From positions 103,354,001 to 103,418,000 of the forward strand of contig OX638150.1 in the NCBI GenBank assembly GCA_951804945.1: a DNA stretch of 64,000 nucleotides, given 5' to 3'. This document shows positions 1 through 64,000 of the stretch, piece after piece. How positions within the stretch are numbered: the stretch's first letter is position 1; every line of letters begins with the position of its first letter. A program made the translations under genes and the position numbers. The stretch comes from Podarcis cretensis. Lineage: Eukaryota. Below the pieces are notes generated by a model, which was given only the letters and a program-made list of their open reading frames with translations, had not been told where the DNA came from and did no database searches.

Positions 1-887
1 ATGTTTCTAATGCATGTGCAGATTGCTGTGTTTTTTGTTTATTTTTGTTTATTATGGCTATCGTATCCTCCTTCCAATTTCTTCATGGCAATAGCTCATT
101 GATGTAAGTTAGTGATTCCCAGCTGATGGATCAGAACTATCTAGTTAGGATGGGGAGCCTACAACCCTGACCATTGGCTATGCTGGCTGGAGCTGATGGG
201 AGTTAGAGTCCTTCATTGTCTAAAGAGCCACAGGTTCCCAAACTCTGATCTAGGTTGTGGGAACCTGCAGGCAGAGAGTGTTGAGCATTGTGTGGCAAAA
301 AGATGTGAGTGGGATTGGTGTTTGAAGAGGGTTGAAAGGTGAATCTTAAATAAAGACAAATGTCTGTGAAATAACATCTGACCTTGCATTTTACAAATTT
401 CATGATGAGCACTAGGTGCAAGCCTAAGGGCATTCTATACCACAAACTTCAACCCGTTTAAGACTGCAATTAAACCCCACTGAATACAGTTGGATTTACT
501 TCCAAGCAGACCTGCATCAGGTTGTGCTGCACATGTTACAGTTTCCCTTCAAGGACATGTGGAAGCCGTAGTTCCGAAGAGCAGGATACAGGGATTTTTC
601 ATGGCATTTTCCACACTCATAAAAAACTACAGTTCCCATGATGCCTTCGTATTCAGTTTATATCTGTTGTTTATATGGGATCAAAGATCCAAGGATTTAA
701 AGTGACGCATCTAAGGGAGTCTTAATCGGTACAAAGCATCTTCAGCATTTTTGTACCCGGTACCAAGAACACAACTGTTTTGCTAATACCTGTTATAGAT
801 AGGTAGCCGTGTTGGTCTGCCATAGTCAAAACAAAATAAAAAAATTCCTTCCAGTAACACCTTAAAGACCAACTAAGTTAGTTCTAG

Positions 888-925
888 GTATGAGCTTTCG
901 TGTGCATGCACACTTCTTCAGATAC
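888..925 (-). ncRNA. Minimal type I hammerhead ribozyme motif (intact, antisense to CADPS)
   Basis: Minus strand reads GUAU-CUGAAGA-A-GUGUGC-AU-GCACAC-GAAA-GC-UC-AUAC: core boxes, 6-bp stem II, palindromic AGCU stem III, 4-bp stem I. Confidence 0.75.
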
Positions 926-949
926 ACTGAAGAAGACTTCTGTTTCAGT

Positions 950-987
950 GTATCTGAAGAAGTGTGCATGCACACGAAAGGTCATAC
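950..987 (+). ncRNA. Minimal hammerhead ribozyme motif (sense copy, stem III variant AGGU)
   Basis: gtat CTGAAGA agtgtgcatgcacac GAAA gg tc atac; G at 981 breaks the AGCU palindrome present in the mirror copy. Confidence 0.6.
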
Positions 988-1323
988 CTAGAACTAACTT
1001 AGTTGGTCTTTAAGGTGCTACTGGAAGGAATTTTTTTATTTTGTTTTTGCTAATACCTGTGTTGCCACTAATGGGTATGATTTTATTGTTTGCTCATTTG
1101 AAGAAGGATGGTAATATTGCAGTTACTAGCCTCATAAAAATCCCTGAAATGTAGAGTAAATGGTTTGGTAGCAAAGCCTTTTGTTTGGCAGGACCTTTTC
1201 TAGCTGAATTGTTTTGCCCTGTAAAGTATTGTTTTGAGCTCAAAAATTTATACTGTGTGATAAATATGACAGACTGGGTTGCTGTGAAAGATTTCTTACC
1301 ATGCTTTTATTTATTTATTCTAG

Positions 1324-1465
1324 ATAATTTGTGCAATGGAAAATACCACAAACATCTTCAAGACCTGTTTGCCCCACTTGTTGTTAGATATGTCGATCTC
1401 ATGGAATCCTCAATTGCACAGTCAATTCACAGGGGATTTGAGCGGGAGTCATGGGAGCCAGTAAA
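1324..1465 (+). CDS. CADPS: CADPS coding exon (..[46 protein letters not shown][K/N])
   Basis: ttattctag acceptor and AA|gtaagg donor; 142 nt, phase 1 to 2; translation matches the recalled vertebrate CAPS1 MHD1-region sequence almost exactly. Confidence 0.97.
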
Positions 1466-2103
1466 GTAAGGAAACCTCCTTTGATACAATTGGAGTTTTC
1501 GGGTACAAGAGGACTCATACGCAGATGAATTAGTAAAACAGTAGATGCTCTGTGAATGTTTTTTGTTTGGGTGCAAAAAATAATAAGGTCTTGAAAGAGA
1601 AGTCCACTGGTTTTATGGAAGACTTTATAGATACCTTGCGGTGTATTATGCATTGTTAACTTTTAATTATTTGCATTCTGGAGTGAAAGTTCTCTCATTT
1701 GTCTCTTGTCACTCTTTATAGCCCAACTCTTGAACACTTAAGCATAGTGCTGTGTTTGTCACTAAGCGATACTAACCACTTATAACATAGGAAAAGCTGA
1801 ATCGTGGGTCAGCTGGTGGTTGGAATCACTTACCACACATGAGAGAGCAGTTGACAAGTGGTAGGATTCACCTTGCTGCTTGGAAGGATGAGGAAGATGG
1901 CCAAGTCATTCGGGGTTGAGAGAATTCTTTTCAGAGTATTCGGCTGATCTTTGAGTTGATAGGGCCAGTGACATGGTTCCTTGCCACCTCGCTCTTGGCC
2001 TCAGCTTACAGATAATGGCATTCCTGCAGGTGATGTGGGACAAAACTGCTAAGAAGCAGCTCCTACCCCACTGCCAGTAATGCATAAATGAACCTTACAT
2101 CTA

Positions 2104-2473
2104 AGGTAAAGGTAAAGGTAAAGGTACCCCTGCCCGTACGGGCCAGTCTTGACAGACTCTGGGGTTGTGCACCCATCTCACTCAAGAGGCCAGGGGCCAG
2201 CGCTGTCCGGAGACACTTCCGGGTCATGTGGCCAGCGTGACATCACTGCTCTGGCGAGCCAGAGCCGCACACGGAAACGCCATTTACCTTCCCGCTGGTA
2301 AGCGGTCCCTATTTATCTACTTGCACCCGGAGGTGCTTTCGAACTGCTAGGTTGGCAGGCGCTGGGACCGAGCAGCGGGAGCGCACCCCGCCGCAGGGAT
2401 TCGAACCGCCGACCTTTCGATCGGCAAGCCCTAGGCGCTGAGGCTTTAACCCACAGCGCCACCTGCGTCCCTG
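2104..2473 (-). mobile_element. Sauria SINE (full length)
   Basis: tRNA-like head GGGACGCAGGTGGCGCTGTGGGTTAAA on minus strand, (ACCTTT)n tail, TSD tacatctaag at 2096-2105 and 2474-2483. Confidence 0.9.
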
Positions 2474-3999
2474 TACATCTAAGACTCAAGCCTAAATCCA
2501 GGTACTCAAGAGTAACTAAACTAGTTTGTGCACCTGAGCCTTATGGTTCTAACCTGCAACACTTATGTTCCTTACGAGAGAAGTAGGGGAAAACTTATTC
2601 TTTTCCATATTCAAATGCATTATTATTGTTATTTTTGTTGTTGTTGTTATATCAAACATGTGATGGCATGTAAAAAGCCTGATCTTAGACCTGATGCCAT
2701 TGAGTGGTTCTCTAATAACTGTCGTGTTCCCAGTACTCGTGTGAACTGACTCTGAGTTTCTTACTGGGAAGCAATTTCTTCTTTTGACCTACCATCAAGC
2801 AAAAAGCATTCAGAAAAAAAGATGGAAGCTTTCAGGGAAATTTGCCCAAAGGTGGAATTGCGTGTTACTTGCCAAGACATGTAATGAAATGGTGAAAACC
2901 ACCTCTAAGGGGCAAATGTGCTTCATGGGGAGGCTCTTTTCACCAAAGAAAACTGGTTCTTGTCTCAAAACATGTTTGGAAAATACATTAATAGTTTCAC
3001 CATAAAAATTGTGTTTTACATTTTATTTTAGGCAACAATACTGAAACATATACTTGAAAAATAGTGCACGCATATATGAACTTTGTAGTTTTAAATGAAT
3101 TTAGATTTTCTTTTTCTTTTTTACATGCCGTTCAGTCTATTAGGTCCAAGCCAGAGTCCACAATTTATTTATTCCACATTAGTTCCATGATCTGCATGAA
3201 TTGTGGTTTGCAGTCACTTTTTTTTTCCCTGCACATGTTCTCTTTCTTATAAAAGTCTGCTGCTTTTGAATAGCAATCTCTGTTTCTAAATTAATTCAGG
3301 GATATTTAATTGTATCACAGTCGCTTACCTTGTGCATGAAGATCTATTGATTTTAGTGGTAATGTTATGCAGGAAAGCTGTGCAGGGCTTTCTCTTTATA
3401 TATTATCTTTAAAAGTTGTATAAAGGTGGATTTTTTTTTAGAAATGCCCTTCAAGCCTAACATGGCCACACTCCAGTAGCAACTGGCATATTGAAGTGCC
3501 ATTGGTTTCAGCCAGAGACTTGAGGATGTAGTTAACTCTCCTGTTAAAATCTAAGGGAATTAAACGTGTGTCTTTGGCTGAATCATGCCACGTGGTGCGG
3601 GCGGTGGAGGGATTACACTCGTCTATTTATACCAATCTTTTGTCAACTTCACTAAATTCTTACACTGGATTTGTATTTAAGGGTATGTGCCATTTTTGAT
3701 TTGCAAACGAAAATGTAAATTCATGAAGACTTTGTTGAATTTTGAATATGCTGGTGAAAAGAGAGTGATCCAAATCAGAAACAGGTGGTGCTGCTTGATG
3801 GGGAGAATGGTGCCAACAAGTGGAAGAAGAATATTGAAGCTGCCTTATACTGATTTGAACCACTGGTCCATCTAGCTCAGACACCAGCCGTGGTTCTCCT
3901 GGACTTCAGACAGCAGCCTCCCCCAGCCCATAACTGAAATATGAAATAAAGCAATTGCAGTAAAACAACATGGCAATTAAAACGGTAGACACCAAAGGA

Positions 4000-4640
4000 C
4001 ACCAAGGAGTGCAGATCTTTGGACTGGCCACAGAGCACTGCCACCAGACTGCACACATCTGGGCACTCTAGTTGTGCCCTAACAAACTTGGCAACATTGC
4101 AGGCAATTCTGGAGCACACATCACAGATCTTACATGCAGTCGCCTAAGCCATCTTCGGCTGGCCCTGGTGATTCCCAGGCTGTTTACTCTGGATGAGTTC
4201 TGCAAGCCAGTAGAGTTGTTCTACTGCAGGAGATTCCAGACTGCTTTACTTTTGCAAGCAGTCGTCCTATTCCATTACATCTTTGAGAAGAAAAGGCTAA
4301 GGAGTAAACCGTACACAAATCCGGAGTGGAGTCTCAAATATTGTTGGATGGCATCTTATACTCCTCTTTCCAGCAATTCCTGCAGCCAAGCTGCTCTGCT
4401 TTCCTTTAGATCACACTGGCGATGCCAATAAGAGGGTCTTGTCCTCTGGTCACCCCTGGACCTCCATACACACTGCCCAGGCTTGTGCCCTGGACAGATC
4501 ACTTTGGTGCTGCTAATGCAGCAAAAACAACACAGGAGGCAATACTGGTCTCTGCAGCCATAGCAGGCTCTATTATTCTCCAGCGGTCTGACTTCACCCA
4601 TTGTCTCTCAAGACAGACAGATGCCAACAACAACAACAAC
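4000..4640 (+). mobile_element. RTE-related non-autonomous retroelement remnant with (CAA)n tail
   Basis: Ends gagacagacagatgcc-like plus (aac)n; 4316-4420 is homologous to 11825-11944, so it is a dispersed repeat; family and 5' boundary uncertain. Confidence 0.45.
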
Positions 4641-6470
4641 CTGTTCTGAACATCATTAAGAAGTCATCCTGTCTTTCAGGAGGATCTGCTCAGCAGCCAT
4701 TTACTCTTCTGACATAGGAAGAAGGGGAGCAGGATGGACTGCCTTTTCTCCTTTCAGGACTCAGCTTGCCATATCATAGTGTGAATTACCTTCAGCTTGT
4801 CCATGTTGTGTAGGAGGAGCTTTATTTCAGTCAGAGTTCTTCCCACCTACCACTGAGACAAAGACTCGGAATCCCGTTGCTAATTGCAGTGGCACATTGT
4901 ACAGAGAGGCTGCCTCCCCTGCTCTTGGAGTCCAGCCATAGACTGAATGCTGGGATGAGGGACCTGGGGAAGTCCAGATGTCATTGGACTCCAGCTCCCA
5001 TTAGTCCCAGACAGCAAGGCCAGTAGGTATGGTAGTCCAAGAACTTTTGAAAGGCCACAGATTCCTCATCCCTGGTGCAATCACCATAAGCCAATGGTTG
5101 GAAGTCACTGCTTTAGCATATATAGGGTTTTCAGCCTTAGTTAATAACAAAGCTAACAATGTGACCTCCATTCAGTGTAAATTATTATCGGCAAATATTC
5201 GCTTCCCATTGGAGAGAATTGGAGAAAAGCTTTCAACTTTATCTGGAAGAGAAAGCAAGAGATGCATATGTCTCACGGAGCCTTCTGCTATCTTGCTTTG
5301 AATCATTAGGTCAAATTGTGTGGATGGAATCTCATTACCTCTCGCAGGCCAAGAAGTTCTATCACAACACAGAGTCTTTAGAATAGACCTTTTGACATGC
5401 CTGCCTGCAAATCAAGGTTGAAATATATGGCACTTTATTTAACCTAACCAGATGGCTCTATAAGAGATTGTAGATTTTTTTAAAAAAAATCATCATAGCA
5501 AAATGCTGCAGAGCACCTTTGAAATTGACTCGAGCCATACATAGAGATAAGCGTTGAAAGCAACAAAGAGTCCCTACAAATGCTGTATAAATATGCCTCT
5601 CTTTGTTTTATTTTATTATTGCTATTATTTCACTCATTCTGCAAAAGCTGCAAACCTTATCAAGATGAGTCGTCTTGCTTTTTGAAAGGTTTGCACAGCT
5701 TGGTAATTGTGGACAAAACTATGTAGGGGAAATTAATCGAAGCAAGGCAGCAACCCTAACACAATTTTCCAAAACACTGAATATGTAAGATAAATCTATT
5801 CTCGGAGATTAAATGCAGACAGTCACATGAGGTAAGGGATCAAAGCAACAGCACCTTTGGACTCATTGCTTGATGAGCTCCATGGTATTCAGCAACCACC
5901 CAGATATCAGTGCACTGAGGAATTTGATCAACAGAACTTGGCTCATCTGGAGCAAGGTCACGGTACACAGGTCAGCTACCACACGAGAAAGGGCAGCAGG
6001 ACAAGCATGTTAGCTCCACCCACATCCATTTTCATCAGCTGCCTTGAGTTGGAAGGTGACTTTCTGCAGCAGAGAGCCTCCTGTATCTATGTGTGCTTTC
6101 TGTGTGTTTTGGGGAACAGAGCAAGTAAAGCTAACATACTTGTTCTTGCTGGAGCCCCCTCACTCACACCTACATACAGGGCAACTTGCCTGTGTACATA
6201 ATGCCTGAATAGGGCTTGTGTGCCCTTTACAGGAAATCATTTAAGAAAAATGCATTATTTTCATTAATACTGCATTTTGATGCGATTTGATGTCATTGTT
6301 AAGAGTAATGACTACCACAGAAATAAATAAATATTTTTATAAAACAAAGAAGTTCAAACCCCCGGGGGGGGGGGATAGGCTGTAGGCCCTGAGAAAGAGA
6401 GCATCAGTACTCACCGAAAAAGCCTTTCTCATATTTCATCCACCAGATGGTGCCCAGAACTTTCCATATA

Positions 6471-6642
6471 CCGTATTTTTCCGTCTATAAGACGCCCCCA
6501 TGTATAAGACGCCCCCTATTTTGGGGGACTCAGATTTAAGAAAATGGGGGGAGATGGGAGATGGTCCCATGTATAAGACACCCCCTAATTTTTAACATTA
6601 TTTTTTTGGGGGAAACCTAGTCTTATACATGGAAAAATACGG
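6471..6642. mobile_element. Tc1/mariner (pogo/Tc2-like) MITE
   Basis: 23-bp TIRs ccgtatttttcc(g/a)t(c/g)tataagac, TA TSD on both sides, internal tataagac-ccccc repeats. Confidence 0.85.
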
Positions 6643-9600
6643 TATCTCTGAGGATGTTGGTCTCCCCACATCTGGGGCTGTAAGGTGGTGCCTATGCCAG
6701 CCTTCCAACAGCCTTCGGAATTGGAAGTTATTGCAGGGGGCGGGGAACCAGAGGAATTTACTAAAGATGGTGGTTGTAGCTACATGCAAGGACATGATTG
6801 TGGTGGCTAACCCCCGGTTCTTAAGGGACACAAGGTATGGCAGGACCTCTCATGCCTAAGGGGAGTCTGGGCCCACCCCGGCATGAGACCTAAAGGCTTC
6901 AAAGGAAGACGATGCCCTGGAGTACGCTTGGAATGTGGAAGGCGCAATGGACTGTAATACTCCCTGCATCACGCCATGCCTCCAAGTGCCCACAGGTCCT
7001 CAGGAAAGGGCCCTGACTCCAACTGAGCCCCGGGTGCCAGAGCTCAAAAGCCATCCTCCTGAAATTGAGACAGAATGTCCACTGTGCTATTACTGGAACA
7101 AAACTGGCTGAAAAGGAGATCTTAGCCAGCTGGAGCACAAATGCCCATAACAACCTCAGGTCCTGCCAGAAGGACAGCTTGGCCAGAACCCTCACCACCA
7201 CTTGATTGTCAGACCCTGAAGTTCCGGCATTCCTCAACCCAGATATGTACAGCCACCAGGATGGGGAAGAAGTCTAGGAAGGTAAGGTCGCATGTGATCC
7301 TTTCTCCCTCCAATGAGCAGGCCATGGCTGGAAGCACCAACAACCCTTGAAGTAGACTCCGAAGCCTAGGCTGCTGGAGGCATCGGAATGGGCCTGGGAA
7401 TTGTGGCGAGTGACCAATAGAACCTGCCAGAAGGAATCCTCATTGTATGCTTGCAGGAATACCGACCACACAGCTGACGGTAAGCAGTCCTTACCTTGCT
7501 CCCTCATGGAAGTCAGTGGTCGTTCTGGCTGCCTTGCCCTCCCCTAGCAGTAGCCAAGCTTGCTGTCGGCTACGCACAAGCAAGCACAGGGCCCATATCT
7601 GCCCCATGGGCATTAGACAATCTGCATTAGCTTATCCAATTTGAATGCAGCACAAGGGATACTTTTATAAGAGAGAAATGTGTGCAGTGATATCAAGAAG
7701 CATTGTCATTTTTCACGCGTGCCGTTCTGTGGCTCTAGTAACACCCAGGTGCTATTACTGTTAGGTGCAACTCCGATAACTTGGCTGAAACTTCAAATCA
7801 GATAATTAGATGTGTAAATAAGATCAGTTGCCCCTGCCAAAAAAAAAAAAAAGTCCAAATAGAGAAGCTCAGAAATAGACTTTTCTTACATATACTGCAG
7901 TATTTTAGTTTACTGTGAAAAAGAAACTGAGTTGTAATATGGCTTTTAAAAGAAATGGAATAAAAAGGTATGTGTGGATACAGCACCATATAACAACATT
8001 GCATTAATACTTGACTGCGAGGGAAGAAAATATTTTATTAATAGTAAACCTTTGGGTGATACCCAACATTACTCATACTCAGAGTATGCCCATTTATATC
8101 AGTATGACTAATATTGCTTATCACTGTAAAACTACAGTAATGCACGCTTTATTAGTTGAACACTGAATACCCAGTGTCTTTTAAATATTATAATAAGCAT
8201 CTTTTTTAAAAAATGTATTTATATGTGATTGACAAGCTTAAGTTGCTTTTCTTCATGAATTTACATGCCTTCAATTAATTTCTTAACATTTGATGTCCAA
8301 CTGAATATGCCTATCAGTCTTGGAATTTGTAACAGATTCTCAGCCATTCTGAGAACTCATTTCCAATTTGGATTAAGAGGCATTCATTTGCCTGTGTTAA
8401 AGGGTTATGCAATATTTTAGGTTGCAAACAAATTGCAAATCGGCATATAATTATGAAATAAGCAGGTCCCACTGAAAAGTCCATAATTGCCTTCTGGATT
8501 GCAGCCTTAACTAGAAAAATAAAACCACCAGATTGGAGGCAACAGTTCCATTAATTAAAACACAGTGGACTGGATCCTTACTTAAGAGTAGACCTCATTA
8601 CAGTCAATGGGACTTAAGTCAGTCATGAGTATCATAGGTCCCATTGGTTTCAATGGACTACTCTAATTATGACAAAGTCTAGATCTAGCCGTATTTAAGA
8701 ACAGATTTCTTCTTTCCCCCTTTCATGGGTGCCAGAGGAAGGCCTCAAGATTTCCATTGTACTCATGGGTGTCTTGTTGGTGACCTAAGGTGATATCCAA
8801 CTAAGTCATACTACTAATCAATTTCAGTGGGTCTACTCAGAGTATCGCTGGATCTCATCCTTCCCTCCATCCATATGCCAAACCTTGCTACTCTATTATA
8901 GTTGAAGCAGAAGGGATTTTTCAATTGGTGGTGACTCAACATTCTGCATCTGGAATGGTTTGAAAACATTGCATCCTATTTACATGAAGTAAAGGCAACA
9001 CAAATACATACCTGGGCAAAAGTGGCTTGGAAAAACAGCCGAACACACAGAGGTTCACTGCACCAAAAAATCTAATTCAGAACCAGTTTTGTGTCAGTGT
9101 CCGTATTCAAATACATCGGCTGGGATCCAAACAAAGAATAGGTGTGCACAGAGCAGAATCATAGACGCACAACCAGAGTTTTGCTTTTAGGTTTCCACGG
9201 AACGTTTTCACATAGGCCTGTCCTTTGCAAATGCATACCACTTCTTTGAACCCTTAGCTTTAGATGCACTTTCCCTGTGACATCCCACTTGAGATTATAC
9301 TAAAATGTGGGCTGTATAATACGGCTGTAGCCAATGTGCTGCCCTACAGGTGTAGGAGCAACCAGCACTGAGTGATGATGCCACACTACTGCCTTCCTGA
9401 GAGTGGCATCATTGTGGCTTACCAAGGTTAGAAGCAGAGCTAGACAGTGGCAAGGTCAGTGCTTTGCTGGTGCACGCTGCCGCCTCGATGTTGCTGCCAC
9501 CCTGCCCAGACCGGTCATGGTGAGTGGCAGCGTTGCCACTGTTGGGAGAACAATGGTGGCTGTTAGGCTACAATTCTCATGATCTCTGACATTTGGCCTC

Positions 9601-10681
9601 TAGCTGTGGTTGATGGGAGTTAAAGCCCAACAACTTCAGGAGGACACAGCATTGGCTCCCCGTGGTGTCAGTCACATTTTGGCATGGGACAAGGAGATGA
9701 TGCCAGTCAAAAATAAAAGAAATCAATATGCAAAATGTTGACCACCCTCGCATACCAGTAAATTTCTCAAGTGTACAGTTCTTTCTATGACTTTAATCTG
9801 ATCGCTGGGATTTGCTTTCATAATGAAATTGCAAGGAATTTCTGAATTAATCTTGCTCTGTTGTGGGTAGTATATAATTGTATGGAGAAGAGTTTCATTT
9901 CTCTTTAAGCTGGGCAGATGGTAGTTAAATCATTTTGCTTTTTATATATAAAAAAATGAATGATATGAGAGTATATCTTTCTTACTGTCATCTCTGGAAT
10001 ATGTCTGCTATAACCAGCTGTCCTCAGTGAGCATTGTTTATGTCTAAAATGTTTGTTTCCTGTTGAGAACATCATAAAAATCCTCAGAGAGTGAATTTCT
10101 AGGTACCAAAACTGCAAGATGTTTTCACTCGTGAGGTCATTATTCTGGTCACATCTGTTTCATCAGATGAAGCATCTACAGTCACTAACCCTTCCGTGTG
10201 TATTTTTATAGAATATGTATTTTATTACATGATAATGTCTTCAATAGAGAGAGTCAGTCAAATCACATTTCAGGTACCAGGCCTGCTGGAATCATAGCTC
10301 TCATTGTAGTGATAAACTTTTATCTAGGCTCCACTGCACCACTTCAGATGAGTACATAACCGAATGCTTCTCTATACAAAAAAATGCCCCCCTCTCCAAG
10401 TAGTTATCATAAAGTAGGGTTTCAGCCTAGCTTTCTTCCTGGTTTGTTATATACAGGGGATTTCCTGGCATGGAGGAGTATTCAGTTATGTGAGCCACTT
10501 CCTGCAGTCAAATGCTGCTGCTCAGACATGGTCTTTACCACTCCTTTGGGAGCCAGGTATTAGGCTAAGAGGTTGCACTTGCTCATCAGAGTGTTCTTGT
10601 TTGGTTTTTTCCTCCAGTAGCCCCAGAAAACTTATCACCTTGTTGTCAATTAACATTATTAATTGGGAATGGGATCATGTG

Positions 10682-10860
10682 ATCATAGAACTGTAGAGTT
10701 GGAAGGGACCCCAAGGGTTATCTGGTCCAACTTCCCGCAATGCAGGAATCTCAGCCAAAGCATCCATGACAGATGGCCATCCAACCTCTGCTTAAAAACC
10801 TCCAAGGAAGGAAAGTCCATCACCTCCTGTGGGAGTCTGTTCCCCTATAGGACAGTTCTT
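10682..10860 (-). mobile_element. CR1 LINE 3' end fragment
   Basis: atcatagaactgtagagttggaagggacccc... is the reverse complement of the CR1 3' terminus. Confidence 0.75.
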
Positions 10861-11216
10861 CCCATTCACATCAGGGGCTTCTAATTTTGCTCTAGAGGTT
10901 AGCCGATTCCATATTTAAGTCATGGGGAATATATGAGAATAATGGGTGGAAGTCAGCGCAGCACTAAGGAGCTTTTTCCGTCAGCGCAAACATTTATGAT
11001 TGCCCCATGGAATTATCTCCCTCTCCTCCCCACTGCATACTGTCCTGGCAGTTCTCCTGCCCCTCCTGAGCAGATTTGGAGTAGGTGAAGCTCCCTTTCA
11101 CTAGTGGGAATCCTTGTGTTGGCTTTCACTAGCAGAACTGATTAGCTGAATGCACATCACGCTGAAAAAATGTACCCAAATCTCATTGTGTCCCAGAGCA
11201 CTAAAAAGTGCTTCTC

Positions 11217-11262
11217 TATTATTATTATTATTACTACTACTACTACTACTACTACTATTATT
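11217..11262. repeat. (TTA)n/(CTA)n compound microsatellite
   Basis: Seen directly. Confidence 0.9.
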
Positions 11263-11476
11263 AATCATATATGTATGTTACTATTGCTAATCCTGATCTG
11301 CAGTGTCTGGGGCTGAAGTAGGTTTTGAACTCATATTTCAAGTCTATAGGGTAGCAAATCCTCAATCATACAAGCTCATTCCTTCAGGCATTCGTTTTGT
11401 CACTAGAATTAGGAACAGAAATGTGAGTATAGATTGCATAACAATCCCCAGAAAAGAAAAGAAAAATTAAAGAGCC

Positions 11477-11735
11477 ACAGCCCTGCACATATTTAATTTG
11501 GGAGTAAATTTCATAGAATACATTACAACTTAGAGATACATAGAACTGCAGCATAAGGATGCAATCCTTGGCACATTTATTGGGAATAAGTCCTGTGAGA
11601 TCAGCGGACCTTAGCTCTTGTTCATATTCATAAAACTAGACTTCGTGGCTATAATCCTAGATCGCCTTACTTGAAAGTAAACTCTTTTGAATTCAGAGGG
11701 ACTTACTCCTGAGAAAAGGCACACAGGATTGGGAT
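11477..11735. mobile_element. Cluster of three degenerate ~90-bp palindromic MITE-like elements
   Basis: Each follows the pattern (gc)aatcct...agtaa...ttac...aggattg; related copies near 8567-8690, 12760-12849, 15485-15570, 21383-21470, 45335-45410, 46568-46655 and 49598-49680. Confidence 0.55.
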
Positions 11736-13284
11736 GAATAGTTTTTCTCCCGTCTAGAAGTCTGCTGGAATTTCTCATGCTACTGGAAAATCAGCCTTGG
11801 ATTCCTGAAGCCAGTTCAATCAGAAAACCCAGAGTGAAGTCCCTAAGATGGTTGGATGGTGTCTTGTACTCCTATTTCTGGCAACTTCTGCAGCCAAGCT
11901 GGTGCCAAATGTATCGCTCTCATTTCCTTTGGACCACATCAGCTCCTGGAAAATCAGCCTTGGATTCCTGAAGCCAGATCAGTCAGAACGTTTGCAAGTC
12001 TCCCTGGGTTCTGGTGGCTCCACAAGCTTCCCCTACCCTCTGTGCCACAGGCCAGGAGATCTCTGCACCTGCTTACAAATCCCCTATAGAGGCTTACAAA
12101 TCCCCTATAGTTCAGTTCCGCTGTGGACAGAACCACACATAAACCACCCAATTCTGTTTTGAGCAGAGTTTGGTGATAATCGCTATCAACAAACAATAAG
12201 TAACTTTCTGTGGCTGCCAAAGATTACCCACACATGTAAGAATTCTCTGTTCACTTGGATGGGAAAGACATCTATGTGTGTGCATTCCCACTCAACTGAA
12301 ATAAATGGGAAATCCTACTCTCTAAGTATAGGAGCTCTGTGCCTCATCAAGTTCTTATGGCCACATAGAATAATAGGATCAGGGATTTATTTGTGTATGC
12401 CCAAATTTAAGGTTGTTGAGCTATTTTTAGTAATGCCCAAAGTTCTTGAGCTTTTTGTCAAGATCGTTTTTGAGATAATTTTTATGTAAAATCTGCAAAA
12501 ACTGCATTACCGACCATGTGTCCAGAATTTCCCAGTATTCTGGATGTGTCCAGGAAATCCTGGACATATGGCGAACCTACTCAAATTGTAGGAAGTGTTT
12601 GTTTCAGTCGTTGAGAGTTTGAATACTGTCCCCTGAGTCCGTAACAAAAAAATGTATTTATATGGAGAAAGGAAGTTCAAATTCTATATTCATTGGCTAT
12701 CCCTATTTAAAAAAAAAACAAATAATCATTTAAAATAATATTCCTCTTGAAACTTATAGTGCAATCCCTATGCATATTTACTCAGAAGTAAGTCCCGCTG
12801 TGTCCAATGGGGCTTACTCCCTAGTAAAGTGTATATGGGACTGCGGCCTTAGGGTAACTATGTCATTATGTCCTCCCTGTTGTACATTTGGATCCCTGGA
12901 GTACGTTCCCTCCTTGTAAATAGGAACCAGTCTCTGTGCTTTGAAAAGTCCTCAGGATCTATGTAGGTTACGTCCTTCTGTATTGATGTTTTAATTTGCT
13001 ACTTTATAAACGTCTCTTCTTTCGTTTTCGTCCCGGCTCTCTTTTCTTTTCAACAACTCGTTGTTTGTCATTGTTATTTTTAATTGCAGACTGCTTTAAA
13101 AACAAACAAACCCCCAAGCCTTCCATATTCATGCTTCTCTCTGAAATGTTTTTGGTTTGGGTCTTTTGACTGTCGTCTCGCTGTGAACTTTGCGGATTTG
13201 TTTATGAGTGCCACTGTGCTTCTGCTGCATCTGCATTGTCACCGTGATGGTATTTTTTTCTTTTTCTGTCTGTTTCTTCCACAG

Positions 13285-13431
13285 GAGTTTAACAAGTAAT
13301 CTGCCCAATGTGAACCTACCAAATGTGAACCTCCCCAAAGTTCCAAATCTACCAGTTAACATCCCACTAGGCATCCCCCAAATGCCTGCCTTTTCTGCAC
13401 CGTCATGGATGGCTGCTATATATGATGCTGA
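13285..13431 (+). CDS. CADPS: CADPS 147-nt cassette exon ([48 protein letters not shown][D])
   Basis: Long pyrimidine tract plus acag acceptor; weak GA|gtgtgt donor; symmetric phase 2-2 and a multiple of 3, so skippable in frame; matches the recalled CAPS1 long-isoform insert. Confidence 0.95.
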
Positions 13432-14445
13432 GTGTGTATTCAGTTCAATAGATCTCATTTAAATCAAAAGTTTCCTTGGCATGGATATGGATTGTTTATT
13501 TCTCTTCGTCAGACTTTGCTAGAGCCTCTTTAAGAGAACAAGCGAGATTGACGTCTCTTTCTAGAGGAGGACTAAATTTGGCATGCGTTCTGTATCAAAT
13601 TCATTTTTTTCCTTCCACATTTGACACTTGTCAACATACCTGTTGATAAGATTTGGATCGGGCGCACCAAAAAATACTATTGTGTTGGTTGCGAACCGTG
13701 AGATAAGTGTCAAGGATGTGTGCTATTTAAAAAGAAAAAAGAAACTATCCTGCGCTCAGCTAATTTTGCCATTATCTTTATTGGGATCTAAAAGCCCATA
13801 TGCTTCACCTGATTGTTCCTGCTTTCCTAAATGATTGTTAAAAAGAAAGAAAACAACATTTACACTGTTGGAATAAGTGCTTTCAGAGTTGGCCCTAGCA
13901 TACTGAATCACCTGCCTCAGGCGGCAGGTTGGGAGGGGCAGCGGAATGAGCACTTTCTTGCTGCTAGCAAATCAGAACAGGAATGCCCCTTTGCCACCTG
14001 CTGGCCTGGACACTTTGGCAAAGCCTTGTGAAACTTCAGGTGGCTTCTCTGTGGTGCCTGAAGCATGGGGCGGTTTCCGATGCTGCGAAATGCAGTAGCG
14101 AAGGGGGCTGCCTGGTCCTAGATGGCAAAGTTGCTTGAGCCCAACCCTAAATACCGCTGGAAGCTCTGCATCCCAAAGTTGCTGTTGCTTAGATAGTTTT
14201 ACTCAAGTTATCTAGGACTATGGCCTGGCACACCAGTCCTATAACCACATTACAAAGGGAAGTGGGGAAACCATGGCAGTCTCTGACCATCATGAGCTGA
14301 GGTCTTCCATTCCTGCAGACAGCTAACCCTTGCAAGTAGCTGCTCGCATAGGTCTCCTTGCATGAGTAGTGGAATGTCAGAAGAGAAAACTCAGGCAGGA
14401 TTTACGCTCCTCTTCTTCTGTGAACAGGAAAGCTGCAGCTACATA

Positions 14446-14740
14446 GGAACATAAGAAGCTGCCTTATAATGCATTGGACCATTGGTCCATCTGGCTCAGT
14501 ATTGTCTACACCAGTGTTTCCCAAACTTGGGCCTCTAGCTGTTATTGGACTACAATTCCCATCATCTCTGACCACTAGTCTTGCTAGCTAGAGATGATGG
14601 GAGATGTAGTCCAAAAACAGCTAGAGACCCACGTTTGGGAAACATTGGTCTACATTGAATGGCAGTGGATCCCTAGGGTTTCAAGAAGGAGTTTCTCCCA
14701 GCCCTACTTGGAAATGACAGTGGGGACTGAAGCTGGGACC
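14446..14740 (-). mobile_element. Squam2-like tRNA-derived SINE interrupted by a MITE
   Basis: ggaacataagaagctgccttata...ggaccattggtccatct..ctcagtattgtctacac; similar copies near 28258-28395(-), 33548-33703(+), 53479-53664(-) and 61735-61858(-). Confidence 0.65.
14512..14647. mobile_element. Palindromic hAT-type MITE
   Basis: TIR cagtgtttcccaaac / gtttgggaaacattg, nearly fully self-complementary, 8-bp TSD gtctacac/gtctacat; degenerate relatives near 147-260, 4955-5075, 48640-48960, 60020-60130 and 61860-61990. Confidence 0.85.
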
Positions 14741-17431
14741 TGGCCAGTACATCCAGAGAGGCAAATGTATATGAATGGTTTCAGTCTCACTCCAAATTGC
14801 CCCATGGAAGTCAGTGGGACGCATTTGGAGCGACCAAAGTAAGCATAGCCCTGCCAGAAGTGTGAGTGTAAGCACAGATGTCAACTTCCCACCCACAAGT
14901 GTCACTTCTGTGCTTCAGCCAACCTCCCAACCTGCCTACCTTCTTACAACCCATCTAGAGAGGGGTCACTGGCTGTCATCTTCCTCCTCCTCTGTCTCAG
15001 TGTTCACCTTGCAGGGAGGAGGGTTCAGAAAAAACTGGAACTAGTTGGCACTGCCTGTTGTTGGCTATGGCGCCACCTACTGTTGGGCTCCCTGCTTTCC
15101 ACCCTACCAGGCCCAATCCAAGCACGACGAAGCTTATCGTACTGCCTTTTTGAACAATCATTTGGGGACAGGAAACTGTATTCAAATTTTAATCTAAAGG
15201 CCATTTCCACCAAAACGTTATGATTTTGAAAAGCAAGTCAAATGAATCACTGTAAAAGAAAATGCTGTATTCATCTATTAAATTGTATATAGAGAGTTTT
15301 TTAAAAAGTACCAGAACTGATAATTTCATGAAATGCAACTCATATTCATGCTAAGCTGGTTTATTAAAGGCTAGACTAGACTAGGCAGTATGTGTAAATA
15401 GTTAACTGACAGTTTTACTTTCTCTCTGTGCATGCTCTGTGATATTGTTTTGTTTTGTTTTCGAAAAGATAAGAATCAAGGCCTCAATCCTGGACATGCT
15501 TACTCATGAATAAGTCTCATTGAATGACTTGAATGTCACTTTCTCATGAGGGCATGCATTTAGGATGGCATTCAAAGACAAAGCAGTCATCTTAAGTTTC
15601 GCGTGTGATTTTTTTAAAAGAATAAAACTTGAGCACAAATTCATCTTAAAAGCAGTATGATGGGGAAAAAATGAGCTACTGAACTTGTCAGCTTTAAGCC
15701 AAATGTGTGATATTGCTCTCCGCTTTTCAAAATCCAGTGAACTCTTCAAATGGGAGATACAAAACAACCCAGAGATTATTTTTTTATTTGAAAATTCTGG
15801 AAGCAGATGGGTATCGCCATGTTGTAATACTAAATACCAGGTTTTTTCCCCCATTCCTGGATATCTGATTGCTTCAAACATAAATACACTCTATTCGAAA
15901 GGCAGGATTAGACTGGATTTAAAAAATAATAATAAAGAGAAGGTAATTATTCTCAATGTATGTTTAAATCAGAAGAACTGAAATGATGCTTAGCCAATTA
16001 TGCCACTGTTATGATGTGTGCTACTTCTTTGCTTAACCAACCATTCAAGAAAAAGCCTGATTCTCTTATCTTTTCATTGGGCCCATCTCCCTTCTACCCA
16101 TTAAGGACATGTTTCAATGTTTTCACGCCATTACATAGATATGTCTATTTATTAGAACTGAGTCGATGCATTCTTTGGGGAAAAAATACCTTTGTTAGTG
16201 CAGGATTCAAAGGACTGCGCCCCCCCCCCTTGGCATGTTGGGAATATAGTCTTCACCCTGCAGTAGCCATGTGTGCATTTAGCTATATCTTCCCTTCTGT
16301 AGCATTAACTCAATGCAGCTGGCATCTGTCACAATAGAAACACCCATCCTTATTTGTTTCTATAGACGATATCAGCATCACCTGGTAATGCATGGTGTGT
16401 AAATACAAATTATTGTGTTAGCATTAGTGGTATGCGAGGAGTCGGGTGCGCTTCTTCAAGTTCCCTCGGTCATAATCAATGTGGAGAGAGGGATGAGAGA
16501 GAGAAGGAGAAAGGTGCATAAATTTCTCAGCATGAAGCACAATCAGAAGCTCGTATCTTATCCTGTAAGTAGAGGCATTAGGCATAATTGTAGCTGAAGA
16601 GAAGTCTAAATCAGCAGCTGGACTGGCTGGTCCCGTCTGTATGGAAGATCTGGGTAAGAGAACCTGTGCTTTATTGAACCTGCACTGAATTGTAAAGGCA
16701 TTGCAAAAGGCAAAAGGAAACTTACAGAAGTCTGGTCAGGTATATTTATTTCTCTTTCTGAAAAAGAGAAAGGAAATTCGGGGAGGGGGGAGTCCCAAAC
16801 TAAAAAGAGGTAGAGAAATCAACAAAGCCAAAGTTTTCTGAGATATGTAAAAGGATGTCTCATTGTGAATTATTCAATTGCCTTACCCTGATTTGTTTCC
16901 AGCTGTTCAAAAAGTGTGTCCTCGCTCACCACTTGTTAGCACTGTTCTTGTTTTTTCCTGAAACCCTTGGGGATGGGGGAAGGAGAACGAAGAGAATGAA
17001 GCTTGCAATGCGGGAAGTGCATGAAACCGAAGAATAACCACATACGTTTGTGTACTGCGGTTATTATCAACCAGAGATTTGCCTTCACGTTGTATAGCCT
17101 TCAGTTCAATAACTACATACCCTAATGTGATTATTGAAACAGGCTGTTTTTTTTTGTTTTTTATGCCATATGCACTGTTTCCAGATAAACGTTCGTTACT
17201 CTCTTCTGTCTGATCTGGAAAGACTTGTAACAGCTAGGTAGATTAGAAGAAGAAGAAAATGTATAGTGTAAAACCCTGATGGTGGAGATTCTCCCTGGCT
17301 TTGTCCTGTGTCTCCAGTCACTGTTACGCCCCCGTTACGTGTGCAAGAACGATCTCCACATTAGGTTTCCAGAGCCGAAGAACAGGCTGTAACCTCTCCT
17401 GTCATTCTTATTTTTCCTTTTCTCCTGTCAG

Positions 17432-17587
17432 CAATGGATCAGGAACGTCAGAAGATCTGTTTTGGAAATTGGATGCCTTACAGACCTTCATCAGGGATTT
17501 ACACTGGCCTGAGGAAGAGTTTGGGAAACACCTAGAACAGCGCTTAAAACTTATGGCTAGTGATATGATTGAGTCATGTGTGAAGAG
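17432..17587 (+). CDS. CADPS: CADPS coding exon ([51 protein letters not shown][R])
   Basis: tctcctgtcag acceptor, AG|gtaagt donor, 156 nt, phase 2-2, CAPS1 peptide identity. Confidence 0.97.
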
Positions 17588-17894
17588 GTAAGTGGAAACC
17601 AGTGGCGTAGCATGGGTTGCCAGCATCCGGGGCCACGCAGAGGTGGTGGGAGGGAGGGGAAACGATGGGGAGTGTGCATGAGCATTCAGCTTCCTAACGG
17701 CATCCGAATCACCCAGGAGATCGTTGTCTGGAGAAATCACTTCCTAGTGCACATGGAGAAGCTGTTTTTAGAGCCCAGCGATTAAACTGTGCAGCTGTAT
17801 TGAGGCAACGCCAGGTGTTGAAATTTTGTGCCCCTAACAATTTTGTGCCCAGGGCAGCCACCTCTGTGCCCCCTCCCATGCTTCACAACTGGTG

Positions 17895-18131
17895 GAAGAA
17901 GAGTTTGAATTTGATATCCCGCTTTATCACTACCCTAAGGAGTCTCAAAGCGGCTAACATTCTCCTTTCCCTTCACAACAAACACTCTGTGAGGTGAGTG
18001 GGGCTGAGAGTCTTCAAAGAAGTGTGACTAGCCCAAGGTCACCCAGCAGCTGCATGTGGAGGAGCGGAGACACAAACCCAGTTCACCAGATTACGAGGCC
18101 ACTGCTCTTAACCACTACACCACATTGGCTC
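17895..18131 (-). mobile_element. Squam3-like tRNA-derived SINE with (CTT)n tail
   Basis: Head gagccaatgtggtgtagtggttaagagc on minus strand; same family as the copies at 36480-36724 and 39507-39804. Confidence 0.8.
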
Positions 18132-19264
18132 TCAGTGGAAGCACTGGTGGAAGCAACTAGTGTCCACATAGTGTGCATATAAGTTTTGAAATCACATCCA
18201 ATTGCTTCTGCACAATTGTGCAATTCTGCTTTATGCAACTGGGGCAAAGCATGCTGGAAATGACTTCCCAAAAAATTAAGTACTTGATGAGTAGCTTCTG
18301 TGAGAGTTTTAAGTAAGCCTTAGCAGGGATTCCTCAATGAGAAGCTCAGTAATGGCGAGCAGCCTTCTCAAATCAAACAAGAGCAGTCATTCAGGGCAGA
18401 ACTACATACTTGGGGCTACTGCCAAAAAATGGTGGTGGCGTTTTCCCTCTTTCCTGCCCCCGCCCCCCAAAAAATAGCTGGTTCAACTGATCATATGACA
18501 TGGCATCATGCTATGCTATGGTGAGCCAGTGGGATGTAGCAGTTAGAGTGTTGGTCTCACTCTGTGTTTGTGACCTTGGGCCAGTCACTATTTTTTGCTG
18601 TGAGGATGAAATGGAGAGTGGTGAGAACCTTGAGCTCCTTGAAAAAAAGATAGGATAAAAATGTTGTAATAGTAGTAATGATGCTGATGATGAAGAATAA
18701 GTTTTTCCCCACCCAAATCCACATCATTGGCTGTTGTTGGAATAGGTTGGGTAAATCACATAATGAGAAGAGAAGAAATAAACCTGGGGCTCCTGTTTTG
18801 CAATAGAACCTGAAGAGGTGTTGTATATTTACTTGTCAAAGAATCAACTTATAGCAGTTTATGTGACAATTCAGAAGAGTTCAGGCAAACGAGTCACATT
18901 ATGACAAAATGAAAATGCAACAATTCAGTATTTTGGTGGAGTTAATCAATTTAACAGGTTTGTATAATCAGTGCTGAGTAATGAACACCCATATGATTTC
19001 CTATACTGCTGTGAGTTTTCTGTTTGGTTCCTGGTATACTTCAGTTATAAATTAGCTTGCAACCTGCAAAGATAAACTTTTGTAGCTTTGGCAAATCACT
19101 AAAGAAATAAGCTAAAAAGTGTGAGTTGCCATTCATGAATATTTTTCTTTTACATTCCGAAATGTGTTGGGCTAGGAGTACTGAAGAATTCAGCTGAAAA
19201 TGGAAACAGGAGCGGAAACTGATGAGTTTCGCTTACCTGTTTCATGTCCAGAGTAGAACTCAGT

Positions 19265-19610
19265 TGTCATGGACTGGCTGGATGCAGAGAAGTGGTGGGA
19301 GGTACAAGCCAAGGAACCCCTAAGGAACCCCCAGATGAAGAAGGCTCAGAATCAGGGGGCTGGTGGTAGGACGACAATGGGTGGTCAGGGGGAGGAGGAG
19401 TAGACTGGGAGGAGGAGGTGTTAGGAGCAGAAGAGGCAACAGGCTTTAGTGAGCAGGGAGAGGCTGTGGCAGACAGCAGTGCAGACTCAGAAGCGAGAGG
19501 GGTCAAGAGGCTGAGTGAGACAGGCTGTAGAAGAAGACGGGGGGGTATCCTTCTCCTGCTGTGACCAGCTCCCCTTCCCACTGATCTCCCAGAACACACA
19601 GGAAAATGAA
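19265..19610 (+). mobile_element. Probable truncated LTR (TG-starting, purine-rich)
   Basis: Abrupt start TGTCATGGACTGGCTGGATGCAGAG, GA-rich composition unlike its flanks; no closing CA or TSD seen. Confidence 0.4.
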
Positions 19611-19707
19611 GACTTCAAAGTATTGTATTGCTCAGTCAAATTAGTAGCTGCAGTATCTTAACTTTCAAAATGTTCCTTTTATTTTGTTTTTTTATTACTT
19701 TTAACAG

Positions 19708-19855
19708 AACCCGGATTGCGTTTGAAGTAAAGCTGCAAAAAACAAGCCGGTCAACAGATTTCAGAGTCCCTCAGTCAATATGCACCATGTTTAATGTTAT
19801 GGTTGATGCCAAAGCTCAGTCAACAAAACTTTGCAGTATGGAAATGGGCCAAGAG
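19708..19855 (+). CDS. CADPS: CADPS coding exon ([49 protein letters not shown])
   Basis: ttttaacag acceptor, GAG|gtaaaa donor, 148 nt, phase 2 to 0, CAPS1 peptide identity. Confidence 0.97.
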
Positions 19856-22800
19856 GTAAAACTTATATTTATTTATTTATTTTAAAAAAAATGTTTAAAG
19901 GGAAATAAATCTGCATCTTATATTCTGCTGGTTTCAGAAACATTCTAACAGTTGTGGATTTAGTTTTCCATATATAGACTATGCAGATGAAAATGCAGGG
20001 TCACTCCGTCAAACAAATCCCCATATTGAATATGGACACTCAGAACCCCTGTCACTTAGAAGTGACTGTTGGCAAGGATTGTGATGTGCACAAGGTACCT
20101 TTAAAGCCTATTTATGCATGACAGTGTTTTATATTGAGTCATTAACTCCACCTTGGAACCAGACATACGTTTGCCCCAAAGTCTTGATTTTTACATGCAA
20201 CTACCAGATTGCAATGGCATGATTATTTTGACCAACAGGCAAAGAAAACCCAATGAGAAACAAAGCAACCTGAACAAAAGGACTTAAGGGGAAATAGGAA
20301 ATTGCCTGATCCTATGTAAAAATGCAGTCCTGCCTGATTGGACTTTTCTAAAACCTACATTTATAATACTTCCGGGTCCTTAATGACTCAAAGGTTCCAA
20401 ACTGGTCCAGTTTTATCATCTGCTGGTCTAATGTGTTTTACTTCTCAAAGACATTATCACAACTTGAACATTTCCACATGTGATGTTGTGAAGTAGAAAG
20501 ACATGCTGAATTGGGCTCAATGAAATGCATAATCATAATCCTCTTTTGTTTGGAAGGCTTGAAACACTGTTCAACATTTTTATCATCTCTGTTTATGACC
20601 AGTTCAGACACAGGGCTTGGATTCTCGTATTTCATTTTCAGTAGTGCATACAACAACAACTCCTCATGTTCAGAATCTATGTCACATGGGTTATTCTAGC
20701 TTTTTTATTTTCTTGAAATATTTATCTCATTCTGATATGTACAAAATAAAGCACCAATCCAAATGGATTCATGGGGAGATTAGACTGAGTACAGTGAGCA
20801 TTGGAGCAGGTCCTTTGGTCCTCATTTTCTTTTGTTTGTTTGGTATGCTATTTGTTCTTTTAGATGCCCCTCTTTTGCCCCTCTTTTTATATAATCCCGG
20901 GATGCAACCTTACTGTTGTGAGCACTAAAGGCTTCCCTCACCCAAGTCAAAGCATGTACTTAAATGAACTCTCACCACTCCTGGTTTGAAGTTAGCTCAG
21001 AACCACAGAATTTGCCTTGCATCTTCTGTCTTGGTGCAGCCTTTTCGTTGCACTTTTTCAAAACAACCTCAGGAAGACAGTCGTAGTGAAGCTGCTGCAG
21101 CTCAATTATTTCTGCGTCATAATTCCTTGTTGTTTTGATCCATTATGATCTATAGGAACATCTGCTATAGGAACGTCTGCTAGAGGTTTCTGGCAACTGG
21201 CCTGAAGTCACACTTCTAAACTCTTCCATTAGTCAAGTTTGTAAAGAGCCGCAGCGTTCAGTGCTCCTGGCTTAAGCGTAGTATCTCTTTACAAATACAG
21301 CTTTCCAGCACCTCTAATAATAACACTATTAGTTGAAATAAATTCTAGGCCTTACACAAATGCCAAGGCTGGGAGTAAGCATAGGCTGCGCTCCTATGCA
21401 CATTTACCTGGGAGTAAGTCCTGTTGAACTAAACAGGACTTACTTCTGAGCAGATATGCATAGGATTGTTCTACCAGCTACCTGTACATCTGATGGTGAG
21501 AAATTTGATTCTTTGGGGTTTTAATTTGCCATTTCTCCGTTGTATCAGTTTCATTTCCCATCAGGTATAGCATAGGTAAAAAGTGCTTGCCAGCCTCAGT
21601 TACCCCTGTCCAACTCCCATTTTACTTGATTTGTCACTCGCATTGTTCTTGCAAATCCATGACCCATCATGGTTGATAACAAGCAGCAATTCAGTTGCAC
21701 AAAGAATCAGCCTTTAATATGTCTTAGGCAAATCCACATGTGCCTCTTTGAGAAAGTATTGATACTGTGGTACACAGATTGCATAGCGATTGTGTGAAGT
21801 AGCAGTTTCTCTGGTATGACGTTTTTAACAAATAGCTGAACTAATAGACCTGCAAATCAGATGTGAGTTATCTGTGCATAAGTTACTGTTTAGGACTGCA
21901 GGATTACATACACCCCTCCTTCTCCCCTCCAAGTCTTTTGTTTTCTCTTTTATTCATTTTAATGAATTCCTACCTCATCCCAGTGTGTCATGCCATCTCA
22001 TTTCTCTTTGCTTTTCTCCTGTTTCTCTCAGAAATGTATAGCTGCTAATATATAAAGTGATTGACTAATAAGGACTGCAGTATGGCAAGGGATATTTATG
22101 CCAACGACACTAAATTAACCATTTTAGCCATCTCTTTTCTCAAACAAAGTAGGGGTGTATTTGATTCAACCTTCCATGCGGCCAAACCCAACCCAGTTCC
22201 AAAGGGATAACGTTATTGACAGTTGCTGCATTCTTAGTCTCATGCCAGCCACAGCCTAGAAGGGTTTGCTGGCGGGATGCTTTGCTATTCCCCAGGCTAA
22301 CTGAGCTCTTGTTTGTTGAACCAAAGGTGCTCTCAGAGCCACAGCAGCCAGCAGCAACTTGAGCCACAATGCTTCCTTCCTGGCAAGCGCATTGCTGATG
22401 CTTATGGGGAGGGTGAAGGGGTGAGGCGGTGGGGGTGTCTGTACAGTGCGGACATACCAGTGGGAGCATCAGATGGGTTCTGCCAGTGCATCTGCACCGC
22501 ACCAACCCCCACACCACCTCACCGTCCCCCCTCTTAAGTGACACACCTGCCAGGGAACCAAGCAGACTGCTTTTGACAGAAGCCTTGGGACATAATCTTG
22601 CCCCTCCTTTCCAGTAGAATTCCTCCATGTGTTTGCTGTCCTCATTTCCTCCCCACATCCTTAGCAATTGATAAAAGGCCTTTCCTCTTAATCAATCACG
22701 GGACTCATCTAAGTCAATTGCACACATAGGAACAGTCAATTTGCAGCAACCTCCCACTCCACCACATGTAATGGAACTAGCAGGAACTATACTTCTATCA

Positions 22801-24257
22801 TCCCACCCAATCCAATCCCAGTAACAACTCCATTTGAACTGTGATTTAGGGAGCTTCCAGGCCAATTGTTTATTGAGCACTGAGAGTATAATATTGCTAT
22901 AAATGATGCTTTACCAGACATTCATCCTGATATGTTCATGTGAAGGCTATACAACTTTGCCAACATTTTCCAGGCTAGTTTTCCATCAGTTTTCTTATCA
23001 GACGTTTTATGGTTAGAAAAGACATGGGATAATTGCACCAGAAAATTCAGGATAACCACCAAACGTTATTATTATTATTATTTATTAGATTTTGAATAAG
23101 ATATTCATCATAAGATCTTAGGGTGGTTCGCAGAATAAAATACAGGATAGAAACAAGTAAATCAAACCAGCAGAACAATAAACAACCCATCTTGAATTGA
23201 CAGCCTGAGTTTCCTCCTTTAGAGTATCCACAATTCCTTCCATTGGATAAAAGGAGACCTATATAAGGTCCACTAAATCCTACTGAGCCTCCAAATGTTG
23301 CCATTATTTCTCTTAAAATTTTTTAATGATCAGATATGGAAAAATTTGAGGCATTTTAGGGAGTGCATTCTGCTGAACATATACACCCATATTCTCCCTG
23401 TGTCCTTATATTCAAAGGCAGCTGTTGAGACATTTGGCAGACATAATTTACCACCTTAAATATTTATATTTCTTCTGAATATTTAATGTATTAACAGGAA
23501 TAACTTGTATATCAAATATTTCTTGGTGGGTCTGGTATGTTTTTCTTCTCCGAGGTCAGATGGTCGCTAATAGAAATGCAGCATACACACAATCTGTTGG
23601 TGGTGTCATAATGAAACATGCCTCTCACATGCGCACCCAATGTCAGCCTAGTAAAGTGACTATAGATGGACTGAATTCATCTGCTTATAAAGCAGGCCAA
23701 AGTTTCTCACTAGTTTAGCTGAATTAGCATCCCACTCCTACAGAGCACTTTGGAGGACCTGGGTGCTTCAAAGCTTCCTAGGGTGGATTTTTCCCCACAC
23801 TGATTCAGTGGATCAGCATGACAGGAGCACCAAATCCATGCCTTTCTCTGCCCAAAGAGTTCCAGTGCTGCCATACAGGTGGGACCACAAGAGGAAGAGG
23901 CACCTGAGAGCCGTTATTCCCCTCACACACCTACACTTCCCAGGGAGGAGTTAACAGTCCTTCTTGCCAAGGGACTCTGGGAACTGGAGCTCTCTGAGGG
24001 GAACAACTATCAGTGCCCTTAGCAAACTACAGCCCCCAGAATTCTTTGAGGGAAGCCATGGCTGTTTAAAATGGTATCAGCAATGCTTTAAATGTATGGT
24101 GCAGATGGGCCCATAGTTTAGTCCTGAGCTGGTATAAGGTATGTTCTCATGTTCTTCCCATCTTCTCCCCTCTGAACTAAGCACTGTGGATCTAGTGGCA
24201 ATTCTGTGGCAATCATAGTTGTTGTTGTTATTTATTAGGACCCCACCCATCTGACTG

Positions 24258-24599
24258 GGTGTTGACCTTTAAAGCCTTAAACAGCCTTGGCCCAGGATAC
24301 CTGAAGGAGCATCTCCACCCCCCATTATTCTGCCCAGACACTGAAATCCAGCACCAAGGGGTTTCTGGTGGTTCCCTCACTGCAAGAAGCCAAGTTACAG
24401 GGAACCAGGCAGAGGGCCTTCTCAGTAGTGGCGCCCGCCCTGTGGAACGCCCTCCCATCAGATGTCAAAGAGATAAACAACTACCTGATGTTTAGAAGAC
24501 ATCTGAAGGCAGCCCTGTTTAGGGAAGTTTTTAATGACTGATGTTTTAATGTATTTTTAATCTCTGTTGGAAGCCGCCTAGATGGCAGGGTACAAATAA

Positions 24600-24639
<40 letters not shown>
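24258..24639 (+). mobile_element. L2-clade LINE 3' fragment with (TTA)n tail, nested in an opposite-strand copy
   Basis: Encodes LTFKALNSLGPGYLKEHL (L2 ORF2 C-terminus); aataaa followed by (tta)n tail. Confidence 0.8.
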
Positions 24640-24642
<3 letters not shown>

Positions 24643-25290
24643 CTCTGGGCAGCTTCCAACAGAATGTAAAAATACAATGAAACATCAAATATTAAAAACT
24701 TCCCAATACAAGGCTGCCTTCAGATGACTCCAGAAAGTTGTGTAGTTGTTTATCATTTTGACATCTGATGACAGGATGTTCTACAGGGTAGGACCCACTA
24801 CTGAGCAGGCCTTCTGCCGGGTTCCCTGTAACTTCAAATCTCACATTGAGGGAACCACCAGAAGGCCTTCAGAGCTGGACCTCAGTGTCTGGGCTCAATG
24901 ATGGAAATAGAGACACTCCTTCAGGTATACAGGGCCAATGCCATTTAAAGGTCAACACCAAGACTTTGAATTGAGCTCAGAAACGTACTGGGAGCCAATG
25001 TAGATCTTTTAGAACCAGTGAGATATGGTCCCTGTAGCCACTCCCAGTCACCAGTCTGGCAGTCATATCCTGGATTAGTTGTAGTTTCCAAGTCACCTTC
25101 AAAGGTAGCCCCGTGTAGAGCACATTGCAGTAGTCTAAGCAGGATGATAACCAGAGCATGTACCACTCTGGCAAGACAGTGTGCAGGCAGGTCGATGGAA
25201 TGGGTAGACAGCTGCCCTGGACACAGAATTGACCTGCACCTCTATGGACAGCTTTGAGTCCAAGATGACCTCAAGGCTGCACACCTAAGC
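24640..25290 (-). mobile_element. L2-clade LINE fragment (its own 3' tail lies at ~24219-24257)
   Basis: ORF 24977-25174 LDYCNVLYTGLPLKVTWKLQLIQ...LHWLPVRF is typical L2 ORF2. Confidence 0.8.
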
Positions 25291-26004
25291 TGCACTCTAG
25301 GAGGGCTGGTACATATCCGACCCTGGTTGCATCAACTTCCTTTTTTGCTTGCGGCAGCTCCCTGCCCCCACAACAACAAGCTGATTCACCAACATGTTCA
25401 TTTCAAATGGGAATAGCAACTTTGAAGCCACCATTCAATCTACATGGAGAAGGGCTGATCTATAGCATGCAGGATAAAATGGCAGCTTCTGCTGATGGCA
25501 AATAAATCAGAGGACACTTAGCTGCAAGCAGGAGCCTTCCTTAGTCAAACTGAAGAGGGCCACAGAACTTCTGTGCAGTGAGACCTGGAACAGGCACCCA
25601 CAGAGTGCCCATCATTCCAATGTCTGCCAGAAGTAGGATTACCCACCAACATCCTCCCCATACATCACATCATCCACACCATGGAGTTTCATAATTAGAG
25701 AGTTGACAGGATGCCCTGCAGCATTGCAGCTATCGGCAGTAAATGGGTAGCTTTAAAACAGCTCCATGAGCCAAAAGGCATATTGTTGATGTAACTTTTA
25801 CTTTACTCCTCTGATCTTTTTTATTACAACCTGATGTAAAGAACTATGAATATGGTATGAAGATACAGGAGACTACTACCTTGCTGAAGCTAAGCAGGTC
25901 TGGGTCTGGTTAGTTGCCTGGATGGGTAACCGTTGCCTTTGAACCACACTGCTTTGGGTTCTGTAAGGGGAGCACAGAATAATATAAATGTCAGAAAGTA
26001 AGTA

Positions 26005-26158
26005 AATAGGAAGAACTTCCTAACAGTGTGAATTGTTCAGTAATGGAGCAGGCCTCCTGAAAAGACAGTGGACTCTCCATCACTAAGCAGAGGTTGGATG
26101 ATACTGTATTGCCAGATTTCCTGGCAAGGGTGCCTCCAACTTTATTATTCTGTGATTC
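26005..26158 (+). mobile_element. CR1 3' end fragment
   Basis: aggaagaacttcctaacagt...ttccaact-like...attctgtgattc terminus. Confidence 0.65.
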
Positions 26159-26162
26159 AGAT

Positions 26163-26441
26163 TCCCTGAGATCCAGCACCGAGGGCCTTCTGGCGGTTCC
26201 CTCATTGCGAGAAGTGAGGTTACAGGGAACCAGATAGAGGGCCTTCTCAGTAGTGGCGCCCACCCTGTGGAACGCCCTCCCATCAGTTGTCAAGGAAATA
26301 AGCAGCTATCCTATTTTTAAAAGACATCTGAAGGCAGCCCTGTTTAGGGAATTTTTAATATTTAATGCTGTATTGTTTTTAACACTCGATTGGGAGCCTC
26401 CCAGAGTGACTGGGGAAACTCAGCCAGATGGGTGGGGTATA

Positions 26442-26494
<53 letters not shown>
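26163..26494 (+). mobile_element. L2-clade LINE 3' end with long (TTA)n tail
   Basis: Same family as 24258-24639 (APTLWNALP...FKRHLKAALFRE); the tail explains the poly-Ile ORF. Confidence 0.8.
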
Positions 26495-26498
<4 letters not shown>

Positions 26499-29483
26499 TT
26501 AGCCCTGCGGGTTCAGAATAGGGAGCAGGTTTGGGGGAACAATGTAGTGCTTCTTTGAGTCTGTGCCTCTAGTGACGGATTCCTATAGGTGAAGGGCCCT
26601 GTCGGTCTCTAAAATATACAATCCTCCCAGCGCTTCCGCCAGCGCAAACTTTGTTTGTGCCAATGGAACTTGCCCTGGCGAAGTGGTTTGAGGATCAGAC
26701 AGCTAGTCTGCAATCCTTCTGGCTGCATTCTAGTGCTGCTGTTGCTGCTGCTGCCGTTGTTGTTCTCATTTGCGTTGTAAAGGAGATTTTAATTGAAAAC
26801 ATATTTGTCAATACATTTCACACTGTATTGTTTTGCACACACCTAGCCATCCTTTTAGTTAAATCTCATAATTTATCCAACGAAGATGAACACTTAGCAA
26901 GAGAACTGTCACCCGCCCTCACCTCCAACAAACAAACATCCTTGATTAAAACAATATGATAATGTGGCAAATTAAGCATGTCTTTTGGACTTGTATGCGA
27001 AGCCCAGATTTTTTAAAGAGAGAGGGGGGAAAAATCAGTCAAGAGAATCTTTTTATTTTAAATTCCATGCATTGCCACCATATCCTGTGGGCCGCATTTT
27101 CAAAAGCATCGATGCACTTTAGGGGAATGTCCAGCTTGCACGTTCACTACCTTTGGTGTACTTCCGCTCAGCCTAACATGCTTGTAAGGGTCCCATTTTC
27201 CGTGCATGCATCAGAGCCAGAGCGTGCCAGGTTTGGGCATGTCCTGCATTGTGCATCTCTTGGTGCTTTTCAAAATGAGGTCCAAGCCAACATAGTTTTC
27301 ACTGGTGTGCATGGTGTGCATTTGCAAGCTTTGTTTGTCCTGTGCTTAGTGGGTAGCACGTGTACATATATATGTCACGGGGTCACGTCCTCCAGGGAAC
27401 GCCCGTTGCTGTTTTCCAGGGAGTTGTTCTGTTCGGCACGTTCTCCATGATGTAGCATGCTACTCCTCAGCAGCGCTGCCTGCATCCCACCATCCAGAGT
27501 AAATATCTGCAAAAGTGGCTGTGGCTGCTGGAGAAAAGAGGGATTCTGCACGCGAAGGAATATATTTTTAGCAGGTGGAGAAGCGGGAGTGGTGGAGGGT
27601 TTGCGCAAAGCACCTAGTCCCTTGGGAAGAGGGTGTCTTTTGGGTAGCCTGGTGACATGGCCCCTAGCAAACTAGAGGAGATGGCCAATGGCTTCTGCTT
27701 CCTTACCTGCATCGCCTTTCCCCAGTCCCCTTTTTGCCTGTGCAAACACAGAGCTGCCCATAGTTCCCAGGCTTCCTGAGCCAGCAGCAAGTATATTTTA
27801 CATCAGGCAGGGGAGGTCATTGAAGGTTAAGTCTTTACCTTCCTCACATGAGGGTCAGGGGCAGAGGATAAGCACTAGGTGGGATTCTGAAACACTGCTG
27901 CTTTTCGTAACGCATCTCTTGCTGATTTTCCCTGTGCAAATTGTAAAGCACCGAGTCGGGAGATTCCACCCTCCTCCCTCCAGCATACCTATGCCATTTC
28001 CAGCCCCTGTAAACACGTACACAATCACATGCAAACTCTGACTTGTTTGGTCCAAGTTACAAACACCTGTGCCTTTAAAACAAAAAACAACAAACCTCCC
28101 TTCCGAGGCTTAGCATGAATGTACACATGTAGCAGCACATGGGTGGTAGAATGACTGCCACTTCTACACTGTGGGTACAAGTTCTACTGCTCTAAAACTC
28201 CCCTTATCAGAACAAGGCAGTTAAACAACATGGTGTAGCCTCATAACAGTCAAACTATTCACCAGTCTAGCCCAGAACTGTCTGACTGGCAGCAGTTGCA
28301 GAGGCATTTCCTATCACCTGTTACCTGATTCTCTCTTAACTGGAGAGGCTTGGGATCAAGACTTGCACCTTCTGCATGTAAAGCATGGGTTCTTGTCCCT
28401 TCCCAAATATTGCCATTCAGCCCTTTTTCTGCTATACCTCTTTCTGCTACCTGCAATGATTCATTTATTTTTAACACAGGATAGCTTCCAAAATGCACAT
28501 CCTCCATCTACAGCTTTCCAGAAGTGGAAGGGTCCATACCTCTGGGGTTAGGATTCTGCCCCCTGATTCTGCTGCATATGTAGATTCGGCCTCGGGGGGG
28601 TCTTCTGTGGGAAAAGCTGCTACATTACGCACACACACGCACACACACTTTTCATCCCTGCGAGCTAGTCCAACACAACCTGACAATGCAGTTAATGGAA
28701 GAACAACAAAACAGGTGTTCTACATGCCATTGGAAGTTGTAGGTGTAGTTTACATTCAGTCACAACCCAAATAAATTGACTGACATCGCAGATATGGGAA
28801 TGGGTCGTTAATCAGATAGACTCTACCGAGTGAACAAAAATGTTATTTTAGGTTGTAACATTATGACGGTTAACCTAAAATTCTGAATACGATTTTTAAA
28901 AAAATCTGTAATCAAAAGCCAATTCTCTTCTCATGTAAAAAAACGGTGGTGGACAAAACTCACATATGAATTCTGGGGAAATTGCCTCTTCCCAAGTGTC
29001 AGCTTCCTCATGATGATTCAGTAAACAAGGGGGTACCATCAAACTTTAGCCATCCCCAAACTGGAGTCCAGTAAGCCAAAAAAAAAAAAAAACCAGCTGC
29101 CATGCCACTGAGCTCTACATGTATTATTATTACTATTCCTTTTTTCCCCAAATTGCAACAAAGATGATATTTCTCTGCCTCACTAGAGATGTTTCTGTGT
29201 ATGTGTTCTGTGCAACAATCACTTTTCAAAAACCCGTTTTGTATTCTGCGTGTGGTTCTCTTTGGTAGCAATCTCAGGTATTTCAGTGAAAAGGGATTAT
29301 ATCCATTATATTTCATTTCCTTGTTGCTTATTGTTTCTGTGCATGCTGCTGCTTTTTCATGGCCCCCATTTAGAAGGTCCCATTTTTTTGAAGATTTTGT
29401 TTTTATTTATGGTTTACCTTCATATGTTCTTTTTCCTGTCTTCTGCACCTTCCTCTTTATTTCTGTCCCCAATCATCTGAAAG

Positions 29484-29498
29484 TTTGCTAAAGAGTGG
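29484..29498 (+). CDS. CADPS: CADPS 15-nt microexon (FAKEW)
   Basis: pyrimidine tract...ctgaaag|TTTGCTAAAGAGTGG|gtaagt; phase 0-0; gives GQE-FAKEW-HQYHSK as recalled for a mammalian CAPS1 isoform; absent from ORF track. Confidence 0.9.
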
Positions 29499-30981
29499 GT
29501 AAGTGTGTCCTACATTTTCTTTTGTTTTCTTCCAAGTTCCTGTTGTAGTATGTGACTGTTCCATTGAAAGAAAGAGAAACACTGAGCAGTTCAAACTAGC
29601 GAGGAACTCTTAAGTCAGTTCTGAGGGACTAGCGTCTCACACTTCTAATTGCCCCTCACACTCCTTATTCCCCAAAGCATGATTTAGTATTTATAGCAGA
29701 TTTGTCTCTTTTAATGTGGTTTTTTTTCTGGTTGGATGTTAACATTTTAAAATAACATTAGCGCAAACAAGTGGAAATAAATACAGTGACTGAGATCAGC
29801 GCTTTCAATGTTTTATTTAATGTAGGAGGGGAGGAATGTGGAAAAGAAACTTCATCATATATTAAATATTTGTTCTTCTGTGCTTTGACAAAAACAAAAG
29901 AATGCCCCTCGTAGTGTTTGCTTAGTAGTGAAAAGCCTGTTTTTTTGACAAAGTAGATGCTTGTTTTGTTAAAATTTGGCAGAAAGCTCTTGTGCCTTGC
30001 CTCGAATCACACGCTTTTGGTGATTCTCTCAGAGCTCCGTAGGACAGCAAGGTTTGATCTGGTCAGTAATTGGGTAGAGGGGCCCATCGAGTGGGTGGGT
30101 AGCAGCTCTCATCCTGTGTCAAAAGTGATGCTGAATGTTCAGTTGGTGTCAGTCTTTTCTATGAGCCGTCAGCACTAACCCAGCGCCCCAGCATGGTATT
30201 AATTGAGGGGCCTTATAGTGTAGCAATTGCCATCTTTTGCATGAGTCAGAACACCCATGTCTCAATCATTTTTACACTTGGTCATAAAGGCTCCAATTCA
30301 CTCAGGTGCTTAACAAGCACTTGCATTTGGAACTTTACATCCTTAGCTAATTTGTTTCGCCAAGAGTGGAGTCTAAACATTAAATTCCACTTGGCTTTCT
30401 GGCAGTGGGCGACCCTTTATACCCAATGCAGCCTGTCTGCCTAAACTCGACTCCTCTGTACGTTCCCTCTGACCAACAGCAGATTTGCTGTGAACCAGGA
30501 GACAGCTGCTATGTTGCTTTTTCAGCGTGGGCTGTGTTTCAGGAGTCGTTTAAAACCTTAAAGAATGTGAATGCCTTAATTGCAACACTTTGGATCAATC
30601 AGAACTAAGAACAGATGTAAAGCGCTCTCCTACCGCTGCCCACTTTTATCATGATTTGCATATAGCAAAAAAAAGATGCCAGATTTTGTCCTCTGCTGCA
30701 TGCATTTGACTCTCATTAATGTCGGCTCAGCTGCATGCATGGAACTGAAGCTAGGATTTGACCATGATTCATGAAATCCTATCAGAGGCTTCTTGGTTTA
30801 AAAAAAAGAAAAGAAAAAAGAAAAACGCGTTTTATCAATCCATTACTGCCCACTACACTAGAGCACGTGTCGATCAACATTTAAATATCACAGCCGATAC
30901 AACAACAAACTAGACAGAAGTGTTTGTTACCAATGATTTATGCTAATAATATTTTGCCTCCATCTTCTTCCCCCTCCTTAG

Positions 30982-31056
30982 CACCAGTATCACTCAAAAA
31001 TAGATGAACTAATTGAAGAAACCGTCAAGGAAATGATAACGCTCCTAGTTGCAAAG
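30982..31056 (+). CDS. CADPS: CADPS coding exon ([25 protein letters not shown])
   Basis: cttcttccccctccttag acceptor, AAG|gtaacc donor, 75 nt, phase 0-0; absent from ORF track. Confidence 0.96.
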
Positions 31057-32831
31057 GTAACCTTCAGCTTCAGGTGAACCGATTCACTGTTAACATCACT
31101 CTCTCTTTTTCCTCTCTCCCTTTTTTAAACAGCATTTCCATTAAAATGTGACACATTAAGAAGTTTGGGTGGTTTGTTGTTTCTCACAGGAGAGATCATA
31201 CATCACTCAGTCTCGACAGACGGAACATTTCGTGATTGCAGTCTGTACGAAGCAACACAGGGGTGCTGAACTTACAAAGTGCAGTTCAAGACAAAGACTG
31301 CAAAGCTCTTGTTTTCTGAACTTGATCACATTATCTGGACTGATTGGTTATAGCCGTTCATTGCCAGTTTGCAGGGAGAGTCCTAGGACTATAAGCTTAC
31401 CTCTATGGGTCCACATTCCCTCTTTCCAGGTCCTCTACTGAGCTTTCCATCACACGCAGTTGCACTAGAGCAGAAAGCAGCTAGACTGGGTCAAACCCCA
31501 ACACTTGGCCAAACGTAATTTGTTTTGGTTCCGTCTTATCTCTGGGTGGTAGGTTCCAAAGTTTTTAGGAGGGTGCTTTATGTTGTTTCAATCCTTATAG
31601 TTCTTGTGGCTTTTTAAAATGTTGTGATTGTCAATCACTTTGAACTGTCAGGAAGGGTGTAATGCAAAATACAATGAACTCAGAAGCATTCTCATATATA
31701 TGGCATATTGGGTGGCAATGGCAGCCATTTATCAATAGTACTGCTTCATCTAATTTTCCATTTCCAGACTAAAAAGCATCTTGCAACACAGACTTCTGCC
31801 TGTGATCCTTGTAACACTTTGTATAAATGTTTTAAATAAATTAAATAAATGCACCATGCTTGCATTTATTTTAACTTCAATTAGGCAAACCAGGGGATGA
31901 CTATAAGGATCACAAAATAATTACAAGGACCTGTAGAACATATGGGACAACACGTGCCATTCTGGGTCTCCATCAAGGACCTACCAGCTGTTCTCCATTT
32001 GGTATTACTCTTGAGGAGTAACATATTTCTTGCACCTTATGCTTGGGAGTTGCACTCTCATTAGCTTCTGCAATGTACGGCACCAACATAACTGCCTTTC
32101 TCTACACAGAATGACCAATATAGCAGGCAGAGAGCAGCTGAAAGAGCTTTAATGAACATGTGATATACACACACACAACACAAAGGAGCTTCGCTTTATT
32201 TTTATTTTTTTGCTTTTGATCAACAAACATTGAAAATGCAAGGGAATCTCAGAAGAGGGTTTTTCTTCCTTGTGCATAATTTTGTTGCCAAAACAGAAAA
32301 CCAAATTAGAAACCCCCTAAACATTTGAAGATGAAATTGTTTTAGGCGGAATCAAGAAAGGATTAAACATTTTCATTGATATGCTTGTCCTTTGAAAGCA
32401 ACTGCTTTCCAGTTACTTATATTATTATTAATAATAGCTAATAAGCTTGGTGATGCCAAAAGAAAAATAAGTCAGTGGCTAGATTATCTTTATTAATGTA
32501 TTCCATGACACCATGCTAATTTAGGACAAATGTTTAGTTATAGACAATATCAGCTCTTTACTCCAGAATAGTCAACTAGATTACCCCACACACATACAAC
32601 TTGACTTTTCTTAATCTTCAATGACTTTCCTCCCTGCTAATTAGAGGATAGAGTTCTTTATCTCGTCGTTGAAGTGTCATATCTCTACAAGCAATCTACG
32701 TAGCTAGAAGCTGGTTGATACACTTTGAAATCCCTTTTTACTCTGATGGACTTAATACTGATTTGCTCAGTTGCAATCAGGGTGATTTGATTATTCTTAC
32801 AACTGAAGTATATGTCCTTTTGTTCCTCCAG

Positions 32832-32915
32832 TTTGTCACAATTCTGGAAGGAGTCTTGGCCAAACTATCCAGATACGATGAAGGGACGTTGTTTTCTTCT
32901 TTCCTGTCATTTACT
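32832..32915 (+). CDS. CADPS: CADPS coding exon ([28 protein letters not shown])
   Basis: ttgttcctccag acceptor, ACT|gtaagt donor, 84 nt, phase 0-0. Confidence 0.97.
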
Positions 32916-35900
32916 GTAAGTTGCCTTCTTCATCCAACCACCCAATTGTCCCTGCTTTTTGCTCCTTGCACTTTTCAATTCAATGTTCATAGTTTAAAAG
33001 TAGTGTTTTTTTTTCATGGACTGAAGGATGGTTCTGGTTAAAACCACAAGGAAACATCTTGCATGGTCTGAAGTTATCTGATAACAACCGTCTTGCTGAA
33101 GCCCAGCAGGTATGGGTTTGGTCAGTGTTCCAGTGGAAAAGCAGTTCCTGGGAACTGTATAAATGCCGCCTTGAGTTCCATGATGGGTGAAAAGAGCACA
33201 TAAATATAATGAATATATTAAGAAGTACCAAAATAATAAAGGAGGCTGTATACCTTTCCAGAACCCTGCCAACTAAAAGCCAGTGTGTTACGGTGGCTAG
33301 TCAGGGAGGAGGAACAGGACCCGAGTGTGAATCCGTCTCAGTGGCCAAATTTACTGCGTGACCTTGGACTAGCTGCCATCTCTCAGATTGACCTACCTCA
33401 CAGAGTTGTTGTGTGGATTAAAGGAAGAACCATGTCTGCTGCCCTAAAGGCAAGATGAAAGTCGGAGAGGAAAGTGTTCATTATCTATTTCCCTACTTTT
33501 ATATACCCATCCAGTCCAACATCCTGTTCTCACAGTGGCCTACCAGATGCAGAAAACCCCATGTTCAATCCCAGACATCTCCAGGCAGGGCTGGGAGAGT
33601 TCCCTATCTGAAATCCTCGAGAGACTCTGCCAATCAGAATATACAATACTAAGCTAGATGAACCAATGGTCAGACTTAGTATAAGGCAGCTTCCTATTCT
33701 CCTTTGTCCCCATGTTGATGTATGGAGGAGGTCTGTATATAGATCAGAATTTCTGTCCCTTTAATAAACTGCTGGATCAGGGCAATTAACTATAATGGGG
33801 TTCAAAGACAGAGATATAGACTTGGTTTAGGTGTAAACATTTCCGATGAAACATGAGCATGGTGTTCACTCTCCCCAACCCCAACCCCCTTGCCTTCCTC
33901 CCCTCGCAAACTGAGCTTTGAGGAAGGTATAATGGTTTGTTAAACCACAGTTTCCTGTGACATCCAAACCAGGAAAGTTGCTTTCCAAGCAAGTTGGATA
34001 CCTTTCCCATGCAACATCACAAACAATAAACTACTAACTCAGCCAGGCAGCCAACCACATGTGGGGAACTTTACCACTTCCTAACTTTTAACACACAGGA
34101 GAATATGGGTGCTTCCACCAGTAACAAGTGGGGAAGAAAATTTTGTAGTCCCTTCCACTTCTCTTATTCTATGATAGACATGCTCTTATTGATCTGCTTT
34201 GAGCTCTGTTGCTCCTGTGGATGTTGCCGTCTGAGGTGGTTGCCTTGCCTTATGGGCTCTGGTGCTCACAATTTTTTGAAGGAAAGAATGTGTTTTGAAA
34301 GTGCTTTAAAGGTATTGTGTGTACACAGCCTCAGATGAATATGTTCGCTAACAAGGATCTTAAACTAGAGCTTGAATATTAATATTCTGGTATTAAACCA
34401 TAGCTCCTTATTTCAAACACAGTTGTTACTAACTGGTTTAATTAAACTAGGTTGTAAGCACCAAGAAAGGAAGGGGCAAAGGGACAGGGCGAGAAAGAAA
34501 TGTTTGGTCTTGTTGTTTGCTCCCAGCTGCTAGACTGTAGCTTAGCAAGGCAAGAACTGAGCATCCAGACTGGGCCAAATATTACAGAGCTTTGGGGAGG
34601 TATCCCGTATGCTTACAACACTATGCCTAAAAGAAGCATCAGCAGGGTAGCATAATTCTCTAAGTCTGTAGCATCATCCTTAATGCAGAATAACAAGAAG
34701 CATTGTTCTTATTATAGTCCATTTGCTTCTCCTTTCACTATACAAACAAATCATTTCAAATAGCATTGTCAGATTTTTTTTATTATTATAAAAAAAATCT
34801 CCAAACACCCAGCCTTCTACCAACTCCTTTTATCAAACATTGTCCACTTGCTTAGAAAATGACATGTCACCAGGGGTCTTATGACAAGCCGTTTTATCAC
34901 CTAGTAGGATACCCTCATTTTCAATTCTTGCTGTGAAATTCAGCTTAAAATTAATGCATCAGTTGTCTTAATAGCATTCTCACTAACCACATCATTATAA
35001 AATATTCTTTGGATTCCTCCCCCCTTAATGGAACATCATTCTACATTTAGTCAAGGAGCTGGAGAAAGATGTTTTCTACAGTCAATAGTGTTTCTTGGAC
35101 CTGGAAGTCCAGTCATTAGGTGGGTATCTCTGCCTAAAGAAAAGAATTGCAACCAAGCTGATGACAGCTGCTCAAGATTCATTTCATCTGAAGCATCTCT
35201 TCGCTTTGAACAAGAGAGTGGGGAATGAATTACTGCTACATTAATTAAAACTAGAGAGTGTATTTTACCCCCAGGACAGGTTACTGGCAATCTTATTTTT
35301 GTTCGGCACAAATTTTTGTCATAAACTGAGAAATTTCATGGGAAAAGTCACATAATTCCTGATGAGCTGCAGCCTAGCAAAGAGATCACACAACATCCGG
35401 CAGCATGAAAATTGCAATGTATGTAGCCAAGTTTTACACTAAAGAAAAACAAGCAGTTGTGGTTGGCTGGTTGTTGTTTTTAGGGGGGGGGGAGAAGCTT
35501 AGGGTTGTTTTGTGAGAAGGCAGTGTGGAAGACAGACTGAGTCATTGCCATATTATATCTCAATTGCGGCAAATATTCCTTTTATTTTGCCGCGGTTCCG
35601 TGACTTCTTATTTCTGGTCTCTAATATTTTCTCTGCTTCTTGTTTTGTTACAGTAGCAAAACACATATTGTATTACTCTCTTCCTTTGCTGTGTCTACAA
35701 ATACCTTAATGTCAGTGAGATAACAGTAACTAAGTTATTACTTTTTTGTAGATTATTTCCATTAGTTTTTAAGATATACAAATTGTTCTCAGCTACAGTA
35801 TGTCCTCAAACAAACAGTTACTGTTTTTATGGTTGTTGCTACTTAACCTTCATTTAGTGTCTGCTATCCTAGATTAGAATGCGATTAACAGGTTTTTTTG

Positions 35901-36479
35901 AACGTTTTAAAATGCTTTCAGAATGTCTTTGATGCTATTGTTGTTGATGTATTTGAAGCGCGGGACTCCTTTGAGAGGAAGGGAGGCAGATATAAATTGA
36001 ATGAAGAGAGAGAGAAAGAGAGACGGGAGGGGAGGGATAGTGTCTTCAACTAAAGAGTTGGGAGCCACAAGTACGTTGAGCCCCAGCCTACTGTGTATCA
36101 CTCAAATAACAGTGCTGCCGTTTTGCTCTTTGTTGCGGTTTAGGAACCTAAGGCAGTGTTTTTCAACCACTGTGCTGTAGCACCCTGGGGTGCCTTGAAT
36201 GATAGTCAGGGGTGCCGCAAGCAACACTGGCCTCTGTCCCTCTTTCTTTCCTTCCCTCCCTCCTCTGATGCCCTCTCACATCTCTGCCTCCCAAAGGCTT
36301 GCACAGCTGTTTGTTGCAGCAGCCCTGGCTACAAGCTCCCCAGGCGGATGGTGCCTCTGGGACTGGCCAGGGGGTGCTTCCCAGGCACCTGTGGAGCAGT
36401 GTGAGGAGGCACCTCTCTTTGCGACAGGGGGAGCAGCTCAAAGACCAGGGCTGGCAACTGTGGTTGCCCAGAGGACTCT

Positions 36480-36724
36480 CAGTGTGGCGTAGTGGTTAAG
36501 AGCGGTGGGCTCATAATCTGGTGAACCGGGTTCGCATCCCCACTCTTCCACATGCAGCTGCTGGGTGACTTTGGGCCAGTCACACTTCTCTGAAGTCTCT
36601 CAGCCTCAATCACCTCACAAGAGTGTTTGTTGTGGGGGAGGAAGGGAAAGGAGAATGTTTAGCTGCTTGGAGACTCCTTCGGGTAGTGATAAAGCGGGAT
36701 ATCACATCCAAACTCTTCTTCTTC
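36480..36724 (+). mobile_element. Squam3-like SINE
   Basis: cagtgtggcgtagtggttaagagcgg head with A/B-box-like motifs, (CTT)n tail. Confidence 0.8.
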
Positions 36725-36954
36725 AGGGAGAGGGGAGAGGAGAGGAAGTTGAAGGAACACTCCACAACAGAGGGTGTTTGAAAAATGGTTAGAGGCTGCC
36801 AGCTCTGAAGGCAAGGGGTGACATAACTGGGCCCCTGTGCCTCACAGGGGTGACACAGAAAGAATGTATTGAGGAAAGCAATACTGCATGTGCTGTCTCT
36901 GTGGGGGAGACAGGCCTCCTTCCTGCTCTCCTTCCTCTGCTAAGTTTAGTCACT

Positions 36955-37500
36955 TTAAAAACGCAAATTCCATGCTAGGGATCATTAGGGAAATGATTGA
37001 GAATAAAGCTGCCAATATTATAATGCAAATCTGTGGTGTGACCACACTTTTGAGTTGGGTGAAGAGCTCTGGTTACAACCTTAACTCAAAAGTGATGTTG
37101 CAGAATGGGGAAAGTTACAGGAAAAGGCAACCAGAGTGATCATGAGGTTGGGAAGGTTACAACATTTGGGGCTTTTCCATTTCAAACAAAGGCGAAGTTT
37201 GTAGTTTGCAAACATGGTGAGAAGAAATGGAATAGGCCTCTCATAAAACTAGAACTCGGGGCCACCGAATGAAGCTGAATGTTGAAACATTCGGGACACA
37301 CAAAAAAGTACTTCTTTGCACAGGACATAGTTAAAGCATGGAATTTGCTTTCTCGGGATGTACTGACAGCCACCAGCATGAATGTCTTTCAAAGGGTTTA
37401 GGTAAATTCATGGAGGATGAGGCTGTCAATGGCTTCTGGTCTTGATCACTACATCATACCTTCCATATCGAAAGCAATATGCCTTTGCTTCAGGAGTGGT
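36955..37500 (+). mobile_element. Degenerate CR1 LINE 3' fragment
   Basis: KNANSMLGII...ENKAANIIM (CR1 ORF2 C-terminal-like) followed by CR1-like 3' sequence. Confidence 0.65.
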
Positions 37501-38249
37501 TGCTATGCACTTGGCCATAGGAGCCAGCTCCTAGGGACCATGGGGGGTTTGCCCCCCTCCAATAAAATATTTGAGGGGCTTGCCCCCCCCCCAGAAAAAG
37601 GCAATGCCATTCAAATGGGGTGTGTGCACTGCATCATGTGTGGGGCAGGGCTTACCTGGGCTCCCACAATACTCCATTCACGTTGGCACCCCTGCACCTG
37701 GCCTCCTGGCAGCGGAGTCAATACCATTGAATGGGAAGGGCAAGGTGGTAGGGAGGGTCGGTCGGTGCTGTGTGGCTTGTTTAGTGGAGCCGTTCTGGCT
37801 CGCCCACTGATGCACCTGTACCATGCTGCAGTCACCTGCCAGGTTTGATTACCCCAGTGATGGAGACAATGATCTCGAACCTTCCTGATGTTCGAGTCTG
37901 TCCAATTTACTTTTTTGTCAGGGGGAAATAATAAGTGGTAGCTGGACATGCAGCCTAGGCAGGGACGGTGGGGGATATTGAAGAGTAACACAGCATTGGT
38001 ATGTGGTCCAATGCACATTCACATCCAGCGTAATGTGCTATGAGGCACAGCAGTAGGTACTTGACTACTTTTTTTAGGCAAGGGAGCAAGATTCCCAGGG
38101 GGGATCAGAATTTCATAAATATCCACTACATTCTGGGCTTTCCATTGATATTAGAGGAGAAGGGAGGGATGGTGGCAAAGTGCAGAGCCCATCCAAAGGT
38201 TCACCTTAAATCCTTTTGGAATTCAAAGTCCATGGTAATTTATAAATTA

Positions 38250-38597
38250 AAGGTAAAGAAAGGTAGGTCCATTAGGTCCAGTCGCAGACAACTCTGGGGT
38301 TATGCGCTCATCTCACTCTAGGCCGAGGGAGTCAGCGTTTGTCTGCAGACAGCTTCTGGGTCAAGTGGCCAGCATGACTAAGCCGCTTCTGGCGAACCAG
38401 AGCAGCGCACGGAAACGCCGTTTACCTTCCCACCAGAGTGGTACCTATTTATCTGCTTGTACTTGACGTTCTTTTGAACTGCTAGGAGCTGGGACCGAAC
38501 AACTGGAGCTCACCCCTTCAAGGGGATTTGAACCGCCGACCTTCTGACCAGCAAGCCCTAAGCTCTGTGGTTTAGAACACAGCGCCACCTGCGTCTC
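38250..38597 (-). mobile_element. Sauria SINE (full length)
   Basis: Head/tail as above; perfect 13-bp TSD aatttataaatta at 38237-38249 and 38598-38610. Confidence 0.9.
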
Positions 38598-39506
38598 AAT
38601 TTATAAATTATGCCTTCTTGATTCTAACTTTCCCTGAATAGGGTATTTTTAAAATAGGTGTGTGACAGTGATCCCCCCCCCAAATACCTTTTAACTGCAC
38701 ATGGCTTGATTTTAGTGGTCCTATTTAGTGGTTCCTTGCTTTGCAGTCTCAAACGATGCATTTCCCAACTGGAACATGTAATTTATTCATCGCAAGATGC
38801 AGGTGTGTGCCTGCGTGTGTGTCTAATATTTAGGCTATTTTACCTGTAGCTTTCGAAATATTTAGAAGCAGGTGAGCATTTACAACCCAAACAAGGATGC
38901 TGATCAGTGATTTATTCTAATTAGATACATGCTTGCTATAGAAATTCTCAGCCCTGCAGATGGGATGCATTATGGTACCTTTGCAAAAGGGTCTCTCTGT
39001 CCATCTGGAAACCATTCCGTTAGATATGTTAACTCGGAAATTCATGGACTTCCCCCCCCCCCAACAACAACAACAACACATTCTGTTGCCAGCTGCAGAG
39101 ATAACCCATTTGCTTTTACATTGCCTACCGAGAAGGGCCACAGAAAGGAGGGAAGAGCTTGTGACATTAATAATGCTGAAGGCATGATTGCAATACCAAA
39201 TGCCCATAAGTCATTGTTCCCAACTCCATACCAGCCAGAGGCCCTTTCTTACATTATTCTGGTGGGATGGGAGCAGGGCTCTTTATCAGCTGGAACTCAT
39301 TTCCGGCACCTCTCAGGTGGGCACCATTGTCATTATGAGAGAACAAAGGAAGCGTTTGTGGTGAGTTCCGGCTCCTCTTTTTCTAGAAAACTAGCACTGG
39401 ATGGGAGTCATTGCAATGCATTAAAACATAAGAGCCTGTTGGATCCAGCCAATGGCCCATCTGGTCTAGCATCCTGTTCTCACAGTGGTTAACCAGATGC
39501 CTATGG

Positions 39507-39804
39507 GAAGAAGAAGAAGAAGAAGAAGAAGAAGAAGAAGAAGAAGAAGAAGAAGAAGAAGAGTAGTAGTTTAGATTTGATATCCCACTTTATCACTCCC
39601 CTTAAGGAGTCTCAAGGCAGCTAACAATCTCCTTTCCCTTCCTCCCCCACAACAAACACTCTGTGAGGTGAGTGGGGCTGAGAGACTTCAAAGAAGTATG
39701 AATAGTCCAAGGTCACCCAGCAGCTACATGTGGAGGAGCGGGGAAGCGAACCCAGTTCACCAGATTACAAGTCTACCGCTCTTAACTACACCACACTGGC
39801 TCCC
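39507..39804 (-). mobile_element. Squam3-like SINE with tail expanded to (GAA)18, nested in a CR1-type 3' end (~39424-39910)
   Basis: (GAA)n at 39507-39560; host sequence aacataagagcc...cctatgggaag resumes after the SINE. Confidence 0.8.
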
Positions 39805-40195
39805 ACTAGCAAGACCTGAGCACAAAAAGAGCCCTCTCACCTCCTCCGGTTTCCAGCAGCTGGTATTCAGAAGCATCTGTTCTCTGACTGTGGAGGTAGT
39901 AGCCATTCCTCTGCCACCAGTGTTCTGTGAGAAGCTCCAGGCCACATGGATGGAGGTGCAGTATGGCCTTCACCCAGTCTGACATGGGGCTTCTCATATT
40001 ACTTTGGCAGCCCAGGATGAAGACACACTGTAGAAGCTCCAAACCCAACAGAGCAATAAGAAAGGAATCATCCCACTGAAGCCACAGGGACAAGCTTTTA
40101 TTTCTGAAACAAATCTTTAGTGATTCATCTAGTACTCTGTTCTGTATTTCTGGAATTTTTCTTAAAGCATGTACCAAATATTTGTCTTAAAATCA

Positions 40196-40239
<44 letters not shown>

Positions 40240-41700
40240 AATTTATATATCACCCTATACCCAGAGGTCTCAGGGTGGTTCACAGAATAAAATCAAGATA
40301 TAAAACCTCAAAATATATAATCAAAATACAAACGACAACCCAATCACACACAAACACACACACCAAAAAACCCACATTTTAAAAGAGCATAGGATGTCAA
40401 TCAAATCAACCAAAGGCCTGGTTAAAAAAAAAGGAAGGTTTTGCCTGGCGTCTTAAGGTGTATAATGAAGGCGCCAGGCAAACTTCCCTGGGGAGAGTAT
40501 TCCACAGATGGGGAGCCACTGCAAAGGAGGCCCGTTCTCATGTTGCCACCCTCTAGATCTCTCGAGAAGGAGGCACAGGAAGAAGGGTCTCAGAAGATGA
40601 TCTCAGGGTCCGGGTAGGTTCATATGGAAAGAGGCATCCCTTGAGGTATTGCGGTCCTGAGCCATTTAAGACTTTATAGGTCAAAACCAGCACTTTGAAT
40701 TGGGCCCGGAAACTAACTGGTAGCCAGTGCAGTCAGACCAGGATCAGTGCAATGTGTTCAAACTGTCTTGCTCCGGTGAGCAACCTGGCTGCTGAATTCT
40801 ACACTAGCTGAAGTTTCTGAACTGTCTTCAGACTCAGCCCCACATATAACACGCTGCAGTAATCTAACCTTGAGGTTACCAGAGCATAGACAACAGTAAT
40901 TAGGCTATCCTTGTTCAGATGGGCCACCAGCCGAAGCTGATGGAAGGCACTGAGGCCACCTGAGCCTCAAGCAACAGCAAAGGATCCAGGAGTATCCCCA
41001 GGCTACGAACCTTCTCCTTCAGAGGAAATGTAACCCATCAAGAGCAGGTGATTCCCACCCATCTGGTCTAGGGAACCACCCACTAACAGTGTGTCAGTCT
41101 TATTTAGATTGAGTTTCAGTTTGTTGGCTCTCATCCAGTCCATTACTGTGGCAAGACACCACTTCCACTGCCTCACCTGCAGATGTAAAGGAGAAACAAA
41201 GCTGAGTGTCATCAGCATACTGCTGACAACGTATTCCAAACCTCTGGGAAACCCCACCCAGCGGTTTCATGTAGATGTTAAACAATGTAGGGGATAGGAC
41301 TGAGCCCCACGTTGAAGGTTCCAAGGGGCTGAAAAGCCCAAGCAACACCCTCTGGGAACGACCATCCAAGTAGGACTGGAACCACCGCAAAGCGGTGCCA
41401 CCCACCCCTAGTTCAGACAGTTGCTCCAGAGGGATGCCATGGTTGATTCTATCGAAAGCCGCTGAAAGATCAAGAAGAATTAACAGGGAGCTGTTTCCCT
41501 TGTCTCTGTCTCTCAACAGAGGTCATCATACAGGGCGACCAAAGCAGTTTCTGTGCCAAAACAGGGCCTAAACTCCCATTGAAATGGATCCAGAAAATCA
41601 GTTTCTTACAAAAGCGCCTGGATCTGGTCTGCGATCACTCACTCCACAACCTTGCTCAGGAAAGGGAGATTAGCAAGTGGCCTATAGTTAGTTAGGTTTT
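40196..41700 (-). mobile_element. L2-clade LINE, 5'-truncated, with decayed RT
   Basis: RT motifs LILLDLSAAFD, GSVLSPTLFNIY, QYADDTQL and WMRANKLKLN in frameshifted ORFs 41003-41516; (TAT)n tail at 40196-40236. Confidence 0.9.
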
Positions 41701-41910
41701 ATCTTCTAAGTGGTTCAGTATGCTTAATTAGAATCTATCCTTCAGTGCCATGTACATTGAATTGGTCCAATAATTACTGCATTTTTATTTTTTAGTAATA
41801 CTGCTAAGTTGTCCTATTTTGCTTCCCTGGTGGTGGTGGTGGTTGTTGTTGTTGTTGTTGTTTGTATAGCTCGAAAGCATAATTTAAAATTGGCTATTTT
41901 TCTCTTTCAG

Positions 41911-41943
41911 GTGAAGGCAGCTTCCAAATACGTGGATGTGCCC
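41911..41943 (+). CDS. CADPS: CADPS 33-nt exon (VKAASKYVDVP)
   Basis: tttttctctttcag acceptor, CCC|gtaagc donor, phase 0-0; joins FT to KPGMDV; absent from ORF track. Confidence 0.95.
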
Positions 41944-44900
41944 GTAAGCACACAAAAATTACGATAATTTTTGCAATAGTTCCTGCTATGTATTTTTAGA
42001 AGAAGAAAAAATGGAGTTGCTTTTTCTTCCCCTTTAAATCCTGTCTTAGCTAATGGTGTACTATAGACTCCTGTTTACAAAAGTTTCTGAAAGCTGATTT
42101 ATCCTGAAAGTTTCCTGTTAATTTTACCCTATAGACATGCTTTCATTTATGATTCTCTGTCCCTTGCATCATATGCTGTTTATCATCCACCAATATGTAA
42201 AACAGGGCCCAGAGTCTAAATGTGGCCTCCAAGGGATGTCACTACAGCCACAGAACTTTTCTGAATTTGGGCACAACCTGCCATTAGCATGAAAAGGGTA
42301 ACTTCGCACTAACTCTGTAACAACAGCAGCGTTGGACCAAAGCTGCAGACTACCAACTACAAATTCCCTCTTTAAAATGTTGGCTCAGACTACAACTATA
42401 CCACTGTAAGTGGTAAGTGTGGGAAGGCCCTAAGATGAGTAGTAAACTATCTTTGGCGATCACTCATAGCTGAATAAGATTGTCTTCCATAAACACAGTT
42501 TTAACAATGAGTCCGTAGGTGACTGTGGAGGCCAATTCTGGATCCACACGTCCTTCCACAAGGACTTACTGGGCAGGAGGAGGCAACAGTCCCAGGAAAC
42601 GAAGGAAGATACTGTCGCGCATTTGAGTGGCATTGTGGGAAGTGGTTCCTGAGAGCTACCAGCATCTTGAAACAATGGCTTTGAAGAACAGGCTGCAAAG
42701 ATGGGGGTCTGTCGTAATTGTGGTACACAGGCAGTACAAGGTCTAAAATGAGGCCTGGCCAGAAGAGGGGGCTTGTGAGGCTGAAGAAGGGAGAGAGAGC
42801 AATAGTTCAGTTTGCTAGGCCTAGCAAGAGGGAAATTACCGGTAAAGCCAAAACAGAGGTCAGGAATGTACATTAGGAAATTTAAAAACTCATCATTCTT
42901 CCATTCTTTCTTGTTGTCTTTCCCAGGTGGCAAGCAACAATATAAGCAATAAAAATGTAACACAGCATTATTAATAAAGATTCTTAAAATTAAAAAATAC
43001 AAAATACAAAAAAATTCAAAAATGCCAAAGCAGTAAAATAGAAACCATTTCCAACCACAGCAATACAAAAATATAATGGCAGCATGTCCAGCAAACAGCT
43101 TGGCTAAAAACCATAAAAACTCCAGAAGGACTTTTACAGAGGCCCAAACTACCTTATTCAAAATCAGATAAACTGATGGGTCAGTTCTTACTAACATAAT
43201 TTAAGTGTAACCCAGATAGGCAGAAATGTTGAATTGGTGCTGTGTATACCAAAACCAGCCTTGAACATTTCTGCAAAATAACCACATTATATCATTCTTA
43301 TAAGGGCAGATAGTGCTGCTGCCTGCATCTCTCTATTCAGAGCTTGGATTATAATGAAGAGAACTCTTAAAGATCTCAGGCAAAGCACTCTGCTTGCCAG
43401 AAATTAACATTTAAATTAAGTTTAAGTGCAGTATATAAATGTTGGTGGGAGTCAAGGATTATGACTGATAAACAGGAGGCAATTGCAGACAGACTTTTTT
43501 TAAATGAGAATTTATAAACATGAATGACTACTTTTAACTTTACAAATATGGATCCATATGTAGAATTTGGAAGATAAAGATGTTTACATATTAGTACAGA
43601 GAAGCTATATGTGGTTTTGATCAGTAAACTGTTTTGCTTACTTCAGTATATATTTATGGAATTTACAGGCAGAGTTTAGAATTTATTCCTTTTTCTTTTC
43701 ACATTATGAAACATCATGACCGTTGTTTTGAAACCTTCCCACCCAAGTAGTCTAATCCACCAAATACCTGGTTACATAATATGTAGGTGCCTGGGGAGAG
43801 TTTTGCACAAATGGGAAGCCACCACAGAAAAGACCCCGTCTCATGCTGCTACCCTCCAGACTTCTCATGGCCCCTCTCCTGGAGGGAGCGCATGAAGAAG
43901 GGCGTCAGATTATGATTGCAGGGTATTAGGAAAATACCTGCCCCCCATGGCTCAGGAACCTTGACATCAGGTTCCGACAACACCTATAGATTTGATATCT
44001 GCTTTCAGCCATAGGGGATTGCCAATCTCTGGACCATTACAGCATCAGACGGTGTGATTGCAGAAACTACAGGTGGGACATAAAATCACAGAATTGTAAA
44101 GTTGGATGGGGTCCCAAGGCTCATCCAGTCCAACCCTCTGCAATGCAGAAGTCTCACCTAAAGAACCTCTGTATAAAACCTCCAGCCAGGCAGAGCAGGT
44201 AGGCATGTGGGAATGTTGGAGAAAGCAGCTGAGCATGGCAAGCTGGAATGAAAAGGGGATGTCAGAGCAGCTAAATGGAATACCCTCCTCAACTCCCTTC
44301 CTTGCAGAGGAAACCAAGAAGGGGAAAATAATGTAGGAAGAGACCCTATGGAGGCACCTTCCTTCTCGCCATCCCGGTCTCAGCACTTAGTGGGATCCTG
44401 AAGAGTGGGACAATACAGTATGTTCTACAAGGGGACTATTGCAATCTGATTTTCACAATGAAGTTGGTGCCTTCACTCCCTTTGTTCCCCTAACCCATCC
44501 AATAATCTCAATTGACTGGCAAATTCTTTCAGTGGTGGGGAAACTCCCCAAACCTGTGCAGTCAGGAGAGCTTTGAGGTTTTATCTCTAGGTAAAAGCTT
44601 AGCTCTCTTAGCATCAACCAGATAACAATTGCTGCATCTAATTCTGGAAATATGATTGTTTAGTACTGGAGAATTACAGCACTTTTTATTGCATCCTAAA
44701 GCTGGCACAATCCGCTTGCAGGAAATTGCTTGAAAAAATATAACCGCCACGTTTACATTGTCCTCATTGTTTTTTAAATTAATACCTTGTCATTGTTTCA
44801 GTAGGTGTTAAAAATGTTACTGGCAGCTCTGGGGCCAACCATTGGCCCTTTGCTTGATAATTGTATTTCTATTTTAATATATATATCTATAAACTACCTT

Positions 44901-46165
44901 CCCACTGCTTCTCAAACTGTCCTAATTTTCACCCTGGAAATTACAGAGAAGTGTTAACTAACTTCAATTTACAGTGGCTGACAATCACATCTCATACAGA
45001 AAATGATACTTTGTGATCTGCGGTAAATCACAGTAATACAAGTAATGACACCCATTACGAAGAAACTTCCAATGTGCCACAGACATTTAAGATTTGTGTG
45101 GCAGCTTTCATAATGACTCTTGTTTCAGCAGTTTAATGGGTTCCCTCTGAGATAAGTTCGATTCCAACATATGAAGGAGTGTGAACTTACTTAGTGATGA
45201 TTTTCTCCCAAATTATCTCCACGGCTTGCATCTTGTGAGGGAAACACAAACTGTGCCATGAGCATCACAGATACCGCAAGCTTTAGAAGTTCTGGTTTTG
45301 GGGAGACAGACTCCTCAGACAGGTTGGAGACTGAACAGAGGAGTCCTGTGCACGTTTACTTAGAAGTAAGTGCCACTGTGTCCCAGCAGACCCGGGATTG
45401 CAGCCTTAGTAGCTATTTAGCATTTAGGGCCCAATCCAGCAAAGGTTTCAACAAGGGAAAGTCTGCTAAACTTTTCCACTACAATCAATACACTGCTGAA
45501 GTATTTGTGCCCTTACCAGATGTATAGAAATAAAAGATAAAACTGCAAACTCTTTTTTATAATGTGTGGTTCTGAATGGCGTTTTAAAAAATATATATAC
45601 ATGTACCTATTTCAAATGCCTTAGGGGAAAGAGACTTAGTGCTGGGTGTTAGCCTTCTAACATTGTATAATAGGAGATTTGCGTACAGATAACGCAAGGG
45701 GTGGGGTGGGGGGCTGAACCCAGCAGGAGTTGTTGCTTTGCTAATTAGGTCAATAGTACCAAACATTGCAAGAGAGGACTTCCTGGCACCAAGAGCGTCA
45801 AGGGAAAGTCTATATCCATCTAAGCCGCTTCCCTCCAGGCGAAAGAGAAAGAGAGATAGTCTGTGCATACGGTGATCTTCTACGCTATGCAAGCTGCACT
45901 TAGTGTTGCTTCAGCTGCCTACCAAGCAAGAGCTGACACCCAAATATGTCACAGATACTCTGGTAGGAAAAGGAACCTCCGCCACAGTGTCAGGGAGAAT
46001 AGAGCGCATGGCGGCAAGGGACAGGCGGACAGGAAGGATCCTTACAAATGAATAAATAAGCTTTTCTTGGGAAGATGCCATTTTCATGCTGGGTGTTTTG
46101 TGTTTTTTTCCCCCACCCTCCTCCTCTCTCCTCTCCTCCCTGCCCCACTCCTTTCCTCTGTGCAG

Positions 46166-46273
46166 AAACCAGGGATGGATGTCGCTGACGCCTACGTGAC
46201 CTTCGTGCGCCATTCTCAGGACATCCTGCGTGATAAGGTCAATGAGGAGATGTATATAGAAAGGTTATTTGAT
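46166..46273 (+). CDS. CADPS: CADPS coding exon ([36 protein letters not shown]), containing the E>G editing codon
   Basis: cctctgtgcag acceptor, GAT|gtaagt donor, 108 nt, phase 0-0. Confidence 0.97.
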
Positions 46274-47613
46274 GTAAGTAAATGCCTTCTCCGCCTTGGG
46301 GGAATCCAAGGAGGAGAAACTGCAAAATGTGGCAAAATGAGACAGGAGGATAAGTCACATTTTGAGATTAAATGATTACTTTTAGATTTTTTTTATTTTA
46401 AGTTTCCTTTTCCTTCTGATTGAAATTCTCTCAGCTCTCTGTCTGCTCTAATGTTCTACTTGGATCCACTTTGTCCCAGTTTCTCTCTCTCTCTCTTTCT
46501 CTCTCTAGATTTTTTAGATAAAAGCATCTTATATCAACATGTATCATCTTGTATCCGAAATGTGTTAGGCTGCAATCCTATGCTCCCTTACCAGGGAGTG
46601 AGCCCTGTTGAACACAGAGGGGTTTACTTCTGAGTAGATATGTATAGGATTTGCACTGCAAGTCATTATTATCATCAAAAGTCCTGTTTTTAAAAGGTGG
46701 GGGGAGAAGAAGTCAGATAGGGTGCATGTGCAATTTGACTTGGAGATAGCATTGTTACTGAAATACCATTTTTTAATTAAATGGTGGGAGGGAATGACCT
46801 TTCCCTCCAGGAAATCTAAGCATGATTTAAACATTTAAAGAAAAAATGATAAGTCCGATTTTTGCATTATAGAATACAATTGTAATGCTTTAAAACCAGA
46901 ACTTTTAAAATCTGAAAACCTAGGTTTAAAACCTTGGAATAGGACGGCAGCTGTGGTGCCCGATAGCTCCCAAGTGTCAACTAAGATTGTATTTTGAATA
47001 GCATAGAGTGCATGTTCACAGACTTCTCTACCTTTCTGTTGCTTCTGCTGTGCAACACATTTTCTGCCCTAGCAATTGTGCAGTCTAGCATTGACGCTTG
47101 CAGCAGGTGCTTGACATTACTGTTTCAGTCACTTGTTTGGTTGGATCTCTGTTTATGTTGTTTTTGTGGCTGTAAAGCAGCTTCCTTTTTCTCCCTTTGC
47201 AACCTCTCAGCGCTTTCTCTCTCTCTCTCTCGCTCGTTCACTCGCTCTCATTTGTTTTGTGCTGTTTCTCTCCCCCACCTACCCAGTATTCTGGCATTTG
47301 GATGTGAATGCCTTCAGACCTACCAGCGCTTTATTGACGTGCTCCCTTGCTTGCATTGGGCAGGAAAAGCCTTTTCTCTCCCATCGTCACTGCCGCACCA
47401 CCCCATACAAGTTCCTCTCCTGCTTGATACCCATCTTCCCCCCACCACTCCACCCCATTTTTCTTTTCCCACTGAAGCCTCTTCCCTACTGCATAATTCT
47501 CTCCTTTCACCGCCACCCTTCTCCCCCCCCCCCCCATATTCTCCAAGATTAAAATGGAACTTATCTCTCATGTCAAATGTTTTATCACATTATATCAAGT
47601 GGCATGAATTGGA

Positions 47614-47668
47614 GTCAAATAATCTTCCTGTGTACATCTTCTAGCATGACCCATATCCACTGAGAATG
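47614..47668 (+). promoter_or_regulatory. Editing-complementary sequence (ECS) for the 46166-46273 exon
   Basis: 47614-47642 pairs with 46245-46273 at 28 of 29 positions (23 Watson-Crick, 5 G-U, one A.C); 47647-47651 pairs with 46237-46241; 47660-47668 pairs perfectly with 46211-46219. Confidence 0.85.
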
Positions 47669-48830
47669 CCTCATTCATGCATAAAGCACTCCAGAGACTC
47701 CTTTCCTCTTAAGAGAATTTCAAGCATTTAAAAAAAAAAATGTCAAATACAAATCACCTATCCACTTGGCAATGACAAAGAGGCAGTCATTTCCATTCTG
47801 TTACAGATCTACTAGCGCTCTGCCTGCCTATTGCTGAAATTCTTCCATTAGCAGTACATTTCCCCGGGACTGTTCTTTTCAGTGCCAACCTTTCCTTTGA
47901 GCAGTTTCCAGTTTTGTGCAGATCCCAGCAGACGGATAGTTGATCGGAATTGAATTTCAGTTCAATCGAAACCATGGTCTATATAAGGTCACATCTCTCT
48001 GCTTAAGCTAGATTTTAAAAGGTTTAGGCCTCTGTCTTTGCAGAGGAGCCAACGCACAGCGAGAATTCGTTTGGCTTAAACGTTGCATTGGCATCCCCCC
48101 AGGAAGCACACCGCTATAAGCAAGATGAACTCCATTACAAGGCCACAGATAAACACTGTGTTCAAAACTGGGTTAAATTTGCAACATGCTCCCAATTTGG
48201 AACACAGCTCCAAAGAATATAAACTTAAGTTCCAGTGTAAGCACTAAAAACCATGCCTAGGGCACTCATTTTCTACTGCTTTCCACTGTCGCCCAACAGT
48301 TTGCATACTCAAGCCATTATTTTCTTTTCGATCTGGAAAAATTCAGATTAAAAACATTCTTTTTAATCTGGAAACATTCTGCAAAAGAGGAGGGGGCCCC
48401 TGCACCTTAAAGAGTCATGCTGAAGAGAGATGCCGCTTGCATAGCTATTCTGAAATTCCCTATTAAAAGTGAAGGAGCCCCACACACATACACACTTTTA
48501 ACCAGGCTGCTCTATTAACATCCTGCAGTTGTGTGGCTTCCTCTTGGTGCACTTTGAGCCTTCGTGAGCATTTCTGAGCTGTTAAAGATACAGAAGCCTA
48601 CTCTTCCTTTTATCTTGTCACCCTAGAGCAAGACCGGTGGGGAAGCTGTAGACCTGGACTACAGCTCTCATTCAGCCCTGACTATTGGCCATACTTCCTG
48701 GGGCTGTTGGGAGTTGGAGTCAAACAACATCTAGAGAGCCGTAGGTTCCTCACCCCTTCTGTAAAACATGGATGGAGATCCTGTTGTCCTCCAGTTGTTG
48801 TTGTTGTTGTTGTTGTTGTTGGGATACAAC

Positions 48831-48966
48831 TCCCATCAACCCTGACTCATTCGTCATGGTGCCAGGGGCTGATGGGAGTTGGGAGTCTCAACAACATCCC
48901 GTCAACCCTGACTCATTCGTCATGGTGCCAGGGGCTGGTGGGAGTTGGGAGTCTCAACAACATCCC
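48831..48966. repeat. 66-bp tandem duplication (2 copies, 2 mismatches) inside a MITE remnant
   Basis: 48831-48896 vs 48897-48962, seen directly. Confidence 0.9.
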
Positions 48967-49071
48967 TGCTCTAAAATAGGTAACCCTCCCCAGTGGGCGC
49001 ATTGACCTGGGCTTTCCAAGGTCTTACATTGCCTGCTTTGTTTCAGGGTGACCTAATGCAAAAGAGGATAG

Positions 49072-49421
49072 GGGACTCAGGTGGCACTGTGGGTTAAACC
49101 ACAGAGCCTAGGACTTGCCGATCAGAAGGTCGAAGGTTCGAATCCCCGCAACGGGGTGAGTGCCCGTTGCTCGGTCCCTGCTCCTGCCAACCTAGCAGTT
49201 CGAAAGCATGTCAAAGTGCAAGTAGATAAATAGGTACTGCTCCAGCGGGAAGGTAAACGGCGTTTCCGTGCACTGCTCTGGTTCGCCAGAAGCACATTTG
49301 TCATGCTGGCCACATGACCCAGAAGCTGTACCCCGGATCCCTCAACCAAAAAAGCGAGATAAGCGCCGCAATCCCAGAGTCAGCCACGACTGGACCTAAT
49401 GGTCAGGGATCCTTTTACCTT
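49072..49421 (+). mobile_element. Sauria SINE (full length)
   Basis: GGGACTCAGGTGGCACTGTGGGTTAAA head; TSD taatgcaaaagaggatag at 49054-49071 and 49422-49439. Confidence 0.9.
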
Positions 49422-50579
49422 TAATGCAAAAGAGGATAGGGCTCTTTCTAGCAGAAGAGGAAAAATTAAGAGGAGCAGCTATACCTGCTGAAATTCCCTC
49501 TTCTACCCATGTATTAAAAGTGCAGGAGCTCTGTCTCCTTTTTCACAAAGCTGCCTACTTTCAGTGAATCTCAACAACAATGAAATACATCTTTGGCTTC
49601 AATCCTGTTGATATTTCCCTGAGAGTAAGCCCACCTGAACATAGCAGGGCTTACTTTCTGATTAAACATGCATAGAATTGGGGTGTTAATAAAATCACCC
49701 TCTATGTTGTGTTTTATTTCTGAAGGTGGTGTTCACATTGGATTCCTCCTTGCCTTTGTCACATATTCTCCACTTTTTATTTAAAAAAATTAAGTTATTA
49801 ATATTATTGGCAACACATTTTCAAAAGGCTAATTTTGCTGTTTCTTTTGTTCCCGAGGCCATTCATTTTACACTGCTTTAGTGTTCATTACCTCCCCAGT
49901 TCCTCTTCCCCATGTGAGCCGTGATAGCAGAATTATTCTCCCTGGTGGATATTGGGGTATGCAGGAGATTATCTGAATATTACTGTGTGGTCTACATTTT
50001 AATCGCCTTTATTCTGTAAATTAGTCGGGTTTACTGTGGAATAAAGTCATCATTGTCATTTTAAAAATCTTCTCTTCAGGTCACTGGGGAAAGAAACAGA
50101 TTGGCTAGTAAGTTAGTCTGACAATCAGCAGCTAACAAGGCTATTTTCTCCTCCAGGAGTTATTTACTGAAATTTCACATGACTTCTTTGTCCCATTGTA
50201 CTAAACGGGTGGCCAGAAGGCCAGTAGTTATGAGAAAGAAACACAATAGTGTTATTGTGCATTTGTGTTTTCTCGGCTAGAGGTGTGTGGTTTATCTGCA
50301 TGTCCATTCTAAAACTCTGATTTGAGGTTGTATGGCCAGTTTACATCTCTTGGGTTTTTGAGAGGTGATTTTAGCATCTCTTGTAATTTAGAAACAGTAG
50401 CATTGTGTTACCTGTCCCAGGTGGAGTCCTGTGGTGTTGTTTAAATGATAAGAGAGTTGTGATTGTGTATGGCTAGGGTTTGCTTGGGAATTTGGGGTGC
50501 AGGGTAACGTTCCCATGGGTCTGTAGCCAGGAGTGCTTTTTATCTGCTCATGCTGATACTCCAGCCGTGACTGCTTTGG

Positions 50580-50900
50580 GGGCGTGACAGCCTGCTGACC
50601 ACAGTGGCCCCATGCATTGACAATCTCAGGACCTGATTACTGTAATCTCAGGACTTGATTTCATGTGGGGCTGCCCTTGTATCTGGTCCAGAAGCTGCAA
50701 CTGCTACAGAATGCAGCTACTAGACTGCTCACAGGAACAGATTACTGGCAACATGATAATCCGCTGCTGAGAGAGCTGTTCTCGTTGCCGATTTGCTACC
50801 AACCCAGGTTTATGAATCCACAAAGCCCTGAACAACTTGGGCCCAGAGTACCTCAGGGAGCATCCGATCCCTTACCGTATGCTCCACCTTGAGCACTGAG
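50580..50900 (+). mobile_element. Degenerate L2 LINE fragment
   Basis: GLPLYLVQKLQLLQNAATRLLTG...LPI motif. Confidence 0.7.
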
Positions 50901-52845
50901 GTCATGGGTAGGCAAACTAAGGCCTGGGGGCCAGATCTGGCCCAATCACCTTCCCAATCCGGCCTGCGGATGTTCCAGGAAACAGCATGTTTTTACATGA
51001 GTAGAATGTGTCCATTTATTTAAAATGCATCTCGGGGTCATTTGTGGGGCCTAGGAATTCATTCTTTCTTATTTCAAAATATTCTGGCCCCCCAGAAATT
51101 TTTCTTTATAACCAGCCAGTATCTACTGATGTTTTAGTGATGTGCTCATTGTAGATATTTATAGACTGTTTTTATTGTATTTTTTTTATTGAAAGCCGTC
51201 TTGATATATTTCATGAAAAGTGCAGGTTCTAAATAGTGGAATTAATGAATGAATGGCTGGCTGGCAGGCCGTTGGACACAGAGAGAGAACCAATGCTGTC
51301 AGGATGTCATTCCCTTGCAAATGGCTCATCTGATTGCCGTAGGACATAAGAGATGTGGGCTTTGGTGTCATTAAGATCCGTGTATTAAAACATACCAGCT
51401 CTTGGGAATTCAACTAACCAGTCCCACCAGCTTCAGCCCAAGCAAGGACAGCACAGTGGGGCTTGCACCCCTCTCCTCTCTTCATGTACCCCCACCCTAT
51501 GAAATTGGCTAGGGGTGGGGAGAATCCCCAGAACAACATACAGTGGGGGGGAGGGGGATTGTTCTGTCTCGCAAGCTGCCCGGGTATATGTAAGTTAACA
51601 ACAAGAAGTACTGCAAGTACGTAGAGTATGCAGGGCTGTAGGCGGTAATTCCTACATTGTGTGAAGCAACCCTGAATTACAGTACTGGGGCAGAAGGTAA
51701 GGGGAGCTCTGGCAGGTTCCTTTCAAAGGAGAGAACCCAAATGCAACACAAACAGTGACAACATGGCTGCATGGGAGCTTCCTTCCCAAGGCAAATGGCA
51801 GGCACATGAGCCCCTGTCTGGACCCAGACCATAGCAGGGGCAGGGTTAAAGCCCCTCTTCCTCTCCTCCCCCTTGCACTTCATGCCATGATCTCCCTCTA
51901 GATTCTGTCCCCCATGACTGCTGTATAGTAAAGCCCAACACAAGCATGCAAAGACCAACCATGTGATTAGTGTCGCATCTAGCTTGGCCCTGTGCCACCC
52001 TTGGCTTCAAGAGACTTCAAAGTCCATCGCCAATAGATCTCACAATGAGAACCATCGTTTTGGATATTGTGAAGAATGCATTCTTATAGACTTCTCCTCT
52101 GTAGCAGCAGAGTATCAAAAAATGAGATGAGAACCCAGGTGCCTATGTGGATATTGATGCCGAATCCACAAAAGGCGCAGATGGCATTTTCCCTCCTCTC
52201 AGATGATTAATCCAATATCTTGCCCCTTGCCCAAAAAAAATACTTTAAAAAACAACAACAACATGCTTTTGATATGAGAAATCAAATCATCCAGCGAAGC
52301 TCCCAAGATTGCAAAGATCTAAACAAAAATTAATTTATTTCCCCCCTCCCCTCCTTGTACTTCTTGAAGACACGAGCCTGCCTGACCAGAAGATAAGGAT
52401 TAAAACAGATGTGCTTAGCAGCTAGTTCATCTGCTTAAGTCTAGCAGTCTCTGAGATCAGTGATTAAAAAGCCATCTCGAACTTTGATGAAATCCACAGC
52501 CCTGGTAATATGCAGGCCCTGATAGCTTTCTTTTGCAGAGCCCCTGTCTGTCTAAACCGGACGTAGGAAGCATTTGACTGGAGATGATATGTGGATTATA
52601 TGGGTCAATTATACACTTAATCTGCCTTCTCTGCAGAGATTAAATGTTCATAGATTGACTCTGTGTATTTGGCTTGCCCTTGGCAGTTACCGGATCAGGA
52701 AGGTTGCCCTTACTGAAAAGTCTGGTAAGAACTTAATCATGCAGTGATAGGGCCCGATGATACTGGGATGCTAACTGCTCTATGCTTTTTCAGGAGACTT
52801 GACTTACCATTTCACTGTCACTTTACAATCAGCTGTACAGTATGT

Positions 52846-52952
52846 TAAGGTTACCAGACGTCCCCGTTTCCCGTTACAAACCAGTCCCCATACAAAATCC
52901 ATTGAAGTTGAAAAGGGTCCCCGAATTCATTGAAAAAAATCTGGTAACCTTA
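52846..52952. mobile_element. hAT-type MITE
   Basis: 13-bp perfect TIR taaggttaccaga / tctggtaacctta; perfect 8-bp TSD cagtatgt at 52838-52845 and 52953-52960. Confidence 0.85.
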
Positions 52953-55900
52953 CAGTATGTGCCTGGATGTTTTCCTAGATGTATATATATATATATTTCC
53001 CCACTGTTGATGGAACCACTTAGAAAACACCTCTTCATACAGTGGATCTAAAAATGAGACTTCAGAACAAAAGGAAAATGTATTAACAAGCAGAAAAGAG
53101 AATGGCTTGGTCAATAGCATAACCCTCAACTGTCCCAATTAAATCGAGATATCCCATTTTTAGATGCCATACTCTCATGTGGGTCATGTAACTCACCCAG
53201 GAGCATGGCCCAGAAGATGTGTGTTCTGGTTTTTGGCTATGACAGGTTGGACTTACCTGACACAATTCATCCTGAGTTTGAACGGCTCCACCATGCACAC
53301 AAGTTAACATGATATGGGTAGTTTGTGCAGAGATGTTCCCACTGTTTTGGAAGGAGGGGGAGTTTGCACAAATTGGGCCTCTCTATTGAGGCCCTGTTGG
53401 AAGTTCCAGCCTTAAGGGAGGCCCAGGGAGCCTTCTCAGCACTCCAGATGTGGAAAGCATTCCCCCTCCCCATGAGGTTACTGCCTTATAACCAGTCAAG
53501 ACCACTGGTCCATCTTGCTCAATATTGTCAGTGTCTGCAATGACTGGCAACTGCTGTTCAGGGTTTCAGATGGGAACATTTTCAGCCCTAACTGGAAATG
53601 CCAGGGATTGAACCTATGACCTTCTGCATGCGGCTCATGTGTCTCTACCACTGAGCCACAGCCCTAGTACCAATGTTGTTCAGCTTTCGGAACCAGTTAA
53701 AGACCTGTGTTTCCTGGCAGGCATTTTAATGTAGAGGCATGCCTAGATCTCAGGTAACTGATGGTCTTGTTGATATTGCATCTTGTTTTAATATTTGTTG
53801 TTTTTATGTATTTGTTGTTGGGATTTCAGTGCAAAGGGCAGGATGTAAGGTTTTTTTGTGGAAATAAATAAATGTTAGATTATGTGTGCTATGAGGAAGG
53901 GGGCACACAAAAACCTAATCTTGCAGTGCAGGAAAGGAATCACGAGCTGGGTAAGCATGTGATCTGCCCCACTAGATTCAAAGAATATGGAATCAGGGCT
54001 CTGAGATCAGGTCTAAATGGTACATCTACCCAGTGCTTTTTTCTGGGGGGTACTCAAGGGTACAGAGAACCAGCAGTTTTTATTTTCAAATGTTAAAAGT
54101 GCGGCGCTGCTGTAACAACTTCATGGTGAGTACCAGCACTTTTTTTTCTATTATTTCTATTGCATGTACCGTGTTGTTAGGTGCTGTTGCTGTAAGCAAA
54201 GAGCAAACTGCTGCATGTGTTTTTGCTCTCGAGGAGTCTTGTGTGATGTGTGATATTTCCTGTCTGCCCCTCGTAATTGACTGCTCTTTTTCACTGTATT
54301 TGTTGGAACATATTTCATTAGGCATACTTATTATTGAAATGGAAGTTCAGTCTTTTGTTTCTGGAGTCTTTGCTCTTAAACTAATATGGCCAGCCCTGGT
54401 CAGGCAGGTTAATGCCAGTACTTTGACAGAGAAGCGTAGAGAAAAAGGGGGCTAGATTGTCTCCACAAGATTGGCCTCCCGGCTGCCACACAAACACACA
54501 AATTAATTCCTCCCAAGCTGCATCCCATGTGAACCTAATAATAAAGATTCACAGCACCATGTGATTAGGATAGTGTAGCAAACTATCAGAGGATTCTTAA
54601 GGTGAGAAGTGTGATACTTTCAGCACGCCACCCGAGTTTGCCTTCGAGCAGAAGCGTCTCATTACAACTCCAAACATCTCAAGGTGAGTGTAATGTTCGG
54701 AAACCTGTGTGAGATAGGCGTGGGAAAAGGGAGACGGAAGGAAGCCAAGAGTCCCTTTTGTTATTATGAATGACTGCCATGTTGCAGATCCACATCCATT
54801 GACGACAGAGATTCTTCTCATCAGTTTTAGTATGTCTCCATAATGTTGAGTCTGACAAAGCAACAACATGCCCTCTCCACAAACAAATCAGAATGAATGC
54901 TCATTAAATAGCCAGTGTTTTCTAATTTTCCTACAAACAAATCAGGATGGAAACTCAATAGGTTGGCTGGAAGCAACCTGAGCTGCTCAAAATGTGCATG
55001 CTCTTTTCAAGGATTTGGGCATTACTTAAGGCCTCTTGATATCCTGACTTTATTAATATGTATTGTCGTGACAGTGCAGAAAATAGGGTGCAGTTTCAAG
55101 TATGTAAGGCATGTGGGCCCAGGTTTGCAGGGCTACTACGGCATATCAGCAGCGCAGAGCCACACCAAGATATCTGATAGGGCGGCTACATGTCCTACTT
55201 TAGAGAGAGCAGTCCTCTACTTTGAAGGGCTGTCAGAGGACTGCTGTCTCTGTCAAGGTGTCCTCTCACTGAAGCACAAACTGGTTTAAAGATAACAATA
55301 AAAAGGGAGAGCAGGGACCTTGAAGTTGGTGACACCAGCCAGGAGACTGAACAGGCTCACCTGTCTCCTTCTCACAGCCCTCCCCCACTAGGGTGAGATG
55401 TAACACTTTTCTACTTAATGTTCAATATAATAATTATTTCCAAATTTGTATCTATAAATATAAAATATCAAATGCAAATTTTATGCAAATCGTTGTCCTC
55501 TTTTTTGAGCCATCTTATTGGAGCCAGAAAAGATCAGGTAGCTCTCTGTTTGAAGAAGTGCCTGGTCTAAACCTGGTTAAAAGACAAGGGAGATCAGGGG
55601 CCTTGCAATTGCCCATCACCTGGCCACGGCCTCACCCACTATGGTGAGATGTGCTGTATTTCTATTGAAATTATTGTAACTGTTTCTAAATTTTCAAATT
55701 AGCACGTGCAGATTTTTTGTCCTCTTTTGATTATGTGTAAATGACCACACTAGGTGGAGGGTCAGGGGTGGGGATTTCATTAATATGAGCACTGTATAAA
55801 TCATTATTCCCCAGCACCCCAGATCTTTTGGACTGCTACTTCCACCATCCCTGCCCATCAGCCATTGGAGGTCTATTTCTCTGATGTAGATTTTTACAGG

Positions 55901-58900
55901 AGATGAAAGGGAAAACAGTTGTTTTGGGGGCTTCAAGAACATGCTCCCGTCACACCAACATGCTAGCCCTGAGGCATTTCTCAGCTTATCCTTAACTGCA
56001 CATCCACTACCGAGAAAAGGACAAGAGAAAGGTTTAAGGGGGTTGATTAATAGTGGAAATGTTTTCTTGACAAATGCAGAAGAGTTGCACTTGTGTAAGA
56101 AATTGCTATCTATAGTATGTCAGAAGGTTTATTCCCTTGTGAAGTATTTAATTTAAGAAGGGCTTAGTCTAATTTATTTTAGATAGACTCTTAACAAAAT
56201 AAGTCCTAGATTTGTCACTTGGCTTTGCATGCTTGTAGGAGTTTATGCTCCCAAAGATCTTTATCGAAGCAGCTTTTCGTGTTCCAGCAGACATTTGGTG
56301 AAGACAGTTAATTGGTTTTCTTTTCCAGGGGAGACTGTTCCACTAATCACTTCTACACTGGTGCAGACCCACGTATGTTAATGGGGCTGCATCAGTGTAA
56401 ACAGTCGCCGAATTGCTGCTTGAGAAATCAGACCAATTATTCTGTTACTTGAAACTCTCACTGACATGTTTAGTGTCATATTTTCTGTGTCTGAAAATGT
56501 GGTTATATTTTTAATGGCAGATTGAAGGCATCAGACAATCCTGGGTTGGTTTGTGCTTTTTTTGGAGGAGTAGGGAGATTGCTGCTGGAATTAAATATTA
56601 TATTGTCAAGTAGCCCAGCAGAAGACTGCTGTTTCTTTTCTCCTGAAAAGTTGTCACGTTAATGTTTATGAGCTATAATACAAAATGATTAGCCACCTTG
56701 GGTTATATCCAGTGAGGGAAGTACTTCTGCTCATGAAAGGCTCGGCCCCCAAAAAGCTACACCTGAGGGTTAGGAAGATATTCCACAACATAGAATAGAG
56801 GAGGTAAGAGGATCCGCAAAAATTGGATGCCCCACCTTCCCTGAGCAGAGGTTCTCCCACTTCCTAATGCCACACAATAGTACTGAGCACCACAAACAAG
56901 GAACCTGATGCATACTTTTCTTACAACTCTACCAGAATCAAACCTTGTTCAAGCTGTAGGATGGAACCAACATAATACAGTCAGCCTATGGCTAATCAGC
57001 TGGCATGTTTAACATGTATTTGGTTCCCTGTATCTCTATTGTGGTTGCATTTTATTTTCCTGCAAACAGCTCTTACCAGAACTTGCTGGTGGGCAGACAA
57101 CGCAGGAGGTGTATTGCACTCATGATGTCCTGCTTTGTGGGCTTCCAAGAATCGTATGACTGGCCACAGTGGAAAACAGGATGCTGGACTAGAGTGGCCT
57201 GACCTAGCAGGGCTTTTCTTAATGATCTGTTATTACCAGTTGATAAGCAAGTGTGGTGGGGAGAGCCGTTGCCTTCATGCCCTGTGTGTGAGCTTCCTAG
57301 AAGAGTTAACTACTCTTGCAAACAATGCTTGACTAGATGGGCCTTCAGTCTGATGATTCACCAGAGCTCCCCTTCCTTTGTATAGGGTGTTTTTGAATGT
57401 TCCATGTATCCTGCCTGCACCCCTACACCAGAAGGTATTGCCCATGTTATTATACCCACATTATCGATGGGAGACTGAGTGGCTTGTGTAAGGCTACCCT
57501 GCTTAATGAGTTTATGGCGAAGATGAAATTTTAATTGTGAAATTCTCAATATGTAGTTCAGTTTCTCAGGCACAATGTTTTTCCAGAGTAGCTATAATTA
57601 TTTATTGAATTTATATCCTATCCTTCACCTCCAAGGAACCCAGGACAGCAAACAGATACACAATTTAAAAACAAAACCATTCTAAAAGCAGTTGCACTTA
57701 AAAACATTCCTCCGATCAATGAGTTTGGGGTCAGCAGGGGCAGTATTCTTCAGCCATGAAACGTCCATGTAAACAAGAAGGTTTTCAAATTCCTTCTGAA
57801 GGTTAATCATGGTGGAAACAGGCGCACCTCACTAGGGAGGATATTCCACAACCAGGGAACCACCACTGAAAATACTCAGTGCCAATTTGGCAGCCCCCGG
57901 CGGTGACACCACCAACAAGGCTTCACCTGCCAATTGTAGAGTCCAAGATGCTTGGCACTGAGGAAATAAGAGCTTACCAGCTGTTACTATCCTACCAGCT
58001 GCTCAGGGCATTAATAAAGGAAGAAAGTGTACAGAGCAACCCTTTCTCTAGCTGAACAGATATTCTGATGGCAGCTATGCTTATGGAACATCTCTGGCAG
58101 ATGGGACACGTAACTGCTCACCCCACATCCTGAACAAAGTGTGGCACTGACAATTTCAAGAAAGGAATGTGCTGATAGTGTTCCAAGAGGAATACCTTTC
58201 CTTCTTAAATATAATCTGCCAGTTTAAGTGTTGTCTCCATCAGTCTTCCCTAACCTGGTGCCCTCCAGTTTTGGACTGCATGCCCAACTCTGTTGCGTGT
58301 GCAGTTTATAGTAAAAGCAAATATTTTGGAGAGAGAGAGGCGATGCAGAAAACCTGAAAAGCCCATCACATTTGCAAACATCTTAACTCTCAGAAGGGCT
58401 GCAGAATTTTCCTGCGGCACTGTATAACCAAAAGGAAGAAAATTGACTGTAAAAATAAAAAGGTCACTAATCCTACTTTAGATTAAATGGGGGAGGGAGA
58501 TGTTGAGGAGAAAGGGAGTCTACCCAAAAAACCATGCGGGGTGGGGAGAAGAAAATGCTGCACCATTCAAACTCTTCTTTAAAAGAAAATGTCTTTCTTT
58601 TTAATTGAATTGTGGCATGGTTTGGTAGAAAGGTCAAATGAGAGGATATAATATCTCTTAGGGGCTGACAAAACCTCAGCTGACTTTAACTGAAGGTATC
58701 CAAGCAAAACAGGATTGGGCCTGAAATTTGGAAGTGACAATCAATACAGTAAATCCCCTCTTATGCAGACCTATCTAATCCAAATCCTTCCTTATTCTGG
58801 ACATGCCTTATGTCACACATCTAATGGGAACAAATATTTTGTCCCCTCTTCTTCGCCTGCCCCTTCCTCCCTAACACAGACAGAAAACATGTCAAGGAGA

Positions 58901-61900
58901 TAAACAACTATACAACTTTTAGAAGACATCTGAAGGCAGCTCTATATAGGGAAGTTTTTATTGTTTGATGTCTCACAGTGTTTCTATATTTTGTTGGAAG
59001 TCACCCAGAATGGCTGGGGCAACTTGTTGTTGTTGTTGTTATAGCAGAGTGCATATCTTTCCTTTTCACTCTCTTCACTGTCTCTGGCATTTTCAGCCCA
59101 TTCCTAAACAATGGTCACCTCCAGCAAATACCATATCTTTCAATCTCCTGTGTGCAATAAATATATTGCCAGGGCTGGAGACCTGGAAGCAAGCAGGTGT
59201 TAATGAGCAGCAGGGCAGCACAGTTGGAAAGCAGACAGGCTCATGGGGGGAAGCAGGCAGATGGATGGGCAGGGACAGGTGATTGTAGAACAGCTCAAGC
59301 ACTCTCTGAGTAACCTGATCCTCATACTGCGGAATCAGGCCAGAGTTAGAAGTTGTGCTGCACCAAAGGTAGACCCGGTGGTGCCTTGTGACACCTGACT
59401 TGTGCTGCTATGGTAGTTGCAGTGCATCTCTGTAGCCATCCAGACTTGCAGGTGCTGAATGCCAACTTAGGAACAAGCCAGCAGGCCCTTTTTCCTGCTG
59501 CCATAGCTCCCAGGTAAAGACTTCTGGTAGCTTATTTCGGCCCTCTGCTGGCTTGATGGAAGCTGCTGCAAAGCAGACTACTGCATGTCCCAGTGCATGT
59601 TGGGCTCTACTGCCCTTCTTTGGTGAATACATAAATTATCATCCACATTAAAATGTACTCAATGTTGTACACAGCCTTAAGTGCAACAATCAAGTGCTTG
59701 CTTTCAGACATCATGACTCCTGGATCCAGGCCCATGCAGAGGGTGGGGCAGCCGAGTAAACTTATCCTGGCCCTCGGAGAGCTAAGCTGGCTGGGCAGAC
59801 CTTGCTAAGAATCTGTTGAACCTATGCTGTCATGCCAAGAATATTCTGGGCCCCCAGCCATCCGGGGCCTCACAAGTTCTGCATGGGCCTGCCTGGACCA
59901 ACATCATTATTTTAAGAGAGTGCAATGCTGTTGTTTTATGCCTCTAGGAATTATTCAGCACAACACTTGGCGGGTTGAGAGTTACAATGGATGACAAGTG
60001 TCATTGTTTTGTTCTAGGCCAGCTTTTGCCAACCTGGTGTCCTCCAGTTTGAGGCTACAACTCCCACCAGCCCCAGCCAGCCCATGAAGGGAGCTGTAAT
60101 CCAAAACATACAGCGGTCATCAGTTTGGCAAAGCCCGTGGCATGCAAAAAGTAGTGTCCTGCTGGTGGACCAGCATATTCCAGTTGCCATTCTGTTTTGC
60201 TATAACTAATATGCAGGCATATGGCCACCAGAATTGATGGTAAAGGAAGTGGGAGTCATGAGTTGTCAGGACTAAGCACCAGCAAATGGCCTGCAAACAC
60301 AGTACGTCTGTGATAGGCTCCAGGGCATCCATACTTTTGCTGCTGTTGTAAGCTAAAGAGGCGAGATAGTTCTACAATAAGGGCACTGATGCAAAGGAAG
60401 CAGAATTCCCTCCAGTATTAGAGGCAGTGTGATTCCAAGTGCAAGTTCTTTAGAGTTTAACTGCATACAAAACAAGGCTACTACCAGCTTGCCCTAGCCA
60501 GTGGGCTAAGGAGACACTTCCCAGCATCAGACTGAGGTGGTGCTTGGCAGTGTTTAGTCCTCTACCTCAGCAACAAAGGTTTAGCCCAGTTCCCTACAGA
60601 GTTCTCACCCTTCTTTCTCTTTTTCTGTGGACTGCCCAGTCACACACCACTGGCAAGCAAACCACTGGTGCATATTAGATTAACAGTCATAGGTCACTTA
60701 TTTCCTCTTGATCTGTAGCCCTTTTCTTTTCTACCACCCAATATCCTTTTAAATCTTGCCCCCACCCTGCATTTATGATATCAGCCTACAAAAATGCTCA
60801 CAAATAGCCAGGAGATCCATTTGCAACCCCATGTATGGCACTGGAAGGAACAGCGAGGACATTATTCAGCCATTCACTGAACATCCAGTTCACAGTGAAT
60901 ACCTAGCCTGCCCTTAAAACACTCACTTTACAATGCGAAAGCTACACAAGAGGACTCAATTAAGGTTACTGAGTCCAGTTTGTGACGTCTTTTGATTCCG
61001 CTTCTAGTGTTAAAGCATAAATACCAGTACAATTAAAGTATTGTATGACTGTCGTTATTCTATTGCAATGTGCAAAATAACATTACATCCCAATTACGCT
61101 GGTGCTGGATTGCAATCCATTGACTAGGAAAGGGCATGGCCCTTCACAAAATTGCTATGTAGGTAGTCTGTTTAGTTAAGGACCTTTATAGGAGAACTGA
61201 GTGTAAAATATCAACATTCTTTTTTTAGAGAGAGAGAACAAACAAGAGAATACAATATTCAAAAAGAGGCCTTTAAAAAAAAAAAAGCAGAGCTATACAT
61301 TTCCTTTGAGACCCTCTACAATTCACTGTTTCAGGTGTCTGTTTTAAAAAGACCTAAATAATACACAGTTTATGCAGGGTTACAAAAACCAGATTATATC
61401 CCGCAGACTTGGTAGCTAGTGCTACATAGCTGTTATTTCATTCCAAGCATTCACAATGGTCCACCAGTCTCTCACACTTCCTCCCAGAAAACCTGTAATG
61501 ATCATACCTTTCCATCCAAGCAGCAAATTTTCACTGTGTCATAAGGTCAGGGCATAAATTTCCCAGATCCATTGTATTCGGGGTGGGGGGCGTGTTCCTC
61601 TGGAGTCACAGTATTTGTTCAATGGCAAAGATGACCAACCTCTCTATTCTCTGTGCAGTGCCATAGGTCTGGGGACCAGGAGTATGTCTTCTTGCACAAA
61701 GAACTCTTGCCATGAAAGTGGGGACCATTGCATAGGAACACAGAACGCTGCTTTATTCTGTTGATCTATCTAGTCCAACAGCTCACCCTACACACAAGGG
61801 GCATTCCCAATGGTCCTAGTTAGAGCTGCCAGGGATTGAACCTGCGGCCTTCTGCATGGGGAACCTTTGGCTCTCCAGATGTTAATAGATTCTAACCTCC

Positions 61901-62006
61901 GTTAGCTGCAGGTGGCATGGACATTGGTAAGCGATTATAGGACTTGTAGTCCAACAAAATCCAGATGGCCACAGTTTCTGTATCCCTGCTGCTGCAAGCA
62001 ATTGAG

Positions 62007-62525
62007 GTTGTTGTTGTTTAGTCATTTAGTCATGTCCGACTCTTTGTGACCCCATGGACCAGAGCACGCCAGGCACTTCTGTCTTCCACTGCCTCCCACA
62101 GTTTGGTCAAACTCATGCTGGTATCTTCGAGAACACTGTCCAACCATCTCGTCCTCTGTTGTCCCCTTCTCTGTTGTGCCCTCCATCTTTCCCAACATCA
62201 GGGTCTTTTCCAGGGAGTCTTCTCTTCTCATGAGGTGGCCAATGTATTGGAGTCTCAGCTTCACAATCTGTCCTTCTAGTGAGCACTCAGGGCTGATTTC
62301 CTTAAGAATGGAGAGGTTTGATCTTCTTGCAGTCCATGGGACTCTCAAGAGTCTCCTCCAGCACCATAATTCAAAAGAATCAATTCTTCGGCGATCAGTC
62401 TTCTTTATGGTCCAGCTCTCACTTCCATACACTGCTACGGGGGAAACCATAGCTTTAACTATACGAACCTTTGTTGGCAAGGTGAGGTCTCTGCTTTTTA
62501 GAATGCTGTCTAGGTTTGTCATCAT
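62007..62525 (-). mobile_element. BovB (RTE) LINE 3' fragment
   Basis: ORF MTNLDSILKSRDLTLPTKVRIVKAMV...ELWCWRRLLRVPWTARRSNLSILKEISPECSLEG is the BovB RT C-terminus; (CAA)n tail. Confidence 0.92.
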
Positions 62526-63058
62526 ATGACCATATCTTGATTAAAATTCAGATATGGTGATGGTGAGTAGCTACATTTAGATGTCACCTTTCTCCCAAGG
62601 TGAAAGCTAAAAGCTCACGGTTTCACACCGTCCAACTTTTATAACAACTTTATCTTCATAACAACAGCCCTGTGAAATAAATTGGGCTGAGAGGCAGTGG
62701 TTGGCCCAAGGTGATCTTCATGGCTGAGGCAGGATCTGATCTCTGGATCTCACCACTGCTTGCCCAGCGCCTCAAGCACTGCACCACAGTGACATCATAG
62801 TCAGAGGTCACATGCAGGCTGTCAATGTGCAAGCCTTGTTCTGTGGAGTTCTTTGGCACCAGAGGTGTTCTGCAAATGAGATTTGTTTGCTCTAATGCTC
62901 TGGATAAAAGAATGTTGCATTAAAGTAGAGAATATATGGAAATTCTTTAAGAAAATCTTGCATCCCACTCATGCCTTTCATTACTGGAATCTCTATCAGA
63001 TCACATTCTTTGTCCTTAATTTTAAACTGTTTTGTCCCTCGATACCGATTATTCTGAA

Positions 63059-63413
63059 GGGACGCGGATGGCGCTGTGGGTTAAACCACAGAGCCTAGGA
63101 CTTGCCGATCAGAAGGTCGGCGGTTCGAATCCCCGCAATGGGGTGAGCTCCCATTGCTCTGTCCCTGCTCCTGCCAACCTAGCTGTTCGAAAGCATGTCA
63201 AAGTGCAAGTAGATAAATAGGTACCGCTCTGGCGGGAAGGTAAACGGCGTTTCCGTGCGCTGCTCTGGTTCACCAGAAGCGGCTTAGTCATGCTGGCCAC
63301 ATGACCCGGAAGCTGTACGCCGGCTCCCTCGGCCAATAAAGCGAGATGAGCACCACAACCCCAGAGTCAGCCACAACTGGACCTAATGGTCAGGGGTCCC
63401 TTTACCTTTACCT
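63059..63413 (+). mobile_element. Sauria SINE (full length)
   Basis: GGGACGCGGATGGCGCTGTGGGTTAAA head, (ACCTTT)n tail, TSD tacc(g/a)attattct at 63043-63055 and 63414-63426. Confidence 0.9.
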
Positions 63414-64000
63414 TACCAATTATTCTAGTTTATAGCTGTGACAAGTGTTGGCTTGAGACCATTCTGGTGGCCACCAGAGTAACAATGGTTGCATGGGGGT
63501 CAACTGATTTAAGCACTCATATTCAGTACAGAGCAGCATTGAAAGCAGCAAAAGCCAAAAACTAGGATTGCAGGAGGCTGAGAACAACGGTACTGAATTC
63601 TCACTTCTTCATAATGCAGCTGACCACCTCCTCTTATGTAAGCAGAGATCTTACTTTTCAAATGGTGCTCTCATTCACATATCAAGCTCCGTGCAGCTTC
63701 ACCTCTGAATACCATTTGCTGGGATCCACAAGTGAGAGCAGCGTTCCAGGCTTCTCTTGGCCACTGTGAGAACAGGGCGATGGGCATATTCTTAAATGTA
63801 CCAACAAACGTGTCTTGTTTCATTATCTGTACATGCATTGGGAAGCTGTGGTTCACCACAACTTCACTTGCTGTGTACATGCAGTCAAGTAAATTTGTAT
63901 ATGAGTTTTCCTTCATGAAAATGATACCCATAAAGAGGAGGCTATTTGCCACGAAGCATCATTTACACAGGGAGTAACTGTATTCATTCATTGGTGCGAT

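What the first reader, a model, noticed from the sequence alone, without database searches (positions are those of the whole stretch)
46211..47668. Long-range exon-intron duplex: editing-complementary sequence for the CAPS1 E>G recoding site
Seen: intronic 47614-47642 (gtcaaataatcttcctgtgtacatcttct), about 1.34 kb downstream, pairs with exon 46245-46273 at 28 of 29 positions (23 WC, 5 G-U). Further helices form at 47647-47651/46237-46241 and, perfectly, ctgagaatg 47660-47668 with cattctcag 46211-46219. Five of the six departures from perfect complementarity in the main helix are G-U tolerant, which is the signature of selection on an RNA helix. Known: mammalian CAPS1 mRNA is A-to-I recoded Glu(GAG)>Gly (human E1250G), which alters dense-core vesicle release. 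Back-counting from the recalled human C-terminus places this at the first E of NEEMY, i.e. A46245. Here that A sits at the helix end with its 5' G opposite an A (47643). Inference: the editing structure is conserved in a squamate.
Basis: partly seen in the sequence, partly recalled or inferred. Interest (0 to 1): 0.85.

Follow-up and report, generated by a model that had tools for sequence, protein, structure and literature searches.

The report
Lizard CAPS1 RNA-editing hairpin, conserved
A stretch of intron 1.3 kb downstream folds back onto the end of a CAPS1 (CADPS) exon. It forms the double-stranded RNA that in mouse is known to direct A-to-I editing of a glutamate codon, so the finding is real and correctly read, but it is the lizard copy of a known vertebrate element.

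Summary
Exon bases 46245-46273 pair with intron bases 47614-47642 at 28 of 29 positions (23 Watson-Crick, 5 G-U). The two smaller helices are also present. The duplex is the best partner of this exon in the whole window and survives a global fold of the 1.57 kb span.

The exon (46166-46273) is the CADPS/CAPS1 exon encoding VNEEMYIER.

- About 90-100 base pairs join 46211-46365 to 47549-47668.
- A local hairpin at 46287-46318 sits between the paired parts.
- The 5' splice site lies inside the duplex.

The intronic arm is a sharply bounded 135-nt island (47547-47681). It is 97.8% identical, without gaps, to a distantly related bird-like amniote locus, while the flanks do not align. Synonymous changes vanish in the paired third of the exon.

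In mouse, the same exon-intron hairpin, about 1.5 kb apart, was proven by disruptive and compensatory mutations, and editing is reported from human to zebrafish. This is therefore an orthologue of a known element.

Two things could not be tested. Direct comparison with the mammalian ECS was not possible.

The parts
46166..46273 (+). CADPS/CAPS1 coding exon (108 nt, phase 0; the mouse exon 27 equivalent). Acceptor AG at 46164-46165, donor GT at 46274-46275.
   Evidence: Sequence and ORF translation. 94 vertebrate ORF relatives, including CADPS1-like proteins with PF06292. Alignment A1.
46245..46245 (+). Predicted A-to-I recoding site: the middle A of the first GAG of N-E-E-M-Y (Glu>Gly). It pairs with U47642 at the 5' end of the main helix. 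Its 5' neighbour G46244 faces A47643.
   Evidence: for the pairing. for the peptides [18 protein letters not shown]. for the G:A pair next to a 5'-GA site enhancing ADAR activity. Editing itself was not observed here.
46245..46273 (+). Exonic arm of the main helix.
   Evidence: 28/29 paired with 47614-47642. Identical in the bird-like locus and, except for A46250G (Met>Val, still pairs as G-U), in a teleost.
47614..47642 (+). Intronic arm of the main helix (the core editing complementary sequence).
   Evidence: The orthologous arm in L001 at 5261-5289 pairs 27/29 in the same register.
46227..46241 (+). Exonic partners of the distal ECS, 5' of the edited A. 46237-46241 pairs with 47647-47651. 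46232-46235 pairs with 47654-47657, or alternatively 46227-46233 pairs with 47675-47681.
   Evidence: The exon has no synonymous change from 46229 onward.
46211..46219 (+).
   Evidence: Perfect in the lizard and present in the global MFE. One uncompensated mismatch in the bird-like locus (T46213C, a synonymous His codon change). This is the weakest part.
46274..46286 (+). 5' splice site and first intron bases. 46277-46279 and 46282-46286 pair with 47608-47610 and 47601-47605 (helix B).
   Evidence: Invariant in lizard and bird-like; the teleost has a 1-nt insertion after 46281 and G for U at 46287.
46287..46318 (+). Local stem-loop that branches off between helix B and helix C, making a three-way junction.
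   Evidence: It folds as a hairpin in the lizard (-20.3 kcal/mol), the bird-like locus (-15.2) and the teleost (-12.5), although loop and stem sequence differ.
46319..46365 (+). Proximal-intron arm of helix C (an intron-intron extension of the duplex).
   Evidence: It pairs with 47549-47600 in about 38 bp broken by small bulges. It is conserved in the bird-like locus and the teleost. Spurious-ORF read-through shows the same stretch in mammalian-type ORFs. Two G-U to A-U changes in the bird-like locus keep pairing.
47547..47681 (+). Ultraconserved intronic island: the complete 3' arm (helix C partner, helix B partner, core ECS, distal ECS).
   Evidence: 135 nt, 97.8% identical and ungapped to L001 5194-5328. 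132/135 identical, against 11/27 and 13/29 in the flanks. The island edges coincide with the duplex edges.

Best explanation
In the CADPS pre-mRNA of this squamate, a 135-nt intronic island (47547-47681) folds back over a 1.34 kb loop. It pairs with the last third of the exon and the first ~90 nt of the same intron. The result is an imperfect double-stranded RNA of about 90-100 bp, interrupted by a small branch hairpin.

This is the orthologue of the exon 27/intron 27 hairpin that in mouse recruits ADAR1 or ADAR2 to deaminate the first Glu codon of NEEMY (E>G). Here the target is A46245. It sits at the 5' end of a 29-bp helix, paired to U47642, and its disfavoured 5' G faces an A.

Because the duplex contains the 5' splice site, editing has to happen on the unspliced transcript.

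Shown here: the pairing, its stability beyond chance, its retention in a global fold, the extreme conservation of both arms and the identity of the exon and codon.

Inferred: that ADAR edits A46245 in lizard tissue, and that the intron-intron extension boosts recruitment.
For: - Pairing and statistics.
- Global MFE keeps 100 arm-arm pairs in the lizard and 87 in the bird-like locus, with the same architecture.
- Island conservation: 97.8% over 135 ungapped nt, with unalignable flanks. The exon block is only 80% identical.
- Synonymous changes occur in 13 of the first 21 codons and in 0 of the last 15, which are the paired ones. Fisher p = 9e-5 across lizard, bird-like and teleost.
- Of 92 pairs, 87 are identical in the bird-like locus and 2 change G-U to A-U.
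- Literature: the mouse hairpin lies about 1.5 kb downstream and was validated by disruptive and compensatory mutations, with editing in human, mouse, rat and zebrafish. The edited residue is the first E. The site belongs to the 59-site conserved mammalian set. A G:A pair next to a 5'-GA site accelerates ADAR1 and ADAR2.
- No Rfam family covers either arm.
Against:
- No pair with compensating changes on both sides. The arms are too conserved to covary, and only one other species supplied the intronic arm.
- Three pairs are broken in the bird-like locus, including G46247-U47640, two pairs from the site.
- Orthology to the mouse ECS rests on exon identity, side and distance. It does not rest on a sequence alignment with a mammal.
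- The taxon of the comparison locus (L001/L002, JGI metagenome contigs) is not established. It is called bird-like only from the class of its intron read-through ORF.
Confidence: 0.85

Rival explanations
1. The conserved duplex exists mainly to regulate splicing. It would act by sequestering the 5' splice site and the exon end, slowing or gating removal of a >17.7 kb intron. Editing would be a by-product or absent in lizards.
For: The 5' splice site (46274-46279) lies between the main helix and helix B. The conserved structure (about 90-100 bp plus a branch hairpin) is far larger than a minimal ADAR site. Editing levels in mouse are only about 10-25%.
Against: In mouse the same hairpin was shown to be necessary for editing by mutation and rescue. 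The edited codon and its G-opposite-A neighbour are preserved exactly. The two roles are not exclusive.
Confidence: 0.08
2. The structure is conserved by descent, but A46245 is not edited, or only negligibly, in this squamate. Possible reasons are ADAR expression, kinetics or lineage-specific pairing changes.
For: No RNA data were obtainable. Editing has been reported for mammals and zebrafish only. I found no paper reporting it for reptiles or birds.
Against: 97.8% identity of a 135-nt intronic island across deep amniote divergence implies continuing selection in sauropsids. Synonymous constraint on the exon arm points the same way.
Confidence: 0.06
3. The island 47547-47681 is a DNA-level conserved non-coding element (for example an enhancer), and its complementarity to the exon is coincidental.
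For: The introns of this gene hold other conserved non-coding blocks without obvious RNA pairing, such as 44704-45187.
Against: The complementarity is about 10 sd beyond shuffles. The island borders coincide with the duplex borders. The exon arm shows synonymous constraint exactly where it pairs. The mouse experiments also argue against it.
Confidence: 0.01

Closest known systems
Mouse/human CAPS1 (CADPS) E/G editing hairpin: exon 27 paired with an intron 27 ECS about 1.5 kb downstream (Miyake et al. 2016, cited but not held in the library; Ulbricht et al., bioRxiv 10.1101/178202)
   Same: Same gene, same exon and same codon (first Glu of VNEEMYIER). The intronic partner is on the same side and at a similar distance (1340 nt here, 1152 nt in the bird-like locus, about 1.5 kb in mouse). 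The inverted repeat is imperfect in both.
   Different: The species is a squamate, for which I found no report. I could not align the lizard island to the mammalian ECS, so identity of the element is inferred. The papers call the mouse structure a small hairpin. Here the conserved pairing extends about 90 nt into the intron, with a branch hairpin, and the 3' arm is a 135-nt ultraconserved island.
GRIA2 Q/R and R/G sites: the classic exon-intron ECS duplexes of ADAR2 recoding targets
   Same: An exonic target adenosine is paired with an intronic complementary sequence. Editing is obligatorily pre-splicing. The intronic ECS is strongly conserved, and synonymous sites in the exon arm are constrained.
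   Different: The GRIA2 ECSs lie close to the exon (tens to a few hundred nt) and those sites are edited to high levels. The CAPS1 ECS is more than 1 kb away, the site is a disfavoured 5'-GA context, and editing in mouse is only about 10-25%. The GRIA2 details are from general knowledge and were not tested here.
Long-range intronic duplex / editing inducer element of Gabra3 (Daniel et al., NAR 2011, PMC3141254, seen)
   Same: A second, longer duplex adjacent to the editing helix, separated by loops, could recruit ADAR and raise editing at the specific site. Helix C (46319-46365 x 47549-47600) has that layout.
   Different: In Gabra3 the inducer is a separate intronic hairpin. Here the extension is continuous with the same two strands. 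Its effect on editing is untested.

Membership tests
CAPS1/CADPS E>G editing hairpin (exon-intron ECS duplex) | The host exon is the CADPS exon encoding ...[14 protein letters not shown]. | tested here: met
   Translation of 46166-46273. Relatives are named CADPS1-like and carry PF06292. The upstream CADPS exons lie in the same order and strand.
CAPS1/CADPS E>G editing hairpin (exon-intron ECS duplex) | A genomic A at the middle position of the first Glu codon (GAG) of NEEMY. | tested here: met
   GAG at 46244-46246. The edited peptide VNGEMYIER versus the genomic VNEEMYIER comes from 10.1101/2022.11.10.515815.
CAPS1/CADPS E>G editing hairpin (exon-intron ECS duplex) | An imperfect inverted repeat between the exon and the downstream intron, about 1.5 kb away, that includes the site. 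| tested here: met
   28/29 pairs with a 1340-nt loop. Kept in the global MFE. z about -10 against shuffles.
CAPS1/CADPS E>G editing hairpin (exon-intron ECS duplex) | The intronic arm is conserved across species. | tested here: met
   132/135 identical to a distant amniote locus with unalignable flanks. This rests on only one other species.
CAPS1/CADPS E>G editing hairpin (exon-intron ECS duplex) | The intronic arm is homologous in sequence to the validated mouse or human ECS. | not testable with these tools
Mammalian-type contigs were deliberately not sought because they could be human. The figures of the papers are not held.
CAPS1/CADPS E>G editing hairpin (exon-intron ECS duplex) | A-to-I conversion is observed in RNA (A/G mixture in cDNA, A in DNA). 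| not testable with these tools
A teleost cDNA contig (L003) reads the unedited codon, which is uninformative.
CAPS1/CADPS E>G editing hairpin (exon-intron ECS duplex) | Editing depends on the duplex (lost on disruption, restored by compensation) and on ADAR1 or ADAR2. | not testable with these tools
   This needs an experiment. It has been done for mouse only.
Structure supported by covariation | Base pairs maintained through changes on both sides. | tested here: not met
   Of 92 pairs compared with the bird-like locus, 87 were identical, 2 were one-sided G-U to A-U changes, 3 were broken and 0 were doubly compensated. The conservation is too high to be informative.

The most novel reading that the evidence does not exclude
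The conserved element is not just a minimal ECS. It is a roughly 100-bp three-way-junction RNA that is ultraconserved across amniotes and whose proximal-intron arm is recognisable from teleosts to mammals. The intron-intron extension (helix C) and the branch hairpin would act as a built-in ADAR recruitment or editing-inducer module. That module would also couple editing to use of the sequestered 5' splice site.

A side possibility is that the lizard-specific A-C mismatch at A46260/C47627 marks a second, lineage-specific Glu>Gly site.
Probability: 0.2. Interest if true: 0.5.

Novelty: new member of a known kind. Interest (0 to 1): 0.3.

Why it matters
CAPS1 E>G editing tunes dense-core and synaptic vesicle release in mouse. 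Finding the complete editing structure almost unchanged in a squamate and in a second sauropsid-type genome suggests the recoding switch has been kept across amniotes. It also predicts a specific editable base, A46245, that a single brain RNA-seq run can check.

The sharply bounded 135-nt island and the extended pairing define the full cis element more precisely than a 29-bp helix does. That is useful for designing ECS-deletion or minigene experiments. It does not change what is known about how such sites work.

Tried and rejected
- Protein search with the ORF that reads through the ECS (47432-47641): one candidate and no hit. Breadth of ECS conservation could therefore not be widened that way. 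I judged search of protein representatives on the same ORF equally unpromising and did not run it.
- Counting back from the lizard C-terminus to fix the edited residue: the downstream CADPS exons are not in the window, because the intron is longer than 17.7 kb. The residue was fixed from published peptides instead.
- Miyake et al. 2016: not held under DOI, PMC id or PubMed id.
- Teleost genomic contig L004: it has the exon and the conserved proximal intron but no ECS within its 1141 nt of downstream sequence. The fish ECS was therefore not located.
- Rfam: no family at either arm, so a snoRNA or miRNA explanation for the island is rejected.
- Earlier scan notes: none for this place.
- No mammalian-type or possibly human contig was fetched, saved or compared.

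Full report
**What is there**

Bases 46245-46273 pair antiparallel with 47614-47642 at 28 of 29 positions: 23 Watson-Crick, 5 G-U and one mismatch (A46260 opposite C47627). 46237-46241 pairs perfectly with 47647-47651, and 46211-46219 pairs perfectly with 47660-47668. G46244 faces A47643. The inverted-repeat tool ranks the main helix first in 46100-47800 and also finds pieces of the other helices.

**Is it more than chance?**

- Across the 64 kb window, a 28/29 pairing of any 29-mer of the exon occurs only here. The next independent score is 24. Thirty local shuffles gave maxima of 23-27.
- Duplex energy of the exon segment against 1273 tiles of the window puts this site first: -62.8 kcal/mol, against a mean of -31.9 (sd 5.8) and a runner-up of -52.2.
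- Cofolding the extended arms (46200-46370 with 47545-47685) gives -118.6 kcal/mol. Dinucleotide shuffles of the intronic arm give -82.1 +/- 3.6, so z is about -10.
- When the whole 1571-nt stretch 46140-47710 is folded as one molecule, the long-range interaction survives competition from 1.3 kb of intervening intron.

**The gene and the site**

The exon is 46166-46273 (acceptor AG at 46164-5, donor GT at 46274-5, 36 codons) and encodes [36 protein letters not shown].

A protein search with the read-through ORF found 94 vertebrate ORF clusters. They include a Phrynosoma platyrhinos ORF (82% identical, including the translated intron start), a Lates japonicus 'calcium-dependent secretion activator 1-like protein' and a bullfrog protein; the last two carry PF06292. 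Upstream CADPS exons lie in order on the same strand near 31000, 32868 and 41911. The downstream exons are outside the window.

The edited residue was fixed from the literature rather than from memory. A proteogenomic study synthesised VNEEMYIER and VNGEMYIER as the genomic and recoded CADPS peptides for human E1250G / mouse E1252G (10.1101/2022.11.10.515815).

**The structure is larger than reported**

Cofolding and global folding show the following, moving away from the main helix:
- Helix B: 46277-46279 and 46282-46286 pair with 47608-47610 and 47601-47605.
- A local branch hairpin at 46287-46318.
- Helix C: about 38 bp, intron with intron, between 46319-46365 and 47549-47600.

The 5' splice site therefore sits inside the duplex, in a small internal loop between the main helix and helix B.

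On the 5' side of the edited A there are short helices with two alternatives. The other is 46227-46233 x 47675-47681.

**Conservation**

A scan of JGI metagenome contigs with the exon alignment returned four loci:
- L001 and L002, which are 99.8% identical to each other. They are genomic, and their read-through ORF is of the class I take to be avian. It is not the mammalian class, and the taxon is not established.
- L003, a spliced teleost cDNA.
- L004, a 1.7 kb teleost genomic contig.

In L001 the last 29 exon bases pair 27/29 with a site 1152 nt downstream, in the same register.

BLASTN of lizard against L001 shows the intron as unalignable except for islands. The strongest island is 47547-47681 = L001 5194-5328: 135 nt, 97.8% identical and ungapped. 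The block around the exon is only 80% identical. In the alignment the island is 132/135 identical, and the adjacent flanks are 11/27 and 13/29. The borders of the island are the borders of the predicted duplex.

On the other arm, lizard, the bird-like locus and the teleost are nearly invariant from 46227 to about 46365. Within the exon, 13 of the first 21 codons differ synonymously among the three. None of the last 15 codons, which are the paired ones, does (Fisher p = 9e-5). The single difference in that stretch is A46250G in the teleost (Met>Val), which would still pair as G-U.

The branch hairpin folds in all three lineages despite sequence differences. The read-through ORFs of mammalian type contain the translated helix C arm, so that arm is probably conserved in mammals too.

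**Covariation**

Of 92 pairs compared with the bird-like locus, 87 are identical, two change G-U to A-U and three are broken. None is compensated on both sides. The case for structure therefore rests on complementarity, thermodynamics, coincident conservation of both arms and synonymous constraint, not on covariation.

**What it most likely does**

Ulbricht et al. (bioRxiv 10.1101/178202) report several relevant results:
- Mouse CAPS1 exon 27 pairs with a sequence about 1.5 kb downstream in intron 27.
- Intronic mutations that open the duplex abolish editing by both ADAR1 and ADAR2 in a minigene.
- Compensatory exonic mutations restore that editing.
- The site is edited in human, mouse, rat and zebrafish.

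The site also belongs to the 59-site set conserved across mammals (PMC4053846).

The lizard structure has the same exon, codon, orientation and approximate loop size, so I read it as the orthologous editing hairpin. The target is a disfavoured 5'-GA context. The G opposite A at 46244/47643, conserved in the bird-like locus, matches a configuration shown to accelerate ADAR1 and ADAR2 at 5'-GA sites (PMC9638939). Whether that is its role here is inference.

Because the splice donor is inside the duplex, editing must precede splicing. A role in splicing kinetics is a reasonable secondary function. No Rfam family covers either arm.

**What could not be done**

- No mammalian DNA was compared, and contigs that might be human were deliberately not sought.
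- Miyake et al. 2016 is not held.
- An ORF-based search for the ECS in other species was blank.

**Verdict**

The element is an orthologue of a known, experimentally validated ADAR substrate, so its novelty is low. The modest additions are its documentation in a squamate, the full extent of the conserved three-way structure, and the sharply bounded ultraconserved 135-nt intronic arm.

Noticed in passing
window 44704-45187: A conserved non-coding block in the upstream intron. It is 80.8% identical over 495 nt to the bird-like locus L001 2721-3202, has no open frame on either strand and is rich in TAAT-type motifs. It is probably an intronic regulatory element unrelated to the editing hairpin.
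   Followed up: partly
window 48813-48897: A near-perfect palindromic hairpin (MFE -47 kcal/mol, z -5.0). It matches the mir-5408 model on both strands, but far below the gathering score (36.6 and 32.6 bits against 90). It looks like a repeat- or transposon-derived hairpin rather than a confirmed miRNA.
   Followed up: partly
window 46260 / 47627: The only non-pairing position of the main helix is an A opposite C (GAA codon of the Glu in IERLF), a geometry ADARs like. In the bird-like locus it is A opposite A. It is a possible lizard-specific extra editing site and is untested.
   Followed up: no
window 43330-43444 and 49948-50032: Two further short intronic blocks are conserved with the bird-like locus (75% over 115 nt and 79% over 86 nt).
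   Followed up: no
window 46848-46876 versus 47537-47565: A second, weaker inverted repeat (72% over 29 nt). A mid-intron copy of the GATAAGTC..ATTTT motif could compete with 46349-46365 for the 5' end of the island. It did not align in the BLASTN comparison with the bird-like locus.
   Followed up: no
window ~31000, ~32868, 41911-41943: Upstream CADPS exons lie on the + strand, including the 11-codon microexon VKAASKYVDVP. The intron after 46273 is longer than 17.7 kb, because the next exon is not in the window.
   Followed up: partly
L003 (JGI contig Ga0314697_10006789) and L001/L002: Vertebrate CADPS sequences sit in JGI metagenome and metatranscriptome collections as host or contaminant contigs. 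L003 is a spliced teleost cDNA that reads the unedited GAG at the site.
   Followed up: partly
window 47180-47540: A CT-rich, low-complexity tract with poly-C fills the intron just upstream of the conserved island. It creates a spurious 216-aa ORF (46994-47644) that ends inside the ECS.
   Followed up: no
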